From: an uncultured delta proteobacterium
Lineage (GTDB): Bacteria > Desulfobacterota > BSN033 > UBA1163
DNA: 64,000 bases
Direction: 5' to 3'
Assembly (NCBI GenBank): GCA_963827685.1
Contig: CAWHBU010000005.1
Location: forward strand, 310,994-374,993
Shown: piece after piece, positions 1 through 64,000 of the stretch
Numbering within the stretch: the stretch's first letter is position 1
How the letters are laid out: every line of letters starts with the position of its first letter
Made by a program: the position numbers and the translations under genes
The notes under the pieces: generated by a model
What the model was told of the DNA's origin: nothing
Databases searched by the model: none
What the model saw: only the letters and a program-made list of their open reading frames with translations

Positions 1-234
1 ATGATCGGTTTCTTCAGCCATATCTTCGGCCTCCTCTGTGGTTTTCTTCTCTCTATTCTTCTCATCTACGTCATCAATAAGCAATCCTTTGGATGGACCA
101 TTCAGTTCTCCATTCCGCTTTGGAGTCTTATAGAGTCCTGGTTAGTGGTGATGCTCACTTCCATCGGCGCGGGCTTCATCCCAGCCCGTCGGGCTGCAAA
201 AATGAATATGGTGGAATCGTTAAGGATGGAATAA
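1..234 (+). CDS. C-terminal end of FtsX-like ABC transporter permease (partial)
   Basis: Hydrophobic C-terminus ending INKQSFGWTI...IPARRAAKMNMVESLRME, typical of permeases found next to AttH/lipocalin genes. Confidence 0.8.
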   Translation: MIGFFSHIFGLLCGFLLSILLIYVINKQSFGWTIQFSIPLWSLIESWLVVMLTSIGAGFIPARRAAKMNMVESLRME

Positions 235-290
235 GAATAAGTTAAGAGGTAAGAGTTAAAAGGTAAGAGTTACGAGTTATGGATATGGAG
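232..290. repeat. Degenerate heptameric simple repeats (GTTAAGA/GGTAAGA/GTTACGA)
   Basis: taagaataa gttaaga ggtaaga gttaaaa ggtaaga gttacga gttatgg directly after the stop codon. Confidence 0.6.
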
Positions 291-304
291 TATGTGCTGT
301 CCTC

Positions 305-467
305 TGCCCTTCCTCAGCCGTAAAATTGGTGAGAAAGTCTGACGCCATTCCACCAAAGGACTTCAAAGAATTGCACCGAGAGATTTTGAAGGAAAGAAAA
401 CCCGCAGCATAACACAACGCTCACCGGGGGCCGGATTGATCGGCATCCGCTGGAAGCGTTGTTACCC
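305..467. repeat. Copy 1 of a ~165-bp direct repeat (non-coding unit plus attC); copy 2 at 4349-4513
   Basis: tgcccttcctcagccgtaaa...gaaggaaagaaaa(c/t)ccgcagcat...gctcaccgggggccggattgatcggcatccg occurs at both places with few substitutions. Confidence 0.9.
407..467 (-). other. attC site of the higBA cassette
   Basis: On +: GCATAAC...GTTACCC. On -: GGGTAAC-5nt-TTCCAGCG (8-bp L'' with extra C)...CGGTGAG-6nt-GTTATGC. GTTACCCCG at 461 is complementary to CGGGGTAAC at 1141. Confidence 0.85.
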
Positions 468-472
468 CGTCC

Positions 473-757
473 CTATGCCGCCTTTTTGAGAGTGACATGC
501 ATGCCAGCTCTCGTCGCAAGGGTAATAATCATTTCGAGGCTAAATCTCTCCCATTTGCCTCTGATCAAGTCTGAAACCCTGGATTGACTAACGCCGAGGA
601 TCTCCGCAGCCTTGGCCTGCGTTAGCCTCTTGGCTTTGATGAATTTCCGGAGATCGGCCATAAGATCGGCACGCATCTGAAGAATTGCGGCTTCATCCGG
701 AGAATACCCGAGGTCAATGAATACGTTTCCAGAAGATTTAACAGCAACCTCGCTCAT
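473..757 (-). CDS. higA: HigA-type XRE/HTH antitoxin
   Basis: SSGNVFIDLG N-terminus, HTH LTQAKAAEILGVSQSRVSDL, overlaps the toxin stop codon. Confidence 0.85.
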   Translation of the reverse strand: MSEVAVKSSGNVFIDLGYSPDEAAILQMRADLMADLRKFIKAKRLTQAKAAEILGVSQSRVSDLIRGKWERFSLEMIITLATRAGMHVTLKKAA

Positions 758-1074
758 AAATTACCTCCAATCTGCCTGTACCGCTGGCGAGCCAAATCAA
801 TATCATGCCGGCTCGTTTTTCGAGTCTTCTTTTGAAATGCGTGAAGCACATAAACCGCTTCGCGAAGCTTAGCAACATAGATTACTCGCCACTCGCCCAA
901 GACGTGGATACGGATTTCCTTCACGCCTGGGCCGATCACCTGCATTGGTTTCCAATCGCTTGGTTCAAGTCCGTTTTGGACCGCACGGAGTTCGAAGCCT
1001 GCGGCACGGCGAGCTTCATCGGGAAAGTTCCGAAGATCATCGAGGCTCGATCCCACGAAGTTCAACGGCTTCAT
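754..1074 (-). CDS. higB: HigB/RelE-type (Gp49-like) toxin
   Basis: MKPLNFVGSSLDDLRNFP...GVKEIRI...VYVLHAFQKKTRKT; toxin-first gene order. Confidence 0.85.
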   Translation of the reverse strand: MKPLNFVGSSLDDLRNFPDEARRAAGFELRAVQNGLEPSDWKPMQVIGPGVKEIRIHVLGEWRVIYVAKLREAVYVLHAFQKKTRKTSRHDIDLARQRYRQIGGNL

Positions 1075-1084
1075 AGTCACCAGA

Positions 1085-1114
1085 ATATTATATAAGTTTT
1101 TATATATTTAGCAA
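1085..1114 (-). promoter_or_regulatory. Cassette-internal higBA promoter with palindromic operator
   Basis: On -: TTGCTA-16nt-TATAAT just upstream of the start. Perfect TATATAA-N4-TTATATA palindrome at 1089-1106 between the hexamers. Confidence 0.7.
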
Positions 1115-1149
1115 GTCCAATGATTAAGGTCCTTATCGTGCGGGGTAAC

Positions 1150-2952
1150 GAGCCTGTAGAAAAAGTCGGTTTTTTAAAAACCGCTTCTTCTGCTGGATCA
1201 AAAATAGGAAATTATTTTCTGTCATCAAAAGTTTTTCCGATTCTTGGCGAAATGTTCGTCTTTTCATGATATTTTTCTTACCACAGTATCATATCACCTA
1301 ATCCGACTCCGTTCACGCAAGCTCCAGACCGTATCGATGCACTTTAAATAGATTGTGCACCGCACAGTAGAGTAACCACTGGGTGTTCACTTTTCGTTTC
1401 CCTCGAAGGGTAAATCGGTTCAACCCTAAGGTAGAGCAAATATTCCCAAATACAGGCTCTGCCGTTCCGAGTCTCCTGTCGTAGATGAGTCTGCCTTTTA
1501 TCGAATCTATTTTGCGCTTCATCTTCTGGGTAAACGTCTCCGGCTTCGACTCCGCACTCCCCTGAAAGAAGTACACCTGTCTTGCCTCCGTTCTGTCCGG
1601 ATGTCTCAGGCATCTCTCCCGTAGTCCGCAGATCCGACAGTCGGTCTTTCTCCCATGAAACTTGATGGCCCGCTGACCGTTGACCACCACATTCCCCCCA
1701 TTGCGATACAGGCGCTTACCCCCAGGACAGATGCAATGAGTCTTGTCTTCGCTGATCGTAAAATCCCTGTGTGGCCTGTATAAGTCGGCCACTCCGTAGT
1801 ACTCAGCCCTCTCCTTTCTGAATTGCTCTTTGTATTTGTCAACGTCCGAAAACCGCGGGTCCCGCTTCCGAAACTGCGTGTCTGCAATATAGGCATCGAT
1901 CCCTTGCCCCATGACCTCCTTCATATTCGCCTCGGTATGAAACCCACTGTCCGCTGTGAGCTTTGCTTTCTCGAAGATATCCTGTTTAATGCCGACGGCC
2001 TCGAAGTTCTCCCTCGTCCCCTCGAGCATAGGAAGAAGAAGATCATGTTCCTGCGCTGCTCCAAATGCCTCCGCATGTACAACCACCTGGTGCTTTCCGT
2101 CTACCACCGCTACCCCATCGTAACCCTGGATCACCCCGTGCGAGGTCTTCATCTTGGCGCTCTCATTGTCCGTGATGTTGCTCTTCACGGGCTTACCGCT
2201 CTTGCCAGGTTTGTCCTCGTTTTCTCGTAGCCATGCCTTTATCTTCTTTACCTTCCCCCGAAGGGTCTCCACATACTGCTCTTCTTGCTCCATCACTCCC
2301 CGGTCCGCCTCGGTAACATCCACCTCCCGATGCCGCTTGACAATCTGCCTGATCACCTTCTCCATCTTCTCTCTTTTCTTCTCCAGTTCTTTCTTCGTCC
2401 CGCTCCATTCTTTCGAGGCGTTTGAAGGCAGCTTGCAGCCATCCACTGCAAACATCTCTTTCCCGATCAGCCCCATCTCATCGCAGATCAACAGTATCTC
2501 TAGAAACAGATGGATGATCTCCTGGCCCGAGGTCGAAATGAAGTCTGAGATCGTCGTAAAATGCGGCTGCGTATCCGCCGAGAGCGCCATGAAGATAACA
2601 TTCTCTTGACAACACTGCGCTATCTTTCGGCTCGAGGTGATTCCTCGTGAGTACACATACAGGATAATCTTTAATAGGACGGCGGGATCGTATGCCGGCG
2701 CTCCCATCTCGTCGTTTCGGTACCGGCAATCAAAAATCGACAGGTCTATCTCGTTGTCAATGAGGTAATGAAGGCTATACTCAAACGTCCCGGGTAAGAT
2801 CTGTCGGTCAAAGTGGATCGGTATGAACTTTCCCTGTGAATAATCAAACTCTTTGTATCTCGCCATCCAGTCCCTCCTAAGCGGTCTCCGCTCTCTTTGC
2901 CGCTACTGATATGGCGATTTTATCATGCTTTTAAGACTTTTTCTACAGCCTC
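1150..2952 (-). mobile_element. Complete IS1182-family insertion sequence (1803 bp) inserted in an attC site
   Basis: 18-bp terminal IRs GAGCCTGTAGAAAAAGTC (1150-1167) and GACTTTTTCTACAGCCTC (2935-2952), 17/18 match. AAC on both sides (1147-1149, 2953-2955). Confidence 0.92.
1313..2866 (-). CDS. IS1182-family DDE transposase
   Basis: GAPAYDPAVLLKIILY..SSRKI (DUF772-like), FAVDGCK, TDNESAKM, ADSGF, RRLGTAEPVFG..FTLRG..HNL. Confidence 0.93.
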   Translation of the reverse strand: MARYKEFDYSQGKFIPIHFDRQILPGTFEYSLHYLIDNEIDLSIFDCRYRNDEMGAPAYDPAVLLKIILYVYSRGITSSRKIAQCCQENVIFMALSADTQPHFTTISDFISTSGQEIIHLFLEILLICDEMGLIGKEMFAVDGCKLPSNASKEWSGTKKELEKKREKMEKVIRQIVKRHREVDVTEADRGVMEQEEQYVETLRGKVKKIKAWLRENEDKPGKSGKPVKSNITDNESAKMKTSHGVIQGYDGVAVVDGKHQVVVHAEAFGAAQEHDLLLPMLEGTRENFEAVGIKQDIFEKAKLTADSGFHTEANMKEVMGQGIDAYIADTQFRKRDPRFSDVDKYKEQFRKERAEYYGVADLYRPHRDFTISEDKTHCICPGGKRLYRNGGNVVVNGQRAIKFHGRKTDCRICGLRERCLRHPDRTEARQVYFFQGSAESKPETFTQKMKRKIDSIKGRLIYDRRLGTAEPVFGNICSTLGLNRFTLRGKRKVNTQWLLYCAVHNLFKVHRYGLELA

Positions 2953-3013
2953 AACGCCAGCATAAGGGGCGCGGCGGCTTTTTGCTTTGTCCTTCTTTAG
3001 CGAATGGTTAGCT
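2953..3013 (-). other. attC site split by the IS (rest of R' at 1143-1149)
   Basis: Removing the IS gives GGGTAAC gccagcataaggggc...gtccttctttagcgaatg GTTAGCT. GTTAGCT (3007) pairs with AGCTAAC (3562) at the other end of the cassette. Confidence 0.75.
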
Positions 3014-3014
3014 G

Positions 3015-3554
3015 TCAGTCGCTCAACCACACTCTTATAAAACGCTTCGTATTATTATCCCAATAGAAAAGGGATGCCGCGCTTTCAAACCTATAGTAAA
3101 GGATGGAGGGGGTCTTTATTGTGATCTTTGACCTCGGTTCCGTTTTTCCAACGCAGTCATTCCCAACCTCTATACAGAGATACTGGTGCGTGCCTGGTGC
3201 GAGTACTTTTAACCCCATCCCTAAGTCAACATTGGGGTACTTCGGTCCCCAATCAATTACGTCCAGGGTTACCCACCTGAAACCCCCCTTGCCATCGGAC
3301 AACCATACCAAAAGGCCTTGGCCACTGAACTTTGTGCTCTTAAACAAGAATGCCTCATCTTGCACCCCGTCACCGTTGAAATCGGCGGTGGCCCAGGCCA
3401 ATTTCGTTGGTGACTTGCTCCGCTCTTGATCAGCTAATTCATTTTCAGTCGGATAGCGCCAGCCATCAGGAGGTCTGTCGGCTCCAACCGTATAATCTGG
3501 AGACCACAGGAACAGGGCGCAGCAGACTGTGAGTGATAGAATAAATCCTTTCAT
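3015..3554 (-). CDS. Cassette-encoded secreted hypothetical protein with FG-GAP-like DFNGDG motif
   Basis: Signal peptide, ADFNGDGVQDEA; ORF fills the cassette from border to border. Confidence 0.7.
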   Translation of the reverse strand: MKGFILSLTVCCALFLWSPDYTVGADRPPDGWRYPTENELADQERSKSPTKLAWATADFNGDGVQDEAFLFKSTKFSGQGLLVWLSDGKGGFRWVTLDVIDWGPKYPNVDLGMGLKVLAPGTHQYLCIEVGNDCVGKTEPRSKITIKTPSILYYRFESAASLFYWDNNTKRFIRVWLSD

Positions 3555-3568
3555 AAATGATAGCTAAC

Positions 3569-3728
3569 GAGCCTGTAGAAAAACCCCCTCACTGCGATTA
3601 AGGGATGGTTTTCTGGGGGTCTCTTGACCCCTCCTCAGCATGAGATCGTCGCATACAGAGCATCCCGAAGGGTCGTATCTTCTTCCAACTAACCGCATTC
3701 GTGCGAGATTGACTTTCTCTACAGCCTA
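3569..3728. mobile_element. 160-bp MITE with IS1182-type ends, inserted in an attC site
   Basis: GAGCCTGTAGAAAAA...GACTTTCTCTACAGCCTA, flanked by AAC (3566-3568 and 3729-3731); no transposase. Confidence 0.88.
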
Positions 3729-3787
3729 AACATCGCAGCTCCCCGGCCGCCAAGTTACTGGCGGTTGGGTGTAGCCGCAGGTAAGAA
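3729..3787 (-). other. attC site split by the MITE (degenerate R'')
   Basis: AAC atcgcagctccccggccgcca agttac tggcggttgggtgtagccgcag GTAAGAA forms a hairpin. GTAAGAA is one mismatch from the complement of TTCTAAC (4287). Confidence 0.7.
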
Positions 3788-3796
3788 GAAGTTTTT

Positions 3797-4273
3797 CTAA
3801 TCACGTTGCAGTGAGCGAAGAAATTTAAGGATATCACGAATTATTTCCTTAAACGTATACCTGTCAGTAGCGCTATCTACACATTCTTCCGCATGATTAT
3901 TTGTAATATCAGTTTCTGACAGTTCGAATTTACCTTGTTCTATTTGACTCAAAAGGTCCTTGGCTTTCTCTACATCCTTTTCGTCAACCTGAATCGCAAC
4001 AGGACCAACTATTGGGTTAAACCCGGTACCTAAGCGGCCTCCTGCAAATAAGTCCTGCAACCCTTCGCCTTTAACATAATATTTGATACCTTCAGATTCG
4101 AAAAGTGACTTGGCAAATGCAATATAAGCAGGATCGCCTGTTTCATACACAGTCACAAATCTAATAAATTCAGACTCTATTCCAGGAGGAGACTCATTAA
4201 CAAGGGCCACATTGCACGTTGAACATACAGTAATTCCCTCGATATATTCAGCACCGCAATTTGGACAAAACAC
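3797..4273 (-). CDS. Cassette-encoded zinc-ribbon plus DUF2007-like (putative signal-transducing) protein
   Basis: MFCPNCGAEY..CSTC, AKSLFESEGIKY, IQVDEKDVEKAKDLL; GTG start after AGGAG. Confidence 0.75.
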   Translation of the reverse strand: MFCPNCGAEYIEGITVCSTCNVALVNESPPGIESEFIRFVTVYETGDPAYIAFAKSLFESEGIKYYVKGEGLQDLFAGGRLGTGFNPIVGPVAIQVDEKDVEKAKDLLSQIEQGKFELSETDITNNHAEECVDSATDRYTFKEIIRDILKFLRSLQRD

Positions 4274-4293
4274 TTATATCTCCTAATTCTAAC

Positions 4294-4450
4294 GAGCCTG
4301 TAGAAAAAACCCCTCAATACGATTGAGGGATGGTTTTCGGGGGTCGGTTGCCCTTCCTCAGCCGTAAAGTTGGTGAGAAAGTCTGACGCCATTCCTCCAA
4401 AAGACTTTAAAGAATTGCACCAAGAGATTTTGAAGGAAAGAAAATCCGCA
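4294..4450. mobile_element. One-ended IS1182-derived element at a cassette junction
   Basis: Starts GAGCCTGTAGAAAAA right after TTCTAAC. First ~70 bp resemble the 3569 MITE (hairpin CCCTCAAT-ACG-ATTGAGGG). No second IR; runs into an attC. Confidence 0.75.
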
Positions 4451-4513
4451 GCATGACGCTAACGCTCACCGGGGGCCGGATTGATCGGCATCCGGTGGCG
4501 CCGCTTGTTAGCG
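4451..4513 (-). other. attC site, near-identical core to 407-467
   Basis: GCATGAC gctaacgctcaccggggg ccggattgatcggc atccggtggcgccgctt GTTAGCG. GTTAGCG nearly pairs with CGCTAAT (4894). Confidence 0.75.
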
Positions 4514-4604
4514 AATGGTTACCTATCTCCCCGTTCGCTCATTATCTTCTCTTGTCGTCCCTTTGTTCACGCAGTACGTAAATGGAGCCCTCATAGCCAT
4601 AGAG

Positions 4605-4880
4605 TTAGTGAAAGAAAGCTGTAATCACAAACATAATGGCACATAACAGAAAGTTGAGGTGTGCCAGAAGAAAGAGCTTAAACCGAGCACTTAGTTTCTC
4701 ATGGTTATTTCTTAGATGCCTATAATATCGATAGACGTTTAGAGTTCCTGCGAACAATACCATTCGGAAGTCCGGTCGAGCCTTGATTTCTCTTTGCGCA
4801 AGAATTGCCGTTATTCCAAAAAAGGCCATCGTAAATACCAGATATATTCCAATCATGAAGTCCCAAGTGAGCATATCCAA
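4605..4880 (-). CDS. Cassette-encoded small two-TM membrane protein
   Basis: Two hydrophobic segments; lies between attC sites. Confidence 0.6.
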   Translation of the reverse strand: MDMLTWDFMIGIYLVFTMAFFGITAILAQREIKARPDFRMVLFAGTLNVYRYYRHLRNNHEKLSARFKLFLLAHLNFLLCAIMFVITAFFH

Positions 4881-4893
4881 ATTTCTTATATCC

Positions 4894-4951
4894 CGCTAAT
4901 GATCTGAATCAGCGGGGCATATTACGCATCTGCCGAATTGTTTTGTCAGCC
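4894..4951 (-). other. Degenerate attC site
   Basis: CGCTAAT gatctgaatcagcgggg...atctgccgaattgtttt GTCAGCC. Both core triplets mutated. GTCAGCC nearly pairs with GGCTAAC (6368). Confidence 0.65.
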
Positions 4952-4955
4952 ACAC

Positions 4956-6353
4956 CTAAACACTTTGTTTCCTTCTTTCGCCGTGTACATAATCTGGAAT
5001 TCTACCGGTTCTTATGGCATCTTCGAGCCACATTGCCTTCTGTAACAATAGTTTGTTACCAGTCTTTTTAAAGATTTCTATAGATTGACTTACAAGTGCT
5101 AAGGCCTCATCTTTCTCTCCGAAGAATCTTATTTGGTTCGCAAGGTTATGAAGTACGTTTGCTACACCTTCTTCATCAGCAATTTGAGCGTAAATGTTCT
5201 TGGCCAGAAGAAGGCTTCTCTTGCAAAGGTCTCTTTCATACTCATATCTGTCAGAAACCTTCATCTGGCAATATGCCAGGGCACGCTGACCCGCTGCATT
5301 GCCGATTAAGAGTAGTACGCCTGCCAACATCTGAAGGTCATTACTTTTAGCTGTTAAATTAAGAGCTGCGTCAAAGGCAGAATTATACTCCTCTTGGGTA
5401 CGTCTTAAACGACCAAGAGTGCTTTGCCGTTGTGCCTCAGTCACAAAAGGCAAACCACATAGATTGGATGCCATGATGGAGAAGAACATTCTCATATCTT
5501 CATTAATATAAGCAAAAGACAAAAAGGATGCTTTTTGAGCAAGGAAGAAAGCTTTAAAACGTTGACTCCCAATCGATTCAGTTAGGGCGATGCCTGATTT
5601 ACAAAGCTCTATCATATCTGTAGGGGAGTCCTCTAAAGGATCAAACAGATCCAAGAGTCCGATCAACGCATTAAGTTGAGCCACGGTATCCTTACTTGCA
5701 TAGTAAATAGTCTTAAGCTCTTTCTTTGCATTGCCGGTGGCAAAGACCTGCCGTAATTCAATTACGCGCTTATTATCGTCACTATCACCAGCCTTTGATT
5801 CCATAAAAGGTGCAGCAAGTAGATGTTTCTGAATCGGACCCTCCTTCTTTTGCGTTTGTTTTAAATAACTCAAGATTTCGTCTAGTTTCTTATCTATACG
5901 CGTAACGTGTAGCTGTGGAAATGCTTCATATAAATGGGGATTTTTGTAAAGTTCATTGGCAAGAAATGTAGATTCCAGGTGATTTGCGGCAAACCCAAGG
6001 TCAGATCCAATCTTGCACATTTGGGCAACTACGTTGCTACTCAACTTTCTGGGAGTGATAAACGTCCACCGTTCCACTTCGTACTTGTCGGCATCTCGGA
6101 GTTTTGCTGCTTTTTGCATATCGCTCGTTATTTTCTCCAAGTAGTCCTTATCCGTCTTTTTCTCGGGCTTAATGGGGCAGTAAATGGCGAATATCGTTTT
6201 TTCTGACCGCAAATATCCGTCATTTCCCTCATCACTCCGAGTTCCGTCAATTATTTGAAAATCCTCACCATAGATACAAGTAAGAATCAAATTAGACAAT
6301 CGTGTGAATTCTTGTGGATTGGTTATCAGGGCGATTTGGTCTTCCAGATACAT
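4956..6353 (-). CDS. Cassette-encoded PD-(D/E)XK-like nuclease domain plus C-terminal TPR protein (candidate defence effector)
   Basis: N-terminal NPQEFTRL..GTRSDEGNDGY..FAIYCP..KITSDMQKA..WTFITP; C-terminal ANVLHNLAN..EALALVSQSIEIF. The ATG at 6353 lies inside the cassette border at 6374, whereas the track start 6395 is outside. Confidence 0.65.
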   Translation of the reverse strand: MYLEDQIALITNPQEFTRLSNLILTCIYGEDFQIIDGTRSDEGNDGYLRSEKTIFAIYCPIKPEKKTDKDYLEKITSDMQKAAKLRDADKYEVERWTFITPRKLSSNVVAQMCKIGSDLGFAANHLESTFLANELYKNPHLYEAFPQLHVTRIDKKLDEILSYLKQTQKKEGPIQKHLLAAPFMESKAGDSDDNKRVIELRQVFATGNAKKELKTIYYASKDTVAQLNALIGLLDLFDPLEDSPTDMIELCKSGIALTESIGSQRFKAFFLAQKASFLSFAYINEDMRMFFSIMASNLCGLPFVTEAQRQSTLGRLRRTQEEYNSAFDAALNLTAKSNDLQMLAGVLLLIGNAAGQRALAYCQMKVSDRYEYERDLCKRSLLLAKNIYAQIADEEGVANVLHNLANQIRFFGEKDEALALVSQSIEIFKKTGNKLLLQKAMWLEDAIRTGRIPDYVHGERRKQSV

Positions 6354-6367
6354 GTTAAATATTTTAT

Positions 6368-6415
6368 GGCTAACAATTAATAGACCAAGTTCCAATTTGT
6401 TTCTAATTGGCCCTT
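6368..6415 (-). other. Putative attI-like site at the head of the array
   Basis: On -: CCAATTAGAAACAAATTGGAACTTGGTCTATTAATT GTTAGCC. AT-rich, no attC hairpin upstream; no intI ORF follows. Confidence 0.45.
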
Positions 6416-6565
6416 CTACCTGTACTTTTTACCACCTTTTTATTTTGGCGTCTATAGAATTCTTGATTCTATTTCGTTTTTTCCATTACAATAGCATAAA
6501 ATTTAAAGCAACTTCTTTTGACAATTTTTATTGGGTGCCAGGAGTTTTCTTTCCGACAAATTGTT

Positions 6566-6628
6566 TCCCCTCACCCCATCCCTCTCCCCTGGGGGGAGAG
6601 GGGAAGGTGACAGAGGAGGGGTGAGGGG
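6566..6628. repeat. REP-like palindrome (CCCCTCACCC..CCCTCTCCCC..GGGGAGAGGG family)
   Basis: Nested inverted repeats; related copies near 18953, 19682 and 55258. Confidence 0.7.
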
Positions 6629-6635
6629 ATGGAGG

Positions 6636-7784
6636 ATGAGATTGCTTCGCCTTCGGCTCGCAATGACCGCCTGCTTCGTAATTCTGCTGACCCTTGTTTC
6701 ATTCACTCCTGCGCTTCTGAGCCAAGACTTCAAGCGGGCTCTTCCGGGAAGAACCTTTTCTTTTCCCCAGGACCATTTCTCTCATCGTGAATTCAAAACC
6801 GAATGGTGGTACTATTCCGGCCATCTCCAATCCCTTGGCGACGATGGAAAATCCTTTGGCTATCAGCTCACCTTTTTCAGAACGGGTTTAACAAGAGAGA
6901 CAAAACATCAAAAGTCAAAATGGTCCATTCAAGACCTTTATTTCGCGCATCTTGCCATCACGGATGAATCGAAAAAGAAGTTTGAATATCGTGAAAAGAT
7001 CAGCCGTGGAAGCTTGGGAGAGGCAGGGGCTTCCCCTTACAAGACAGGTGAAAAGACCTTTCGAATCTGGATTGAGGACTGGTCCGTTGAAGGAAAGGGT
7101 CCTGGAATGCAAAATCACCTTCTCAAAGCTGGAGATAAAGTTTTTGGGATTGAACTGATGCTTACGCCGGAAAAAAATCCAGTCATCCACGGGCAAAATG
7201 GGATCAGCCAGAAAGCCGAAGGAGAGGGATATGCCTCGCATTATTATTCCATCCCCCGCTTAAGAACGGAAGGGAGAATCTTTTTACAAAACAAAGAAAT
7301 TTCTGTTCAAGGAATCGGCTGGATGGACCATGAATTTGGCTCCTCTCAACTCCGAGAATACCAGGTTGGATGGGATTGGTTCAGCATTCAATTGGATAAG
7401 GGGATAGAGTTGATGCTTTATCAGATCCGACAAAGCGATGGGAAAATAGATCCCTATTCCAGCGGGAGCATCATCTTTCCTGACGGAACATACCAGCATT
7501 TATTTGGGAAGGAATTCCAGATTGAAGTCCTGGATCACTGGAAAAGCTCAAAGAGCGGGGCCGCCTATCCCTCCAAATGGAGGGTGAAGGTCCCCGGTCG
7601 TCAGATTGATCTGATCATCTCCCCAACCGTTAAAGATCAAGAATTGATTACCAAGGAATCCACCCGGGTGATCTATTGGGAGGGAAGCGTTAAGGTGGAT
7701 GGGAAGTATCAGGGCGGTCCTATCAAGGGGATGGGTTATGTGGAATTAACCGGATATGCCGAGCCTCTTTCCGGAAAAATCTGA
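6636..7784 (+). CDS. Secreted AttH/CrtC-like lipocalin-domain protein (carotenoid 1,2-hydratase family)
   Basis: FSFPQDHFSH..TEWWYYSGHL, GWMDHEFGS, GWDWFSIQL, YWEG..GYVELTGY. Confidence 0.9.
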   Translation: MRLLRLRLAMTACFVILLTLVSFTPALLSQDFKRALPGRTFSFPQDHFSHREFKTEWWYYSGHLQSLGDDGKSFGYQLTFFRTGLTRETKHQKSKWSIQDLYFAHLAITDESKKKFEYREKISRGSLGEAGASPYKTGEKTFRIWIEDWSVEGKGPGMQNHLLKAGDKVFGIELMLTPEKNPVIHGQNGISQKAEGEGYASHYYSIPRLRTEGRIFLQNKEISVQGIGWMDHEFGSSQLREYQVGWDWFSIQLDKGIELMLYQIRQSDGKIDPYSSGSIIFPDGTYQHLFGKEFQIEVLDHWKSSKSGAAYPSKWRVKVPGRQIDLIISPTVKDQELITKESTRVIYWEGSVKVDGKYQGGPIKGMGYVELTGYAEPLSGKI

Positions 7785-7948
7785 CCCAATCGCAGGTCAT
7801 TGACCCTCTCGGGGACTTTGTCCTAAAGATTTCGAAATAAAGATCCACTTCTTCATTATTATCATCTCCTTTCATCGGACTTGAAAATAGCGCATATTAG
7901 GTCCTTAGGACATATTACTCTACCACTCGCTGAGTATCGAAAAAGGAG

Positions 7949-8476
7949 TCAGCTACCGCTGTCAGGTCTATCAGTCCCCAATGAGCGGACAGCTCTGACG
8001 AATCCTTTGGCGCGCTTCTTTGGAGTAGGGTATACCCTCGAGACCTCTTTCCCTTGAGAGGGACTATAGTTGAACGGGAGCAAGACAGTGGGGTCGGATG
8101 ACCAATAGAGATCAAAATAGGCATAGACATCGCGTGAATGTCTGCGCATCATCAATTCGACAACCACTGCGGTGTCTCGTTCGTCAGGGTTGGGCAGACG
8201 CCAATCCGTATAGCCACCCACTCGTAGCGTCATACAGTACTTTTGCGCTTCCTCGAATGTGACCTCCTTTCCATTATCGCCTTTCTGCCACATTATTTTC
8301 CGCCTTGTGTCCGTAACCGTGCCATCTCCGTTGTCCACAAACCTTTTCTCTGCGACAAGAACGGGCGCCTTGCGCGGGGGGGGAAGGTGTTCGGCTGACT
8401 CAGCCGTGTGCGACCGGCTAAGAAGTAGTAGTACAGAGGCTATGAACATAAGCGAGAATCGCAACACATTTTGCAT
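7949..8476 (-). CDS. DUF1566 (Lcl C-terminal-like) secreted protein
   Basis: RFVDNGDGTVTDT..MWQK..A..YC..GGYTDWRLP..YWSS..VRAVR. Confidence 0.85.
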   Translation of the reverse strand: MQNVLRFSLMFIASVLLLLSRSHTAESAEHLPPPRKAPVLVAEKRFVDNGDGTVTDTRRKIMWQKGDNGKEVTFEEAQKYCMTLRVGGYTDWRLPNPDERDTAVVVELMMRRHSRDVYAYFDLYWSSDPTVLLPFNYSPSQGKEVSRVYPTPKKRAKGFVRAVRSLGTDRPDSGS

Positions 8477-8557
8477 CTTAGTGCCCCCTTCTTGGCTGCA
8501 GGAAACCCTCCCGGGCCACCAGCCCGACCTCACCGCCCCCACAAATAACTGTGCAGC

Positions 8558-9448
8558 CTAACCGCTGTGAGATCCCCGTGAGCCTTCGGGAAGAAGCTTG
8601 GCGATACCCCAGGCTACCGCGTAGACCACGCCGAGGAGGACAACATCCGTCGGGCCGACGGGCAAATCCCATTGATATGCAATCCAGAAACCGAGGAAAG
8701 CAACCGCGCCACCGACCAGTGAGGCCAGTGCCGTGAACTGGCGCATATTGTGCGCAAACAAGTGTGCCGTCAGTGCGGGGATCAGCAAAAATCCAAACGC
8801 GATCAGCGGACCGACGCTGAGCACCGCCATCGAGACGGTCAGGCCGATCATCAGATAGAGCAGCACATCCCAGAAAACAACATTCTTGCCAAGTATAATG
8901 GCCATCTCCCGGTCAAACGAGACCAGGAGCAACTCCTTGTAAAACAGTCCCAGCGAGACGAGGACGAGCGCAAGCGTTCCTGCCGTCAACGCAAGATCGA
9001 AATTGGAGATGGTGATAACCTCTCCTTTCAGCATATCGAGCCAGCCGATCTCGCCGTATGGATTTTTTGCCAGCAACAATATGCCCAATGCGGCAGCCAC
9101 GACATACGCAGTGCCGAGTCGACCTTCAGGCTGGCCGTGCCCGCGCCGCTCCAGAAACGCCAGCACCAGGATTGCGGTCAGCGAAAATGTGATCGAGCCG
9201 ACAAAGGCGAGGGCATGCGCACTGTGTGAGCCGTGGTCGGTCAGACGAAATCCCAGCCACAAGGGAAGCGAGAGCGCGACAGCGACGCCTGTCGAGGAGA
9301 TCTGCGGTAGTGCTACGCCCATAAACACCAGCCGGCGCATCACGAGAAACACACCGACGAGCGGGCAAGCGAAGCCGACGAGCACGCTGGTATAAACCGA
9401 GTTACGCAGGAGAAAATCGGGAGAGAGAATCTGACGTAACGCTTCCAT
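8558..9448 (-). CDS. Mn/Zn-type metal ABC transporter permease
   Basis: LVGVFLVMRRLVFMG, YKELLLVSFDREMA, DLPVGP. Confidence 0.9.
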   Translation of the reverse strand: MEALRQILSPDFLLRNSVYTSVLVGFACPLVGVFLVMRRLVFMGVALPQISSTGVAVALSLPLWLGFRLTDHGSHSAHALAFVGSITFSLTAILVLAFLERRGHGQPEGRLGTAYVVAAALGILLLAKNPYGEIGWLDMLKGEVITISNFDLALTAGTLALVLVSLGLFYKELLLVSFDREMAIILGKNVVFWDVLLYLMIGLTVSMAVLSVGPLIAFGFLLIPALTAHLFAHNMRQFTALASLVGGAVAFLGFWIAYQWDLPVGPTDVVLLGVVYAVAWGIAKLLPEGSRGSHSG

Positions 9449-9449
9449 A

Positions 9450-10166
9450 TTAGCCGACCCCTATTTCAAAAATCTCTGCCATCCGTTCCGGCGTAAGCAG
9501 TTCGTCCGTGGTGCCGTGGAACACCTCACCCTCGTGAAGCCAGATGACTTGCTGGGCATGCTCGCGCACTAACGCAAAGTCGTGCGTAACGAGCAAGACC
9601 GTGATCTCCCTTTCCTTGATGATCTGTGAAATGAAATCCAGTACCGCATGAGTCGCTTTGGGATCAACGCCCGCGGTCGGTTCGTCGAGCACAAGGACGT
9701 CAGGCCGCGTCGTCAGGGCGCGGGCGATGAGCACGCGTTGCTTCTGGCCTCCAGAGAGTTCAGCAAACCGTTTGTGGGCAAACTCCTCAGCACCCGCCGC
9801 GCGAAGGCATTCACGCATCAAGGAACGTTCGAGTGAGGGAACAAAACGCCCTGGCCGGACGCGTCCATACACGCCCATCAGAGCAACCTCGAACCCCGTC
9901 AGTAGATAAATCGGATCGAACTGAATGGTTTGGGGGACGTAACCGAACACAAGCGGTGCGCCTGTCGATGGGGCGGTGACGATGCGGCCTGCGATTGGCG
10001 CAAGCAGTCCAATGAGCGTCTTGAGCAGAGTCGATTTACCCGAACCGTTCGCACCGAGAATGGCAGTGAAGCTGTCGCGGGCAATCGAGAGCGAAATCCC
10101 GGACAGCACAGGCTGGCCGTTGTAGCCGATGCTCAGGTTGTCCAGTGTGATGAGCGCTTCATTCAT
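9450..10166 (-). CDS. Metal ABC transporter ATP-binding protein
   Basis: GANGSGKST, GYVPQ, LSGGQKQR, LDEPT. Confidence 0.92.
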   Translation of the reverse strand: MNEALITLDNLSIGYNGQPVLSGISLSIARDSFTAILGANGSGKSTLLKTLIGLLAPIAGRIVTAPSTGAPLVFGYVPQTIQFDPIYLLTGFEVALMGVYGRVRPGRFVPSLERSLMRECLRAAGAEEFAHKRFAELSGGQKQRVLIARALTTRPDVLVLDEPTAGVDPKATHAVLDFISQIIKEREITVLLVTHDFALVREHAQQVIWLHEGEVFHGTTDELLTPERMAEIFEIGVG

Positions 10167-10237
10167 ATGTCTGTTATTGAGAATCTCATAATGGGGCCCG
10201 CCCGGACGACGCACGGGCGGACCCGCTGTTTGCGTGT

Positions 10238-11170
10238 TTATTTCCTACTTTGTACGGCTGTAACCATAGTATGGATGATATAGTCCATCATTTCAATGTA
10301 AGTTCCTGTATGAGGGACGCCGCCCGGCATGATGGGCAGCGTTATCATCGTTGCGCCGGTCTGTTCGGCGATGCGTTTCGGCACCTTTTCGGGAAACTGC
10401 GGCTCGCGCACGACGATAGGAGCATGCTCGGTCTTCATCGCGGCGATCAATTCCTCAATGTGACGTGGCGTCGGATCGATGCCCGGCCTCAGTTCAATCG
10501 TGCCGAAGTAGTCCATGCCGAAGCGCTCCGCGAAGTATGGCCAATGTTCGTGATAGGACACGAACTTAACTCTCTTGAGCGGTTTGACTTCCTTCTCCCA
10601 CTCGGCAATCTTGGCGTCGAGCTTGGCAAGATAAGCATCGCGGTTGCGCGTGAATTCCGCTTGATCCTGCGGGGCGAACGCTACCAGCGCGTTGTAGATG
10701 TTCTCGATTGCGGTCTTCGCTAACACCGGATCGAGCATGTAGTGCGGGTTGCCGTAGGGATGAACGTCGCCCGCGGAGTGATCGGTTGACTTGGGTACAT
10801 CGCGAGGGATGATGCCCTTCGAACAGTCCACATAGCCGGACCTGTCTCTCTGGATACGCGGATTCTTGCTCGCTTCGATCAACGCAGGCAGGAAGGCGTG
10901 CTCGCATTCAAACCCCACCAAGATCAAGAGGTCCGCCCGATTCATCATCGGCACGAAGCTCGGTTTCATCGGAACCCCGTGCGTGTCTTCCACGCCTGTG
11001 GCCAAGCTGTGAACCTCGACTTGGTCCCCGCCGATGGCGCGGGTAAGGTCCGCCAAGTCAGTAAGCGTTGTGACGATGCGGATTTTGGCCGCGTGAGCGG
11101 GCATCGCGCTCCCACATAACACCCCAGCAAGGGTGATGACAAACAACAAGCTGAATAGTTTCGACTTCAT
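10238..11170 (-). CDS. Metal ABC transporter substrate-binding protein (ZnuA/TroA family)
   Basis: Signal peptide, EDTH, GDVHPYGNPHY, VSYHEHWPYF. Confidence 0.9.
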   Translation of the reverse strand: MKSKLFSLLFVITLAGVLCGSAMPAHAAKIRIVTTLTDLADLTRAIGGDQVEVHSLATGVEDTHGVPMKPSFVPMMNRADLLILVGFECEHAFLPALIEASKNPRIQRDRSGYVDCSKGIIPRDVPKSTDHSAGDVHPYGNPHYMLDPVLAKTAIENIYNALVAFAPQDQAEFTRNRDAYLAKLDAKIAEWEKEVKPLKRVKFVSYHEHWPYFAERFGMDYFGTIELRPGIDPTPRHIEELIAAMKTEHAPIVVREPQFPEKVPKRIAEQTGATMITLPIMPGGVPHTGTYIEMMDYIIHTMVTAVQSRK

Positions 11171-11192
11171 ATTCGATTCCTCCTCTCCAGAG

Positions 11193-12614
11193 TTAGCGTT
11201 CCTGCCACCCATGCGCGTGTGACCCGATGATCCACGCCCATTGCAGGTAAATGGCATCATCGTCGCGCAGGCCGGACAGTGCATTGTGGGTGGTGTGGGT
11301 GTATTGAAGGCGCAGCTGATTCCAGTGGCTGATGGCCCAAGTGATCCACGCAGAGTACGCGCTGGTTTTGTCAGCATTGTTCTGCGGGTTCTCCATCCAG
11401 TCAAACAGACACCCGACTATCCACTGCCGATGGAGTTTGTAGGCGAGATAGGAGTAAAGACCAAAGGAGCCAACGTCTCGGTTGAACGCAGGGCCGCCCC
11501 CAGCAGGATTATCGAGATAACGGTTGTCGCTGTAAAGGAGTTCTGTGCCCCAGGTGAGACTCCGGAACTGATTGTTACGCAGCGGCTGGTAGCGCAGCAT
11601 CACGTCTGCTCCCACCACGATGCGCCTGCGTTCGGTGAGCGTGCTGCCATCGGGTTGAACGAACACGCCGCCACGGTCGATTTCCTTCTGGTTGTACAGG
11701 CCTGAAACGCCGGTTTCGAGTGAGACATCGGGTGTCAGGTCAAAATACGTGGACGCGCGGCCCCAAGAGTTCAACTCGCTGAAGTGACGGAAGTTGCCGA
11801 CATTGTTTGGTGTATCGCCAAACTGATCTCCCACCCCCACTGTCAGGCTCACGTAATGCGGGATCGGCAGCAGGAAGTTGAGCTGTAACCCGTCTGTCTT
11901 CGATTCACCGCCGATGTAATTGTCGAGTACCAGCGGACGATTCACAAAGGGCAGTTCATGATCGTGGATGTACGACAACCGGCCGAATTCACCGAAGAAC
12001 CGTCCGCCCTTAAGCGTCAGGTTCCACGGCAGTGAGGTCGTTTGGATCGCAGCCTCTTCCACCGTCGCTTTGGCTTCGCCAGTAACCGGGTCGGCAGAGG
12101 CGTTGATCACAGCATAACCACGCGCAAACGGATCGACCGATCCGGCCAAGTTCAGTTCCACCGACCGTTGGTTGAAGTCGAACCCGCCAGGCCGGTCGCT
12201 GCCCGTCTGATTGGATCCCTTACTGCGATAGGAGAGGATTGACTCACCCACGAGCCCGATGGCGGGATTGAACACGCTGAGGATGTTCTTCTTCTGCGTC
12301 TCGACCACCTGACCCACTTCCTCCTTCAACTGCTGTACCTGCTCCTGTACCTGCTCAAGGGTTGACTTTTTCTCGGATACCTGTCCTACAGGAGGTGGAG
12401 CCTCCTTGGGTTGCACTGCTACCTGTTGTTCCGGAGGCTTTATTTGTTTCATCTCAGCCTTTAAATCTTCAATCAGCTTTTGTTGCTCCTTAATGGTTTG
12501 CTCCTGTTTTTTAAGTGCCTCTTCCAATATCTTGATGCGCTCCTCCAAGGTCTGGGCAAACCCGCTGGAATAAAAGACAAAGAACATAACGATGGAAATA
12601 AGAATCGTTTTCAT
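11193..12614 (-). CDS. Outer-membrane porin-like protein of the metal uptake operon, with N-terminal coiled coil
   Basis: FNPAIG, VEEA, GGRFFGEFGRLSYIHDHELPFVNRP, C-terminal IGSHAH. Confidence 0.75.
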   Translation of the reverse strand: MKTILISIVMFFVFYSSGFAQTLEERIKILEEALKKQEQTIKEQQKLIEDLKAEMKQIKPPEQQVAVQPKEAPPPVGQVSEKKSTLEQVQEQVQQLKEEVGQVVETQKKNILSVFNPAIGLVGESILSYRSKGSNQTGSDRPGGFDFNQRSVELNLAGSVDPFARGYAVINASADPVTGEAKATVEEAAIQTTSLPWNLTLKGGRFFGEFGRLSYIHDHELPFVNRPLVLDNYIGGESKTDGLQLNFLLPIPHYVSLTVGVGDQFGDTPNNVGNFRHFSELNSWGRASTYFDLTPDVSLETGVSGLYNQKEIDRGGVFVQPDGSTLTERRRIVVGADVMLRYQPLRNNQFRSLTWGTELLYSDNRYLDNPAGGGPAFNRDVGSFGLYSYLAYKLHRQWIVGCLFDWMENPQNNADKTSAYSAWITWAISHWNQLRLQYTHTTHNALSGLRDDDAIYLQWAWIIGSHAHGWQER

Positions 12615-12755
12615 TTTGATTCCTCCATGCATTCGCTGCCTCGATTTAAGAGAGGACTATTTCCCATGTCATGCATCCATCAACAAGACAAAAAGAGAGA
12701 GGATGACATCACATGGTCCTGTACAAGGTGAAGAATTAAATTCTGGTCTTGTCCT

Positions 12756-13019
12756 TTATGCAGGAGGGGATCGATTTGAATAGGGGTGGTAATGTACGTA
12801 TGAGATGTTGACCGTATTTTCTATGGAGATGAACAAAACATTGGAAGATAGTAACGAAATTTGAGGGTTATCCTGAAACATCAAAACTGAGTGGTGTGAG
12901 ACATGACAACAGAGAAGGCAGTCATCATGAGGAACTCCATCCGCATGGTGGTGAAATGCAAGTCCAAGAATAGAGAGAGAAAAGCAAATGAGCAAGAGAT
13001 AAACAAGTCTTCTATTCAT
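12756..13019 (-). CDS. Small His/Cys-rich DUF2946-like protein
   Basis: AFHHHADG..HDDCLLC...NRSPPA C-terminus. Confidence 0.7.
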   Translation of the reverse strand: MNRRLVYLLLICFSLSILGLAFHHHADGVPHDDCLLCCHVSHHSVLMFQDNPQISLLSSNVLFISIENTVNISYVHYHPYSNRSPPA

Positions 13020-13363
13020 TAGCCTAATAATCTACCAATATGTAGAGAAAAGTAAATGGGGTATACACTGTATTTTTTGACAAAAGATACTGTATTTTTA
13101 AGCGGGAACATAACACAGATTACGAAATATGCAAGACCATCTATAAACCGAACCTGTTTCGGATATAAATCTTATTGATTTTAGGTTAAATTTTAAACCT
13201 TTGAATGAAGACTTGTCACCATCGCTTTCCATTTTTCTGTTGCTTTCCATTTTCTTCTCAAATTTCTGGCAGGCCTTTTGAACTCATTGGGGATAAACAG
13301 CCTCTTTTTTCTTGAAAACGTCTTTCCTCCAGGATATGATTCCCGAAAAGAGGGGGGTGAAAA

Positions 13364-15454
13364 ATGGACAAACTCTTCTATCCGAAATCTGTGGTTGTGA
13401 TCGGCGTTTCAGAAAACCCTGACAACCTCGCTCGAATCATTGTCGAAAACCTCTTCAAATTCCAATTCAAGGGGGAGATTATATTAGTAGGCAAAAAAGA
13501 GGGAATTCTCTTTGGAAGAAAAACCTATACGTCTCCGGATGAACTCAGAGAAGGCATCGACGTCGCCGTGATCCTCACGCCTGCTCCCACTGTCCCCGGG
13601 ATACTGGAGGCCTGCGGCCAAAAAAAGATTCCATGGGCGATTATTGAATCAGGAGGATTCAGGGAATATTCCGACAAAGGGGCAGAATTAGAAAAAGAGG
13701 TCCTTCGGATTGCCAAGAAATGGGGAATTCGCATCGCCGGACCGAACGGAATTGGAATCATCAATGTCGAGAACGGTTTCGTCGTCCCCTTCGTCAAACT
13801 GAGACCGGAAATGGTCAATAAAGGAAAAGTCTCCGTCCTGGCGCAGAGCGGCGGAGTAACCATCGGCTATTTCAACCTGCTTGCCAGCGCCAATGTGGGG
13901 ATAGCCAAGATGGTAAGCATGGGGAACAAATTGGATCTCAATGAGATTGATTACCTCAAATATCTGATCCAAGACCCACAGACGGAAATCATCGGCCTTT
14001 ACCTGGAGAGCCTTGAAAGAGGAAGAGAATTAATGGAGATTGCACGATCCACCCCCAAGCCGATCATCCTCCACAAAGCCAATATTGGAGAAGGAAGCCA
14101 CCACATCGCCAAACTTCATACAGCGGCTCTGGCGAACGACGATAGAGTGGTCGACGCAGCATTGAAGCAGTCGGATATCATCCGGGCAAGAGATTTTCGA
14201 TTCTTTGCCAGTGCGGTAAAGATCCTTTCCCTTCCGCCCATGAAGGGAAACAGCCTGGTCGTCCTCTCCCGCTCCGGAGGCATTGCCATCGTGGCTGCGG
14301 ATTCTGCCGAACGCTATGGCTTTAAGCTTTTTCCCCTGGCAAAGAGTTTTACAGGACGAATTCAAAGTTACTTCAGAGCAAAAGTGATCCAGCCCACCAA
14401 TCCTCTCGATCTGGGCGACCTTTTCGACTTCGACCTCTATACGAAGATTCTTGACCAGGCCCTACGAATCAGGGGGGTAGATGGAATCCTATTCCAGCAT
14501 GGCTCTGCCGGCGATGAAAAAGAGCCTTCCCGGAGATTGATTCACGCAGTCAAGGAACTCTCTTTCCGCCATAAAAAGCCAGTGGCTCTATGCTACTTTA
14601 CCGAAGAAGAAGAGTTGGCCTTTATCAAGAGGACTTTCGACTACCCCATCTTCACGGAACCCAGTGAGGCGCTAAGCGCTTTGGCAGTTTCAAGGGAATA
14701 TTTTCGGAAGCAAAACATTTTAAAGGAAAAACCCCCTACCTATCGAGCGGACCGTGGCCGGGTAAAACACCTCTTCCAAAAAGCAGCAGGAGAGAAGAGA
14801 GATCTCCTCCTCCCTGAGGCGTACGAAGTTCTCCAGGCATACGGCATTCCAGCGGCAGATTATCAAGTCGTTCACCAAAAAGAGGATTTGAAAAAAGCAA
14901 TGAATAAAATAGGGGTTCCTGTTGCCCTCAAGATCATCTCCCCGGAAATCTCACACAAGTCTGATGTCGGGGGGGTCGTACTCAATATCAGCCAGGCATC
15001 AGAAGCTGAACAAACCTATGACAAGATGCAAAGACTTGTCAAAGGCCCTTCCTCCGGAGTACTGGTTCAGAAGATGGTCTCAGATGGAAAGGAGGTTATC
15101 TTAGGAGCGAAACAAGATCCTTCTTTCGGTCCGGTGCTTCTTTTTGGATTGGGAGGAATTTATGTAGAGGTCTTCAAGGAGACTTCTCTCCGGGTGGCTC
15201 CGATCAATCGTTCCGAGGCCGAGGAGATGATATCGGAATTGAAAACATCGGCCATTCTCAAAGGCGTTCGAGGAGAAAAACCTCTGGATATTAGGGCACT
15301 GGTTGAAAATCTTCTTAGGCTTTCCCAGTTGATGATCGATTTCCCAGAGATCGAAGGAATTGATATCAATCCGGTGAAGGTTCTTGAAAAGGGAGCCATT
15401 GCAGTCGATGCACGGATCGCCTTGAGCAAAACACATTTGGAATCTGAAACATAG
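13364..15454 (+). CDS. Acetate/acyl-CoA ligase (ADP-forming), fused alpha-beta
   Basis: LFYPKSVVVIGVS, GPNGIG, AQSGG, NPLDL, LKIISPEISHKSDVGGV, DINP. Confidence 0.92.
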   Translation: MDKLFYPKSVVVIGVSENPDNLARIIVENLFKFQFKGEIILVGKKEGILFGRKTYTSPDELREGIDVAVILTPAPTVPGILEACGQKKIPWAIIESGGFREYSDKGAELEKEVLRIAKKWGIRIAGPNGIGIINVENGFVVPFVKLRPEMVNKGKVSVLAQSGGVTIGYFNLLASANVGIAKMVSMGNKLDLNEIDYLKYLIQDPQTEIIGLYLESLERGRELMEIARSTPKPIILHKANIGEGSHHIAKLHTAALANDDRVVDAALKQSDIIRARDFRFFASAVKILSLPPMKGNSLVVLSRSGGIAIVAADSAERYGFKLFPLAKSFTGRIQSYFRAKVIQPTNPLDLGDLFDFDLYTKILDQALRIRGVDGILFQHGSAGDEKEPSRRLIHAVKELSFRHKKPVALCYFTEEEELAFIKRTFDYPIFTEPSEALSALAVSREYFRKQNILKEKPPTYRADRGRVKHLFQKAAGEKRDLLLPEAYEVLQAYGIPAADYQVVHQKEDLKKAMNKIGVPVALKIISPEISHKSDVGGVVLNISQASEAEQTYDKMQRLVKGPSSGVLVQKMVSDGKEVILGAKQDPSFGPVLLFGLGGIYVEVFKETSLRVAPINRSEAEEMISELKTSAILKGVRGEKPLDIRALVENLLRLSQLMIDFPEIEGIDINPVKVLEKGAIAVDARIALSKTHLESET

Positions 15455-15493
15455 AGTGCTTCAAAATTATTTTTTCCAGAGCGTTGGTCGTTA

Positions 15494-16081
15494 TTAATGG
15501 TTTGTGAGATATTTTTTCATCCCATCAGAATTCGCAGTCATAGTATCTTTCCCATCCTCCCAGTCTGCAGGACAGACCTGACCTTCATGGGAGCTGACAA
15601 ATTGGAAGGCTTTCATGACTCGCGTGGCTTCTGTCACCGAACGACCAACGGAGAGGCTATTGATGGTAGAGTGCATGATCACCCCTTCAGGACTGATCAG
15701 AAAAAGCCCTCGAAGGGCAACCCCTTCATCCTCCATGAGGATTCCATAATCTCGTGCTGTCCCTTTATTCAGGTCGGAGAGGAGTGGATAGTTGAGGCTG
15801 CCGCCAAGGCCGCCGTCCTCCCGTTTTGTATCCACCCAAGCTTTATGGACATAAATGGAGTCGACGGAGATGCCAAAAATCTGGCAACTGAGTTTGGCAA
15901 AATCTTCTACTGCCGCAGAGAAGTTAAGCACTTCGGTGGGACAGACAAAGGTGAAATCAAGTGGATAAAAAAGAAGAAGAACCCATTTCTTTCTGTAATC
16001 TGATAATTTGTACCGACTGAATTGTCCATTAAAATAACCCTCCAGTTCAAAATCTGGGGCAGGTCTTCCAACTAAAGACAT
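15494..16081 (-). CDS. ahpC: 2-Cys peroxiredoxin (AhpC type)
   Basis: FYPLDFTFVCPTE and VCPADW. Confidence 0.93.
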   Translation of the reverse strand: MSLVGRPAPDFELEGYFNGQFSRYKLSDYRKKWVLLLFYPLDFTFVCPTEVLNFSAAVEDFAKLSCQIFGISVDSIYVHKAWVDTKREDGGLGGSLNYPLLSDLNKGTARDYGILMEDEGVALRGLFLISPEGVIMHSTINSLSVGRSVTEATRVMKAFQFVSSHEGQVCPADWEDGKDTMTANSDGMKKYLTNH

Positions 16082-16159
16082 CGTTAAACCTCCTCTCTAA
16101 AAAAATGCCCTCTCGTTTTATACTAACATCCATCATCCAAAAATCAAATAGCGCACCCC

Positions 16160-16879
16160 TTACTTTTTCGACAGCTCTGGAACAATTTTTTGATAGCCAG
16201 CGGGGGGAAGGAAGACTTCATCCTTTAATTCCTTCTTTTCGATTTTCTTGACTTCTACCCGATTAATCGCCCCTAACCCATAAGTGATCGTGTGGTCTTT
16301 AATTAAAATGGGAAACCCATAGGGCTTGAGTTTCTCATAAATTTCCCGGCCTTCTTTCATCTCGACCCTGAAATCTTTTGAAAACCCCTGGGCCACTCGA
16401 TCCATCACCTTTTCTATCTCTTTCATCTCCACGTCACGGGTCACCCAGTTCTCCTCGATCAGCTCATCGTCTGCCAATATCTCAACCTGTTCCGTCTGAA
16501 AACCGTTGATGACAGCAGTTCTGCCGGTCTTTCTGACGGCGATCTTCCTCTCCTTGGGCTTTATTCCCGGGAATTCTTTCTTGAGCCGCTTGGCTACTTC
16601 TCTCTCCCACTGGGAAAGTTTGACTTCGACATAACTCTTGGACCGGTGGTCAATCATCATCAGTCCATCTCCCTTGAAGTCCAAGATCGTCGTCAGCCCG
16701 CTCTCCTGATGATCGGTTCGAAATCGGTAGTCCGAATAGTAAAGCGAGGCTTTTGAAGGACCTCCGTCCCTGTCTCTCACCACCTGCTCAACCACCACCC
16801 CTGCCAGGCCTTTTCCAGGCACCTCCAACAAAAGCACACCTATCAACAATATCAGAAAAAATAGAGTCTTTGTTTTCAT
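16160..16879 (-). CDS. DUF4412-like secreted protein
   Basis: Signal peptide, KTGRTAVINGF, C-terminal VFLPPAGYQK. Confidence 0.7.
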   Translation of the reverse strand: MKTKTLFFLILLIGVLLLEVPGKGLAGVVVEQVVRDRDGGPSKASLYYSDYRFRTDHQESGLTTILDFKGDGLMMIDHRSKSYVEVKLSQWEREVAKRLKKEFPGIKPKERKIAVRKTGRTAVINGFQTEQVEILADDELIEENWVTRDVEMKEIEKVMDRVAQGFSKDFRVEMKEGREIYEKLKPYGFPILIKDHTITYGLGAINRVEVKKIEKKELKDEVFLPPAGYQKIVPELSKK

Positions 16880-17017
16880 GACCCTCTCCTTAATCTCCCT
16901 GGCACCTACTTGTCGAGTCATTGAGTTATTAGGTCATTAACCTATTCAATTTTTAAGTTCTCATTCCGCAATCCGAAATCCCTGCTTACCAGCAGGCAGG
17001 CGCGTTCCCAAATATCA

Positions 17018-18631
17018 TTATAGCTCCGATTCCAATTCCTCTAATTTCTTGCTGACCTCCTCCAATTCCTTCAACCACCTGGAATCGTAAACTTCCGCTC
17101 CTCTCTTCTTCTCCTGTTTCAATTTTCGACGAAGCCTCTTATAAGTCCGATCCAAATGCCTGAACAGGACAGAAAAAGACTCTTCAGCGGGTAGTCCTTC
17201 GTCCACCCTTTCTTCTGACACACCCTTCTCTCCATCACCAAAGAGAACTCTCTTCTCCCTCCATTGCGGCACGGCCGTTTTAAAATGAAATTGTTCACGG
17301 ATGAGTTGACTCAGCTCCATTGAAATCTTCTCTTCTCCATGATTGACAAAAACCTCAAGCTGAGGATGACGGATGTGGGAAATCCAATCGAGAAGCCCTT
17401 TCTGGTCAGCATGGGCAGAGAATCCTCCCAAGGTATGGATATGAGCTTTGACGGCAATTTCCTCTCCAAAAAGCCTGACCGTGTTGGCTCCATCAACAAG
17501 CCTCCTCCCAATGGTGCCCTCGGCTTGGTATCCGATGATGACGATGTGGGATTCTTCTCGCCAGAGGTGGTGCTTCAAATGGTGTTGGATCCTTCCGGAG
17601 TCACACATCCCGCTGGCGGAAATGATAATCCCAGATCTCGGATCTTCGTTAATGGCTTTTGACTCCTCGGTAGTCTGGGTATAGAGGATGCCTGGAATCT
17701 CTAATGGATTTTCTCCTCCCGATAGGAGGTCTTGGGTCTCCTGGTCAAAACAATCTGAATTCCTCTTAAAGATCTCCGTGGCGGAGATAGCCAGTGGACT
17801 ATCGATATAAATGGGAATCTGAGGAAGAGAGCCTTTTCTGATAAATTGGCCAAGGGTGTAAATAATATCTTGAGTTCGCTCCACCGCAAAGGCAGGGATG
17901 ACCACCTTCGCTTGATGTGCGATAGCCTCCCGAACGATCTTCAACAATTCCTGAACCGTCTCTTCCCTTGATTTGTGAAGCCGATTCCCATAGGTGGATT
18001 CCAACCAAAGAACATCCCCCTCCTCAACGATCGATGGATCTCGAACGATAGGTTGGTCGGAGTTCCCCAAGTCTCCTGAAAAGATGATCTTTTTCTCATC
18101 TCTTCCCTCCTCGACCCAGATCTCAATGATCGCAGATCCCAGAATATGTCCGGCATCTTGAAAACGTGCCTTAACACCATCCGCCAACTGAATGATTTCA
18201 TCATAATGAATCGTCTGAAAAGATCGAAGGCTTTTTTCTGCATCTTCCACGGTGTAAAGAGGAATGGCATCGCCCTTCCCTGCTCTTTTGCCCTTACGAT
18301 TCTGCCACTCCGCTTCCATCTCCTGAATGTGTCCACTATCTTGAAGCATCACTTCACAGAGATCGGAGGTAGCCTTTGTACAGATCACTTTTCCTCGGAA
18401 TCCTTCTTTGACCAGTTTTGGGATGAGACCACTGTGGTCAATGTGGGCATGAGTGAGTAAAATAAAAGAGAGGTCTTTCGCCTGGTAGGGTTGGAGGTTC
18501 CAGTTTCTCTGCTCATATTCCTTATTCCCTTGAAACATTCCACAATCGACCAGCCACTTTAATGAACCCTTTTCCAAGAGGGTGGCAGACCCTGTGACTG
18601 TTCGAACCCCTCCTAAGAATTCAACTCTCAT
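17018..18631 (-). CDS. MBL-fold beta-CASP RNA-processing hydrolase
   Basis: FLGGVRTVTGS, THAHIDHSG, DAGHILGS, ESTYGNR, GFSAHAD. Confidence 0.92.
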   Translation of the reverse strand: MRVEFLGGVRTVTGSATLLEKGSLKWLVDCGMFQGNKEYEQRNWNLQPYQAKDLSFILLTHAHIDHSGLIPKLVKEGFRGKVICTKATSDLCEVMLQDSGHIQEMEAEWQNRKGKRAGKGDAIPLYTVEDAEKSLRSFQTIHYDEIIQLADGVKARFQDAGHILGSAIIEIWVEEGRDEKKIIFSGDLGNSDQPIVRDPSIVEEGDVLWLESTYGNRLHKSREETVQELLKIVREAIAHQAKVVIPAFAVERTQDIIYTLGQFIRKGSLPQIPIYIDSPLAISATEIFKRNSDCFDQETQDLLSGGENPLEIPGILYTQTTEESKAINEDPRSGIIISASGMCDSGRIQHHLKHHLWREESHIVIIGYQAEGTIGRRLVDGANTVRLFGEEIAVKAHIHTLGGFSAHADQKGLLDWISHIRHPQLEVFVNHGEEKISMELSQLIREQFHFKTAVPQWREKRVLFGDGEKGVSEERVDEGLPAEESFSVLFRHLDRTYKRLRRKLKQEKKRGAEVYDSRWLKELEEVSKKLEELESEL

Positions 18632-18677
18632 CGATTTATCTTCCCTCCAAGCCTCTTGCAAAGTAGCTCGGAATTAT

Positions 18678-18813
18678 TAATATAAACGCATTAAATCCTT
18701 TTACCTCGTCATTGCGAGCGACCAAAGGGAGCGTGGCAATCTCTCTTCATAACTGCGAGATTGCTTCGTCATTTCATTTCTCGCAAAGACAATTTATTAA
18801 TGCGTTTGCATTA
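18678..18813. mobile_element. ~136-bp MITE-like element carrying a GTCATTGCGAG...GAGATTGCTTCG..CTCGCAA(T/A)GAC palindrome
   Basis: Terminal IRs TAATATAAACGCATTAA / TTAATGCGTTTGCATTA (15/17) enclosing a palindromic repeat. Confidence 0.65.
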
Positions 18814-19026
18814 GTTCAAAGTCTTATTTTTATTTCTTATTTTTTTTCTGCGAACTCTTAACTCCGAATCCAAAACTTCCCAATGGGTTGACAACGAACT
18901 CTCTTTCTCCTAATATAAAATCTCGAAATTATCAATAAAAATCAGCGACAGTCCCCCTCCCCTACCCCTTTAAAATGGGGAAGGGAAAGCCTGCCTGCCG
19001 CAGGCAGGGATGGAAAAGGAGGAAAC

Positions 19027-19680
19027 ATGACGGATGAATTGTATATGATCAATGAGACGGCTGCCAGCGAATCCTGGAGGACGTTCCACATCATGGCAGA
19101 ATTTGTGGAAGGGTTCGAAGCCCTCGGGAAATATCATCCTTCGGTGAGCATCTTCGGATCCACAAGAGTCAAACCCGGGGACGAGGTCTACAAGAAGGCG
19201 GAGCAAATTGGCCGAATCCTGGCAGAGAATGGTTTTGGTGTCATCACAGGAGGAGGCCCTGGCGTCATGGAGGCGGCTAACAAAGGCGCTGCCTCTGCCG
19301 GAGGTAATTCGATCGGCCTCAACATCGAAATTCCTTTAGAACAGAAGCCTAATCCTTATGCCAATGTCACGTTGCATTTCCGCTATTTCTTTGTGCGGAA
19401 GGTCATGTTTGTCAAATACGCGGTGGCCTATATCATCCTGCCTGGTGGGTTTGGAACCATGGATGAGCTGTTTGAAGCAGTGACACTCATCCAGACACAC
19501 AAGATTAAACCCTTCCCGGTGATCTTGGTTGGATCGAATTATTGGAAAGGTCTTTTGGGTTGGATGAAGGAAGTGGTCTTAAAGGAGGGAAAGATCTCAC
19601 CCTCGGATTTGGAAATCCTTCAACTGATCGACGAACCGGCGGAGATCGTCAAGACCATCAAAAAAACGGTTATTCTCTGA
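19027..19680 (+). CDS. LOG-family (TIGR00730) nucleotide phosphoribohydrolase
   Basis: ITGGGPGVMEAANKGA, YFFVRKVMF, PGGFGTMDE. Confidence 0.92.
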   Translation: MTDELYMINETAASESWRTFHIMAEFVEGFEALGKYHPSVSIFGSTRVKPGDEVYKKAEQIGRILAENGFGVITGGGPGVMEAANKGAASAGGNSIGLNIEIPLEQKPNPYANVTLHFRYFFVRKVMFVKYAVAYIILPGGFGTMDELFEAVTLIQTHKIKPFPVILVGSNYWKGLLGWMKEVVLKEGKISPSDLEILQLIDEPAEIVKTIKKTVIL

Positions 19681-19681
19681 T

Positions 19682-19729
19682 CCCCTCATCCTTCCCTTCC
19701 CCTCCAAGAGGAGAGGATAGGGAGAGGGA
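19682..19729. repeat. REP-like palindrome between convergent genes
   Basis: cccctcatccttcccttcccctccaagaggagaggatagggagaggg. Confidence 0.55.
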
Positions 19730-19748
19730 CACTCCAAACTTTATTCTT

Positions 19749-20750
19749 TCACGATTCACTGCGGAAGTGATGCACCCCATCTACGACATAGTAGGTGAGG
19801 AGGGTGGTCAACTCAATTAATTTTCTTTCCTCCTCTTCCGGAAGGTACCCCAATGATTCATTCCTGCAGATGGCCTCCCAAAGGCGAAGCCTTTTTCGAA
19901 CCGTATGTTTATTGGAACCTGAGATCCAGAGGCTGACGCGCTCCGTGAGTGGTCTTGCATATTTTCGGATCAACTTCCACGCCGGAAGGAGATTTCTCCA
20001 CCCATTTCCCGGTTTGACGAAGAGCTCATTCATATCGGTGAGATATTCTTGCAGCTCCTGATCCAGAATCTCCCCATCTAATCCCCACCACTCCGACACG
20101 GTCTCTTCAATCGTTGTATACATTTCATCTTGTTTCTTTTCCAGGTTCGAAGGTTCTTCTCCGGCGATCTCCTCCATTAAACGATCCACATAGGATAGTT
20201 TCTCTAAGGCGGTGGGCCAGTTTCGATATTTTACTTTCCAATGGGACCGGGGGTCGAGCCAGATGGCGAAGGTCTCTGCCCAATCCTCATCAGGATGTTT
20301 TTGAGCGTAGTGAGGATCCCCTAAATAGTGGAGATGCCTGACATAACTCTTCGACCAGGGATTCACCCGGTAGAGATATCCATCCCGATACTTCTTATGA
20401 AAATCCCCAAAGGTTTCTTTCCAATCTTTCCGTTGCCAAAGTTTATAGGCATAATTCACCGCATGGCCTGTTTCGTGACGCAGGGTCTTCATCATCTCCT
20501 CATTCGTCGGTATATCTTCCTCGAGGTCTTTTAATTCAGGCATGGCCGAATAGAAAGGGATGCTAATCGAAATCTTCTTATTCACACATCCCCACTCATT
20601 CCCAAAATAGAAATCAGGCCACAAGAGAATTCGATGTCCTCTTAATTCCTTCTTTAGTCTCTTGAAGGAAGAAGCTAAACTTTCATTGGCATCCAGTTCC
20701 AAGTCGCAGATCCTGGTCGTCAAAAATTTCTGATAACTGATCTCGTCCAT
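19749..20750 (-). CDS. Putative zinc-binding metallopeptidase
   Basis: LRHETGHA (HExxH) and YAQKHPDEDWAETFA. Confidence 0.85.
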   Translation of the reverse strand: MDEISYQKFLTTRICDLELDANESLASSFKRLKKELRGHRILLWPDFYFGNEWGCVNKKISISIPFYSAMPELKDLEEDIPTNEEMMKTLRHETGHAVNYAYKLWQRKDWKETFGDFHKKYRDGYLYRVNPWSKSYVRHLHYLGDPHYAQKHPDEDWAETFAIWLDPRSHWKVKYRNWPTALEKLSYVDRLMEEIAGEEPSNLEKKQDEMYTTIEETVSEWWGLDGEILDQELQEYLTDMNELFVKPGNGWRNLLPAWKLIRKYARPLTERVSLWISGSNKHTVRKRLRLWEAICRNESLGYLPEEEERKLIELTTLLTYYVVDGVHHFRSES

Positions 20751-21162
20751 ATCTATCAGCCTCTGAAATTTAATCCTAATGTTGAACAAATTCTTAATTT
20801 CGGGTTTTTAAAGGAGGGAAAACCTTTTTAAACAACTCAATAAAAGCTACGAGAGCTTTACCACATTCAACATTAGAGTCAATCTAAATATAATATTCAT
20901 TTTCAAGAAGGTCAAAATAATTTTTTTCACAAGCATATTTCCTATGATTTCAATGAGTTACATGATATATGTGATTAGCCAACCGCCCATTCCGCTATTT
21001 CTAAGGGTAGGATACCCTCTCGATTCCTCTTTAAAAAGGAGGGGGTTTGAGTTCTAAATCCGCCTGTTAAAATGAAATTTTTTGTTGTTAATGTTAAGAT
21101 GAACGAATGGGATCGGATGGGGAAGTTCTCACTGCCTATCATTTGTGAGCGATAAAAAGATT

Positions 21163-21600
21163 TTAAAAAGAAATGACCTGAGCCATCTGTTCTGCATAAA
21201 TTACAACATATCGCATCGCGAATCCTCCGATGAGGACAGATGTTGTAATGATTCCAGAAATCCAGGGATTATGTTCCCTCAGCTCTGCTTGTCCAATATA
21301 ATGGGGAATCAACTCATAGACCTCGAGGGCCAAAGGAAGGAGGATCCCCACTCCTACAACAAGGGTCCAGAAAAGGATGGTAAACTCGCCTCCCATGATT
21401 AGGTGGACTGCTTCCGCAGAACTTCTTGGTGATACATATAAGCCCAAGATGAAGAGAAAGATAGCGATAATAGAAAAGACCATGAGCGTGAAGTCAATGG
21501 AATGGATCATGAATTTATTGGTGTTGATATTCTCTCGACTCATCCCCCGAAATCCTTTAATAAAACAGCCCACAAAACAGATTGCCGCCGAACCCGTCAT
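21163..21600 (-). pseudogene. 3' fragment of NrfD/polysulfide reductase-type membrane subunit
   Basis: FWTLVVGVGILLPLALE and VLIGGFAMRYVVIY match the NrfD C-terminus; N-terminal half absent. Confidence 0.65.
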
Positions 21601-21663
21601 TATGTGGCGTGTGCCTTTGATGGCTATATCAAATTCCCGTCGAGCATCCTCCGTGCCGGGCTT

Positions 21664-24600
21664 TTAATTCGTCTTCCTCAAATAGTCAATCATGGGCTGT
21701 GTGACCAGAGGCACTACATCACTGATCATATGGGGCATCAAATGATCCATCACTTTGGGCATTAACTCTCCCATCTGCTCCTGCATATAATCCGGCATCG
21801 GCACTTGTTCAGCCACCCGCCCGAGCATCACCGGCATCACCTTCGGCATCATCAAGGGCAGCAGCTTAGGGAACAGGATAGGAAACATCGGCTTCATCAA
21901 GTCCAGTGCCCCTGGGATCTTGCCCATGAATCGCATCATTGATCCCATCCCAAGGGGCATGGCATCGATAAGCTCCGGCCACATGGTGCTCATCAAGTTG
22001 GCGAAGCCCTGAGGTGTCATCAAGGGAATCATCGCTTCAAAGACTGCCCACTGCCTGTGCACTTCTGGATTAGGATCGGGCAAATCGTAGCCCAGGGCCG
22101 AAGCTGTGAAGTGTGCGAGGTCCACCACTTCAATCGGAATCTTTTTCTTATCGGCACTGACACGGAGCTGAAATTCACAACAAGGACACAGGCTGAGCAC
22201 CTTCTCTGCGCCCACTTCGAGCGCCTCATCCAGTCTTGTCTTGCCCACCTCAGCGGCCACGGGTGGATCCTTAATCAAGGTCAAAACACTTCCGCAACAG
22301 TGCCCCGCTTCTCGATTGTGCCGCATTTCAACCAAATGAACGCCTGGAATCGCCTGAATCACCTCCCGGGGAGGCTCGTAGACTCCGGAAGCACGGCCGA
22401 TGTGACACGAGTCATGCCAGGTGACCGTGACTGCTTTCTGTTTTTCCTTGGAGGGAAATAAAAGCTCTCCTGCCTTAATCTTCTCAGCCAGAACCTCGCT
22501 ATAGTGCCTGGCGGTGATGCCGTATTCTAAGCCCAGCTTCTCTGCCCAGGCAGGATAGACCTGCCGCCACATCATATCACATGCCGGGCAAGAAGCAATG
22601 ACCGTATCGACCCCAGCCTCTTTCATCACTTTAAGGTTCTTCCGGAATGTTTCTTCGAAAACATCCCATTTCCCCGCAACCAGCATGGGTATCCCACAAC
22701 AGCTCTCTCTTTCCCCTGAATAGGTAAAATCCACACCCGCAGCATCCAGCAAACGCACCGTGGCCAAAGCGATATCGTTCTCCACATAGCTGGCGGTGCA
22801 GCCTGCAAAATAAGCCACCTTGGCACGATGTGGGGGACCGTGCTTCTCCTCCAGGTCTTTAGGAAACCATGCGGCACGGTTTCTGCGGTAGGCCGCCCAG
22901 ATGTTCCCCTCTTTCTGAAGCGCGGCGCCCATCATCTCAAAAGGAGGGAAGGTCATCTTCTTCTTTTCATTCACGAGCAGGCCTCGCAGCTTCATCCACG
23001 ATGGTTCAATGGGCAGAGAGGCAGAGCAGCGCAGGTTACAGAGTTCGCAAGTAGTGCAGACCAGGATCGTGTCCACCATGAACTGATCCCACTGTTCGCG
23101 GCCTTCCATATACTCCCTCAGCCAGTACCACTTGCCTCGGGGGCTTTGGCTTTCCCACCCACGACCGTAAAACTGGTCGCATTCATCCACACAGTAACCA
23201 CATTGGGAACACCCATAAGCATACCAGGCCACATCCGCGGGGATACCACGGACAGGCTTTGTCGGGTGCTCGCCTATCGCCATAACGACAGAGTTTCCCA
23301 CGAGCCGAAGGAGAGGCTCAAAGACCCCTGCCAGCCCAATGGCTGCACCCAGAAGACCATTGGTAATGACTTTACCTGGATTCATAATCGATTTTGGATC
23401 GATCTGAGCCTTCAAGACTTTCAACTGCTTAACTCTGTTTTCTCCCAAAATTTTGGGAGCCTTAGTCCCCAAATAAATGCCTGTGGCGAAGGCCCGTCCC
23501 CCATGTCTCTCAGCTATCTTAATCACTGTCAGAACCAGACCAAAGACAAGGTTGTAGGCAAACTTCCGCTCATCACTGGGGATAAAGCCCAAAATAACAA
23601 CTTCAGGCTGGCCACTCGCGCCCTGCCGAATAACAACGCCTTCTTTGACAAGGGGTTGATTGACTTTGTCTTCAATCTCCTCCATCACATCCCCCAGTGC
23701 AGCGAGAGGAACGACAATCTCTGAAGGAACCAAGCTCGGTCCAAGTCGCTTTACGAGCATCAGTTTGAAGCGATTCTTCCATTCGTGCTCTGCAATTTCA
23801 TGAGAAAGCAACTCTCCATTACAGGATCTGAGGAGCTCCGGCAATTGACTGATCACGGCCTCTCGATCCCTCTTGCGAAACGCTAAGGTGGTGATGTAGG
23901 AAAGCGGCAAAATGACCCGTTTCTCCGCTGGATGACCGTTGTGTTCCATTAAAGGAGCCTTATTCTTGAGTTCTGCCATGCGTGGGTTGATGAAAATCAA
24001 TGACCAAATGGGAAGCTTCTTATCTATAAAGGACTGCGCAAGTTGCTGGAAATCATGGGCCTTGGGGGAACTGATCGAGACAACTTCAAGCTCCTCCAAG
24101 GGCTGAACACGAAGGGTTACTTCGCTAATCAGGCCGGTGATCCCTTCAACTTCGGAGATCAGATCAAGATCCTGGCCTTTGAACTCTCTGACTTCGCCGT
24201 TTGGAAGAACGACCCGTGCGCTGATTACATTATCCCGCAACCAGCCAGCCTCGTAAGAGCCAATACCTGCCCCACCCTGAGCCAGCCACCCGCCAACCGT
24301 GGAAGAGGGATAACTGCTCGGATAGAGCCTGAGGGTAAGCCTCTGTTTTTCCAGCTCCCGATCCAGTTTTTCCCATACCACACCTGACTCGACTGAGGCT
24401 GTCAAAGCCTGGGGATCAATACGGACAATCCTGTTCATTCTGTAAAAGTCGACAACAACGCCTTGCTTCATAGGTAAGACGCCACCATAACCAGAAGATG
24501 CCTTGCCTCGTGGGGTGAGAGGGATGTTATTCTCTTGTGCCCAGCGAACCAGCTCAACCAGCTCCTTTTCCGCCTCAGGTTGGACCACTGCATCCGGGGT

Positions 24601-24744
24601 CGTGTTTCCCAAAAGAGGCTTTATAAGGCTGGGAAGGGCCGCAATATCATGGCCATAGAGTTTCCGTTCTATCTTATCAAAAGATACTCTGCTTCCAAAT
24701 TTTTCCTCAAGATACGATTGGTGCTTTTCACCGAATTGGCTCAT
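21664..24744 (-). CDS. FAD-binding oxidoreductase fused to Fe-S/CCG domains (GlcD+GlcF-like), with Met/Pro-rich tail
   Basis: TPRGKASSGYGG, STVGGW, MNPGK, two CxxCxxCxxxC motifs, two CCG domains. Confidence 0.9.
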   Translation of the reverse strand: MSQFGEKHQSYLEEKFGSRVSFDKIERKLYGHDIAALPSLIKPLLGNTTPDAVVQPEAEKELVELVRWAQENNIPLTPRGKASSGYGGVLPMKQGVVVDFYRMNRIVRIDPQALTASVESGVVWEKLDRELEKQRLTLRLYPSSYPSSTVGGWLAQGGAGIGSYEAGWLRDNVISARVVLPNGEVREFKGQDLDLISEVEGITGLISEVTLRVQPLEELEVVSISSPKAHDFQQLAQSFIDKKLPIWSLIFINPRMAELKNKAPLMEHNGHPAEKRVILPLSYITTLAFRKRDREAVISQLPELLRSCNGELLSHEIAEHEWKNRFKLMLVKRLGPSLVPSEIVVPLAALGDVMEEIEDKVNQPLVKEGVVIRQGASGQPEVVILGFIPSDERKFAYNLVFGLVLTVIKIAERHGGRAFATGIYLGTKAPKILGENRVKQLKVLKAQIDPKSIMNPGKVITNGLLGAAIGLAGVFEPLLRLVGNSVVMAIGEHPTKPVRGIPADVAWYAYGCSQCGYCVDECDQFYGRGWESQSPRGKWYWLREYMEGREQWDQFMVDTILVCTTCELCNLRCSASLPIEPSWMKLRGLLVNEKKKMTFPPFEMMGAALQKEGNIWAAYRRNRAAWFPKDLEEKHGPPHRAKVAYFAGCTASYVENDIALATVRLLDAAGVDFTYSGERESCCGIPMLVAGKWDVFEETFRKNLKVMKEAGVDTVIASCPACDMMWRQVYPAWAEKLGLEYGITARHYSEVLAEKIKAGELLFPSKEKQKAVTVTWHDSCHIGRASGVYEPPREVIQAIPGVHLVEMRHNREAGHCCGSVLTLIKDPPVAAEVGKTRLDEALEVGAEKVLSLCPCCEFQLRVSADKKKIPIEVVDLAHFTASALGYDLPDPNPEVHRQWAVFEAMIPLMTPQGFANLMSTMWPELIDAMPLGMGSMMRFMGKIPGALDLMKPMFPILFPKLLPLMMPKVMPVMLGRVAEQVPMPDYMQEQMGELMPKVMDHLMPHMISDVVPLVTQPMIDYLRKTN

Positions 24745-24786
24745 CGCGTCACTCCATCCATTAGCAGATTTGATTTGCTTTGCGGC

Positions 24787-25131
24787 TCAGACCAAATGAG
24801 AGCCTCGCTTGAAGTGTCTGAGACTGGAGACCATCTTCCCCTTTTCCCGAAATTGTTCGAAGAGAACTTCTTTTATTAAATGGCAGGCCTGAATGATCTT
24901 GGGGTTTGCGATACGATAATAAATATTGACGCCTTCCCGCCTGGTTAGGATCACTCCTTTCGATTTTAACACGCTCATATGCTGGGAAAGGTTGGCTTTG
25001 CTTAGGCCAATTCTCTCGACCAACTCGCTGGCCGACATCTCTTTACCATTCAGCAAATTGATGATCTCAAGTCGTTTGGCATTGGAAAAAATCTTGCAAA
25101 GATCGGCGTGAAGTTCGTATATCTTTTCCAT
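24787..25131 (-). CDS. ArsR/SmtB-family regulator
   Basis: FSNAKRLEIINLL, SKANLSQHMSVLK, RREGVNIYY. Confidence 0.9.
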   Translation of the reverse strand: MEKIYELHADLCKIFSNAKRLEIINLLNGKEMSASELVERIGLSKANLSQHMSVLKSKGVILTRREGVNIYYRIANPKIIQACHLIKEVLFEQFREKGKMVSSLRHFKRGSHLV

Positions 25132-25312
25132 TATTTCTCCTTTGCTTCAGGCTGACTCGGCTCGATAGATTCCTTCTGAGACAAAGCCAATTTCACCCGT
25201 ATTTCCCTTCTGAGCTACCATCCAAAACGAGATAAAATACTTCAGAGTTAAGTGGCGGTTTATCGATCGGTTCCCCATTTGTTTATAAGTTTATTAGTTT
25301 CATATCTCCTAA

Positions 25313-25341
25313 ACTCTAATATCTTGAAACATATTTGTCAA
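25313..25341 (-). promoter_or_regulatory. Putative sigma70 promoter
   Basis: TTGACA-17nt-TAGAGT on - upstream of the ArsR gene. Confidence 0.5.
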
Positions 25342-25556
25342 GTTCTTTTGGGGAAAGCTCTGAAAAACTACTTCACGCTTTCTCGATTGCACAGATTTCA
25401 AAAAACGATTACGCAGACTTTTATTTAATTCCAGTGTTTCTAATCTATGTAATCGATTTGATAATCGGTGCAATCAGAGATTTCTGGACTCTTTCAGAAA
25501 TCTCTTGGATTCTGGTGTGCGGAACTCTTTACCCGCTGGACCTTTTATCTTCTTCT

Positions 25557-26366
25557 TTACCTGTCTTTGTGCCCACCTGTCCAATGCAGAATACTGTCTT
25601 TTTCAACATTCAACCTTTTTGAAAGATCTTCTGCCCTTCTCTGGACGAAACGGGCATGAAAGACGCTGAAGACCGCGAAAGGGGGATATAAGATAACAAC
25701 CACCTGAAATAGGTGGAGGAGAGCCTGCACTTTTGAAAATTCACCAAAGAAGCTGAGCACCCCGTAAAGCCCGAAGACAATGGGCATAAGTGTCCCCACA
25801 TATTTCCCAACCATTTTGATTTCATAATCCTTCCGGTTGAAGTGCCTGATTCCCAGATCATCCATGGTCCAGAGCGTCGATAGGAGGAGAGCGACGAGAA
25901 TTGTGATCCCTGTGGCAATCAAAAGTCGTCCCGGTTGAAACTGGCTTCGGGGCAAAAAGAGGGGGGCTGTGGTGTTCGATCCTGTAACGATCTGAAGAAT
26001 ACCCAGGAGTTTTGTAGCAAAAAGAAGTCCGATACCAATACCCTGAAAAGGCCGGAAGAGCCAGTGTTTTATAGGATGGATTTCCAATTCTTTCTTTCCT
26101 TTAATTTGAACAAAAATCCCTTTTCTCCTTCGCATAACAGAACCAAGCTTACTGAAGATTGGCGATAATAAAAGGAGTGGAAGGCAGAGGAAAAGAGCAA
26201 TTCGGAAAAACCGGAGCAATCCCCTGTAGATTGCCTCCCAGCCTCTCATAAACGCAAACTCCCCTAAAAGAACGGAGACGACAATGGTGATAATCAACAC
26301 CAGGAAGGCGTGCCCGAACTCCTTTGTCCAGCGATGAAAATTCTTTGAAGGCATCAAATGGACCAT
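25557..26366 (-). CDS. Hypothetical multi-pass membrane protein
   Basis: About six hydrophobic segments, RBS GAAGGA. Confidence 0.65.
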   Translation of the reverse strand: MVHLMPSKNFHRWTKEFGHAFLVLIITIVVSVLLGEFAFMRGWEAIYRGLLRFFRIALFLCLPLLLLSPIFSKLGSVMRRRKGIFVQIKGKKELEIHPIKHWLFRPFQGIGIGLLFATKLLGILQIVTGSNTTAPLFLPRSQFQPGRLLIATGITILVALLLSTLWTMDDLGIRHFNRKDYEIKMVGKYVGTLMPIVFGLYGVLSFFGEFSKVQALLHLFQVVVILYPPFAVFSVFHARFVQRRAEDLSKRLNVEKDSILHWTGGHKDR

Positions 26367-26560
26367 CCTTCTTGCTCCCTATGAAGCAAAGCATCTATAG
26401 GACAATAAAGATACTTTTAGTTAGTGCCTATACTTTGTCTTGATCAGAACATCGGTGTTGGCACAGTGCCTAACCACTTCCTGAGGGTGTAGCTTGGGGC
26501 GAGAATCAGAATTTCAAGGGGCCCCGCAGACATGTCTCCTCCCCTTTCAATCTCCTTCAT

Positions 26561-26791
26561 TTACTTGATCCATTCCTCGATCTGTTCCACTTTTGGAACC
26601 TTACCTGTCGTCTTGACTACTCCGTCTATCACCAAGGCGGGAGTTGACATCACTCCGTAAGCCATAATTTTCTTGATGTCCTCAACCTTGGTGACTTCGA
26701 CCTCGTTGCCGCTCTGCTTAACTGCGTCAAGGACGTTTTGATACAATTTGTTGCAATTCGAACACCCCATGCCCAAGATCTCGATTTTCAT
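26561..26791 (-). CDS. Small redox-active disulfide protein (Thioredoxin_3/MTH895 type)
   Basis: MKIEILGMGCSNC..YGVMSTPALVIDG. Confidence 0.9.
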   Translation of the reverse strand: MKIEILGMGCSNCNKLYQNVLDAVKQSGNEVEVTKVEDIKKIMAYGVMSTPALVIDGVVKTTGKVPKVEQIEEWIK

Positions 26792-26840
26792 TTTACATTC
26801 TCCTTTCATTTGGGTTCTAATTTTCTTTCATAAATTGGAA

Positions 26841-27545
26841 TTACAAAATGGCATTGAAAAGGTAGCCTACGATAATAATCGCTACAGACACAATGCCCGC
26901 AAAAATACCGATGAGCTTCGGCTTGATGACCTTCCGTAAAATAATCATCTCCGGCGTAGATATTGCCACGATGGACATCATGAAAGCAAGCGCCGTCCCC
27001 ATGGGTAATCCCTTCTCTACCAGAGCCTGAACAATAGGGATCGTTCCAGCGGCGTTCGAGTAGAGAGGAATACCTATCAATACTGCCACAATCACAGCGA
27101 AGGGGTTACCCGGGCCTGCATACTTCAACACAAAATCCATGGGGACGTAACCGTGAATCCATGCCCCAAGTCCAATACCAATGAGAACAAACAACCATAC
27201 TCGCTTGAGGATGTCTTTCGTATAGTCTCGGGCGTACCCTAACCTTTCCTTCCAAGTGGGGACAATCGTTTCGCTTTCACCCATCTTGATCTGGTAAACA
27301 TAGTCTTCGACCAGATGTTCCAGCTTTAATTTCCCAATAATGATGCCACCGAAAAAGGCAAGGGTGACTCCAGTGGTAGTGTAGATAAAAGCAATCTTCC
27401 ATCCGAACAGGCCCCACAGCATGATCATAGCCACTTCGTTTACGGTGGGGGAGGAGATCAGAAAAGAGAAAGTTACTCCTAACGGGAGTCCTGATTCTAC
27501 AAAGCCGATGAACATGGGCACTGCCGAGCAGGAGCAGAAGGGCGG
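26841..27545 (-). pseudogene. 5'-truncated ArsP/DUF318 permease (paralog of 41120-42067)
   Basis: Homology to the intact copy begins abruptly at PFCSCSAVPMF; about 80 N-terminal codons missing. Confidence 0.8.
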
Positions 27546-27667
27546 GACCCCGCACTAAAAACTTCTACCCTTTCTCCTCCAAAGACTTCAGCAAACCCCT
27601 GCGCCATTTGACTTCGGCAGGCATTCTCAACACAGACAAAAACAATTTTCGCTTTTTCTTTCTTCAT
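27546..27667 (-). pseudogene. arsC: 5' fragment of thioredoxin-coupled arsenate reductase (LMW-PTP fold)
   Basis: KIVFVCVENACRSQMAQGFA..VFSAGSRP, then joins arsP sequence out of frame. Confidence 0.8.
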
Positions 27668-27740
27668 ATAGGCAGTAGAGCCCACTTTTCTCTCAAACAA
27701 CTCGCCTCTCTGGGCCTTGATGCCACGAGAAGCGCACTCT

Positions 27741-28043
27741 TTATGGGGTTTTATCTTTCCGGTCGGCAACATAGTCCCTGTATTCCTTAAGAAGGACACT
27801 TTTGTACTCCCGTCTGGCAGAGGCCGGAATATAATTATTATGTTTCTCCAACCTATCGAGGATTTCTTCGGCCGTCTCGTTATTCGGCTGTCTGCCTTCA
27901 GAGTAAAGTTCGGCCAGTATCTCGTCTAAGCAATTAACACGGACCTGTGTTTTGTCAGGAAACTTCAGCATGCGCCAACGAACTGTTGGCCGGTCGGAAT
28001 CGTCTCCTCATGTTAATCAACCTATATTTTCAGACGGTGACAT
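27741..28043 (-). CDS. Small protein with predicted UxxU double-selenocysteine motif (100 aa)
   Basis: GGAGG RBS, then ATG 28043: MSPSENIG-TGA-LT-TGA-GDDSDRPTVRWR, in frame with track ORF 27741-27971. Hairpin GCCAAC-AGTTC-GTTGGC downstream. Confidence 0.75.
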
Positions 28044-28296
28044 ATTGCACCTCCCCAATTGTTTTTTCCGGCAGGCAAGCTAAATAGCGACGAGAAAGAC
28101 GTTCAGTGCGAAAGCCAGGACCGGTCTCCTTTTGAATTTCGAGTTAAGAAATTATCAACTCCGGAGGATGCGTGCCCCTGCTCCGCATCGTGATGGTACT
28201 CCCATGCCTTTCCCCACACATGCGACACCGATAAGAATAAAAGACCATTCTCGCATGGGAGAACATCCGAAGTTTTGACTTATTATATCCGCCGTG

Positions 28297-28518
28297 TCAG
28301 GCTTTCTGCTTGCCCGTCATGCCCATCATTTTCATCATGCCCTGCATATCCATACCGCACGATTTCATCATGTCCCCGCAGAAGGGCATCATCTCTGCCA
28401 TCATCTTTTCAGGATTCTTCGTGAAAATCTCTCTGAAAGAGGGCATTATTAACTTCATGAATTCAATTTTCTCCTCATCGCCAAGATTGTCGAACTGGTG
28501 TTTCAGGTCTTCTATCAT
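28297..28518 (-). CDS. Small Met-rich hypothetical protein
   Basis: RBS AAGGAGG; MMAEMMPFCGDMMKSCGMDMQGMMKMMGM. Confidence 0.65.
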   Translation of the reverse strand: MIEDLKHQFDNLGDEEKIEFMKLIMPSFREIFTKNPEKMMAEMMPFCGDMMKSCGMDMQGMMKMMGMTGKQKA

Positions 28519-28594
28519 GATTTTGCCTCCTTTCATGGCATGCGTACTTGCTGGCCCTTTGCCATTAGTACCACCATAAATCTCTTAACCAGGT

Positions 28595-29392
28595 CTACTT
28601 CACTTTTGGATGTTCCGTGCCAAGGTTGAAATGGCATTGACCGCATTCCTGGATTCCACGAGTATTCTCCAACACACTGCCTTTGTCATGACAGCTCCTG
28701 CAGGATTCTGCCGCCGCTGATAAGTTGTAGTTCCGTTGAAAGGTGCCCGCAAAATAATCATTTAAAAGCTCAACCGTATGCATTGCTACGCTTGCCGCAA
28801 GTCGTCCGCATCTTTCATTCCGGGCAGGGCTGAAGGACTTAAACCCGGAAGCCTTGCACCAGTTTGTAACGGAAACATGACATAAAGGAGAACCAGATTT
28901 ACTTTTAACTATTTCTCCATCATAAATTTTCGGTTTCGCAGGTTTATATATTGGAAGTCCTGTCTGTTCGTACCAGTGGTATAGGTCTTTAACAATATCA
29001 AAAGCCTTCTCCCTTTTTTCGATACTACCTGTAACTAAGAATATCGCAAAGGAAGCTCCGTTCAGCGCCCCACAAAAATTTGAAGTCCCAGCCATTCCTC
29101 CTTCCCCCACTACCCACATTTCAGTGGGGATAGAAGTATAAGGAGACCCTACATTCTTTGCTAACTCATTGATGATGGCCGAAAATGCTCCATAACAGCA
29201 AGCCCCTTTTAAATATCCCTCATAACCTCGTTTTCCAACGGCGTTTACATCCAGCTTTTTATACGGCCATGGTAATGCGGCTGCTTCCTCAGCCCTTACC
29301 CCAAATACCTCTTTTGTCGCCAACCCTGTAATTGCCGTGCCTAATACGAGACCGCTTAAGCCCCTTAATACATCTCTTCTTGTAACCTCCAT
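28595..29392 (-). CDS. Split-Soret cytochrome c precursor-like protein (C-GCAxxG-C-C family), Tat signal
   Basis: TRRDVL, LPWPYKKLD, CCYGAF, CGALNG, CHVSVTNWC, ERCGRL, CRSCH and CGQCH. Confidence 0.85.
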   Translation of the reverse strand: MEVTRRDVLRGLSGLVLGTAITGLATKEVFGVRAEEAAALPWPYKKLDVNAVGKRGYEGYLKGACCYGAFSAIINELAKNVGSPYTSIPTEMWVVGEGGMAGTSNFCGALNGASFAIFLVTGSIEKREKAFDIVKDLYHWYEQTGLPIYKPAKPKIYDGEIVKSKSGSPLCHVSVTNWCKASGFKSFSPARNERCGRLAASVAMHTVELLNDYFAGTFQRNYNLSAAAESCRSCHDKGSVLENTRGIQECGQCHFNLGTEHPKVK

Positions 29393-29559
29393 TTCTTAAC
29401 CTCCTTCTATAGTTTTCTGATTTGATTCAATTTCAACCTGATTCCCACGTGAAAACTAAGAATTAGATTTTCACGTTCCCAATTTTTGGATGAAACCGAA
29501 ACCCTTACTGAACATACTTTGCTCTCCCCTCTTTTCGATCTCAACTGTTCGTGCCCCCT

Positions 29560-30654
29560 TTATGGCTTACAGGATACGTGGCAGACCCCAGCCGGAGTCT
29601 CCACGGCATAGGGGAAATATTTTTTCTTAAACCAGAGAGCCACGTTGACAAGGCTGATCAAGACAGGAACCTCTAAGAGAGGGCCGATGACGGCAGCAAA
29701 GGCTTGCCCCGAATTGACCCCGAACACGGCAACCGCCACAGCAATGGCGAGCTCAAAATTATTTGACGCCGCCGTGAAGCTTAGCGTGGTGGACTGTTCA
29801 TAGGTGGCCCGCACCTTCGCCGACAGATAAAAGGAGACGAAGAACATGACTACGAAATAGATGAATAATGGAATGGCAACCCGGACAACATCCAGCGGGA
29901 GCTGTACAATAAACTCACCCTTAAGAGAGAACATAACCAGAATGGTGAAGAGAAGGGCAATCAGGGTGATGGGGCTGATCTTTGGGACGAATTTCTCCTC
30001 GTACCACTCCCGTCCCAGTGTTTTCAGGCCGATGAGTCTCGAAAGGACACCCGCGATAAAAGGTATTCCAAGATAAATGAATACACTTTCAGCAATCTGC
30101 CCAATTGTGATTTTGACTGCCATTCCTTTTAGTCCCAGCCAGGGGGGTAGCACGGTGATAAAGATATAGGCATAGATGGAGAAAAAAAGAACCTGGAAAA
30201 TAGAATTAAATGCAACAAGCCCGGCGCAGTACTCTCTGTCACCAGAAGCCAGGTCATTCCAGACGATGACCATGGCGATGCAGCGGGCCAGACCGATCAA
30301 GATCAACCCCACCATGTATTCATGATAGCCGGAAAGAAAGGTAATGGCTAAAAGAAACATAAGGATGGGTCCGATGATCCAGTTCTGGACTAAAGAAAGG
30401 GCAAGGACTTTATAGTTGCGAAACACCTGGCCAAGTTGTTCGTATCTCACCTTCGCTAAAGGCGGGTACATCATTAGAATAAGCCCGATGGCAATCGGAA
30501 CATTGGTCGTCCCGGATTGAAACTGATTCCAGAAGCCGACCACACCAGGGAAGAGATATCCCCAGCCCACACCCACAAACATCGCCAGAAAGATCCACAA
30601 AGTCAGAAACCGATCCAGGAATGAGAGTTTTCGAGTCACCTCTTCTCCAGCCAT
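29560..30654 (-). CDS. acr3: ACR3-family arsenite efflux transporter
   Basis: [43 protein letters not shown]. Confidence 0.95.
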
Positions 30655-30739
30655 TTTCCATATCCTCCTTTTCTTCCTGTTAATTCATCCAATATCCAAA
30701 GGAACTACTTCTTCCAATGTCAATCTTCTGAAAAGAAAA

Positions 30740-32017
30740 CTATGGACACTGAATCACACCCTGCGCCCACAGACAGCCACCACAAGTGGGAAAGGGGTTG
30801 CCAAAACAATCCTCTTCATTTGACTCGATCAGATCACAGCCTCCACAGAAGGTACAGTATGAAAAGTCAAATTTCTGTACGCGTTCCCGGAAGGTGACAT
30901 ATTCCGGTGCATTCCATAAGACCTTCAGGTCGCGCTCACTGACATTCCCAATGACATATCTTTTTAGGTAACGAACCCAACTATTCAAGTACGTTTTATA
31001 GCTATGAAGAAGTGGTAGACACGGGCTGAGATTACCTTCCCAACCTATTGCTGTTGCCCCACTCTCGACAAATGGACAGCGGTCGTTTGATTCGTCAAAG
31101 CCGGCCCCTGCGAAGATGATGCTATGACCTCCTCGCATGGCCTTAAATAGGGATTCTTGGGTGGTCTCGTTCACATCCATCTTGGGGAGTCTCATCCGAG
31201 CACCCCAGGATGTAGGAAGATAGATTGCATCGGTCAAAGCGCGCGAATATAAAATCTCATCACACATTTCCACGCTGTAGGGGAGAACATTGGTCACAAG
31301 GAAGCGACTTGCGCCTAATTGGCTCCCAAGGTGAATCACGGCAGGAAGGTCAGCAATATTGCGCTTCATGGCCACAAAGACGACGCCGATCTGCGGGTTC
31401 AAATGCTGATCAAAACCGAAGGGCGGAGGGTAGTCGCCCCAACGGATTCTTCGTAAATCGGCAAGATTGGCGAGCACTTCAGGAAGGGCAGCCCCCAGCC
31501 GCACGTCTGCGTAACTCTCAGGCGTAGCGCCATCCAGTGAAACCCAGAGCATGTCGAGGCCGGCTTCAATCAACCGGAGTGACAGCTCCTGGGTTAGAAG
31601 TGTCCCGTTGGTGATCAGTTCGACTGTTATGCCAAGAGCCTTGACCCTTGCTACCATTTCGACAATGCCTGGATGAGACAGGGGCTCACCAAACCCACCA
31701 AAAAAAACAGTAGGCGGAGGAGAGAAGACTTTCAAACCCGTGATGATCCGCGAGAAGGTCTCGTTGCTCATCTGGCCTAAGGGTTCATCCCAAACATTTC
31801 GCATACAGGTACGGCACCCCAGGTTACAGGCATTTGTTGGTTCAATGTACACCTTAGAGAGTTGCGTCACAGGCTGGCGAAGATGCAAGGCATTTGACCT
31901 TTCATCGATATAAACTTCGGCGCCAGGCTTCAGTCCGTAGAGGGACACCACCTCCCGCGGCAGAATCAGTCGCCCTTCATCATCCACATAAGCCCGTAAT
32001 TCTGATTTCAGCCTCAT
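30740..32017 (-). CDS. Radical SAM/SPASM protein (tungsten-oxidoreductase maturase-like) with N-terminal AbrB-like domain
   Basis: VDDEGRLILP; CNLGCRTC; C-terminal CxxCxxC..DC..PTCGGCLWAQGVIQCP. Confidence 0.85.
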   Translation of the reverse strand: MRLKSELRAYVDDEGRLILPREVVSLYGLKPGAEVYIDERSNALHLRQPVTQLSKVYIEPTNACNLGCRTCMRNVWDEPLGQMSNETFSRIITGLKVFSPPPTVFFGGFGEPLSHPGIVEMVARVKALGITVELITNGTLLTQELSLRLIEAGLDMLWVSLDGATPESYADVRLGAALPEVLANLADLRRIRWGDYPPPFGFDQHLNPQIGVVFVAMKRNIADLPAVIHLGSQLGASRFLVTNVLPYSVEMCDEILYSRALTDAIYLPTSWGARMRLPKMDVNETTQESLFKAMRGGHSIIFAGAGFDESNDRCPFVESGATAIGWEGNLSPCLPLLHSYKTYLNSWVRYLKRYVIGNVSERDLKVLWNAPEYVTFRERVQKFDFSYCTFCGGCDLIESNEEDCFGNPFPTCGGCLWAQGVIQCP

Positions 32018-32023
32018 GTGATC

Positions 32024-33136
32024 TCAATAGGGAATCGGTCTTTTAAGTTGATCCTTTGAAGAAATGATCAGCTCTTCAATTTCTGGATCAGACTCCATCC
32101 CAGGGTGCATAAGGGGGAGATGGTTCTCAAAAGTATTCTTACCCTCTGTACTTGGCATTTTCTTCAGTTGTTCATTAAATTGTTTCATCATCTCTTTGGG
32201 GTTTTCGATTTCTTTGGCATGTTGAGGCTCCTTCATCCTCTTTTGGATTTCTTTGATGTTTTTTTGGATCATTGTCTGTGGGAGGACATCCACAAATTCG
32301 TTAGACCCCTTTAATAGTCTTAAATTCATTTTTCCAATATGAGCCCCAAAAGCATCCGTCTGAACATAGATGGAATTATGGAACTGCTTCGGGAAAATGA
32401 AAGAGCGATCATTTCCCCCAATGACAACCGATATTTTTGGAATTCTTTCCGTAAAAGTCTGAATCTCCGTAGGGGTGAGATGGGCAAGGGCAATGATATG
32501 GTCGCAGCCGGCCAAGTAACGATTGATTGTTTCCAGTGAGGCTTTTATGGGGTCTTCAACAAAATAGCTCTTTAATTCCTTCTGAATAAAGGGGTGAATA
32601 TCAGGAGTCAGAAGGCCGATGATTCCTATTTTCATGCCATCCACTTCTATTATGAGGTGGGATTTAAAAATGGGGCTTCCCGTCTTTTTTTCTTTCAGAT
32701 TTGCAGAGAGAAAGGGAATTTTGGAATTTTTTTGAAGGGCCTTCAAATATTCAATACCTAACCCGAGATCTGTATCCCCAATGTTGATCGCGTTATATCC
32801 CATCTTTTCGTAAACCCTCAAAACGAACTCTGCCCTTTTTCGGGCTTTCTCTCTTTCACTCGGTCGATCGAAGTAGCTCATTATCAACGCGTCCCCGCCG
32901 TCGAGAAGGAGAAGGTTTTGGGCTTCCTCTCTGACTTTCTTGATATAGTGATCTCTTCTTGCCAGCCCCCCGTTATTTCCTGTTTCAGGACAAGTGCCGC
33001 AGGGTTCCAATTCTCCTAAAGTGTTCGAAGTATAGATCAGCGTCATAGAGGTCTCGCTTCCGAGGACTGAAGAGGAAATGTAATGTAAAGTAAAAAAGGT
33101 AAGGATGATACTAATCGAGATTATTCTTCTCATCAT
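32024..33136 (-). CDS. UshA-like 5'-nucleotidase-fold protein (Cys form)
   Basis: YTSNTLGELEPCGTC..GGLARR, LLLDGGD, PFLSANL. Confidence 0.75.
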   Translation of the reverse strand: MMRRIISISIILTFFTLHYISSSVLGSETSMTLIYTSNTLGELEPCGTCPETGNNGGLARRDHYIKKVREEAQNLLLLDGGDALIMSYFDRPSEREKARKRAEFVLRVYEKMGYNAINIGDTDLGLGIEYLKALQKNSKIPFLSANLKEKKTGSPIFKSHLIIEVDGMKIGIIGLLTPDIHPFIQKELKSYFVEDPIKASLETINRYLAGCDHIIALAHLTPTEIQTFTERIPKISVVIGGNDRSFIFPKQFHNSIYVQTDAFGAHIGKMNLRLLKGSNEFVDVLPQTMIQKNIKEIQKRMKEPQHAKEIENPKEMMKQFNEQLKKMPSTEGKNTFENHLPLMHPGMESDPEIEELIISSKDQLKRPIPY

Positions 33137-33207
33137 CTTCCCTCTTTCTCAATCAATTCCTTTCGGTGCCGCCATTAGGCAATATCGAGAGCCTCAGAGT
33201 AGTAGGT

Positions 33208-34029
33208 TTAATCTTCCAGGATTGCTTTCACGATCAGGTCTTTTGCCCGCTTCACATCATCCTGAGAGACATATTCCATCAGCCCCTTCATATTCTGCCC
33301 GATATCTTCGTGAAGAGCTTTCTTTTTCATGCCGATGTCTCTCGCCAGGACGATACTCTTCGTCACCTTAAATCCGGCTTCCTCCGTTATCTTCCGGCTA
33401 CATTCAAAAGGACAGCCATCCACGGTCACGACCTTTTTGGCTGCCTTCGTTTTTCCCATAACAGGAGGAATCCTCTCCGGTAATGCTCCCAGGCATCCAA
33501 TTGCCACCTTCTCCAGCCCCAGTTCTTTCACTGCTTCGAGGCTGGCTAAGGCACTGGTAATGCCAGTATTGGACAAACCTCCAAAACAGGAAAAGATGAT
33601 GTTCTCATGGGTCTTCATTCCTTCCTGCCAATGTTTTTGTTCTTCTGCCATCTTCGTTTCTCCTTTCCCTCTGTTTTTCCCTTCCAATAGTTCTTTCACC
33701 GCCTTCTTCAATAGCGAAAGGTCGGAAGATTTCAGTATGAAGGCACCTGCCGGTGATGTTGTAGATTGATTCCTGTATTCGGGATAGGCGGTATGGAGGA
33801 TAACTGGGGTTTTCTTATATCGACTCGCAATCTTTCGCAAGGTTTCAATACCGTCCATCTCCGGCATACGAATATCCAATATAATCAGGTCAAACAGGGC
33901 CCTTTCCAGGCACTTCAAAGCCTCTCTCCCACTCTTTGCCAAGACAACCTCATGACCTTCCTCTTGAAGTTCTTCCTGATAGAGGAACCGCTGGGACTCA
34001 TCGTCTTCTACGATCAGGATCTTAGCCAT
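33208..34029 (-). CDS. Response-regulator receiver domain in frame with DGC-domain putative zinc-binding protein (internal start at 33651)
   Basis: KILIVEDD..LDIRMPEMDG; then AAGGAG RBS plus MAEEQ..SCFGGLSNTG..GCL..VDGCPFECS. Confidence 0.75.
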   Translation of the reverse strand: MAKILIVEDDESQRFLYQEELQEEGHEVVLAKSGREALKCLERALFDLIILDIRMPEMDGIETLRKIASRYKKTPVILHTAYPEYRNQSTTSPAGAFILKSSDLSLLKKAVKELLEGKNRGKGETKMAEEQKHWQEGMKTHENIIFSCFGGLSNTGITSALASLEAVKELGLEKVAIGCLGALPERIPPVMGKTKAAKKVVTVDGCPFECSRKITEEAGFKVTKSIVLARDIGMKKKALHEDIGQNMKGLMEYVSQDDVKRAKDLIVKAILED

Positions 34030-34042
34030 AAAGAATTCAGCT

Positions 34043-34279
34043 CTATCGTGTCAAGATAAACTTCTTAATCTCATCCAACGGAGGGAGAGGAAGTCCACTG
34101 TGAGCCATCTTGCCTTCGATCAACAAAATGGGTGGATCCCCTCTGTATTTTGATATTTCTTTATCCTCCACTATCTTCACTATCTTTGCTTCACGTCCCG
34201 TCTCTTTTAGGGCTTGGGCAACTAAAATCTCAAGTTTAAGGCAATTAACGCAGGCAGGTCCTAAGATCTTGATATCCAT
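34043..34279 (-). CDS. Small thioredoxin-like protein
   Basis: MDIKILGPACVNC. Confidence 0.8.
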   Translation of the reverse strand: MDIKILGPACVNCLKLEILVAQALKETGREAKIVKIVEDKEISKYRGDPPILLIEGKMAHSGLPLPPLDEIKKFILTR

Positions 34280-34397
34280 AATGCACCTCCCATTTCAAAT
34301 GCTTTCAGCATTCTCCTTATTTGAACTTTTTCTCCGTTCCGGGCATTTCTATGTTTAGCTATAGTTTCAGTTCTTCCGTCACCATCCTGACCTCATT

Positions 34398-34652
34398 TTA
34401 ATCTTCCAGCTTCGTCAACCCAATCTGTCGGGGCCGAAAGGTGATGAGTCGTCCTCCTTTTTTTGCGGTCGGGGTTTTTTCTTCTTCGAAATACTGGAGT
34501 CCCTTGAGGGCCGTATTGAGATAGGGGAGCATATCGCTAATATCCGCAGAAAGATCAGCCATCGCATTTACCTTCTGGGATGAAAGATTACAATCTGAGA
34601 GAACGATCCTTAATTGATAGTCTTTCATGAACATGTTTCCTATTTTTTTCAA
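34398..34652 (-). pseudogene. Truncated paralog of the adjacent (Fe-S)-binding protein
   Basis: DMLPYLNTALKG..KLED then TAA where the paralog reads EDENE; homology continues after the stop. Confidence 0.7.
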
Positions 34653-35203
34653 CTCCCGGGAGACACCGAAGGGACATCATATCCGGCCACATGGAGAAGT
34701 TCAAGCAGGACGTTACGTTTCTCCTGATATTCTTCTGAAAAGAGAGGGATGCATTTCTCAATGTTAATCTCCTGGCCTACTAATTTAACAGCGAAGGCGA
34801 GACAGGTCAGCTCATCACATTTTCTGCAATTTGTCCCGGGGAGGAGTCTGAAAATATCCAGGGCCTTGAGCTCCGCCCCTTTCGAATAGTTGGGCTCGAT
34901 CTGGTCTCTTTTTTCATAAGTTTCATTGATGAGATCTCTCAACCACCTCAGAATTTCTTCAGCCTCATTTTCATCTTCGATTTTGGCTAAGGTAATATGG
35001 CGGGCATGCAGGGTAAACAATTGTCCGTCCTTTTTGATGGTTAATGTCAACGCTGGGTGATTATAGATACATCCTTTGAGGGTGGCATTCAGATAAGGGA
35101 AGGCCTCATAAATCTCACCCGATACCTCTGCGATCACCCGGATCTTCTCCGGGTCGGCCAGACAAGGAAGGGTGCGTGTGATTTTGTATGAGTTAAGTAA
35201 CAT
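34649..35203 (-). CDS. (Fe-S)-binding protein with putative Fe-S cluster domain
   Basis: AFPYLNATL; LPGTNCRKCDELTCLAFA..CIPL. Confidence 0.8.
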   Translation of the reverse strand: MLLNSYKITRTLPCLADPEKIRVIAEVSGEIYEAFPYLNATLKGCIYNHPALTLTIKKDGQLFTLHARHITLAKIEDENEAEEILRWLRDLINETYEKRDQIEPNYSKGAELKALDIFRLLPGTNCRKCDELTCLAFAVKLVGQEINIEKCIPLFSEEYQEKRNVLLELLHVAGYDVPSVSPGS

Positions 35204-35210
35204 GGTTTTC

Positions 35211-36767
35211 TCATAAGAAAAGGGTTATCAATATACCTGCCAGGGCAAAGAAGAACAGGGCGGTGAACAATTTGATGGTCGAAGTTCTCCTCTGGAGAAA
35301 GAAGGATAATTGTTCCGAGGTTGTTCCCCAATAGACAATACCGAAAATGGCCACCAAGGGCAGGACATAAACGATATTGTATAGAATAAGGTAAAAAATA
35401 GCGCTGTCTCGAAGGGATGGGATATTGGTAACAAATAGGATGGTGGGGAAATAGACCTGACTTGTACAAGTGGATTGCAACAGGGTAACGATGAAACCAA
35501 TCACCATCGCAGCAAACAAAAAGCGAGTGGATTTGCCTTCTTTGTTCGCCTCCAATTCTCCCTCTCTTGTCCGGATAATACGGTGAATCCTCTTCTTTAA
35601 AGAATCCGGCACCTGGAGTGTCATCCTGGAGGGTCGGCCTCTCTTGAGTTGGACATAATCGTAGAGGCTGAAGATCCCAAGGAATACGGAAAAAACAAAA
35701 GTGATTAAATAGACGATTCGGGAGAAGAGGGGTAGAAATGAAAGATGCTGAACGAAACCAAGAATTCCAAGGCCAAGCAATAAATGGGTGACAAAGCCCG
35801 CCCCGGTAAAACCCATTCCTACCCAGAAGATCTCTTTTCGTGTCCGGCCTACCATGGTGAGATAGGAGATAAAAAAGACGAGCGTAGCCAAAGCACAAGG
35901 ATTCAACCCTTCGATCAAACCTGCGAGGAGGATGGCCAGGATTCCAAAGGATTTGAACCGCTCTATAATCGATGCATCTGCTTTTTTGATTTCATCAGGT
36001 GTTAGGGATAGCGATGGTGAAATGGATTTCCGGTCACCAACACGGACGCCTTCGCTATACTTTTGGATCAGCGCTTCGAGCCTGGATTCCGTGACCTCGT
36101 CTGGAGAAAGGTAGTCGTTTCCAATAAAGATACTTGGGGCGATCAAACGTTTTTCCGAAGGGAGATTGAGACGGTTCGACAGAGTTTCGTTCAATCGTTT
36201 TCCGTCAGGGGTATTGAGGTCAATGTCCTTAATTTTTAAATGAGGATATTTTTTTAAAAAATATTTCAACAGATAATTTGCCCGATCACAATAGGAACAC
36301 CCTTTTTGGTAAAAATAGGCAAGCTCTACCGAGGCCGTGCTGGTGATCGGTGTTGGTGAATGGCGAATGTCTGAAATCTCAAGAGGAGGCAGAGGAGGGA
36401 TAAGATCCCCCTTCATCTGGTATTCGAGAATCAGGGGATCCAATCTTTCCACAACCTCCCGTTCTCCGGAGAGCATTTGATCTCCAATAAAGATGACCGG
36501 GAGTTCGTTCCCCCTGCGATTGAACTTTTTCTCGATCTTTGCAAGGGCTTCATAATAGGTCGGATTCGCCAAATCAAAGGTCTTGATTTCAAGAAAGGGG
36601 TAGATCGATTTGAGGGTGGGGACATAGCTTTGAAGAATGGCCTGGCAGTTGGGGCAGTCATCCGCATAGAAGATGTACATTTGAATCGAAGTGGCTTGCT
36701 GCCCCTCTCCGGGGGCGGAAAAGGGAAGAAGCAAGATATAACATAGAGCGATCGTCCATTTTTTCAT
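35211..36767 (-). CDS. Two thioredoxin/glutaredoxin domains plus DsbD/CcdA-like membrane domain
   Basis: FYADDCPNC, FYQKGCSYC, EGLNPCA, CTSQVY. Confidence 0.85.
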   Translation of the reverse strand: MKKWTIALCYILLLPFSAPGEGQQATSIQMYIFYADDCPNCQAILQSYVPTLKSIYPFLEIKTFDLANPTYYEALAKIEKKFNRRGNELPVIFIGDQMLSGEREVVERLDPLILEYQMKGDLIPPLPPLEISDIRHSPTPITSTASVELAYFYQKGCSYCDRANYLLKYFLKKYPHLKIKDIDLNTPDGKRLNETLSNRLNLPSEKRLIAPSIFIGNDYLSPDEVTESRLEALIQKYSEGVRVGDRKSISPSLSLTPDEIKKADASIIERFKSFGILAILLAGLIEGLNPCALATLVFFISYLTMVGRTRKEIFWVGMGFTGAGFVTHLLLGLGILGFVQHLSFLPLFSRIVYLITFVFSVFLGIFSLYDYVQLKRGRPSRMTLQVPDSLKKRIHRIIRTREGELEANKEGKSTRFLFAAMVIGFIVTLLQSTCTSQVYFPTILFVTNIPSLRDSAIFYLILYNIVYVLPLVAIFGIVYWGTTSEQLSFFLQRRTSTIKLFTALFFFALAGILITLFL

Positions 36768-36780
36768 GAAGCCTCTTCTC

Positions 36781-37476
36781 CTATAGCGTGATTCCCAGGT
36801 AAATCAAGTAGATCCCGGCAAAGACGACGATCGACCCTCCGATGCGTTTGCCCCATGCGGTTACGTTGGAGATCCCTTTGGATTTAACGAAGTTTTCCAC
36901 AAAGCCGGTTGCTGTCCCGGCTAAAAAGATCAGGGCACAGTGTCCGAGGGCGTAAATGAACAACAAGGAGGTCCCATAAACAACCTCTCCCTTTGTGGCA
37001 ACAAAGGTCAGAATGAGCGCGAGGACGGGCGTCGCACAGGGAGAGGAGATGATGCCGAAGAAAAGACCAAGAAGGAAAGCCCCCAGGATTCCTCTCTTCT
37101 TTGGCTGAAGATGAACAGGAATGGGCAAATTCCACTCAAAGAGGCCGATCAGATGAAGACCGATGGCGGCAGCAATTCCTCCTACGACGAAGTACCAGGT
37201 CCGGCTGATGATGCCAAACAGGCCCCCGATAACGGAAGCGATGGCTCCAAGAACAGTAAACGTGAGCGAAAGACCGAGGATAAACGTTAGAGAGTAAAGG
37301 ACTGCCTTGCGACGGTCTCCCTCTGAATAACCTCCCACATATCCAATGACCAGAGGAATGGTGGCCAGAACACAAGGACTTGAAGAGGAAAGGATGCCCC
37401 CAAGGAAGACACCGAAATAGGCAAGAAATGGGTTTTCAGAAAGAGATTGTGAGAGATAATTGAGAAAAGTTTCCAT
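36781..37476 (-). CDS. ccdA: CcdA cytochrome c biogenesis/disulfide transporter
   Basis: SSSPCVLATIP and SSPCATPVL. Confidence 0.9.
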   Translation of the reverse strand: METFLNYLSQSLSENPFLAYFGVFLGGILSSSSPCVLATIPLVIGYVGGYSEGDRRKAVLYSLTFILGLSLTFTVLGAIASVIGGLFGIISRTWYFVVGGIAAAIGLHLIGLFEWNLPIPVHLQPKKRGILGAFLLGLFFGIISSPCATPVLALILTFVATKGEVVYGTSLLFIYALGHCALIFLAGTATGFVENFVKSKGISNVTAWGKRIGGSIVVFAGIYLIYLGITL

Positions 37477-37479
37477 CGT

Positions 37480-37893
37480 CTATTTTATCCCCATCGTTTT
37501 GAATACGTTCTTGATCTGCTCCTTGTCCATAAATCCCACGTGCCGGTAAACTTCCTGATTCTTTGAATCGAAGAAGATCTGTGTCGGGATGAGCTGAATT
37601 CGATTCGCCCGGGTGAGTTCACGTTCATTGTAAATTTCTATTATCTTAATTACCACGCGCCCTTTGTATTCCTCTGATAGCTCTTGAAGAATAGGAGCCA
37701 TTTTCTTACAGGGGATGCACGTACCCGCTCCGAAGTCGAGGAGTTTGGGGAGGGTAATTTTGGCAATCTCTTTTGGAATCTTTCGATCCGTTGAAGATTG
37801 CGCTAAACACGCTTGATGTGAGAATAAAAGTATGAAGAGGATCAATAATTTGATCAATGAAATGAAAAGGAAACTCCGCCTTTTTTTGCTCAT
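37480..37893 (-). CDS. Exported thioredoxin-family protein
   Basis: DFGAGTCIPCKKMAP, IPTQIFFD, RHVGF. Confidence 0.9.
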   Translation of the reverse strand: MSKKRRSFLFISLIKLLILFILLFSHQACLAQSSTDRKIPKEIAKITLPKLLDFGAGTCIPCKKMAPILQELSEEYKGRVVIKIIEIYNERELTRANRIQLIPTQIFFDSKNQEVYRHVGFMDKEQIKNVFKTMGIK

Positions 37894-37896
37894 GAA

Positions 37897-38070
37897 TTAT
37901 TTCTCCTCGAAAGCCCGGACCATATGGCCACGGCTCGCCTGGTCCAGTTGTGGCTTAAGACATTCCTTTAGAAACAAGAGAGCTTCCTCTTTATCTTGGT
38001 CGAGAAGGATTCTCGTTAGTCTCAGTGTCTCCTCTGGCGTCAGTTTCAGTAATATTGAATCGATCGTCAT
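37897..38070 (-). CDS. Small hypothetical protein (non-Sec paralog of the upstream gene)
   Basis: MTIDSILLKLTPEETLRLTRILLDQDKEEALLFLKECLKPQLDQASRGHMVRAFEEK; RBS GGAGG. Confidence 0.75.
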   Translation of the reverse strand: MTIDSILLKLTPEETLRLTRILLDQDKEEALLFLKECLKPQLDQASRGHMVRAFEEK

Positions 38071-38144
38071 TCTTTTACCTCCTTCACCCACTTCTCGATT
38101 ACCAGTAGGAAGAGTTTCATTCCCCCCATTAATTTTAGACATAT

Positions 38145-38360
38145 TTATCCACTATTTTTACCAAAGGCATCTTTTTGAGAAGGCTTATACGAAGCCTCAA
38201 AGACCGGCACTCAATGATCCCGTGTCGCCTGCTCCAGTTGGGGTTTGAGGCACTCTTTAAGAAAAAGGAGCCCCTCCTCCCTGTCTTCATCCATGAGAAT
38301 TCTTGTCAGTCTGAGGGTTTCCTCAGGACTAAGGCTTATGACAACGCTCTTGATCGTCAT
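38145..38360 (-). CDS. Predicted 71-aa selenoprotein (Sec50), absent from the ORF track
   Basis: ATGA-coupled start; MTIKSVV..LKPQLEQATRDH-TGA(38213-38211)-VPVFEAS..G-TAA. Similarity to the paralog continues past the TGA; hairpin AGGCTT-CGTAT-AAGCCT. Confidence 0.75.
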
Positions 38361-38863
38361 CTCTGTTCCTCCTCAAGCCATTTCTTGATCATCGACTTCG
38401 AAGGCACTCTTCCGGAAGATTTCACCTTCCCATTGATAATGAGTGCTGGGGTAGGAAGGATGCCATATTGAGCCATCAGACTTGGATCGGAGATGTGATT
38501 CAATCCCGTCTTGATTCCGGTTTCGGAAAGAACAGCCATGACATCCTGCTCCAGTTTGTTGCAGGAATAACAGCCCGGCCCGAGGATAGCCACTTCAAGG
38601 AACTCACCTCTCTCTTCTTCCACTTTCTCTCCCAAAGACTTTTTGAATTCCCTAAAAAGTGCTTTGGCATATCCCTCCTTAACGGACTGCGGGATATAGT
38701 TTTTTTCCCCCACCATCTCGATCAGCCTCTGCTTCAAATCAGACTCACCCATTCCTCTTTGAGCCTTCAACTCCTCAAACATTCCCTTCAGTCCCATGAG
38801 ACCGACCTGTGTGTTGCCAACAAGTACGAGACGATAGTCCTTTTCTTCCATAAATCTCTCCAA
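38357..38863 (-). CDS. Two-domain protein: NYIP-motif helical domain plus Thioredoxin_3 domain
   Basis: TQVGLMGL..KNYIPQS..YAKALFREF; ILGPGCYSC..TPALIING. Confidence 0.8.
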   Translation of the reverse strand: MERFMEEKDYRLVLVGNTQVGLMGLKGMFEELKAQRGMGESDLKQRLIEMVGEKNYIPQSVKEGYAKALFREFKKSLGEKVEEERGEFLEVAILGPGCYSCNKLEQDVMAVLSETGIKTGLNHISDPSLMAQYGILPTPALIINGKVKSSGRVPSKSMIKKWLEEEQR

Positions 38864-38865
38864 AT

Positions 38866-38975
38866 GATATTAGATTCCGCTTCTCTTGGAAAAACGAGAG
38901 GCCAAATGATTGGTTACCTTTTTAACATCAGAAAGATTCAGGTTGAAATTACCATTTTTTTCAATCCCCTCATAT
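38866..38975 (-). pseudogene. Probable 3' remnant of a DGC-domain gene
   Basis: Frame reads GIEKNGNFNLNLSDVKKVTNHLASRF, resembling DGC-protein C-termini. Confidence 0.45.
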
Positions 38976-39749
38976 AATCCCCAGGAGCTTCACCAGGAGC
39001 TGGCCCGCAAGGGCCCACATCAAAAGGCCGAGCCCGACCCTGATCATTTTAGTCTTGACTTTCATGCTGACTCTCGCCCCGAGATTTCCGCCGATTAGAA
39101 CGGCAACACCAGTTATCAAAATCAATAGAATATCAAGACGGTGAGATGCCGCATGGCCTATTATCCCGGCGAGCGCCGAGAAGGATATAATCAAATGCGA
39201 CGCCCCCGCTGCGAACTTCGTCGGGTACTTGCAGACATAAACCATGAAAGGAACGATGAGTATACCACCACCGACTCCTAACAAGCCGGAGATGACTCCC
39301 ACGGCGAAGCCGAAAAACGCAATGAGGGCGTACATGCCAGTAGAAAAGTTTTTTGGGGGCTTTTCTTCAACCTTCCCCTTTTCCCAATAGGCATAGACCA
39401 TCCTTGCTCCCACACCAACCAGGAAAAAAACGAACAACCATAATAAAATGGCAGTATTAACAAATTTGGCCAGCGCCCCTCCCATAAAGGCGCCGATGGA
39501 GATACCTGGTGCGAATATCAGGGACGTTTTGAAGTCAATCATCTTGTTACGGTAGAAAATATAACCTGCAGAAACCGAGGTTATCAGGTTCAACACCAGA
39601 GATGTGGAAGTCGAAAGCAATACCGGGTAAGCAAGAAGAATCAGCAGCGGGGAGTAGACCGACCCCCCGCCCTGGCCAAACATGGAGAATATAAAAGCTA
39701 TCACAAAGACAAAGGTGACGGCTAACAGAAGCGTAAGATTAATTTCCAC
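38970..39749 (-). CDS. Sulfite exporter TauE/SafE family protein
   Basis: GQGGGSVYSP and GLLGVGGGILIVP; GTG start after GGAGG. Confidence 0.9.
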   Translation of the reverse strand: MEINLTLLLAVTFVFVIAFIFSMFGQGGGSVYSPLLILLAYPVLLSTSTSLVLNLITSVSAGYIFYRNKMIDFKTSLIFAPGISIGAFMGGALAKFVNTAILLWLFVFFLVGVGARMVYAYWEKGKVEEKPPKNFSTGMYALIAFFGFAVGVISGLLGVGGGILIVPFMVYVCKYPTKFAAGASHLIISFSALAGIIGHAASHRLDILLILITGVAVLIGGNLGARVSMKVKTKMIRVGLGLLMWALAGQLLVKLLGII

Positions 39750-39780
39750 TGTTGGTCCTCCGTCGCATGACAAAGGTTAT

Positions 39781-39868
39781 AAGCCCCGCCTTGTATGCGG
39801 GGAACTTCATTTAGGTGGTCAAGAGGGTGTCTCCCTGCCGCGGGCGGGGTTTAATGCCCCGCCCGCGG
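39781..39868. repeat. IS200/IS605-like end hairpin plus perfect 12-bp GC hairpin
   Basis: AAGCCCCGCCTTGTATGCGGGG...GGTCAA matches the reverse complement of 47121-47142 with one mismatch; CCGCGGGCGGGG-7nt-CCCCGCCCGCGG at 39838-39868. Confidence 0.6.
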
Positions 39869-39900
39869 AGCTGAGCATCCCAAGTAAGTGGGATGCAAAT

Positions 39901-40503
39901 TTACTTCATGAAGCCGGAGCATGGTATGCATACTGGCTGTCCATCTTTCATATGCACATATCGCTCAAATACGTACTCACCGCAGATACTGCATTTGGCT
40001 TTGTTGAACGAGCCTTTCACAGGAGTAAACTTAAACTCAGGCTTCGGCTCAATCTTGAACATGAAGTCATCTGATTGTTCATAAACCCAGTTGATAACCT
40101 CATCTCCTAACTTTTGAGGAATCTGAGATGGCTCAACCCCCTTTTTTCGATAGGCAAAGAACTCAAATTTACCAAAGCCATCGATAAATTCAGGGTTAAG
40201 TGAATAGCGCACGGCACCCTTCTTGGGATGAAAGAAGGTGGCAGCAAGCTTGCCATAGAAGGTCTTTGCTACCAAGACCTTGCCATAGGTCGCTCCGGTT
40301 GCTACCTGCATACCGTCAACCATACAGGCTTGCGGATGCCCCTCGCCAATTTCAGGAAACACAAAGAAGCCGTGGTCCTTCTCGCGCTCTACTTTAAGGT
40401 ATTCCATTGCAAGCTTGCCCATCCGATAGCCAACTGGCATGAAAGGACAGCGATGACCGTGGAACTCAAATGCCCAATCAGGTGGAACGTATGTTGTTGC
40501 CAT
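39901..40503 (-). CDS. FmdE-family protein with C-terminal zinc finger
   Basis: EFHGHRCP, CMVDGMQVATGATYGK, CSICGE..CIPC. Confidence 0.88.
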   Translation of the reverse strand: MATTYVPPDWAFEFHGHRCPFMPVGYRMGKLAMEYLKVEREKDHGFFVFPEIGEGHPQACMVDGMQVATGATYGKVLVAKTFYGKLAATFFHPKKGAVRYSLNPEFIDGFGKFEFFAYRKKGVEPSQIPQKLGDEVINWVYEQSDDFMFKIEPKPEFKFTPVKGSFNKAKCSICGEYVFERYVHMKDGQPVCIPCSGFMK

Positions 40504-40642
40504 ATCTTTTTGCCTCCTTTTTACTTTTAACAAAATGTCGCCTAACAATGGCCCCAATTAACTTACCCGCCTTCGCCAATTGAATCACTCCACTTACATG
40601 ACTTCCACAATACCCCTCCTTTCTTTCGTTTCTATTCTTCTT

Positions 40643-40823
40643 TTATAGGGATGCCATCATTCCGCTGATATGGCCTCCGATACCAGCCAAGCAGAAAAAC
40701 TTGCCCATTCTGTCTTGAGTCAATTTAACTCCTGCTTGATTAGCAATCTGCCCGACATTGGAGCCACCCGAACACGGAAAGATCAATATCTCCGTTGGTT
40801 CGCATAAACATTTCTCTTCCATT
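40643..40823 (-). pseudogene. 5' half of DGC-domain putative zinc-binding protein
   Basis: IFPCSGGSNVGQIANQA..FCLAGIGG then TAA; DGC motif absent. Confidence 0.75.
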
Positions 40824-40839
40824 TTCGTTCCCTCCTTCT

Positions 40840-41070
40840 TCATTGAATCCATCCTTTGATCTCTTCCACTTTTGGGACTTTTCCCGCCACTTTCACCACG
40901 CCGTCTATCACCAGTGCAGGTGTGGACATCACCCCATAGCTCATGATTTTTTTTATGTCCTCGACCTTGGCGACTTCGGCCTCTTTACCACTCTGTCTCA
41001 CTGCTTCAAGGACATTTTGATATAGTTTGTTGCAATTGACACAACCCATCCCTAATATTTCGATTTTCAT
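40840..41070 (-). CDS. Small redox-active disulfide protein (Thioredoxin_3/MTH895 type)
   Basis: MKIEILGMGCVNC; paralog of 26561-26791. Confidence 0.9.
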   Translation of the reverse strand: MKIEILGMGCVNCNKLYQNVLEAVRQSGKEAEVAKVEDIKKIMSYGVMSTPALVIDGVVKVAGKVPKVEEIKGWIQ

Positions 41071-41119
41071 TTCATATTCTCCTTTCGCCTTGATTTTTAA
41101 ATCTTGCTCATAATTGGAA

Positions 41120-42067
41120 TCATAAAATGGCATTGAAGAGGTAGCCCACGATGATAATAGCCACAGTCACAATGCCTGCAAAAATCGCGATGAGTTTCGG
41201 TTTTATGACCTTGCGAAGAATAATCATCTCCGGCGTAGATATCGCTACGATTGACATCATAAAAGCCAGCGCCGTACCCATGGGCAACCCTTTTTCTACC
41301 AAAGCTTGAATAATGGGGATGGTGCCTGCAGCGTTGGAGTACAGAGGGATACCAATCAAAACAGCAATAAGCACAGCAAAGGGATTACCCGGCCCGGCGT
41401 ACTTCAACACAAAATCCATGGGGACATAACCGTGAATCCCTGCCCCGAGTCCGATCCCGATAAGAACGAACAACCATACTCGCCCAATAATATCTTTGGT
41501 GTAGTCCCGAGCATACGCAAATCGTTCCATCCAGGTGGGGGTAGCCATTGCGCTTTCGCCCATCTTAATCCGGTATACATAGTCTTCGACCAGATGTTCC
41601 AGCTTTAATTTCCCAATAATGATGCCACCGAAGAAGGCAAGGGTGACTCCAGTGGCAGTGTAGATAAAAGCAATCTTCCATCCAAAGAGACCCCAAAGCA
41701 TGACTAAGGCCACCTCATTCACGGTTGGCGAAGAAATCAGAAAAGAAAAAGTTACTCCTAACGGGAGTCCTGATTCTACAAAACCAATGAACATCGGCAC
41801 TGCAGAGCAAGAACAGAATGGTGTGACAATGCCTAAGCAAGCGGCCAGGAAATTTCCCACATACTCCCGCCGATTACCCAGTAGTTTGCGTGAACGTTCA
41901 GGAGGGAAAAAACTCCGGATAATTGCTACTCCGAATATAATGACGACCAGGAGAAAAAATACCTTCATAGTATCATAAAAGAAGAAGTCAAGGGCTTCCC
42001 CTAACATGGTCCCAGGTTTGATCCCCATTAATTGATAAACCAAACTATCAGCCAGATACTTTAACAC
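41120..42067 (-). CDS. arsP: ArsP/DUF318 permease
   Basis: TPFCSCSAVP, SSPTVNE, GIPLYSNAAG, STPEM. Confidence 0.9.
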   Translation of the reverse strand: MLKYLADSLVYQLMGIKPGTMLGEALDFFFYDTMKVFFLLVVIIFGVAIIRSFFPPERSRKLLGNRREYVGNFLAACLGIVTPFCSCSAVPMFIGFVESGLPLGVTFSFLISSPTVNEVALVMLWGLFGWKIAFIYTATGVTLAFFGGIIIGKLKLEHLVEDYVYRIKMGESAMATPTWMERFAYARDYTKDIIGRVWLFVLIGIGLGAGIHGYVPMDFVLKYAGPGNPFAVLIAVLIGIPLYSNAAGTIPIIQALVEKGLPMGTALAFMMSIVAISTPEMIILRKVIKPKLIAIFAGIVTVAIIIVGYLFNAIL

Positions 42068-42083
42068 GAGCCATCCTCCTCGC

Positions 42084-42113
42084 TTGGTGGTTAGTTGGCA
42101 AAAAAACCAACAA
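42084..42113. promoter_or_regulatory. Putative ArsR operator, copy 2
   Basis: TTGGTGGT-N14-ACCAACAA upstream of arsP. Confidence 0.55.
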
Positions 42114-42128
42114 TCGCTTTAAAAAAAA

Positions 42129-42449
42129 TCACTTGCACAAGCACGCTTGCTGCTTCTTCACATTGCTTTCTATTACTGCTGTCACGCAACTGAAAAAATC
42201 AGTTATACATGGTACATCAAGCCTATAGATCATATCGGTACCGGTTTTTCTCGATGAAATTATTCCCGATTCTTTTAGGACAAGCAGGTGTTTCGATACT
42301 GTCGATTTATCAAGCTTGAACAAATCGAATATCTGCGAGAAGGGATGTTCACCGGTTTTTAAAGTCTCAATCATCATCAAACGGACGGGATGAGCCATAG
42401 CCTTTATAATTTTGGATCTTATTTCCGCTTCTTCGAAGCTGATCAACAT
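42129..42449 (-). CDS. arsR: ArsR/SmtB-family regulator
   Basis: KAMAHPVRL, STVSKHLLVLKESG, C-terminal PCITDFFSC..ACLC. Confidence 0.88.
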   Translation of the reverse strand: MLISFEEAEIRSKIIKAMAHPVRLMMIETLKTGEHPFSQIFDLFKLDKSTVSKHLLVLKESGIISSRKTGTDMIYRLDVPCITDFFSCVTAVIESNVKKQQACLCK

Positions 42450-42460
42450 GACCTGTCTCC

Positions 42461-42498
42461 TTGTTGGTAATTATGACAACAAACCAACGACTTGTCAA
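42461..42498 (-). promoter_or_regulatory. Sigma70 promoter overlapped by putative ArsR operator, copy 1
   Basis: TTGACA-17nt-CATAAT on -; TTGTTGGT-N14-ACCAACGA palindrome. Confidence 0.7.
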
Positions 42499-42557
42499 GA
42501 CCCACAATTAAATATTTTTAAGAAAAAACCACCTTACTGACGTGGAGGCGATGCGAT

Positions 42558-43178
42558 TTACCCTGCCAGGCCATTTTCCAATACGCACCGAATACATGCC
42601 CTTTTCCCATCAATTTTGCGCAAAAGGTCCTTCTTGGTTGGCTCTCCGCAGAAATCACAGGTTCCAGATTCCATAATCCTGGCCTTGGGAGGAATATCTG
42701 GGAAGATTTCTTCAATCTTGAATATGGACTCAGGATCGGCATCAAGAATTTTTTGCACCCGCTCCTGCTGGAGTTTTCTGAATTGTGCTAATTCTTTGGG
42801 TGATGCCTCATCATTCTGAACCTTTCCAGAAAGGGAAAGAGATTCCGGGTCTATCTTGAAAGCATCGGGCCGGAGGCACACACGCATTGCCTTTCCTTTC
42901 TTTCTGTCCACAAGAGAAAAAGCATGCTTCCCGTAGTTCTTAAAAATAAAGTTTCCTTTACCAAAAGTGCATCCTGTCATCACTTGAATGGCATCAGCCC
43001 CACAGGCATCTGTTTCCACAATCGCAAGCAACTCTTCATCCGGTGCCTTCCGGACACCCAACCGTTCCATGAGGGTTCGAGCCGCTTGAAATCCAATAGC
43101 CAGCCCTGGACATATGTGACCATGAAATTCAACACATTTAGTAAACTCTTCACTTGATAAAATGGCTTTTCTTTTCAT
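42558..43178 (-). CDS. FmdE-family protein with C-terminal zinc finger
   Basis: EFHGHICPGLAIG, ETDACGADAIQ..GCTFGKGN, CDFCGE..CIRC. Confidence 0.9.
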   Translation of the reverse strand: MKRKAILSSEEFTKCVEFHGHICPGLAIGFQAARTLMERLGVRKAPDEELLAIVETDACGADAIQVMTGCTFGKGNFIFKNYGKHAFSLVDRKKGKAMRVCLRPDAFKIDPESLSLSGKVQNDEASPKELAQFRKLQQERVQKILDADPESIFKIEEIFPDIPPKARIMESGTCDFCGEPTKKDLLRKIDGKRACIRCVLENGLAG

Positions 43179-43274
43179 CTGGTTTTCCCTTCCTCTCCTT
43201 CTCTTACACATCTCACTCAGGCGCTGTTATATTCCCTGGCCTCTTTGGGATATCGATCGGACATGCCGATCATT

Positions 43275-44426
43275 CTATTTAACCGATTCTTCGGCTACCC
43301 AGATGGGTTCTGTTTGGCCATGATCTTCATGCCAAACATAATAGATCTTAGTGCCTACGATCTGGAACTGAGGATCGTATTTTCCATAAGATGATTTTGT
43401 TCTCTTCTCAGCTTTCCATCCCGTCTCATCCCTATTCATGACACCAGTCCATATCTGGCGATGTTTTCCATCCGACTGCTCCCAGACGTAATGGATTTTA
43501 TCGCCGCTCACCTGCAATTGAGGCGTATATTTTTCGAATGGACTTGTCGTCCTTTGGACGGCTTGCCATCCTGTCCCGTCAATGTTCATCTCGGCAGTCC
43601 ATATCTGGTATTTGGCTTTTCGCCAATCTGGACCGTCCGCCTCATGCCACGAGAAATAGATCCTTTCTCCATTTATCTGAAACTGCGGATTGTGCTTATC
43701 ATATGGGCTATTGGTTCGTTTAACAGCCTGCCACGCCGTCCCATCTCGATTCATCAATCCCGTCCACATTTGAAAATGGACTCCATCCGATTCCCTCCAG
43801 ACCAGATAGGTCTTTTCTCCTGCCGTCTGTAGCTGGGGCTCGAATTTATCAAAAGGGCTCGATGTTTGCTGGGTTGCCTTCCATCCTGTTCCATCGATGT
43901 TCATCTCGGCTGTCCAGATCTGTCTGTATTTTCCATCGGATTCGTTCCAGGTGTAGTAGACTTTACTTCCAACCACCTGAAGTTGAGGAAATTGTTTGTC
44001 AAAGGGGGTATTCGTCCGTTGAACCTCTTTCCACCGTGTCCCATCGATGTTCATCTCCATCGTCCAGATCTGCCGGTTCTTTGTTGCATCGGGCTGCTGC
44101 CGAACGTAATAAATCTTGTTTCCTACCACCTGAAGTTGAGGAAAGACCTTATCAAACTGGCCAGAGGTTCTCTTTTCTGCCTTCCAGCCTGTTCCATTGA
44201 TATTCATTTCCGCAGTGAAGATCTGTCGATAAGGACCATCATATTCATGCCAAACATAGTAGATCTTATCGCCCGAGACTTGGAATTGTGGCTGATAGCC
44301 TGTGCATGGAGTCCGAACTGCATTTAGATCTAAAGCCATTAAGACCGGTGGAGTAATAAATGGAAAAAGGATTAACACCAGCAAGACGAATACTGGATAA
44401 AGGAGATAGTTGGGCAATGGTCTCAT
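43275..44426 (-). CDS. Exported repeat protein, ~50-aa repeat x 6.5 (probable beta-propeller)
   Basis: Repeat PQ(L/F)QxxGxKIYYxWxExDGxxRQIWTAEMNxDGTGWxxxxRTxxxxDK. Confidence 0.8.
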   Translation of the reverse strand: MRPLPNYLLYPVFVLLVLILFPFITPPVLMALDLNAVRTPCTGYQPQFQVSGDKIYYVWHEYDGPYRQIFTAEMNINGTGWKAEKRTSGQFDKVFPQLQVVGNKIYYVRQQPDATKNRQIWTMEMNIDGTRWKEVQRTNTPFDKQFPQLQVVGSKVYYTWNESDGKYRQIWTAEMNIDGTGWKATQQTSSPFDKFEPQLQTAGEKTYLVWRESDGVHFQMWTGLMNRDGTAWQAVKRTNSPYDKHNPQFQINGERIYFSWHEADGPDWRKAKYQIWTAEMNIDGTGWQAVQRTTSPFEKYTPQLQVSGDKIHYVWEQSDGKHRQIWTGVMNRDETGWKAEKRTKSSYGKYDPQFQIVGTKIYYVWHEDHGQTEPIWVAEESVK

Positions 44427-44457
44427 TTTTACATCCCTCCTGTCAGCTCTGGATCTC

Positions 44458-44745
44458 TTAAATGGATTTTAAAAACTCTCTTACTTCTTTCTTACCTTCT
44501 TCCAACTCTTTTTCTTGTTCCTTATCTTCCATCAATAAAAGAGTCTGGAATTCTCCCGCATGGGTCTTCTCTTCCTTCGTTATATCGAGAAGGATCTTCC
44601 TTATGTTCTCGTTTTCCGTTAAGGCAGCCATTTGTTCATAAAGGTTTATGGCGTCCAGTTCTGCTATAATGGCCACTCTCAGTATTTCCTTGTCGATATC
44701 CTCTTTCGCTATTTTTTCAAGATTTAAAGGTATTTTCGATAGCAT
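44458..44745 (-). CDS. Short ferritin-like/rubrerythrin-family protein
   Basis: AIIAELDAINLYEQ..EEKTHAGEF. Confidence 0.85.
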   Translation of the reverse strand: MLSKIPLNLEKIAKEDIDKEILRVAIIAELDAINLYEQMAALTENENIRKILLDITKEEKTHAGEFQTLLLMEDKEQEKELEEGKKEVREFLKSI

Positions 44746-44793
44746 AATTTTTACCTCCTATAATACAATTTAATTGAAAGCGTTACCATGAGT

Positions 44794-45570
44794 TCATTTT
44801 CCTTTCCACACGGGGTGGCGTTTTTCAATAAAGGCGTTGATACCTTCGCGGGCGTCCTCAGTAGTGCATAACCTTGTCATGATTTCGCTATTGAGGACGA
44901 ATCTTTGGCGGAAAGGCATATCGATCATCTGGTAGTAAAATTCTTTCCCCATCTGAATGGCGATAGGGCTTTTATCAATAAGTTTTTGGGCAAAGGCAAA
45001 AGTTTCCTCTTCAAGTTTTTCTGCCGGCACGACCTTATTCACCAGACCCAATCGCTCCGCCTCTCTGGCATCAATCATGTCACCGCTTAAGAGCATCTCC
45101 AGGGTTTTCTTCTTGCCAAGGCCATAACTCATGGGGATGATTGGTCCGGTACATAGCAACCCTACATTAATCGCTGTGGTTCCGATTTGAGTCCCTTCAG
45201 CCACAACAGCAAAATCCGCAGCCGCCATCAATCCGGCACCGTTGGCAACCGCATACCCATGGACCATAGCAATAACAGGTTTCCCCATTGAGGCGATGGT
45301 AAAGTGCATCTGATCCATGAGGGTAAGCCACCTATGGTACTCGGAGGGCGTCTTTCCGTGAAATTCACCCACATCGATCCCTGTTGAAAAGACTTTACCC
45401 GCTCCTTTAACGATGACGACTCGGACCTCAGCGTCCTCATCCAATTGCCGCAAAGCAGTATTGAGTTCTTCAGCGATCTGGCTGTTAAACGTGTTGAACT
45501 TTTGTGGACGGTTGAGGGTGACGATGCCCATTTTGTCTTTCTTTTCAATTAGAACTGTATCAAAACACAT
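44794..45570 (-). CDS. Enoyl-CoA hydratase/isomerase family protein
   Basis: TLNRP, FSTGID, KPVIAMVHGYA, EDAREGINAFIEKR. Confidence 0.9.
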   Translation of the reverse strand: MCFDTVLIEKKDKMGIVTLNRPQKFNTFNSQIAEELNTALRQLDEDAEVRVVIVKGAGKVFSTGIDVGEFHGKTPSEYHRWLTLMDQMHFTIASMGKPVIAMVHGYAVANGAGLMAAADFAVVAEGTQIGTTAINVGLLCTGPIIPMSYGLGKKKTLEMLLSGDMIDAREAERLGLVNKVVPAEKLEEETFAFAQKLIDKSPIAIQMGKEFYYQMIDMPFRQRFVLNSEIMTRLCTTEDAREGINAFIEKRHPVWKGK

Positions 45571-45585
45571 AGAAACCTCCTTGAT

Positions 45586-46611
45586 CTATCCCTTGCCAAA
45601 AGGGCAAATGGGAAAATGACATGGATCGCAATTCCTGCAAAAACCCCCATGACCGAGAAGACTGATTTCTTTTCGCGTAAAGGACTCGCCGGCCAAAATT
45701 CTTGGGAAGATTATGTCAAACAGCGTTGCTCTGTGGTGAAAAACACAGGCAGGCAGACCCAAAATCGGTTTTCCGCCCAACGTCCCGTAGAGGAACATGG
45801 CACCTGGTAGTATTGGAGTGCCATAAAATATGATCTTTGTTCCTGCCCTCTTGATTCCTGCCCGCGTCACATCATCCGGATCAACGGAGAGTCCTCCGGT
45901 GACTAAGACCAGATCAACAGAGTCATCTTGAAGCCTGAGCAATGCCTGGGAGATTTGATGGACATCATCGGGTACCACCTCTTTTTTTACTATCCTGGAT
46001 CCAAAATGAATAATCTTTTTACCAACCATGCCATCAAATCGGTCTTTGATTCTTCCCTTAAAGATTTCGTTCCCTGTGATCACAACCCCGATATTCCATT
46101 TTCGATAAGGAAGAACTTCAAGGACGGGTCCTTCATTATTGCACAAGGACTCCGCTTTTCCGATCTGCTTTTCCGGGGCGGTCAGAGAAATAATTCGGGT
46201 CGCCCCTATGGCCATCCTTGGTGTGCATGGAGTGTATCGATGGATGGTGGAAAGAATGATATTTCTGGAAAGGTTGATACGGTGAAGGAGAGGAAGATTG
46301 ACCTTCAAAACACCGTTTATCTTGGAATGGAAAGTAACTTTGCCTTCGGAAGGCCCAGACATGTCGATATTTTTACCTGCGAAGACACGGCCCAATCGGA
46401 GAGCTGCCTCATCCTCATGGATGATTCCTGGTTTAAGATCCATCACATAGATATGTTCCTTACCGATCTTTAAGAATTCCGGTATGTCTTCCCCCCGAAT
46501 CAGATGACCCCGTTTAAACCTCGGCCCTTTATATTCCCCGGGGATGATCTGAGTGACGTCATGACCCAAGACCATGCCAATAGCGTCTTCTATTCTGATC
46601 TTTTTCATCAT
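45586..46611 (-). CDS. MoeA-like molybdopterin-binding protein
   Basis: GMVLGHDVTQI, TGGLSVDPDDVT, YGTPILPGAM, CHFPICPFGK. Confidence 0.88.
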   Translation of the reverse strand: MMKKIRIEDAIGMVLGHDVTQIIPGEYKGPRFKRGHLIRGEDIPEFLKIGKEHIYVMDLKPGIIHEDEAALRLGRVFAGKNIDMSGPSEGKVTFHSKINGVLKVNLPLLHRINLSRNIILSTIHRYTPCTPRMAIGATRIISLTAPEKQIGKAESLCNNEGPVLEVLPYRKWNIGVVITGNEIFKGRIKDRFDGMVGKKIIHFGSRIVKKEVVPDDVHQISQALLRLQDDSVDLVLVTGGLSVDPDDVTRAGIKRAGTKIIFYGTPILPGAMFLYGTLGGKPILGLPACVFHHRATLFDIIFPRILAGESFTRKEISLLGHGGFCRNCDPCHFPICPFGKG

Positions 46612-46648
46612 GGGTCCTTTGCTTTTGCTGCTTTTTTATGTTGCGGAG

Positions 46649-46942
46649 TCATATATCCGCCGCTACAAAATCGGTCAGGTCTTTCTCCCTCAAAAGACTT
46701 CTCTTCCAGGTCTCGATGGAAGGAATAATATAAGGTAAAAGTCGCATCGAATAATAAGGAGGAAGCAAAGGCAATCCTATCAGGTCTCCAAAGACGACCA
46801 GCATAAACAGATGATCTAAACTACCCCTCTCCTTTCGCAGTTCAAGATCCATCTCATGAACTGTCATGCCATATAGTATCTCTCTTAAAATTCTTGGAAA
46901 GCCTTTAAGCCTTGCAGCAAAAGAGGACATTTTTTCTCTCAT
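46649..46942 (-). CDS. Conserved hypothetical protein (FGDLIGLP..PPYYSMRLLPY family)
   Basis: Recognisable conserved motif; upstream partner gene appears degraded. Confidence 0.7.
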   Translation of the reverse strand: MREKMSSFAARLKGFPRILREILYGMTVHEMDLELRKERGSLDHLFMLVVFGDLIGLPLLPPYYSMRLLPYIIPSIETWKRSLLREKDLTDFVAADI

Positions 46943-47026
46943 CTATCGCCTCGTCAGAGAATCATCCCCAAAAAGACACGGGTCATAAGAGCTAAAATAG
47001 TGGGTGGCATGTTTACCTCGGTTAAA

Positions 47027-47161
47027 TTGAAGCTCCCCGACCACAGGCCGGGGCTTCCCGGGCACGCAGTGGCGAGAGGGTTACGAGCAAAGGAAATGTC
47101 GTTTAAATTGCGCCCCTTAACCCCGCCTACAAGGCGGGGCTTGCGGGGCACTTCCCGGTCA
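47027..47161. mobile_element. Non-autonomous IS200/IS605-like miniature element
   Basis: TTGA terminus plus two subterminal GC hairpins (AAGCTCCCCG..CGGGGCTT and CCCCGCCT-ACA-AGGCGGGG); no ORF. Confidence 0.6.
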
Positions 47162-47181
47162 TAAAGGGCATAGGAACATCT

Positions 47182-47547
47182 CTAAAATAATATGTAAAAA
47201 ATCTTATCTCCCCTTTTAGCCGCTCTCAGGATTTCCATATGCCTCAGCACAGCAAATTCCCTTCGCAATTCTTCCTCCGTCAGATGAAGATTCTTTATCA
47301 TCTCTTCAGCGGTGGCCTCCCCTCTTTCTTTAATGTAATTGACAATCTTAGATTGCAGGGGCGTTAGTGTTGAAAGTTTGTCCTTACCTTTTAAAAAAGT
47401 TTGAGCTGAACGAACCGCCCATGGATCACAGGCCTTGGGAGGGGATAGAAGATCCATATAACAGTCTTCACAAAATGTTTTTCCTTGATGTTCATAGCAT
47501 TGGGATTTTTCTATGCTCTTGTTACATCGCGCGCATTGGTATGGCAT
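47182..47547 (-). CDS. Zinc-finger (LIM-like) plus winged-helix hypothetical protein
   Basis: CARC..CEDC..KACDPWAV; ELRREFAVLRHME. Confidence 0.75.
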   Translation of the reverse strand: MPYQCARCNKSIEKSQCYEHQGKTFCEDCYMDLLSPPKACDPWAVRSAQTFLKGKDKLSTLTPLQSKIVNYIKERGEATAEEMIKNLHLTEEELRREFAVLRHMEILRAAKRGDKIFYILF

Positions 47548-47563
47548 CGCTCTTCCCTATTTT

Positions 47564-48592
47564 CTAAGAATCGCTCTTGAAGCCATTCTTGCTATAAATG
47601 ACCGAGGGGCCTTTTAGCACATCAAAATTCGCCTCCCTGAACATCTCGATGCAGGATTTCACATTCAGTCCCCTTCCTCTGGAGGTTTCTGTTTCGGTAT
47701 CCCTTGGATTCGCACCCACCTCGGCCCAAAAGAGATTTGCTCCTGAAACCGCACCTAATAGATTGGGTTCATGAGTACAATTTCCTACAAGGTCTCTGCC
47801 CATCGCCAATCGCACGACGGCAACCAGAAAAGCCAATCGATACTCACTGATCATTCCATATTGTTCCAGCTCAGAACCCGGAATGCTGATTCGCCGCATG
47901 GCACCGCTAAAACAAGGGTTTATTTCTCTCCCAATCAGAATTTTTTCTGCGATCTCTTCAATGGAATGCTCCGGACCGATAGGCTCCACGCATGTTCCAA
48001 TCAACAGACCCGCCTCACGAGCTGCCCGGATGGTATTCAATCGAACCTGTGGATCGATCTGGGTATCTCTCCCTTCACCCATCCTCACAGCGTGATATAT
48101 TCCAGTATAACCAGCTTCTTTTAGTTGCCTACCTTCCTCATACCCAAAATCCCCTATATTCGCTATCATAACTGTATCAGGTTTTAGTTTCGCCCTGGCC
48201 TCTTTTGATATTTCTATGTATTTCCTAAATGGATAATCATGAGTAGTCATAAAAAATATTGCATTGGCCTCATCGGCTTCGGCCCTAAGTGCCAACAGAA
48301 CAATGTCTTCGATATTAAGTTCCTGGGACTCGTTAAATACTCCATTCTTGGCAGCAAACGCACAAAATGAGCAATTATTCGGGCAGGGGGAAAGATTCAG
48401 TCCGATCTGGGCATGGACCTCTGCTTTACCTTTTGAGGGAATTCGATTGACGACATTGGCAGCATTCATTATAAATCCGGCATCCAAAGATTTACGGTTG
48501 ATGCTTAGAAGATAGAGAATCTCGTCCCTTGTAAGGGAATGCCCATCGAATACCTTGCTCACAATATCCTCAACTTTAGCACTTACTTGCAT
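47564..48592 (-). CDS. BioB-like radical SAM protein
   Basis: CPNNCSFCAF, YHAVRMGEG, TCVEPIGPEH, GANPRD. Confidence 0.85.
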   Translation of the reverse strand: MQVSAKVEDIVSKVFDGHSLTRDEILYLLSINRKSLDAGFIMNAANVVNRIPSKGKAEVHAQIGLNLSPCPNNCSFCAFAAKNGVFNESQELNIEDIVLLALRAEADEANAIFFMTTHDYPFRKYIEISKEARAKLKPDTVMIANIGDFGYEEGRQLKEAGYTGIYHAVRMGEGRDTQIDPQVRLNTIRAAREAGLLIGTCVEPIGPEHSIEEIAEKILIGREINPCFSGAMRRISIPGSELEQYGMISEYRLAFLVAVVRLAMGRDLVGNCTHEPNLLGAVSGANLFWAEVGANPRDTETETSRGRGLNVKSCIEMFREANFDVLKGPSVIYSKNGFKSDS

Positions 48593-48605
48593 CTTTCTCC
48601 CTTAT

Positions 48606-49325
48606 TCATTTTGTTAAAGTGACAAGTTTTACTCCCGTCACTTCCTTAAAAGTGGCGCCTTCGCTGATCGAACGAATTACCTTTTCTGCATCGATCACCT
48701 TTGTGCCACAAATGGCCTCGATGCCATAATCGAAGAGCATAGAGGAAAGGGGAGACGTTGGCCCGACCAAAACAACATATGCCTTTTTACAAAGATTGAG
48801 AAGCCCCTCAATCGTATGATTAATGAAAGAGGTTCCTGTCATGCCTACAACATCACACTGGGGTAAAATCCGGATTGCCTCCTTTGCAGGCAGATCTCCC
48901 TCTCGAATCCTCTGTTCGAGAACCCAGAGATTCTGCACCTTTGCTTTCAATTTCGGAATCCAGGGAAAGTGACCCACGATCGCTACATTTTTCCCCTGAC
49001 CTTTTTCCAGAATGATCTCAAAGGCATTCTTTTCAATGCATTTTGATTCATCGATATCCACCAGTGAATTGATCGTTGCCATTCCGATAGATGCTTCCAA
49101 GAGGCTATCGGACCTGGCATATTCAGCCAATTCCAATGCTGTCTTGCGGGTGAGGTCCCCAACATCTCTTACACCTCGCTCATGTGAAGGCCCTTCATCT
49201 CTGAAGGTGGAGGAGAGACCACAGTGTTTGCTGATCACCGCTGTCCAGAAGACACAGGTATGGACACTCTTGACTGGAAAGTCATTTCCTTTGAGGCTTA
49301 CTATGAGATCATCGAGTATTTTCAT
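48606..49325 (-). CDS. DUF364 (putative heavy-metal chelation) protein
   Basis: ASIGMATINS, VAIVGHFP, TGTSFINHT, VGPTSP. Confidence 0.85.
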   Translation of the reverse strand: MKILDDLIVSLKGNDFPVKSVHTCVFWTAVISKHCGLSSTFRDEGPSHERGVRDVGDLTRKTALELAEYARSDSLLEASIGMATINSLVDIDESKCIEKNAFEIILEKGQGKNVAIVGHFPWIPKLKAKVQNLWVLEQRIREGDLPAKEAIRILPQCDVVGMTGTSFINHTIEGLLNLCKKAYVVLVGPTSPLSSMLFDYGIEAICGTKVIDAEKVIRSISEGATFKEVTGVKLVTLTK

Positions 49326-49390
49326 CTTTCTTGACCTCTAATGGCTTCGCCCGATGTCCCTGTTCTTTTTCCTAACAAAATTTTGTCAGG

Positions 49391-50032
49391 CTATTCTCCT
49401 TTTTCCGCGTAGATCAGTTTGGATTGCCCGGTAGGACTCATCTGTCCCGCGACCTTTTTAAAACGTCCTCCCAATATCGTTTCTTCTTCTCCGAGAAACT
49501 TCCTCGCATCCTTTGAGCCGAGAAACAAGATACGGATATAAAAGAGCAAGCGAGGAATTCGTCTCTGGGGCTTGGCATGCTCCATCAGACACAATCTGCC
49601 GCCATCCATTAAAACTCTTGCCACCTCGTTAATTGCCTCTGTCCTTTCATAGCCCTTCAATTCATAAAACGCATGTGAGCAGGTAACCCCATGAAAGGAG
49701 CATTCCTTGAAGGGGAGTTGACTGGCATTTGCTTGCACCAGGTAGACTCCATCGATCTTGGAATTTTTGGCTTTTTCCTTAGCTTTCTCAATCATCCCAT
49801 ATGAAAAATCGAGACCGATCACCAGACCCTTTTCCCCCACCTGTTTAGCCAATTCGATGGCTACCGAACCCGTACCGCTGCAAAGGTCCAAAGCCCTGTC
49901 TCCTTTCGATAGATTTGTCTTCTCGCTGATAGATCTTCGGAGCGTGCCCTCGATATCCCGGGAATGCAACCGGATGATGAAGTCGTAGAAATTAGAAAAA
50001 ATATCATAGTAGAACTGTCTCACGGAAATCAT
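49391..50032 (-). CDS. Class I SAM-dependent methyltransferase (UbiE-like)
   Basis: ALDLCSGTG, GLDFS. Confidence 0.85.
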   Translation of the reverse strand: MISVRQFYYDIFSNFYDFIIRLHSRDIEGTLRRSISEKTNLSKGDRALDLCSGTGSVAIELAKQVGEKGLVIGLDFSYGMIEKAKEKAKNSKIDGVYLVQANASQLPFKECSFHGVTCSHAFYELKGYERTEAINEVARVLMDGGRLCLMEHAKPQRRIPRLLFYIRILFLGSKDARKFLGEEETILGGRFKKVAGQMSPTGQSKLIYAEKGE

Positions 50033-51114
50033 GTGGAGCTCTTTTCTTGCCTTGATTTTGACTCAATAACAGGGTTCAAAATGGCCATGGCAAAGTCTTC
50101 GGAATCGACTCCCGGGGATTCGATTCCCCTCTCTCCATAAAAGGCCTCTACTCTTTCGATGAGGCGATCCTTTTCTAAAGGAGCTCTTTCCAACGATTCC
50201 TCTAGACCTTTGAGGGACTCTTTTGGGTGGAAGGTAAAATCACCTGAAAGGGTGATGCCTTCAATCTTTTTCCCAGAAATTTCCTCGGCGGTTCGAACCA
50301 GACCCCCTCTGGCCTTGTGAAGGCCATAATATATTTCAACTCCTTCTCTGATTTTTACCCCCTTTGGGATTTTGGGAGTCTTTTTATACAGAAATTCTTC
50401 GGAGGTCATCCATGATTCTAACTGCTTCATCTTTCCAATGACCTTTGCATTTAATGATGCCGGTTCTAATCTTCCTACCTTCCTTTCAAATTTCTCTTTT
50501 AGAACAGCAACCACTTCCTCTCTCGAGGGAATCGTTCCCAACTCCCTTTTCATTGTTGTCAAATTTTCTTCCATTGATTTAAAAACCTTATCCCTGAATT
50601 TTTCATCCGGAACCTTTAATATTTTGCTCATCGCCTCATAATCGAAATCGAGGAGAATACCGCCCACAAAGACCATACATTCTTCGATATTTCCTCCCCC
50701 TCCCCCTGCAATCTTTCTTCCTTCCTTCGTAACAATATCATTGATCGCCCGATATTCTGCCTCAATCCCAAAAGATCTGTACGTTTCGACAGGAGCTTCG
50801 GAGAACCAAGGAAAGGTGTCCTGAATGGCCTTTGGAAATCTGGAGTTATCCCTCTTCCAGATCAATTGATAGAAGATCTGATTTTCATCGAGATAGGTTG
50901 CGCCCCCTCCTACCTCTCTCCGCATAAACGGGATCCCCGATCCCTTGCAATATTTAAGATCCACTTCCTGTTCGGCATCCTGAAAATATCCAATGCTCAC
51001 AAGAGGGGTCTGGGAAGAGACGATGACAAGGGACTCGATGCCCATTCGTGCAAGGACATGGAAGATGAGCATGGACTGCTGTTCAGGAAGTTTACCGAGA
51101 TCAAATAGAAGCAT
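50029..51114 (-). CDS. Lipoate-protein ligase A family protein
   Basis: VSIGYFQD, RREVGGGATYLD, NDI..RKIAG, KARGGLVR..ITLSGDF. Confidence 0.9.
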   Translation of the reverse strand: MLLFDLGKLPEQQSMLIFHVLARMGIESLVIVSSQTPLVSIGYFQDAEQEVDLKYCKGSGIPFMRREVGGGATYLDENQIFYQLIWKRDNSRFPKAIQDTFPWFSEAPVETYRSFGIEAEYRAINDIVTKEGRKIAGGGGGNIEECMVFVGGILLDFDYEAMSKILKVPDEKFRDKVFKSMEENLTTMKRELGTIPSREEVVAVLKEKFERKVGRLEPASLNAKVIGKMKQLESWMTSEEFLYKKTPKIPKGVKIREGVEIYYGLHKARGGLVRTAEEISGKKIEGITLSGDFTFHPKESLKGLEESLERAPLEKDRLIERVEAFYGERGIESPGVDSEDFAMAILNPVIESKSRQEKSST

Positions 51115-51124
51115 ATTCTTCTCC

Positions 51125-51595
51125 TTACTCCCGCAATGTGGCAATAAGCCTCTTGGGTTTCAAAAAGAGATCTAAGGCATCAGAAATATTCTTCATAACG
51201 ATATCAGCATTCTTTATCGCAGAAACGGACAATCCTTCTTCTCCTAAAACCGCAATGCCCAAAGCGGCTTCTTTCAGAATGAGATGATCATTGTTTCCGT
51301 TTCCGATAGCAACCGTCCTCGTCGGGTCCAGGGATTCCATAACTCTTAATTTCACTTCAGCGCTATCTTCTTCGGAAACCTTAAGCAATTCCACGTCCAT
51401 ATCTGAACTTTCTTCGCCGGCAGTCCCCTGAGTATCAGCGGTGAGTAAGTAAATTTTTGCTTCATTGGATAGGCTATTTATTTTCTCTTTCACTTCCGAA
51501 GGAATTTTTCCGTCTGTGGCAATCGTTCCGTTCAGATCCAGGACAATATTCTCAATCTGCATATCTCCCCAACCGGGAATGTTTATGTTGATCAT
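51125..51595 (-). CDS. HAD-family hydrolase (soluble P-type ATPase-like)
   Basis: LDLNGTIA, LTADTQG, AIGNGNND. Confidence 0.88.
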   Translation of the reverse strand: MININIPGWGDMQIENIVLDLNGTIATDGKIPSEVKEKINSLSNEAKIYLLTADTQGTAGEESSDMDVELLKVSEEDSAEVKLRVMESLDPTRTVAIGNGNNDHLILKEAALGIAVLGEEGLSVSAIKNADIVMKNISDALDLFLKPKRLIATLRE

Positions 51596-51606
51596 TTTCG
51601 CCCGCT

Positions 51607-52449
51607 TCAAACCTCCAGAACGCTTCCCACGCATCCATAAAAGAATCGGTCCCCGAATTCCTGGTGAAGTCTGAATGCGGCTCTCAGTCCGGTACAGTGG
51701 GAGACGCCAACCTTCCCAATTTCCATCCTCTTGAGAGATTTGATGGATTCTTCTAACTGTTCGGGGGTTAAAAAATCTAAGTGGGTGCCACCAACAATCG
51801 CGTAAAATTTTTGTTTCCCAATTTTGTTGATGACATGATTAATGATATTGATCATACCGGCGTGGGCACAGCCAAGGATCAAAATAAGACCTTTCTCAGT
51901 ATCCAGAATAACAGATTGATCATCCAAGAAGGGATCCTGAGTCGTTTTTCCGTCAATCTCACTGAAGAGCCTTGGATCTGACTTTTCAAAATTGGTTTGT
52001 CTCGGCACTTCCCCTGTCAAAAACAATCCCTTCTCTACCTCGTTAAAATCTGTATTGAAAACAAACTGAGCCCCCAAGGATTCTAAGTAACTCTTCTTAT
52101 AATGAATGCCTATAAACCTTTTTATCTCCTTGCCTTCCTCCTTGAAGACAGCAATCCGATCTAAGAAGACATGGGGATGGGCGTGAACATCTACTTTTCC
52201 TTTCAACTTGAGGACTTCGGAAAGACCTCCGGTGTGGTCATAATGGCCATGGCTCAAAAAGATCTTTCTTATGCTCTTCAAATCTTTGTCCAGAGTGAGA
52301 CTGTTTGGCACGATGGAACGGCCACTGCCCGTGTCGAAGAGATAATTCCCCTTATCCGTTTCAATAAAAGCAGAAAACCCGTGTTCACCAGAACCAACCA
52401 AATGACCCACCAAATTATCACATAATATCGTAATCCGAGTTTTCATCAA
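51607..52449 (-). CDS. MBL-fold metallo-hydrolase (7,8-dihydropterin-related family)
   Basis: GEHGFS, LFDTG, SHGHYDHTGG, GCAHAG, GGTHL, HCTG. Confidence 0.88.
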   Translation of the reverse strand: MMKTRITILCDNLVGHLVGSGEHGFSAFIETDKGNYLFDTGSGRSIVPNSLTLDKDLKSIRKIFLSHGHYDHTGGLSEVLKLKGKVDVHAHPHVFLDRIAVFKEEGKEIKRFIGIHYKKSYLESLGAQFVFNTDFNEVEKGLFLTGEVPRQTNFEKSDPRLFSEIDGKTTQDPFLDDQSVILDTEKGLILILGCAHAGMINIINHVINKIGKQKFYAIVGGTHLDFLTPEQLEESIKSLKRMEIGKVGVSHCTGLRAAFRLHQEFGDRFFYGCVGSVLEV

Positions 52450-52458
52450 TTTCTCTCC

Positions 52459-52893
52459 TTAACCTTCGATCAATTTAATAATATTCCCTACCGTTACCAC
52501 TCCGCTTTCGATCACCTTACAAAAAACACCTTCCGTTGGGAGAAGAGAGTACCCCTGGTAGCGATAGGTATGAGGCTGAGATGGATCTTTTCCTATTTGA
52601 ACTACCGTAAGTTTTGCCTCACCCACCTGCAATTGAGATCCGATGGGAAGGGAAGTCAAATCTATCCCCTCCGTGGTGATATTTTCTGCAAAATATCCAG
52701 GTTCCACGGACATACCGGTCTCCTCGCATAGTCTGTGGATACTTTCGATTGCCAGAAGACTGACCTCTTTTTTGGTTCCAGCATGGGAATCGCCCACCAA
52801 CCCAAACCCCCATTGGAGAAAACCTTTGCCCACATTCTTCTTTGGATCAGTCCTTCTTTGACTCATGCACACGCCTACAACTTTACCCACCAT
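52459..52893 (-). CDS. MOSC-domain protein
   Basis: GLVGDSHAG..VSLLA..PGYFAENITT..QIGK..GVF. Confidence 0.85.
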   Translation of the reverse strand: MVGKVVGVCMSQRRTDPKKNVGKGFLQWGFGLVGDSHAGTKKEVSLLAIESIHRLCEETGMSVEPGYFAENITTEGIDLTSLPIGSQLQVGEAKLTVVQIGKDPSQPHTYRYQGYSLLPTEGVFCKVIESGVVTVGNIIKLIEG

Positions 52894-52894
52894 T

Positions 52895-53071
52895 CTATGC
52901 TCCTTCGGCGATGGCCTTTTCAGGGCATTCATCAATACATGTCCCGCAGTCGACGCAGGTTTCCTTGTCTACCACCGCTTTTTCATTCTCCACCTTAATG
53001 GCTTCTACCGGACAACCCTCCGCACACGTCCCACAGCCTGTACATTTTTCCAAATCAATGATGACTGCCAT
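52895..53071 (-). CDS. 2[4Fe-4S] ferredoxin (58 aa, below the track cutoff)
   Basis: MAVIIDLEKCTGCGTCAEGCPVEAI..TCVDCGTCIDECPEKAI; RBS GGAGG. Confidence 0.92.
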   Translation of the reverse strand: MAVIIDLEKCTGCGTCAEGCPVEAIKVENEKAVVDKETCVDCGTCIDECPEKAIAEGA

Positions 53072-53348
53072 GTTTCCCCTCCTTTTGAATTTTTATCTTT
53101 TTATACTCTCCAATGATCCCATTGGCACAATAAATCCCACCGAAAAAAAGAATCCCCCCTCCAATCAGAAAAAGCCACATGAAAACTCCCACTCCCATAA
53201 AGACAATGGCGAGTAAAGAAACGATGTAGCCAATGACGGGATAAAGGATCCCATATCTTTTGGGCTGGTTTTGAATAGGCGTCCAATCAAATTCGATCAC
53301 CTCATGTTTATAGTGCTTCCTGATCTCTTCAAACACCTTTGGTTCCAT
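53055..53348 (-). CDS. Small membrane protein
   Basis: Two hydrophobic helices; RBS GGAG. Confidence 0.6.
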   Translation of the reverse strand: MEPKVFEEIRKHYKHEVIEFDWTPIQNQPKRYGILYPVIGYIVSLLAIVFMGVGVFMWLFLIGGGILFFGGIYCANGIIGEYKKIKIQKEGKHGSHH

Positions 53349-53372
53349 TTCATCTCCCTGCCAACCCGGGAC

Positions 53373-54149
53373 CTATTGGGTTCTACTGTATGGACAGATC
53401 CTGTTCAGCCCCATTAACTGGCAAATCCCTGCTCCCGTCACCCCGTAGATCAAGTAATCCTTTCGATCATTCTGTACACCTCGCATGATGGGATCGAAAG
53501 TTCCGTTGACAATGGTCGTCCCTGTGATCAGGATGACATCAGATTGTTTAATTAATTCTTCTGTCATTTCGTTGCCATCCCATACCTTTACTCCATATTT
53601 GAAGGAATTTACGTTTTGTTTATTGAGGTCGGTGATCCTAACATTTTCCATGCCAAAAGTCTCGGTGAGATTCTCGGCAATGGCTGGATTCAAACCGATG
53701 AAACCCACCCTGACTTTTCCCCACCGTTTCAGGAGTTGAGAAGCAATTTCTTTCCCGCATCTTTCAGGATCTTCGTCTTTACAGTGGATCGTATTCTCAA
53801 TGAGATTGAGGTACTTGAAGGTAGCATTGAGCGTCGCCACATAGATGCTTCGCTCTCTATTTGATGTGAGAGGAAGATGAAGTACTCCTTTTAAATCACC
53901 CACAAATTCTCCAGGGGAATCGGTGAAGGCGTGAGCCCTGGCCCCAAGAACTTCTGCTTCAACCACCCTCTCCTTTCCAAGAATAATGGGAAAGTCCCTC
54001 CTTCCCGGCTCACCAATAGCCTCTTCAGGGGTCAGAGTTTTTACCAGGACGGATACCCTCACATCATCCAATCTATTTTTTCTGGCTATTTCTAAAAATT
54101 TATGCTTTGATTCTAATAAAATGCCGTCCTCTTTAGACTCTTTCAGCAT
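53373..54149 (-). CDS. DUF364-like protein
   Basis: LTPEEAIG.P.RRDFPI, HCKDEDPERC, ITGTTIVNGT. Confidence 0.8.
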   Translation of the reverse strand: MLKESKEDGILLESKHKFLEIARKNRLDDVRVSVLVKTLTPEEAIGEPGRRDFPIILGKERVVEAEVLGARAHAFTDSPGEFVGDLKGVLHLPLTSNRERSIYVATLNATFKYLNLIENTIHCKDEDPERCGKEIASQLLKRWGKVRVGFIGLNPAIAENLTETFGMENVRITDLNKQNVNSFKYGVKVWDGNEMTEELIKQSDVILITGTTIVNGTFDPIMRGVQNDRKDYLIYGVTGAGICQLMGLNRICPYSRTQ

Positions 54150-55188
54150 ATCTTAATCCTCTCAATTTTATTATCCCGAAGACTTCCTTTCCTTCTTTGA
54201 AGTTCATTTCGAGAGCTGCTTCCCTCGATAATTCCGCAACTAAAATACTTCCACTTACATCAACCTTTACCCGAGACACCGATGGATTATTTATGATCTC
54301 AGTGATTATCCCCTTGAATCGGTTCACCTCCGGCCCTGGGGGTTTAATAGACGAAAGGTAGATATCCTGGGGAAAGATAGCTACTTTTTTAATTCTGCCA
54401 TTACCTTCATAAGGCAAAACCAAATTCATATTCTCTATGAAGAGCTCAATAAAACCTGGGGCCAATATATGGCAATGATCACAATTTAGAATGTTTGGCA
54501 TCCCGATAAATTCTGAAACATTTTCGGTTTTTGGGTTAAATATGAATTCGTCGGGCGATCCTATCTGTTCTATTTGCCCATTATGGATGAAGGCAATTCT
54601 ATCTGCCATCTCTTCGGCTTCGAGGAGATTATGTGTTACATAAATTGTCGTTATTTCCAATTTCTTCAATAAGGATCGTAGCTCTGCCCTCAGATACTTA
54701 GAAGTTTGGGGATCCAGACTGGACATCGGCTCATCCATAAGTAAAATCTTAGAAAAAGGAGCAATGGCCCGAGCCAGAGCTACCCTCTGTTTTTCTCCAC
54801 TACTTAAGCTCCTGGGGTATCTATCTTTTAGGGGGTTTATATTTAAAAGATCCAGCAACTCATTAATCCTTTTTTTAATAATTTCTTCAGAATATCCTTG
54901 GGCTACAAGGCCGTAGGATATATTTGAGGTGACCGAGAGATGAGGGAATAGAGCTAACTCTTGAAATAGAAAGCCTATCTCTCTTTTATTAGTCGGAACC
55001 TTATCTATTTTTTTACCATCGAAGAATACTTCCCCTCTGTAATCGGCAAATCCAGCTATAACATTAAGTAATGTGGTCTTACCTGCCCCATTTGGACCCA
55101 CTAGAACCAGTAATTCCCTATTTAGCACATCAAGACTCACATTTTTGAGAATATAGTTGCTTACCCCTCTAATCTCTATAGAAGGCAT
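54133..55188 (-). CDS. ABC transporter ATP-binding protein with TOBE domain
   Basis: GPNGAGKTT, LSSGEKQR, MDEP, C-terminal TOBE-like strands. Confidence 0.9.
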   Translation of the reverse strand: MPSIEIRGVSNYILKNVSLDVLNRELLVLVGPNGAGKTTLLNVIAGFADYRGEVFFDGKKIDKVPTNKREIGFLFQELALFPHLSVTSNISYGLVAQGYSEEIIKKRINELLDLLNINPLKDRYPRSLSSGEKQRVALARAIAPFSKILLMDEPMSSLDPQTSKYLRAELRSLLKKLEITTIYVTHNLLEAEEMADRIAFIHNGQIEQIGSPDEFIFNPKTENVSEFIGMPNILNCDHCHILAPGFIELFIENMNLVLPYEGNGRIKKVAIFPQDIYLSSIKPPGPEVNRFKGIITEIINNPSVSRVKVDVSGSILVAELSREAALEMNFKEGKEVFGIIKLRGLRYAERV

Positions 55189-55257
55189 GCTATCTCCATA
55201 TCTGCTTAGAAAATACAGTCATGACCCTAATGGGTCATCAACAACCGTAAAAATAGC

Positions 55258-55306
55258 CTTCCCCCTTTCCCTCTCCCCAATCTGGGGGAAAGGGGTGGGT
55301 GAGGAG
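55258..55306. repeat. REP-like palindrome
   Basis: ccccctttccctctccccaatctgggggaaaggggtgggtgagg. Confidence 0.55.
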
Positions 55307-55374
55307 GTATTTTCTACGCAAATAACTTATTAATCTTGCACCTCTCTTTGGTAAAGGGGGAGACGGTTGACATA

Positions 55375-56139
55375 TCACTTCCATTTAGCAGTAATTTTTG
55401 CCTCCATATAGGCAAAGAACTTTTCGAAGGAAAGACACATCAACGATAAGACCATTAGGCAAACAATGATGATGTCAATTCGCATGAGACTCTCAGCTTT
55501 CATCATCAGAGCGCCAATCCCAGTAGGTATGGCAACCATCTCTGCTGCAATTATCACTCGCCACGCCATCCCTGCTTCTAACCTCAATCCGGTGAAAATA
55601 TTTGGTAGTGCCAGAGGCATAACCACAGTTGCTAAAATCCTTATATTGGATGCTCCCAGAGTCTTTGCTACCTGAATGTAGTTCTTATCTACATTTCTAA
55701 TGCCGGTTACGGTATTATAAAGTACCGGGAAAAATGAGCAGATAAATATGATAGAAATAGGCAAGACCTCATTTATTCCTATCCACAACATCAAAAGAGG
55801 TAACCAGCCGAGGGCAGGAATAGGATATATCAGGCTGATGATGGGATTCAGTGCCTTGTTTATAACATCCCGCCACCCCATTACAATTCCTATTGCAATG
55901 CCTGCTATAGAACCACCGGAGAAGCCAATGAGAACTCGTGTCAGACTACTCAGGAAGTTTTTGCCCAACACTCCGTTGGTTGTCAAATAGTAAAACTCCA
56001 ATACTACAATGGAGAAAGGGGGGAAGAAGAACTGCCCCGGGAATAGATTTAATCGGGCCACTATTTCCCATATAGCCAGAAATACGGCAACAGGTATTAT
56101 CCCCCACCCCGGTTTAAGCTGTTTAAGCCTTTTCATCAC
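55375..56139 (-). CDS. ABC transporter permease (TauC/SsuC type)
   Basis: SLTRVLIGF, PIPALGWLP, AKTLGAS, IAAEM. Confidence 0.9.
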   Translation of the reverse strand: MMKRLKQLKPGWGIIPVAVFLAIWEIVARLNLFPGQFFFPPFSIVVLEFYYLTTNGVLGKNFLSSLTRVLIGFSGGSIAGIAIGIVMGWRDVINKALNPIISLIYPIPALGWLPLLMLWIGINEVLPISIIFICSFFPVLYNTVTGIRNVDKNYIQVAKTLGASNIRILATVVMPLALPNIFTGLRLEAGMAWRVIIAAEMVAIPTGIGALMMKAESLMRIDIIIVCLMVLSLMCLSFEKFFAYMEAKITAKWK

Positions 56140-57140
56140 TTAAGGAATCTCAAATCCAGAATATGCTCAGCGTTAAAGCTATTCTTTATATAACCAAGCC
56201 CTGCTACATAATCTATTGTCCCCTGAACTTCCCTGGGGTCAATATCAGTGGTATATTCCAGCCTGCCCATAGACCGTAACAAAACTTTAGGGGTGATTTC
56301 CAACTTGGCAGCCACCTCCGCTGCCCCAGCCGGGAAGATTTTACCCCCAGCGACTTGCAACTGCCTGGCCATGACCTTGGCTGCCTCGTCAGGGTGCTGG
56401 TTAGCCCAATGCGTTGCCTTCCTGGAAATCTTTACCATTTTCCCTACAATTTCAGGATAGTTTTTTATTAGATCCTCTTTGGCTACCAGAACGCTACCTT
56501 GCATCTTCGGCCAGACATCCTGACTCATTTGCAGTATTTTAAATCCTGATTCCTCAGCCATTGTCGCCCAGTGTTCAGGAAGGAAAGCGGCGTCTAATTT
56601 CTCCGTCCTGATTGCCAGAACTTGCATTGGCGGGTTCATCCGCTGAATTTTATCTAACAATTTATTTTGATTAAGACCATACTTATCTATCGTCTTACGA
56701 AGGATTACATCCACAGCCCCGCCTACCTGGACGCATCCAATGCGAATGTCAGGCTTTTCTAAATCCTTGACTGTCTTTACCTTGTCGGGATTAACCACTA
56801 AGCCGTAGCCATACTTATGCGTTCCAGCCACTATCTTTATCGGCACCCTAGCATTGGCATAAGCATTTATGGCTGGGACCAGACAGATATAAGCAATCTG
56901 AATATCACCTCGAGCTAAAGCAGCAGCTAGAGCCATACCAGTCACATAGCTCTCATAGGCAGTTAGCTTCAGCCCTTCCTCCTCAAACCATCCCTTATCC
57001 TGACTTATATATGCGCAGGCAGCGTGGTCCGTGAATTCAACAGCCATGCCGATAGGTGCCTCTCTTTTTTCCGCCCATCCCTTAATGGGAATAAAAATCA
57101 GTAGTCCTACAAAAAGGAAAATAATCCTCTTTTTCACCAA
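56136..57140 (-). CDS. ABC transporter substrate-binding protein (NMT1/TauA-like)
   Basis: Signal peptide, KGWFEEEGL, DAAFLPE. Confidence 0.85.
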   Translation of the reverse strand: MVKKRIIFLFVGLLIFIPIKGWAEKREAPIGMAVEFTDHAACAYISQDKGWFEEEGLKLTAYESYVTGMALAAALARGDIQIAYICLVPAINAYANARVPIKIVAGTHKYGYGLVVNPDKVKTVKDLEKPDIRIGCVQVGGAVDVILRKTIDKYGLNQNKLLDKIQRMNPPMQVLAIRTEKLDAAFLPEHWATMAEESGFKILQMSQDVWPKMQGSVLVAKEDLIKNYPEIVGKMVKISRKATHWANQHPDEAAKVMARQLQVAGGKIFPAGAAEVAAKLEITPKVLLRSMGRLEYTTDIDPREVQGTIDYVAGLGYIKNSFNAEHILDLRFLK

Positions 57141-57209
57141 TCTGTTCCTCCATAATACAATTTTTATAATCCCTGTATCTAATATCTTTTTGTGTTTAGC
57201 TGATAATGT

Positions 57210-58574
57210 TCACATTATTTTCTTTGTCGCCTGCTCGGCAGCAATTAGAATGGGATCAAAAGGGGCTGAGAAAGGAGGTGCATAGGCAAAATCGAGCCTT
57301 GAAATTTCATCCACCGTCATTCTTTGGTGGAGGGCCACTGCCAAAGCATTGATCCTCCTCGCCACACCTTCTTTGCCCGCCATCTGAGCACCCAGGAGTC
57401 TTCCGCTCTGTCGATCAAAGATCAGTTTGATGAGCATCCGCTTTGATCCTGGCATATAGCCTACTTTGGATTCAGCCTCGATCACCTGTGAATCCACATC
57501 AAAGCCATATTGTCGAGCAACCTGCATTCCTAAACCGGTAAAGGCTACCTCCAATTCAAAGACCTTAAAGGCCGCTGATCCCACCACGCCGGAAAAGGTG
57601 GCTTTACCCCCTGCGGCGTTTTCACCGGCAACGCGGCCCTGTTTATTGGCGATGTCTCCAAGAGGTGTATAAACCCAGTCTTGACTTACAAGGTTGAAAA
57701 CTTCACAGCAGTCTCCCGCGGTATAAATATCTGTAAGATTAGTCCCTTGAGCCGTATCAGTCCGAATCGCTCCCGTCTTTCCAAGTTCAGCACTTGCCTC
57801 TTTGGCTATTTCCACATTTGGAATAACGCCAACGGCCATCAGAACCATGTCTGCCGGAAAGTGAGTTTGGTTAGTCTCAAGAGAAGTGACCTCGCCACTG
57901 CTATCCAATCTAAAAGCCGCTGGTTCCTGATAGGTGAGGAAGTGAACACCGTTTTCCTGTAATTCCTTTAGTATTTTTTCGGAGATTTCCTTCTCCAAAT
58001 TTCCTGCCGGCAAATCTCTGCGGCAGAATAGAAAGGTTTCCATATTCCTTAACCGAAAAGCCTCGCACATCTCCAACCCAATAAAGCCCCCGCCGAGAAC
58101 GGCTACTTGTCCCGGCCTCTTCTCATCGATATAGTTTTTGATGCGGAGGCCATCCTGAAGGTCTTTGAGGGTGAAAATATTCTTGGCATTGCTTCCGGGA
58201 AGGTTAAGGCGTCTGGAACGGGCACCCGTGGCAATGATAAGTTGGTCGTAAGAAAACCATTGAGTTTGGGAGTTGACTAAATTCACCACCTCGATCCTTT
58301 TCCCCTCCGGATCAATTCTTGTGACGCGATGTTCTGTCTTCACATCAATATCCTGCATCTCTTTAAATTGCTGAGGGGTTCGAACCACCAATTTTTTCTG
58401 ATCTTTTACTACATCACCGATGTAGTAGGGGGTCTCTCAGGAGCCATAGGAGATGAATCGACCTTGCTCGAACATGGTCACTTCGAGATCAGGGTTAACT
58501 CGTTTCGCTCTGGCTGCTGCGCTCGGACCTCCTGCTGACCCGCCAATGACGACAAGTTTCGCTTGTTTTGCCAT
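57210..58574 (-). CDS. NADH oxidase/CoA-disulfide reductase family flavoprotein with Sec46
   Basis: MAKQAKLVVIGGSAGG..ISYGS-TGA(58439-58437)-ETPYYIG, in frame with the track ORF. TGA at the catalytic Cys position; hairpin TACTACATC-GGT-GATGTAGTA. Confidence 0.9.
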
Positions 58575-58594
58575 ACCCTCATCTCCACGATTGT

Positions 58595-59032
58595 TCAGTT
58601 CTTTCTTTTAGATGCCTTCTGGCAATCCCTGCATAACCCAAATACCTGAACCGAAATGTTTTCCAGCTTGAAATCTTTGTCTTTGCAAACCTCGGATTTT
58701 AGAATTTCGATACCATTGCTTGAAAAATCTATGATTTTCCCGCATTGTTCACATATCAGATGGCCATGTTCCTTCCTTTGAGGTATGGTTTCGTAATAGA
58801 AACAATTCTTTTTGATATCGAGTTTTTCGATGAAGTGAAGCTGTTCGAGAAGCTTGAGTGTTCGATAAATAGTTGGCCTTGAAACGCTTGATCCCTTTCG
58901 AATGAGGGAAAAATATAACGTCTCGGCGTTAAAATGGTCTGTACGAGCCTCAAGTTCTCTGAGAATGATTTCTCTCCCGCGCGTATTTTTTAAACCCTTC
59001 GTTAACAATATATCTTTCAATGAGTTGATCAT
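58595..59032 (-). CDS. Fur-family transcriptional regulator
   Basis: HFNAE, SRPTIYRTL, HGHLICEQCG, GLCRDC. Confidence 0.9.
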   Translation of the reverse strand: MINSLKDILLTKGLKNTRGREIILRELEARTDHFNAETLYFSLIRKGSSVSRPTIYRTLKLLEQLHFIEKLDIKKNCFYYETIPQRKEHGHLICEQCGKIIDFSSNGIEILKSEVCKDKDFKLENISVQVFGLCRDCQKASKRKN

Positions 59033-59049
59033 CTTATCTTCAGAAGAGT

Positions 59050-59066
59050 TTGATTCTCAATTTCAA
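59050..59066. promoter_or_regulatory. Putative Fur-type box upstream of the fur-like gene
   Basis: TTGATTCTCAATTTCAA, 17-bp imperfect palindrome. Confidence 0.5.
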
Positions 59067-59079
59067 TAAATGTTTTTTT

Positions 59080-59110
59080 AAAAGCCTTGAGGTGCATGGC
59101 ACCTCAAGGC
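59080..59110 (-). terminator. Rho-independent terminator
   Basis: GCCTTGAGGTGC-CAT-GCACCTCAAGGC perfect 12-bp stem followed by TTTT on -. Confidence 0.7.
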
Positions 59111-59121
59111 CCAAGATTAAT

Positions 59122-60207
59122 CTAAGCCGTAAAGACGTACTGGGTTCCGGCTGTATTAATGATAAATTGCTTCGGCATCTCCCTTTCAAACATCGTGACT
59201 GCCTCCCATCCTGAGCAGTGCATAGGGACCACATAATCTGGGTTAACAGTCTTTATGTCTGCAACCGTTTTCTGAGTTTTCGGTAATGGAGCACCGATCA
59301 AATGGAATCCTCCGATCACGACATGAACCTTATCGATTCCAGTCATTTTCTGAGCATGTTTTACTGTGTTGACAATCCCTGCATGGGCACAAGAAGAGAG
59401 GACGACCAACCCTTTCCCTTTTACATTAAAGATCAGTGACTGCTCCCCCATGAAGAGATCGAGCTCCATTTTATCTCCTCTTTTGATGAACAAAATAGGG
59501 GATCCCTTCTCGTATTCCATTACTCTCTCGATATTTCCTGTTAAATAAGCACCCGGGACCATAGGAGTTGGTTCTTTAATCTCTACAATCTTGACCAGAT
59601 CAAGAGCTTCTATTTCTTCCCGTTTCAATTGCCCAATATCCTGCATGCCACTCGGATCATAGCGACCGGCCGGAAGATTGGCAAACCTGTGACCGAAATT
59701 TTCTTCTCCCACGTAAAGTGGGATCCCTCTTCTGATTTTCGTCCTATTGTATTTGAGAATGGCAATGAGATTTCCCCAATGGTCGAAGTGGCCGTGACTG
59801 ATACCGAGGGCGTCTAACTTTTTCACGTCTAACTTAAGGAGCTCCATGTTCTTAGTCACACCTTGGAAATCCAAACCATAATCAAACATGAAGGCATAAG
59901 ATTTACCACCAATCCATGTCTCGACGTAGTAAGATAAACCGTGCTCGGCGTGGAAAGACGAATCAGGACCAATCATGTATCTTTTGACCATCTTAAAATC
60001 GGGTGGATTTAGGTTCCACCTTAGACAATCATAGTAATTGTCCGTTATGACGGTAATAACCAATTTTTCAACCTCTTGGATTTTTACGGAGCCATATGCC
60101 ATTGAAGCACCTCCTTTTAAAATATCACCTGCCATCAATACCGCACCGGTCGCCGCAGATGCCTTCAAAAACTCTCTTCGATCCATCTCCTTTAACATAA
60201 CTCCCAC
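59122..60207 (-). CDS. Tat-exported MBL-fold metallo-hydrolase
   Basis: DRREFLK, AEHGLS, SHGHFDHWG, SCAHAG, PMHCSG. Confidence 0.88.
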   Translation of the reverse strand: MGVMLKEMDRREFLKASAATGAVLMAGDILKGGASMAYGSVKIQEVEKLVITVITDNYYDCLRWNLNPPDFKMVKRYMIGPDSSFHAEHGLSYYVETWIGGKSYAFMFDYGLDFQGVTKNMELLKLDVKKLDALGISHGHFDHWGNLIAILKYNRTKIRRGIPLYVGEENFGHRFANLPAGRYDPSGMQDIGQLKREEIEALDLVKIVEIKEPTPMVPGAYLTGNIERVMEYEKGSPILFIKRGDKMELDLFMGEQSLIFNVKGKGLVVLSSCAHAGIVNTVKHAQKMTGIDKVHVVIGGFHLIGAPLPKTQKTVADIKTVNPDYVVPMHCSGWEAVTMFEREMPKQFIINTAGTQYVFTA

Positions 60208-60226
60208 CTCCTTTTATAGATAATTT

Positions 60227-60367
60227 CTACTTCTTTTCCGATTCCTCAGCCTCACAGGGATGCCCCTTCTCCCCGGGATGGCAAATGGCAATCTGCTCGG
60301 CTGAGCAATCCTTTGGTTCCCCCTTTAAATTTTCTGGATGAGTGCAAGCGGATTTTTCTTGACACAT
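60227..60367 (-). CDS. 46-aa Cys/His-rich protein (not in the track)
   Basis: GGAGG RBS; MCQEKSACTHPENLKGEPKDCSAEQIAICHPGEKGHPCEAEESEKK. Confidence 0.75.
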   Translation of the reverse strand: MCQEKSACTHPENLKGEPKDCSAEQIAICHPGEKGHPCEAEESEKK

Positions 60368-60382
60368 GATTTTCGCCTCCTT

Positions 60383-61123
60383 TCAGAATTCCCGGCGGAT
60401 TCTTTTCTTAAAAATGAATAACGAGAGACTAAAGAGCAAAAAAACGAACCCCAGTAGAATTAATAGATCCAGATACAAAGGGATCATTCCTTTATCCTCC
60501 AACAAGCAATGTTTCAGACCATCTACCGTGTAGGTCAATGGAAGAAGGTAAGAAAGGATGGGAAGAGGAAAGGGCATGGAGGGAACCGGGAAGAAGACAC
60601 CGCAGAGAAAGATCATGGGAAAACGAAAGAAATTGGACATGGTCATGGCCTCAAAGACCTCCTTGACACCCACCGAGATCAGGATTCCAAGAAGGGAGAA
60701 GGCAAAGCCGGAAAAGATGAAGATAAGAATAAACGCCCAGAAGTGTTTTACGGAAAGCCCCATGAGTGGAATCAGAATAAGGGTGATGAAAACGGCCACC
60801 ATCAGCCCAAATAGGGTGCTTCCGAGAGTTTTGCCTAAAAGGATGGTTCTAAAATTCAATGGGGCCAGCAGGAGCCTTTCCAGAGCACCTATTCTTTTTT
60901 CAAAAGTGATCACAATGGCAGCCATGGATGTACATGAAAAGAGAAGGGTCAAACCGATCAATCCCGGGACAACCTCTTTGATTCCCATCGGATTTCTGAA
61001 ATAGAAAGCGAACACAAAGACGATGGGAAGCATCAATCCCCAACTGATCAGAGGCGGTTTCAAATAATAAGCTCCCATATCCTTCTTAGCAATGAAGTAA
61101 TACTTTTTGATTTCTTCTTTCAT
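60383..61123 (-). CDS. ABC-2 type exporter permease
   Basis: EKRIGALERLLLAP, FPMIFLCGVFFP, LPLTY. Confidence 0.88.
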   Translation of the reverse strand: MKEEIKKYYFIAKKDMGAYYLKPPLISWGLMLPIVFVFAFYFRNPMGIKEVVPGLIGLTLLFSCTSMAAIVITFEKRIGALERLLLAPLNFRTILLGKTLGSTLFGLMVAVFITLILIPLMGLSVKHFWAFILIFIFSGFAFSLLGILISVGVKEVFEAMTMSNFFRFPMIFLCGVFFPVPSMPFPLPILSYLLPLTYTVDGLKHCLLEDKGMIPLYLDLLILLGFVFLLFSLSLFIFKKRIRREF

Positions 61124-61127
61124 AACC

Positions 61128-61211
61128 CCTCCCAAGCTCCCTGACAACCCTCAGACCAACGGAGTCATCTCTAAGAATGGGATTGCCCAGTCCTAATAAG
61201 AGCGTTTTCAC
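61128..61211 (-). pseudogene. 5' fragment of hydrogenase maturation protease
   Basis: GTG-KTLLLGLGNPILRDDSVGLRVVREL, then truncated against the permease. Confidence 0.8.
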
Positions 61212-61218
61212 ATTAATC

Positions 61219-62682
61219 TCAGTTCCTGGAAATCACCTTCAAGATCTCCCTATGGGAGTCGTTGATCACCACCTGCAAGGGCATCTGCCCTGGCAGGGAA
61301 TGGGTAGCACAACTGAGGCATGGGTCATAGGCTCGAAAGGCCATTTCGATCCTGTTGAGAAGACCTTCCGTGACAATGGTACCCGCCTTGATTAGACCCT
61401 GAGCAGCCTTCCGGATGGACATACAGATGGGAGCGTTGTTATTGGTCGTCCCAACAATGAGATTCACCTTCGTCACCATTCCTTTATCATCCGTCTTATA
61501 GTGGTGATACAGGATCCCCCTTGGTGCCTCCACAACCCCAACGCCTTTATCAGGGACCTTATTGGGGATAATCCTCACCTTAGGGTCTGTGATCTCGATA
61601 TCCTGAACCAACTCCAGCTGTCTTTCCGCAGCATAGAGGATTTCCACAAGCCTGGCCCAATGTGTGGCCAAGGTAGAGTGGACTGGTTTCCCTCCCAGGG
61701 TATCGAAATACTTCTCGTAGGCTTCCTGGGCCAGAGGTGTGGCCATTCCGTCGGCTACATTGAGCCGTGCCAATGGCGCTGCTCGATAGATTCCGCTTTT
61801 TGGACCCTCCACAAACCCTTTCCATCCTATCTTCTTAAGGAAGGGAAACTTTAAATAAGACCATGGCTCTACATGTTCCTTGATATACTGGAGGTAGTCA
61901 GCGGGTTTGAATTTGGCGATTTCCTTGGCTTTGGTATCCACGACCCGGATCATGCCATCGTAGAAGTTGACCTTATTGTTCCGGTCCACAAGTCCCATAT
62001 AATTGGTCACCGTCTGATAGGCATCGCTCAAAATAAGGTCCACATAAGCCTGGTTTTTCAGAACCACGTCCTCGAAGAGCTTGAGCCCGAATTTCGCGAA
62101 CCCCAGATTGACCTTGGCCATTTCCAGAATCTGTTTCCGTTCCTCTTCAGTGATACCTTTGCTCACCCCTCCGGGGAGGCTCCAAACGAGATGGGTTGCG
62201 CGGCCAGCAATGGTCCTCTGAATTTCTTGGGCATAGGCCCTGTTCTTGATGACCTCCTTTCCGATATCCAGACCCACCTTGTTGATCAGGCCAAGGATAT
62301 TCCGCTCAGCAGGCTTAGCATCAGGGCCCAGCACGAAATCCGGGGCTGCAAGGGCATAAAAATGAAGGGCGTGGCTATGAATAAAATGGGCAGAATAGAA
62401 AAGCTCCCGAAGCTTTTTTGCCGCCCTTGGAGGATCGGTATTGTAAACAGCATCAACGGCCTTACCCGAGGCCATGTGATGAGCTCCGGGTCAGACGCCG
62501 CAGATTCTAGTAACGATTCGGGGAAGCTCCTCCACTGGTCTTCCCAGACAGAAGACTTCGAATCCTCTCAGCTCAGGGACCTGAAAGTAAGCATTTTCCA
62601 CATCCCCCTGGTCGTTCAAAAAAATCTCGATCTTCCCATGTCCTTCTAACCGGGTGACCGGATCAATCGATATTGTTTTCAT
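61219..62682 (-). CDS. mvhA: Group 3 (MvhA/HoxH-like) [NiFe]-hydrogenase large subunit with Sec64 in the N-terminal motif
   Basis: IDPVTRLEGH, RGFE, RICGV-TGA(62493-62491)-PGAHH in frame; EAPRG; RAYDPCLSCATH; hairpin GGCCT-CGGGTA-AGGCC. Confidence 0.88.
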
Positions 62683-63644
62683 GGAAACCTCTTCTTCCTC
62701 AATGCCGAAGCAGGCAAGCCGAAGCGATAAAACGTCCCCAAGGGATCGACGATCCCATCGATGACCTTTTCGATCTCCTTGGGGTCCTGAGAATCGATAA
62801 TGGAACCAACAGCGCTCAACATCTTGGCTCCCTGGTCTGTCACGTCAGGAGGAGGCCCATAACATCCCCGACACGGCATGTTGGACCGAATGCAGCGAGG
62901 CGGGTCGCCACATCCGCCCCTGGTTGCAGGGCCAAGGCAGATGAGTCCTTGCTCTAAAAAGCAGCGTTCAGGATCAAACAAAATCTCATGGGGCCGGTAA
63001 AAGGTCTTTACCTTTTTCTCCTCTCTCTTTCTTGGACATGAATCGCAAAGGGCTTTGTCCAAGGCCCCCACCACAGCCCCCTTGGGAGGCAAATTCCCTG
63101 TCACAATGGCCTGAACCACGTCCAAGATACGCGCAGGTTCCGGAGGACAACCAGGTACGTAGTAGTCCACATCCACCACTTGATCTAATGCCATTACCGT
63201 ATCATAGAATTTGGGAAGCTTCAGTTCCCCCTCGGGAACCGGAGTGGTTTCCTGGGGGTAGACCCCCTTCCTGGAAACCGTTGAAGGAGACCTCTGGTAG
63301 ACGAAATCCAAAATCTCCTGCCTTCTTTTCTCGTTGGCAAGGCCTGGGATTCCGCCCAATTGGGCGCACGCCCCAAAGGCCACCAGGACCTTCGATTTCT
63401 GCCGGAGAAGGTGAGCAATGTGCTCATTCTCGGAGTTCCGGATGGCCCCGTTAAACAGACAGACATCGATGCTCTTATCAACCATCTCCTCCACATCACG
63501 ATATTTAAAATCCATCGCGACGGGCCAAAAGAGGATATCGGCTGCAGCCGCGATATCCAGAATCTTCTCGTGGGTATCTAAAACTGCCACATCGCAACCA
63601 CCGCAGGCCGCACCCCAATAAAGCGCAAACTTCAATTTTCCCAT
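62679..63644 (-). CDS. mvhG: Group 3 hydrogenase small subunit (MvhG-like)
   Basis: WGAACGGCD, AFGACA..GG, PGCPP, CLGPATRGGC, PCRGC. Confidence 0.88.
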   Translation of the reverse strand: MGKLKFALYWGAACGGCDVAVLDTHEKILDIAAAADILFWPVAMDFKYRDVEEMVDKSIDVCLFNGAIRNSENEHIAHLLRQKSKVLVAFGACAQLGGIPGLANEKRRQEILDFVYQRSPSTVSRKGVYPQETTPVPEGELKLPKFYDTVMALDQVVDVDYYVPGCPPEPARILDVVQAIVTGNLPPKGAVVGALDKALCDSCPRKREEKKVKTFYRPHEILFDPERCFLEQGLICLGPATRGGCGDPPRCIRSNMPCRGCYGPPPDVTDQGAKMLSAVGSIIDSQDPKEIEKVIDGIVDPLGTFYRFGLPASALRKKRFP

Positions 63645-63669
63645 AACCTCTTCCTGAATCATTCAGATG

Positions 63670-63830
63670 GTTCCAAAAGTATTTCAGCGTCTTGTTCACT
63701 TTCTCCATTTCAATACGATAAAATATAAAAGATCGCATTCTAAAACTTTGAAACCATCTCTGACCGGGGAGCCAATCCCCTTCCCTTTCAAAGAGCTGAA
63801 GTGTTACGATTTTGTTATTTCCTCAATCAT
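63670..63830 (-). pseudogene. Degraded ArsR-like remnant
   Basis: Interrupted frames HFSSLKGKGI..RDGFKV and FIFYRI. Confidence 0.35.
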
Positions 63831-64000
63831 ATTGCCTCCTGCCTCCCACCTCAGACTTAGGTCTATTCCGGCCCCCCTTTTTATAGGCTTGTCGATCTTC
63901 ATCAACTCAGAATCGAGGCCGGTTAACTTTACAAAGGCATCTTCCAGGCTCGGACTCAGGGTGTTAATGGATTTAATTTTTGCTCCATGTTCCTCCAGGA
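63804..64000 (-). CDS. C-terminal end of ABC-2 exporter ATP-binding protein (partial)
   Basis: SINTLSPSLEDAFVKLTG. Confidence 0.8.
   Translation of the reverse strand, partial: LEEHGAKIKSINTLSPSLEDAFVKLTGLDSELMKIDKPIKRGAGIDLSLRWEAGGNMIEEITKS

Follow-up and report, generated by a model that had tools for sequence, protein, structure and literature searches.

What kind of mobile element has entered the cassette array in this 64-kb stretch of DNA (the window, taken at its full length), and does it select the integron recombination site attC? We consider it very probable (roughly 0.9) that one family of the IS1182 type, comprising an insertion sequence (IS) and its MITEs, invaded a CALIN here three times, with specificity for the GTT of the attC R' box and in a single orientation.

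Elements and ends in the window and in the source genome

The elements and their junctions lie at the following window coordinates.

1143-1149, minus strand: remaining R' core, GTTACCC on the minus strand, with the target-duplication copy AAC at 1147-1149 (sequence; consensus of 39 left-end junctions)
1150-2952, minus strand: full-length IS, 1803 bp (junctions, inverted repeats, ORF; genomic copies 98.6-98.9% identical)
1150-1167: left inverted repeat (IR) of the IS, 18 bp
1183-1167, minus strand: terminator-like hairpin at the distal IS end, running into the left IR
2866 to 1313, minus strand: transposase ORF, 517 aa, the sole ORF of the 1803-bp IS
2945-2917, minus strand: promoter-like site in the IS (promoter scan)
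2935-2952: right IR of the IS, 18 bp
2953-2955, minus strand: second AAC of the duplication, GTT on the top strand (sequence; 3-bp duplication)
3562-3568, minus strand: R' remainder AGCTAAC (top-strand GTTAGCT), with the target-duplication copy at 3566-3568, located 14 nt ahead of the start codon of ORF179
3569-3728, minus strand: non-coding MITE, 160 bp, with ends as in the IS (left 15/15, right 16/18)
4287-4293, minus strand: R' remainder TTCTAAC (top-strand GTTAGAA); AGGAG and then the ORF158 start codon GTG come next on the top strand
4294 to about 4360, minus strand: truncated MITE, left part only, lacking the right end and the attC that it entered (87-91% identity over 55-71 nt)

The IRs at 1150-1167 and 2935-2952 are complementary at 17/18 positions (94%). 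When the whole 64 kb was searched with the 15-mer GAGCCTGTAGAAAAA, allowing up to two mismatches, it was present four times, at 1150, 3569 and 4294 on the plus strand and at 2938-2952 on the minus strand; the shuffled expectation was 0.13, and four matches were reached in 0 of 100 shuffles. All four belong to the three elements listed, in agreement with the first-pass annotation, which had noticed such ends nowhere else in the window. Its reading of three ends in the same orientation directly after AAC (GGGTAAC before 1150, AGCTAAC before 3569 and TTCTAAC before 4294) is borne out by the sequence, as is the closure of the IS and of the 160-bp MITE by the matching IR and then AAC, at 2953-2955 and 3729-3731; the MITE finishes at 3728 with GACTTTCTCTACAGCCTA. 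The IS and this MITE are complete, but the third element is truncated to a MITE match of about 55-70 nt. Since the sequence from 4349 on copies window 305-453 (94-97% identity), this element has lost its right end.

Five full copies of the IS are present in the source genome (98.6-100% identity, the four beyond the window at 98.6-98.9%), together with deletion derivatives and MITEs. Five MITEs, including the window copy, are complete, non-coding and 158-160 bp long, with ends 0-3 mismatches from the 15-mer (3 at the right end of the window copy) and with AAC on both sides in 4/5, the remaining one (C10b) being flanked by AAC and AAA. They have the orientation relative to attC, as well as the ends and the target, in common with the IS. 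Over the whole genome, 17/18 left ends are preceded by AAC and 15/18 right ends are followed by it. An exceptional copy on contig C1 has AAT on either side, and at three paralogous empty sites the homology reaches up to a single AAC and diverges beyond it, marking the cassette boundary; thus, the 3 bp are a genuine target duplication.

By its Pfam profiles, the transposase carries DDE_Tnp_1_6 (PF13751, 2.3e-22), DUF772 (PF05598, 3e-14) and DDE_Tnp_1 (PF01609, 5.2e-10), with DUF772 N-terminal and DDE_Tnp_1_6 at the C-terminus, an arrangement expected of the IS1182 family. Among the NCBIfam profiles, NF033551 (IS1182 family) fits it by far best, with 255 bits over profile positions 34-486 of 488, below the curated cut-off of 270; the runner-up family is IS5 with 35 bits. 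Plasmid relatives named IS1182 are 24-29% identical to it. Members of the IS1182 family are about 1.3-2 kb in size, and the present IS, with a single ORF and terminal IRs, falls within this range. Judged by these profile matches, the transposase is a divergent IS1182-type DDE enzyme and its family is IS1182-like, as the first reading had proposed.

The cassette array and the attC nature of the targets

Sites were scored with two covariance models for attC. R1 is not circular, its seed consisting solely of 9 uninterrupted sites; R2 was trained on 35 matches and is partly circular, because 7 of these abut an IS. Both are home-made and distinct from the IntegronFinder attC model, and attC identity rests on site features, array context and one complete integron. 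The array of the window consists of the following parts.

407-467, minus strand: uninterrupted attC of the HigBA-like cassette (R2 45.3 bits, E = 1.1e-11; R1 seed 412-464)
473-1080, minus strand: toxin-antitoxin cassette (Pfam)
473-757, minus strand: HTH_37 antitoxin-like ORF (Pfam)
754-1080, minus strand: Gp49/HigB-like ORF (Pfam)
1114-1087, minus strand: promoter-like site of the toxin-antitoxin cassette's own (promoter scan)
2948-3013, minus strand: degenerate attC belonging to the ORF179 cassette, in which the IS terminus occupies the initial 4-5 positions of the model (R2 11.0 bits, E = 0.2, exact register)
3015-3554, minus strand: cassette ORF179, 179 aa, without a Pfam family
3724-3787, minus strand: attC belonging to the DUF2007 cassette, very degenerate and including the target-duplication AAC at 3729-3731 (R2 6.6 bits, E = 4.2)
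3797-4273, minus strand: cassette ORF158, 158 aa, DUF2007 (Pfam)
4349-4513, minus strand: 109-bp non-coding segment plus the strong attC at 4457-4513, a duplicate of window 305-467 (94-97% identity)
4457-4513, minus strand: uninterrupted attC (R2 54.7 bits)
4894-4951, minus strand: possible last, decayed attC of the array (R2 9.6 bits, E = 0.53, weak)

At the attC at 407-467, the minus strand is the top strand, and the model matches the plus strand as the bottom strand. No integron integrase was found near the array, and of intI the genome retains just a C-terminal fragment (191 bits, contig C3); since no integrase is nearby, the array, at about 407-4951, is a CALIN. Of its 4.5 kb, 2.0 kb are IS or MITE sequence. 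No empty/filled polymorphism at the window sites was seen among public contigs.

The structure of R1 (alignment A2) has 79.9% of its cells paired, compared with 26-41% for slid partners, and compensatory changes occur in 9 of the 21 pairs. The model consensus, gccuAAC...GUUaggc, fits the imperfect palindrome RYYYAAC...GTTRRRY with paired R and L boxes. The bottom strand of attC carries an extrahelical base, typically G, on its 3' arm, and in the modelled strand the 3' arm of the consensus likewise bears one bulged G. The cassette ORFs are encoded on the strand opposite to the modelled one at 27/28 foreign matches and in a complete Pseudoalteromonas integron.

The attC palindrome is present at most targets, weak at two targets of the window and absent at two to four sites of the source genome. 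R1 matches occur at 5/18 right-end flanks of the source genome and at 9/18 foreign ones, at the element end or a few bases from it; 7 of the 9 foreign matches extend 4-5 nt into the IS end, and at the foreign loci 27/28 R1 matches are on the strand opposite to the transposase. With default filters, R2 matches adjoin 8/18 own right ends; with the filters off, four more weak matches (E = 0.058-0.2) and two marginal ones (E = 4.2 and 8.9) appear, and the flanks at C10:30214, C10:31100, C1:64531 and C2:594503 (4/18) have none. Thus, 12/18 own right ends abut an attC-model match (8 clear, 4 weak). Since the C1 and C2:594503 flanks are unlike attC by eye, off-target insertion does occur. Genome-wide, 6 of the 35 R2 matches carry an element. 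As for the window itself, the expectation that the attC hairpin resumes after the right ends holds for register and strand, and a hairpin, CCGCCA..TGGCGG, is visible within 3724-3787, but the two scores (11.0 and 6.6 bits), obtained with the filters off, are each insignificant alone.

When the targets of the source genome and of 22 foreign loci with flanks were pooled and read on the top strand, C was found at -4 in 32/36, then GTT, the IS and GTT again, followed by A in 33/39 and G in 26/39. Positions of the L' box, 8-16 nt upstream, are conserved as well (T at -14 in 28/36, A at -12 in 29/36). The attC hairpin stands before the right end, and the rest of R', a ribosome-binding site and an ORF follow the left end. 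The downstream open frame is on the transposase strand at 28/39 sites, opposite at 6/39 and ambiguous at 5/39; cassettes and transposase always read in one direction. The proposal that the element targets the R' GTT, as read on the strand that encodes the cassettes, is supported by the flanks in the source genome and abroad, by the attC-model matches that abut the right end in exact register and by the downstream ORFs, which begin directly past the left end on the transposase strand.

Relatives and known attC-targeting elements

Related elements were collected from about 20 genomes of Thermodesulfobacteriota, Nitrospirota and Pseudoalteromonas, with transposases 44-91% identical. Their ends are flanked by GTT at all 27/27 right ends and 34/34 left ends found: before 18/18 right and after 21/21 left ends in the first 22 foreign loci, at 8/8 and 10/10 in further copies of 44-71% identity, and at 1/1 and 3/3 in Pseudoalteromonas piscicida (44-45% identity). 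The comparison of IRs and transposase with the genome and its relatives, which the first-pass annotation had suggested, thereby came out in its favour. The clade occurs in complete Pseudoalteromonas records, and at one P. piscicida locus (L063) the array of a complete integron (intI 459.7 bits, cut-off 265) contains a remnant of the IS; in this integron, cassette ORFs divergent from intI are followed by attC-model matches. In metagenomes, more than 120 protein clusters of the clade were found (81-94% identity). The clade is spread over at least three phyla.

In the tree, all elements with these ends fall in one clade (support 100/100), and the main GTT clade has support 99/99. Sister lineages have other sharp 3-bp targets, GCT in 4/4 copies of G293 and TGC in G012 and G284, with the same 3-bp duplication and with no hairpin or attC seen by eye in the flanks. 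A G/C difference between the right and left repeats at position 4 recurs in the source genome and in several others, including the 44-45%-identical Pseudoalteromonas, and some relatives have copies with C at position 4 of both ends.

According to passages of PMC3001079 and PMC11187229, the IS1111-attC group (ISPa21, ISPst6 and ISKpn4; IS110/IS1111) is a family subgroup that targets attC in one orientation, and the latter describes a seekRNA-guided DEDD transposase and subterminal repeats. The present element is likewise attC-specific, fixed in orientation and a phylogenetic subgroup of its family, but it has a DDE transposase, terminal 18-bp IRs, a 3-bp duplication and MITE derivatives, and whereas IS1111-attC elements insert close to the 5' end of attC and antisense to the cassettes, it enters the crossover triplet of R' (3') in sense. 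Membership in that group was rejected: Pfam and NCBIfam give only DDE_Tnp_1, IS1182 and IS5 profiles, and the site is the R' GTT, in sense. Group IIC-attC introns such as S.ma.I2, as portrayed in part of PMC3001079, are a monophyletic, attC-dedicated and structure-associated group inserting after palindromes; they consist of a ribozyme and reverse transcriptase, enter the bottom strand in the space separating gene and attC, and thus run against the transcription of the cassettes. They too are a mobile lineage dedicated to attC, but they are antisense retroelements, whereas the present element is a DDE transposon in sense. This assignment was also rejected, with no reverse transcriptase domain in Pfam and no group II intron above threshold in window 1-9000 in Rfam, where the single sub-threshold match, 455-646, has 19.6 bits (gathering threshold 49).

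IS1272/TnSha1 of staphylococci, in the IS1182 family, targets DNA hairpins or inverted repeats, and the relevant passages of PMC4923244 and PMC5678879 ascribe to it no primary-sequence specificity, both orientations, no duplication and partial or whole deletion of the hairpin. It resembles the present element in IS family, by profile, and in its hairpin target. In contrast, the present element keeps the hairpin, duplicates 3 bp, inserts in one orientation and has a strong sequence consensus. According to PMC10132070, elements of the IS1202 family (ISAjo2-like) have terminal IRs and keep a single orientation and a constant spacing relative to pdif/dif tyrosine-recombinase sites. They differ in IS family and in their recombination site, which is XerC/D dif with 5 bp separating the element from the XerC arm, whereas the present element lies inside the crossover triplet.

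Alternative explanations and proposed mechanism

One alternative is that the transposase recognises only a short word (about C-GTT-AG), which attC merely contains, structure and integron context being irrelevant. The strong junction consensus agrees with this, as do the two to four own copies at sites unlike attC; moreover, the sharp GCT and TGC targets of the sister lineages indicate that this transposase clade is able to read sequence. However, CGTTAG or a comparable 6-mer should turn up thousands of times in 5.2 Mb; nevertheless, attC-model matches adjoin the majority of own and half of the foreign right ends in or near the expected register, and the L' box is conserved as well; we consider this alternative improbable. 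Still harder to sustain, and in our judgement close to negligible, is the placement of the IS and MITEs by the integron integrase as cassettes or parts of them, automatically at G|TT. The junction is indeed the integrase crossover triplet, and integrases can insert cassettes at GTT outside att sites, as reported in bioRxiv 10.1101/2022.09.11.507474. However, the elements end in 18-bp IRs and carry no attC of their own, and the upstream attCs and downstream cassettes vary between copies, so that no constant cassette accompanies the IS. The AAT/AAT duplication of the C1 copy and the duplications of the sister lineages at GCT or TGC without visible attC also argue against it, and the own copies are 98.6-98.9% identical although the genome has only an intI fragment.

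A further possibility is that the pattern is real but already described, in an ISfinder entry or a subscription journal. The abundance of the clade in metagenomes and complete Pseudoalteromonas records would make this understandable; furthermore, IS5-type transposases make up 49% of the transposases in plant-microbiome cassette arrays, in a passage of PMC11089894 that does not claim targeting, and Siguier et al. 2015, as quoted in PMC4923244 and PMC5678879, reported that some IS1182 members target palindromes. Full-text searches, however, turned up no paper that connects attC targeting with IS1182/IS5-type elements or with these end sequences. In discussing attC targeters, PMC3001079, PMC11187229 and PMC11089894 confine themselves to IS1111-attC elements and group II introns, and PMC7923331 to group II introns, including integron-linked group IIB introns in halophiles. 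An earlier description is thus rather unlikely, though less so than either alternative above.

The junctions, the 3-bp duplication, the fixed orientation and the attC nature of most targets all favour the original proposal of a site-specific IS1182 subgroup that parasitises cassette arrays together with its MITEs. Under this reading, insertion takes place at the R' GTT, the triplet of integron-integrase strand exchange, with duplication of these 3 bp. The DDE enzyme would cut in a staggered manner to both sides of GTT (top strand C^GTT, bottom strand GCCT^AAC), at a distance of 1-2 nt from the integrase cleavage. It may read the attC hairpin or cruciform together with L'-spacer-CGTT-AG, in the way that IS1272 acts on hairpins. 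The upstream attC would retain a usable R', composed of GTT and the IS terminus G-AGGC, and the element would travel with the next cassette, a reasonable suggestion of the first-pass annotation. More tentatively, the element could be a dual-mobility parasite, the transposase of which reads the folded or cruciform attC and the ends of which have evolved to rebuild a working R' core (junction GTT-gAGGC). If so, the upstream cassette would stay mobile, and the IS or MITE with the next cassette would form a composite cassette mobile by integrase, the spread of which might account for the occurrence in several phyla. Should the entire clade stem from an attC specialist, sublineages would later have been retargeted to GCT and TGC.

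The family appears to be a third, hitherto undescribed and mechanistically independent kind of attC parasite, a DDE clade that enters the crossover triplet in sense and has MITEs. It is relevant to the decay of cassette arrays into CALINs, to cassette expression, because the IS has the terminator-like hairpin at its distal end, and to annotation, because such transposases would be counted as "cassette proteins" in integron surveys. The results also suggest a possible route for IS elements to hitch between phyla. As far as the sequences indicate, the transposase would act as a protein-only enzyme on a structured DNA target that is very sharply defined, and would come with natural variants retargeted to other triplets.

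Elements, ends and the target duplication

The insertion sequence (IS, 1803 bp, window 1150-2952) and its derivatives, a MITE and a MITE stub, have the following features.

Features of the elements in the window
1150-1167 and 2935-2952, inverted repeats of the IS, 18 nt, 17 of 18 positions matching
2866 to 1313, minus strand, transposase ORF, 517 aa, the single ORF between the repeats
3569-3728, MITE, 160 bp, non-coding, with the same ends as the IS
from 4294, MITE stub, about 55-70 nt of the MITE kept; from 4349 the sequence is a duplicate of window 305-453

The first-pass annotation stated that three elements with one common end each stand behind an AAC, that the IS and the 160-bp MITE are followed by a second AAC, and that such ends occur nowhere else in the 64 kb. 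We found precisely this: the 15-mer end lies on the plus strand at 1150, 3569 and 4294 and, inverted, once at 2938-2952 (four matches in the 64-kb window versus 0.13 expected; four were reached in 0 of 100 shuffles), AAC precedes all three left ends, and a second AAC follows the IS and the complete MITE. The transposase contains the Pfam domains DDE_Tnp_1_6, DUF772 and DDE_Tnp_1, and its top NCBIfam match is 'IS1182 family transposase' (255 bits, just below the 270-bit cut-off; IS5, 35 bits); therefore, the assignment to IS1182 holds, with the element as a divergent member. Immediately internal to the left repeat is a bidirectional terminator-like hairpin (CGGTTTTT..AAAAACCG, window 1167-1183) whose T-run falls within the repeat, and a promoter-like site (TAGAAA-17-TAAAAT, with TG, window 2917-2945) overlaps the right repeat. 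The toxin-antitoxin (TA) cassette downstream of the IS has its own promoter-like site. The predicted hairpin and promoter-like site suggest that the IS may exert polarity on downstream cassettes and may carry the transposase promoter on its end.

BLAST of the genome containing the window (contigs C1, C2 and so on) revealed four other full copies with 98.6-98.9% identity, on C3, C9, C1 and C8, together with derivatives shortened by internal deletion to about 300-590 bp, another four complete MITEs of 158-160 bp, and solo ends. The census of ends covers this whole genome and comprises 18 left and 18 right ends, including three missed by a stricter filter (C9:26362, C2:594503 and C5:314721); eight two-mismatch matches with a continuation unlike the IS or MITE were taken as chance and left out (C1:29354, C2:772783, C2:954608, C2:1064343, C2:1154107, C4:111182, C5:48482 and C5:238412). 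AAC precedes 17 of the 18 left ends, as TAAC in 14 of these, and follows 15 of the 18 right ends. Exceptions are the C1 copy, flanked by AAT at either end, and two elements that pair AAC at the left end with AAA at the right. The possibility that AAC is part of the IS, without any duplication, is ruled out by AAT/AAT at the C1 copy and by GCT/GCT or TGC/TGC around the same type of ends in sister lineages; the proposed 3-bp (GTT) target duplication is thus genuine.

The attC nature of the targets and the strand of insertion

Early attC finders, which were pattern-plus-folding scans, were too strict or noisy for a census and served for seed picking only. Energy-ranked folding of in-silico empty sites chose over-long structures and was of no use as evidence, and a MAFFT alignment of nine mixed-length sites, with misaligned 5' boxes, was replaced by a second alignment. 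RNAalifold predicted no structure on the latter; its structure was supplied by hand and then tested by counting pairs. A scan of Rfam, which is without an attC family, gave no relevant match. The first covariance model (R1), home-made and distinct from the IntegronFinder model, was constructed from nine uninterrupted candidate sites of the same genome; 79.9% of its cells were paired, versus 26-41% with the partners slid by 1-3 columns, 9 of 21 pairs had changes on both sides, and 0 of 500 shuffles attained any of five measures.

R1 detected additional sites across this genome and matched 5 of the 18 right-end flanks, to which it was blind, at or a few bases from the element end. The second model (R2) was trained on 35 R1 matches and is partly circular, because seven of these adjoin an IS. 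With default filters R2 adjoins 8 of the 18 right ends; with filters off it gave four further weak matches (E 0.058-0.2), including the flank of the window IS (2948-3013, 11.0 bits), and two marginal matches, including that of the window MITE (3724-3787, 6.6 bits), and no match at the remaining 4 of 18. Six of the 35 genome-wide R2 matches at E <= 0.1 carry an element, the genome total being at least 35, as 150 of 667 first-look candidates were scored. Judged by these models, the majority of targets resemble attC, the window's own two represent decayed attC sites, and a few insertions (C1, C2:594503) are off target. The attC hairpin initially described at the insertion sites is thus supported for most targets and decayed at the window's two, and copies at sites unrelated to attC are not the majority.

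REP-like G/C-rich palindromes (CCCCTCACCC...GGGGAGAGGG), which appear unrelated to attC, were also observed at window 6563-6631 and in many other places of this genome.

Examples of REP-like palindromes outside the window
C1:305645-305752
C3:322895-322982
C7:93641-93729

Both models follow the orientation that has the left end of the element ahead of the site. In 23 foreign loci set with the transposase on the plus strand, 27 of 28 R1 matches lie on the minus strand, uninterrupted array neighbours included. Likewise, in a complete Pseudoalteromonas integron (L063), intI is on the minus strand, the cassette ORFs are on the plus strand, and the model matches are on the minus strand straight behind the ORFs. 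Furthermore, the 3' arm of the model consensus bears one bulged G, at the position of the extrahelical G of attC bottom strands. It follows that the models describe the bottom strand and that the transposase is on the top, cassette-coding strand, which places the insertion in the R' core and not in R''. The pooled junctions, read on the top strand, are C (32/36), G (33/36), T (36/36) and T (36/36) before the IS and G (38/39), T, T, A (33/39) and G (26/39) behind it, with L'-box positions conserved 8-16 nt upstream. Past the left end, 28 of 39 sites have the frame open from +80 to +320 on the strand of the transposase (opposite in 6, ambiguous in 5), and many sites have a ribosome-binding site and a start codon within 15-60 nt; instances in the window are GTTAGCT-N7-ATG (ORF179) and GTTAGAATTAGGAG-N6-GTG (ORF158). 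The earlier identification of the target as the R' GTT of the cassette-coding strand is borne out by the strand of the foreign matches, the layout of L063, the junction consensus and the downstream frames.

Recurrence in other genomes and variation of the array

Relatives of the transposase in metagenomes form more than 120 protein clusters with 81-94% identity. We collected 22 related loci (65-91% identity) from 10 other genomes, whose hosts are uncultured delta proteobacteria/Thermodesulfobacteriota, Nitrospirae/Thermodesulfovibrionia, Desulfobacteraceae and one unclassified bacterium; matches are present in 30 of 301 genomes of the window's phylum. A generic inverted-repeat finder mis-called the ends in several loci and was replaced by end-pattern searches. 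In the 22 loci, GTT stands before all 18 right ends found and after all 21 left ends found, and an R1 match adjoins 9 of the 18 right ends; copies at 60-71% and 44-45% identity have GTT at 8/8 right and 10/10 left ends. The nearest relative in the plasmid collection, from Pseudoalteromonas piscicida (NZ_CP074588.1, 44-45% identity), shares the terminal decamer, is flanked by GTT at either end and has a long attC-like sequence upstream, and each of three left ends there is followed by GTTA, a ribosome-binding site and an ORF. One Pseudoalteromonas remnant is part of the co-oriented array of an intI (459.7 bits, cut-off 265), at a distance of about 8 kb from this gene. The GTT/AAC flanks are a trait of the whole element family rather than chance at three sites. 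At one locus (L048, 2486-2950), the left end of an IS fragment is followed by GTT and then at once by a MITE right end; this arrangement suggests that a regenerated GTT can receive a further element, giving tandem stacks.

The sole integron-integrase-like sequence in the genome of the window is a C-terminal intI fragment on another contig (C3:782919-783275, profile positions 197-315, 191 bits, below the cut-off); the window array, which is flanked by ordinary genes, is therefore a CALIN, an array without a nearby integrase. Two attC-model matches, C3:800196-800256 and C3:801133-801190, are located 17-18 kb from the fragment. For three full copies, the 60 nt of left flank are also present without an element, at C8:53372-53431, C8:55440-55499 and C4:282572-282616. 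In all three the homology reaches one single AAC and then stops, which is the behaviour of a cassette boundary and so places the insertion at that boundary. A sequence of about 60 nt ending in ...GGGGGAGAGGATAAC has at least six occurrences at cassette starts in this genome, as a repeated 5' module of cassettes.

Sites of the 60-nt module
C8:53372-53431
C8:61256-61310
C8:36664-36708
C8:64288-64319
C3:137036-137081
C3:134800-134859

Among public contigs on window 300-4600, none bridges an empty IS or MITE site; these contigs are short and carry no weight either way. A 109-bp non-coding segment occurs with its attC twice in the window (305-467 and 4349-4513, 94-97% identity), and one public contig (run X2, depth 3.1) joins 415 straight to 4461, inside 34 identical bases beginning at the AAC of attC. 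This joint indicates a population variant lacking the intervening 4 kb, namely the TA cassette, IS, ORF179, MITE, ORF158 and MITE stub; either integrase excision or homologous recombination may have produced it. Two low-support joints were also observed, 414 to 4318 (side 28) and 1167 to 2934 (run X4, side 22). The latter links both inverted repeats directly; it may represent a minimal element of two repeats or have arisen as an artefact of assembly at the palindrome.

Phylogeny, target recognition and relation to other attC parasites

In a midpoint-rooted maximum likelihood tree of 20 transposases, a single long-stemmed clade (support 100/100) contains all elements with these ends and stands apart from ordinary IS1182 relatives (26-31% identity). 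The protein of the Pseudoalteromonas locus L050 is outside the tree because its gene is broken (no BLAST match among ORFs of at least 250 aa). Within the clade, eleven GTT elements group as a subclade (99/99), whose sister (94/85) comprises two GTT elements and the GCT and TGC lineages. On this midpoint-rooted tree, the clade may have targeted attC from its origin and been retargeted later in part; alternatively, attC targeting may have arisen twice. The sister lineages (L075 and L096-L098 from genome G293, L078 from G012, L083 from G284) have 43-45% identity and near-identical ends, GAGCCTGTCGAAAAAG / GAGACTGTCGAAAAAG. All four copies in G293 read ...CTGCT|IS|GCTAT..., and in G012 and G284 the duplicated triplet is TGC. 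Inspected by eye, the flanks of three of the four G293 copies show no attC, and the fourth copy lies about 20 nt downstream of an attC-like end.

The elements have defined ends, a 3-bp duplication, a fixed orientation, a target consensus and a target structure. As a hypothesis for the mechanism, general DDE chemistry suggests that the attack points of the two 3'-OH ends would be C^GTT (top strand) and GCCT^AAC (bottom strand), 1-2 nt from the integrase cleavage point in the same triplet. IS1272 inserts into hairpins without sequence specificity (PMC4923244, PMC5678879); by analogy, recognition here might combine a hairpin or cruciform with the L'-spacer-CGTT-AG sequence. Another, less likely explanation is that a short word of about C-GTT-AG is recognised by itself, with structure and integron context playing no part. 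The sharp GCT and TGC targets of the sister lineages favour it, since they show that reading of sequence alone can be sharp in this clade; for the same reason, either structure or sequence may weigh more in the combined recognition.

After insertion, the upstream attC ends in GTT plus the IS terminus G-AGGC and so resembles GTTAGGC, the common R' sequence. At position 4 the right and left repeats differ (G/C) in many copies, in MITEs and in the Pseudoalteromonas relatives, but C occupies both positions in some copies at 44-71% identity. These features fit the hypothesis of the first-pass annotation that the upstream attC would stay functional and that the element would move with the next cassette, hitch-hiking by way of the integrase.

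Taken together, the initial observation is confirmed and its interpretation supported: we put the probability that this clade inserts site- and orientation-specifically at the R' GTT of attC at about 0.88. The attC specialists named in the literature passages available are IS1111-attC elements, with a DEDD transposase and a seekRNA (PMC11187229), and group IIC-attC introns. In contrast to both, the present clade has a DDE enzyme, inserts at the 3' R' triplet in sense orientation, leaves a 3-bp duplication and has MITEs. Searches of the full-text literature, which reach neither ISfinder and TnPedia nor subscription papers and supplements, gave no paper that describes an IS1182 or IS5-type element as targeting attC; such insertion by this clade is quite probably undescribed. 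The clade is best filed as an attC-specific mobile element and a hairpin-targeting IS1182-type transposon. In the available text of a plant-microbiome survey, the IS5 family accounts for 49% of the transposases in cassette arrays and targeting is not proposed (PMC11089894). Elements like the present IS may contribute to such IS5-family counts in cassette arrays.
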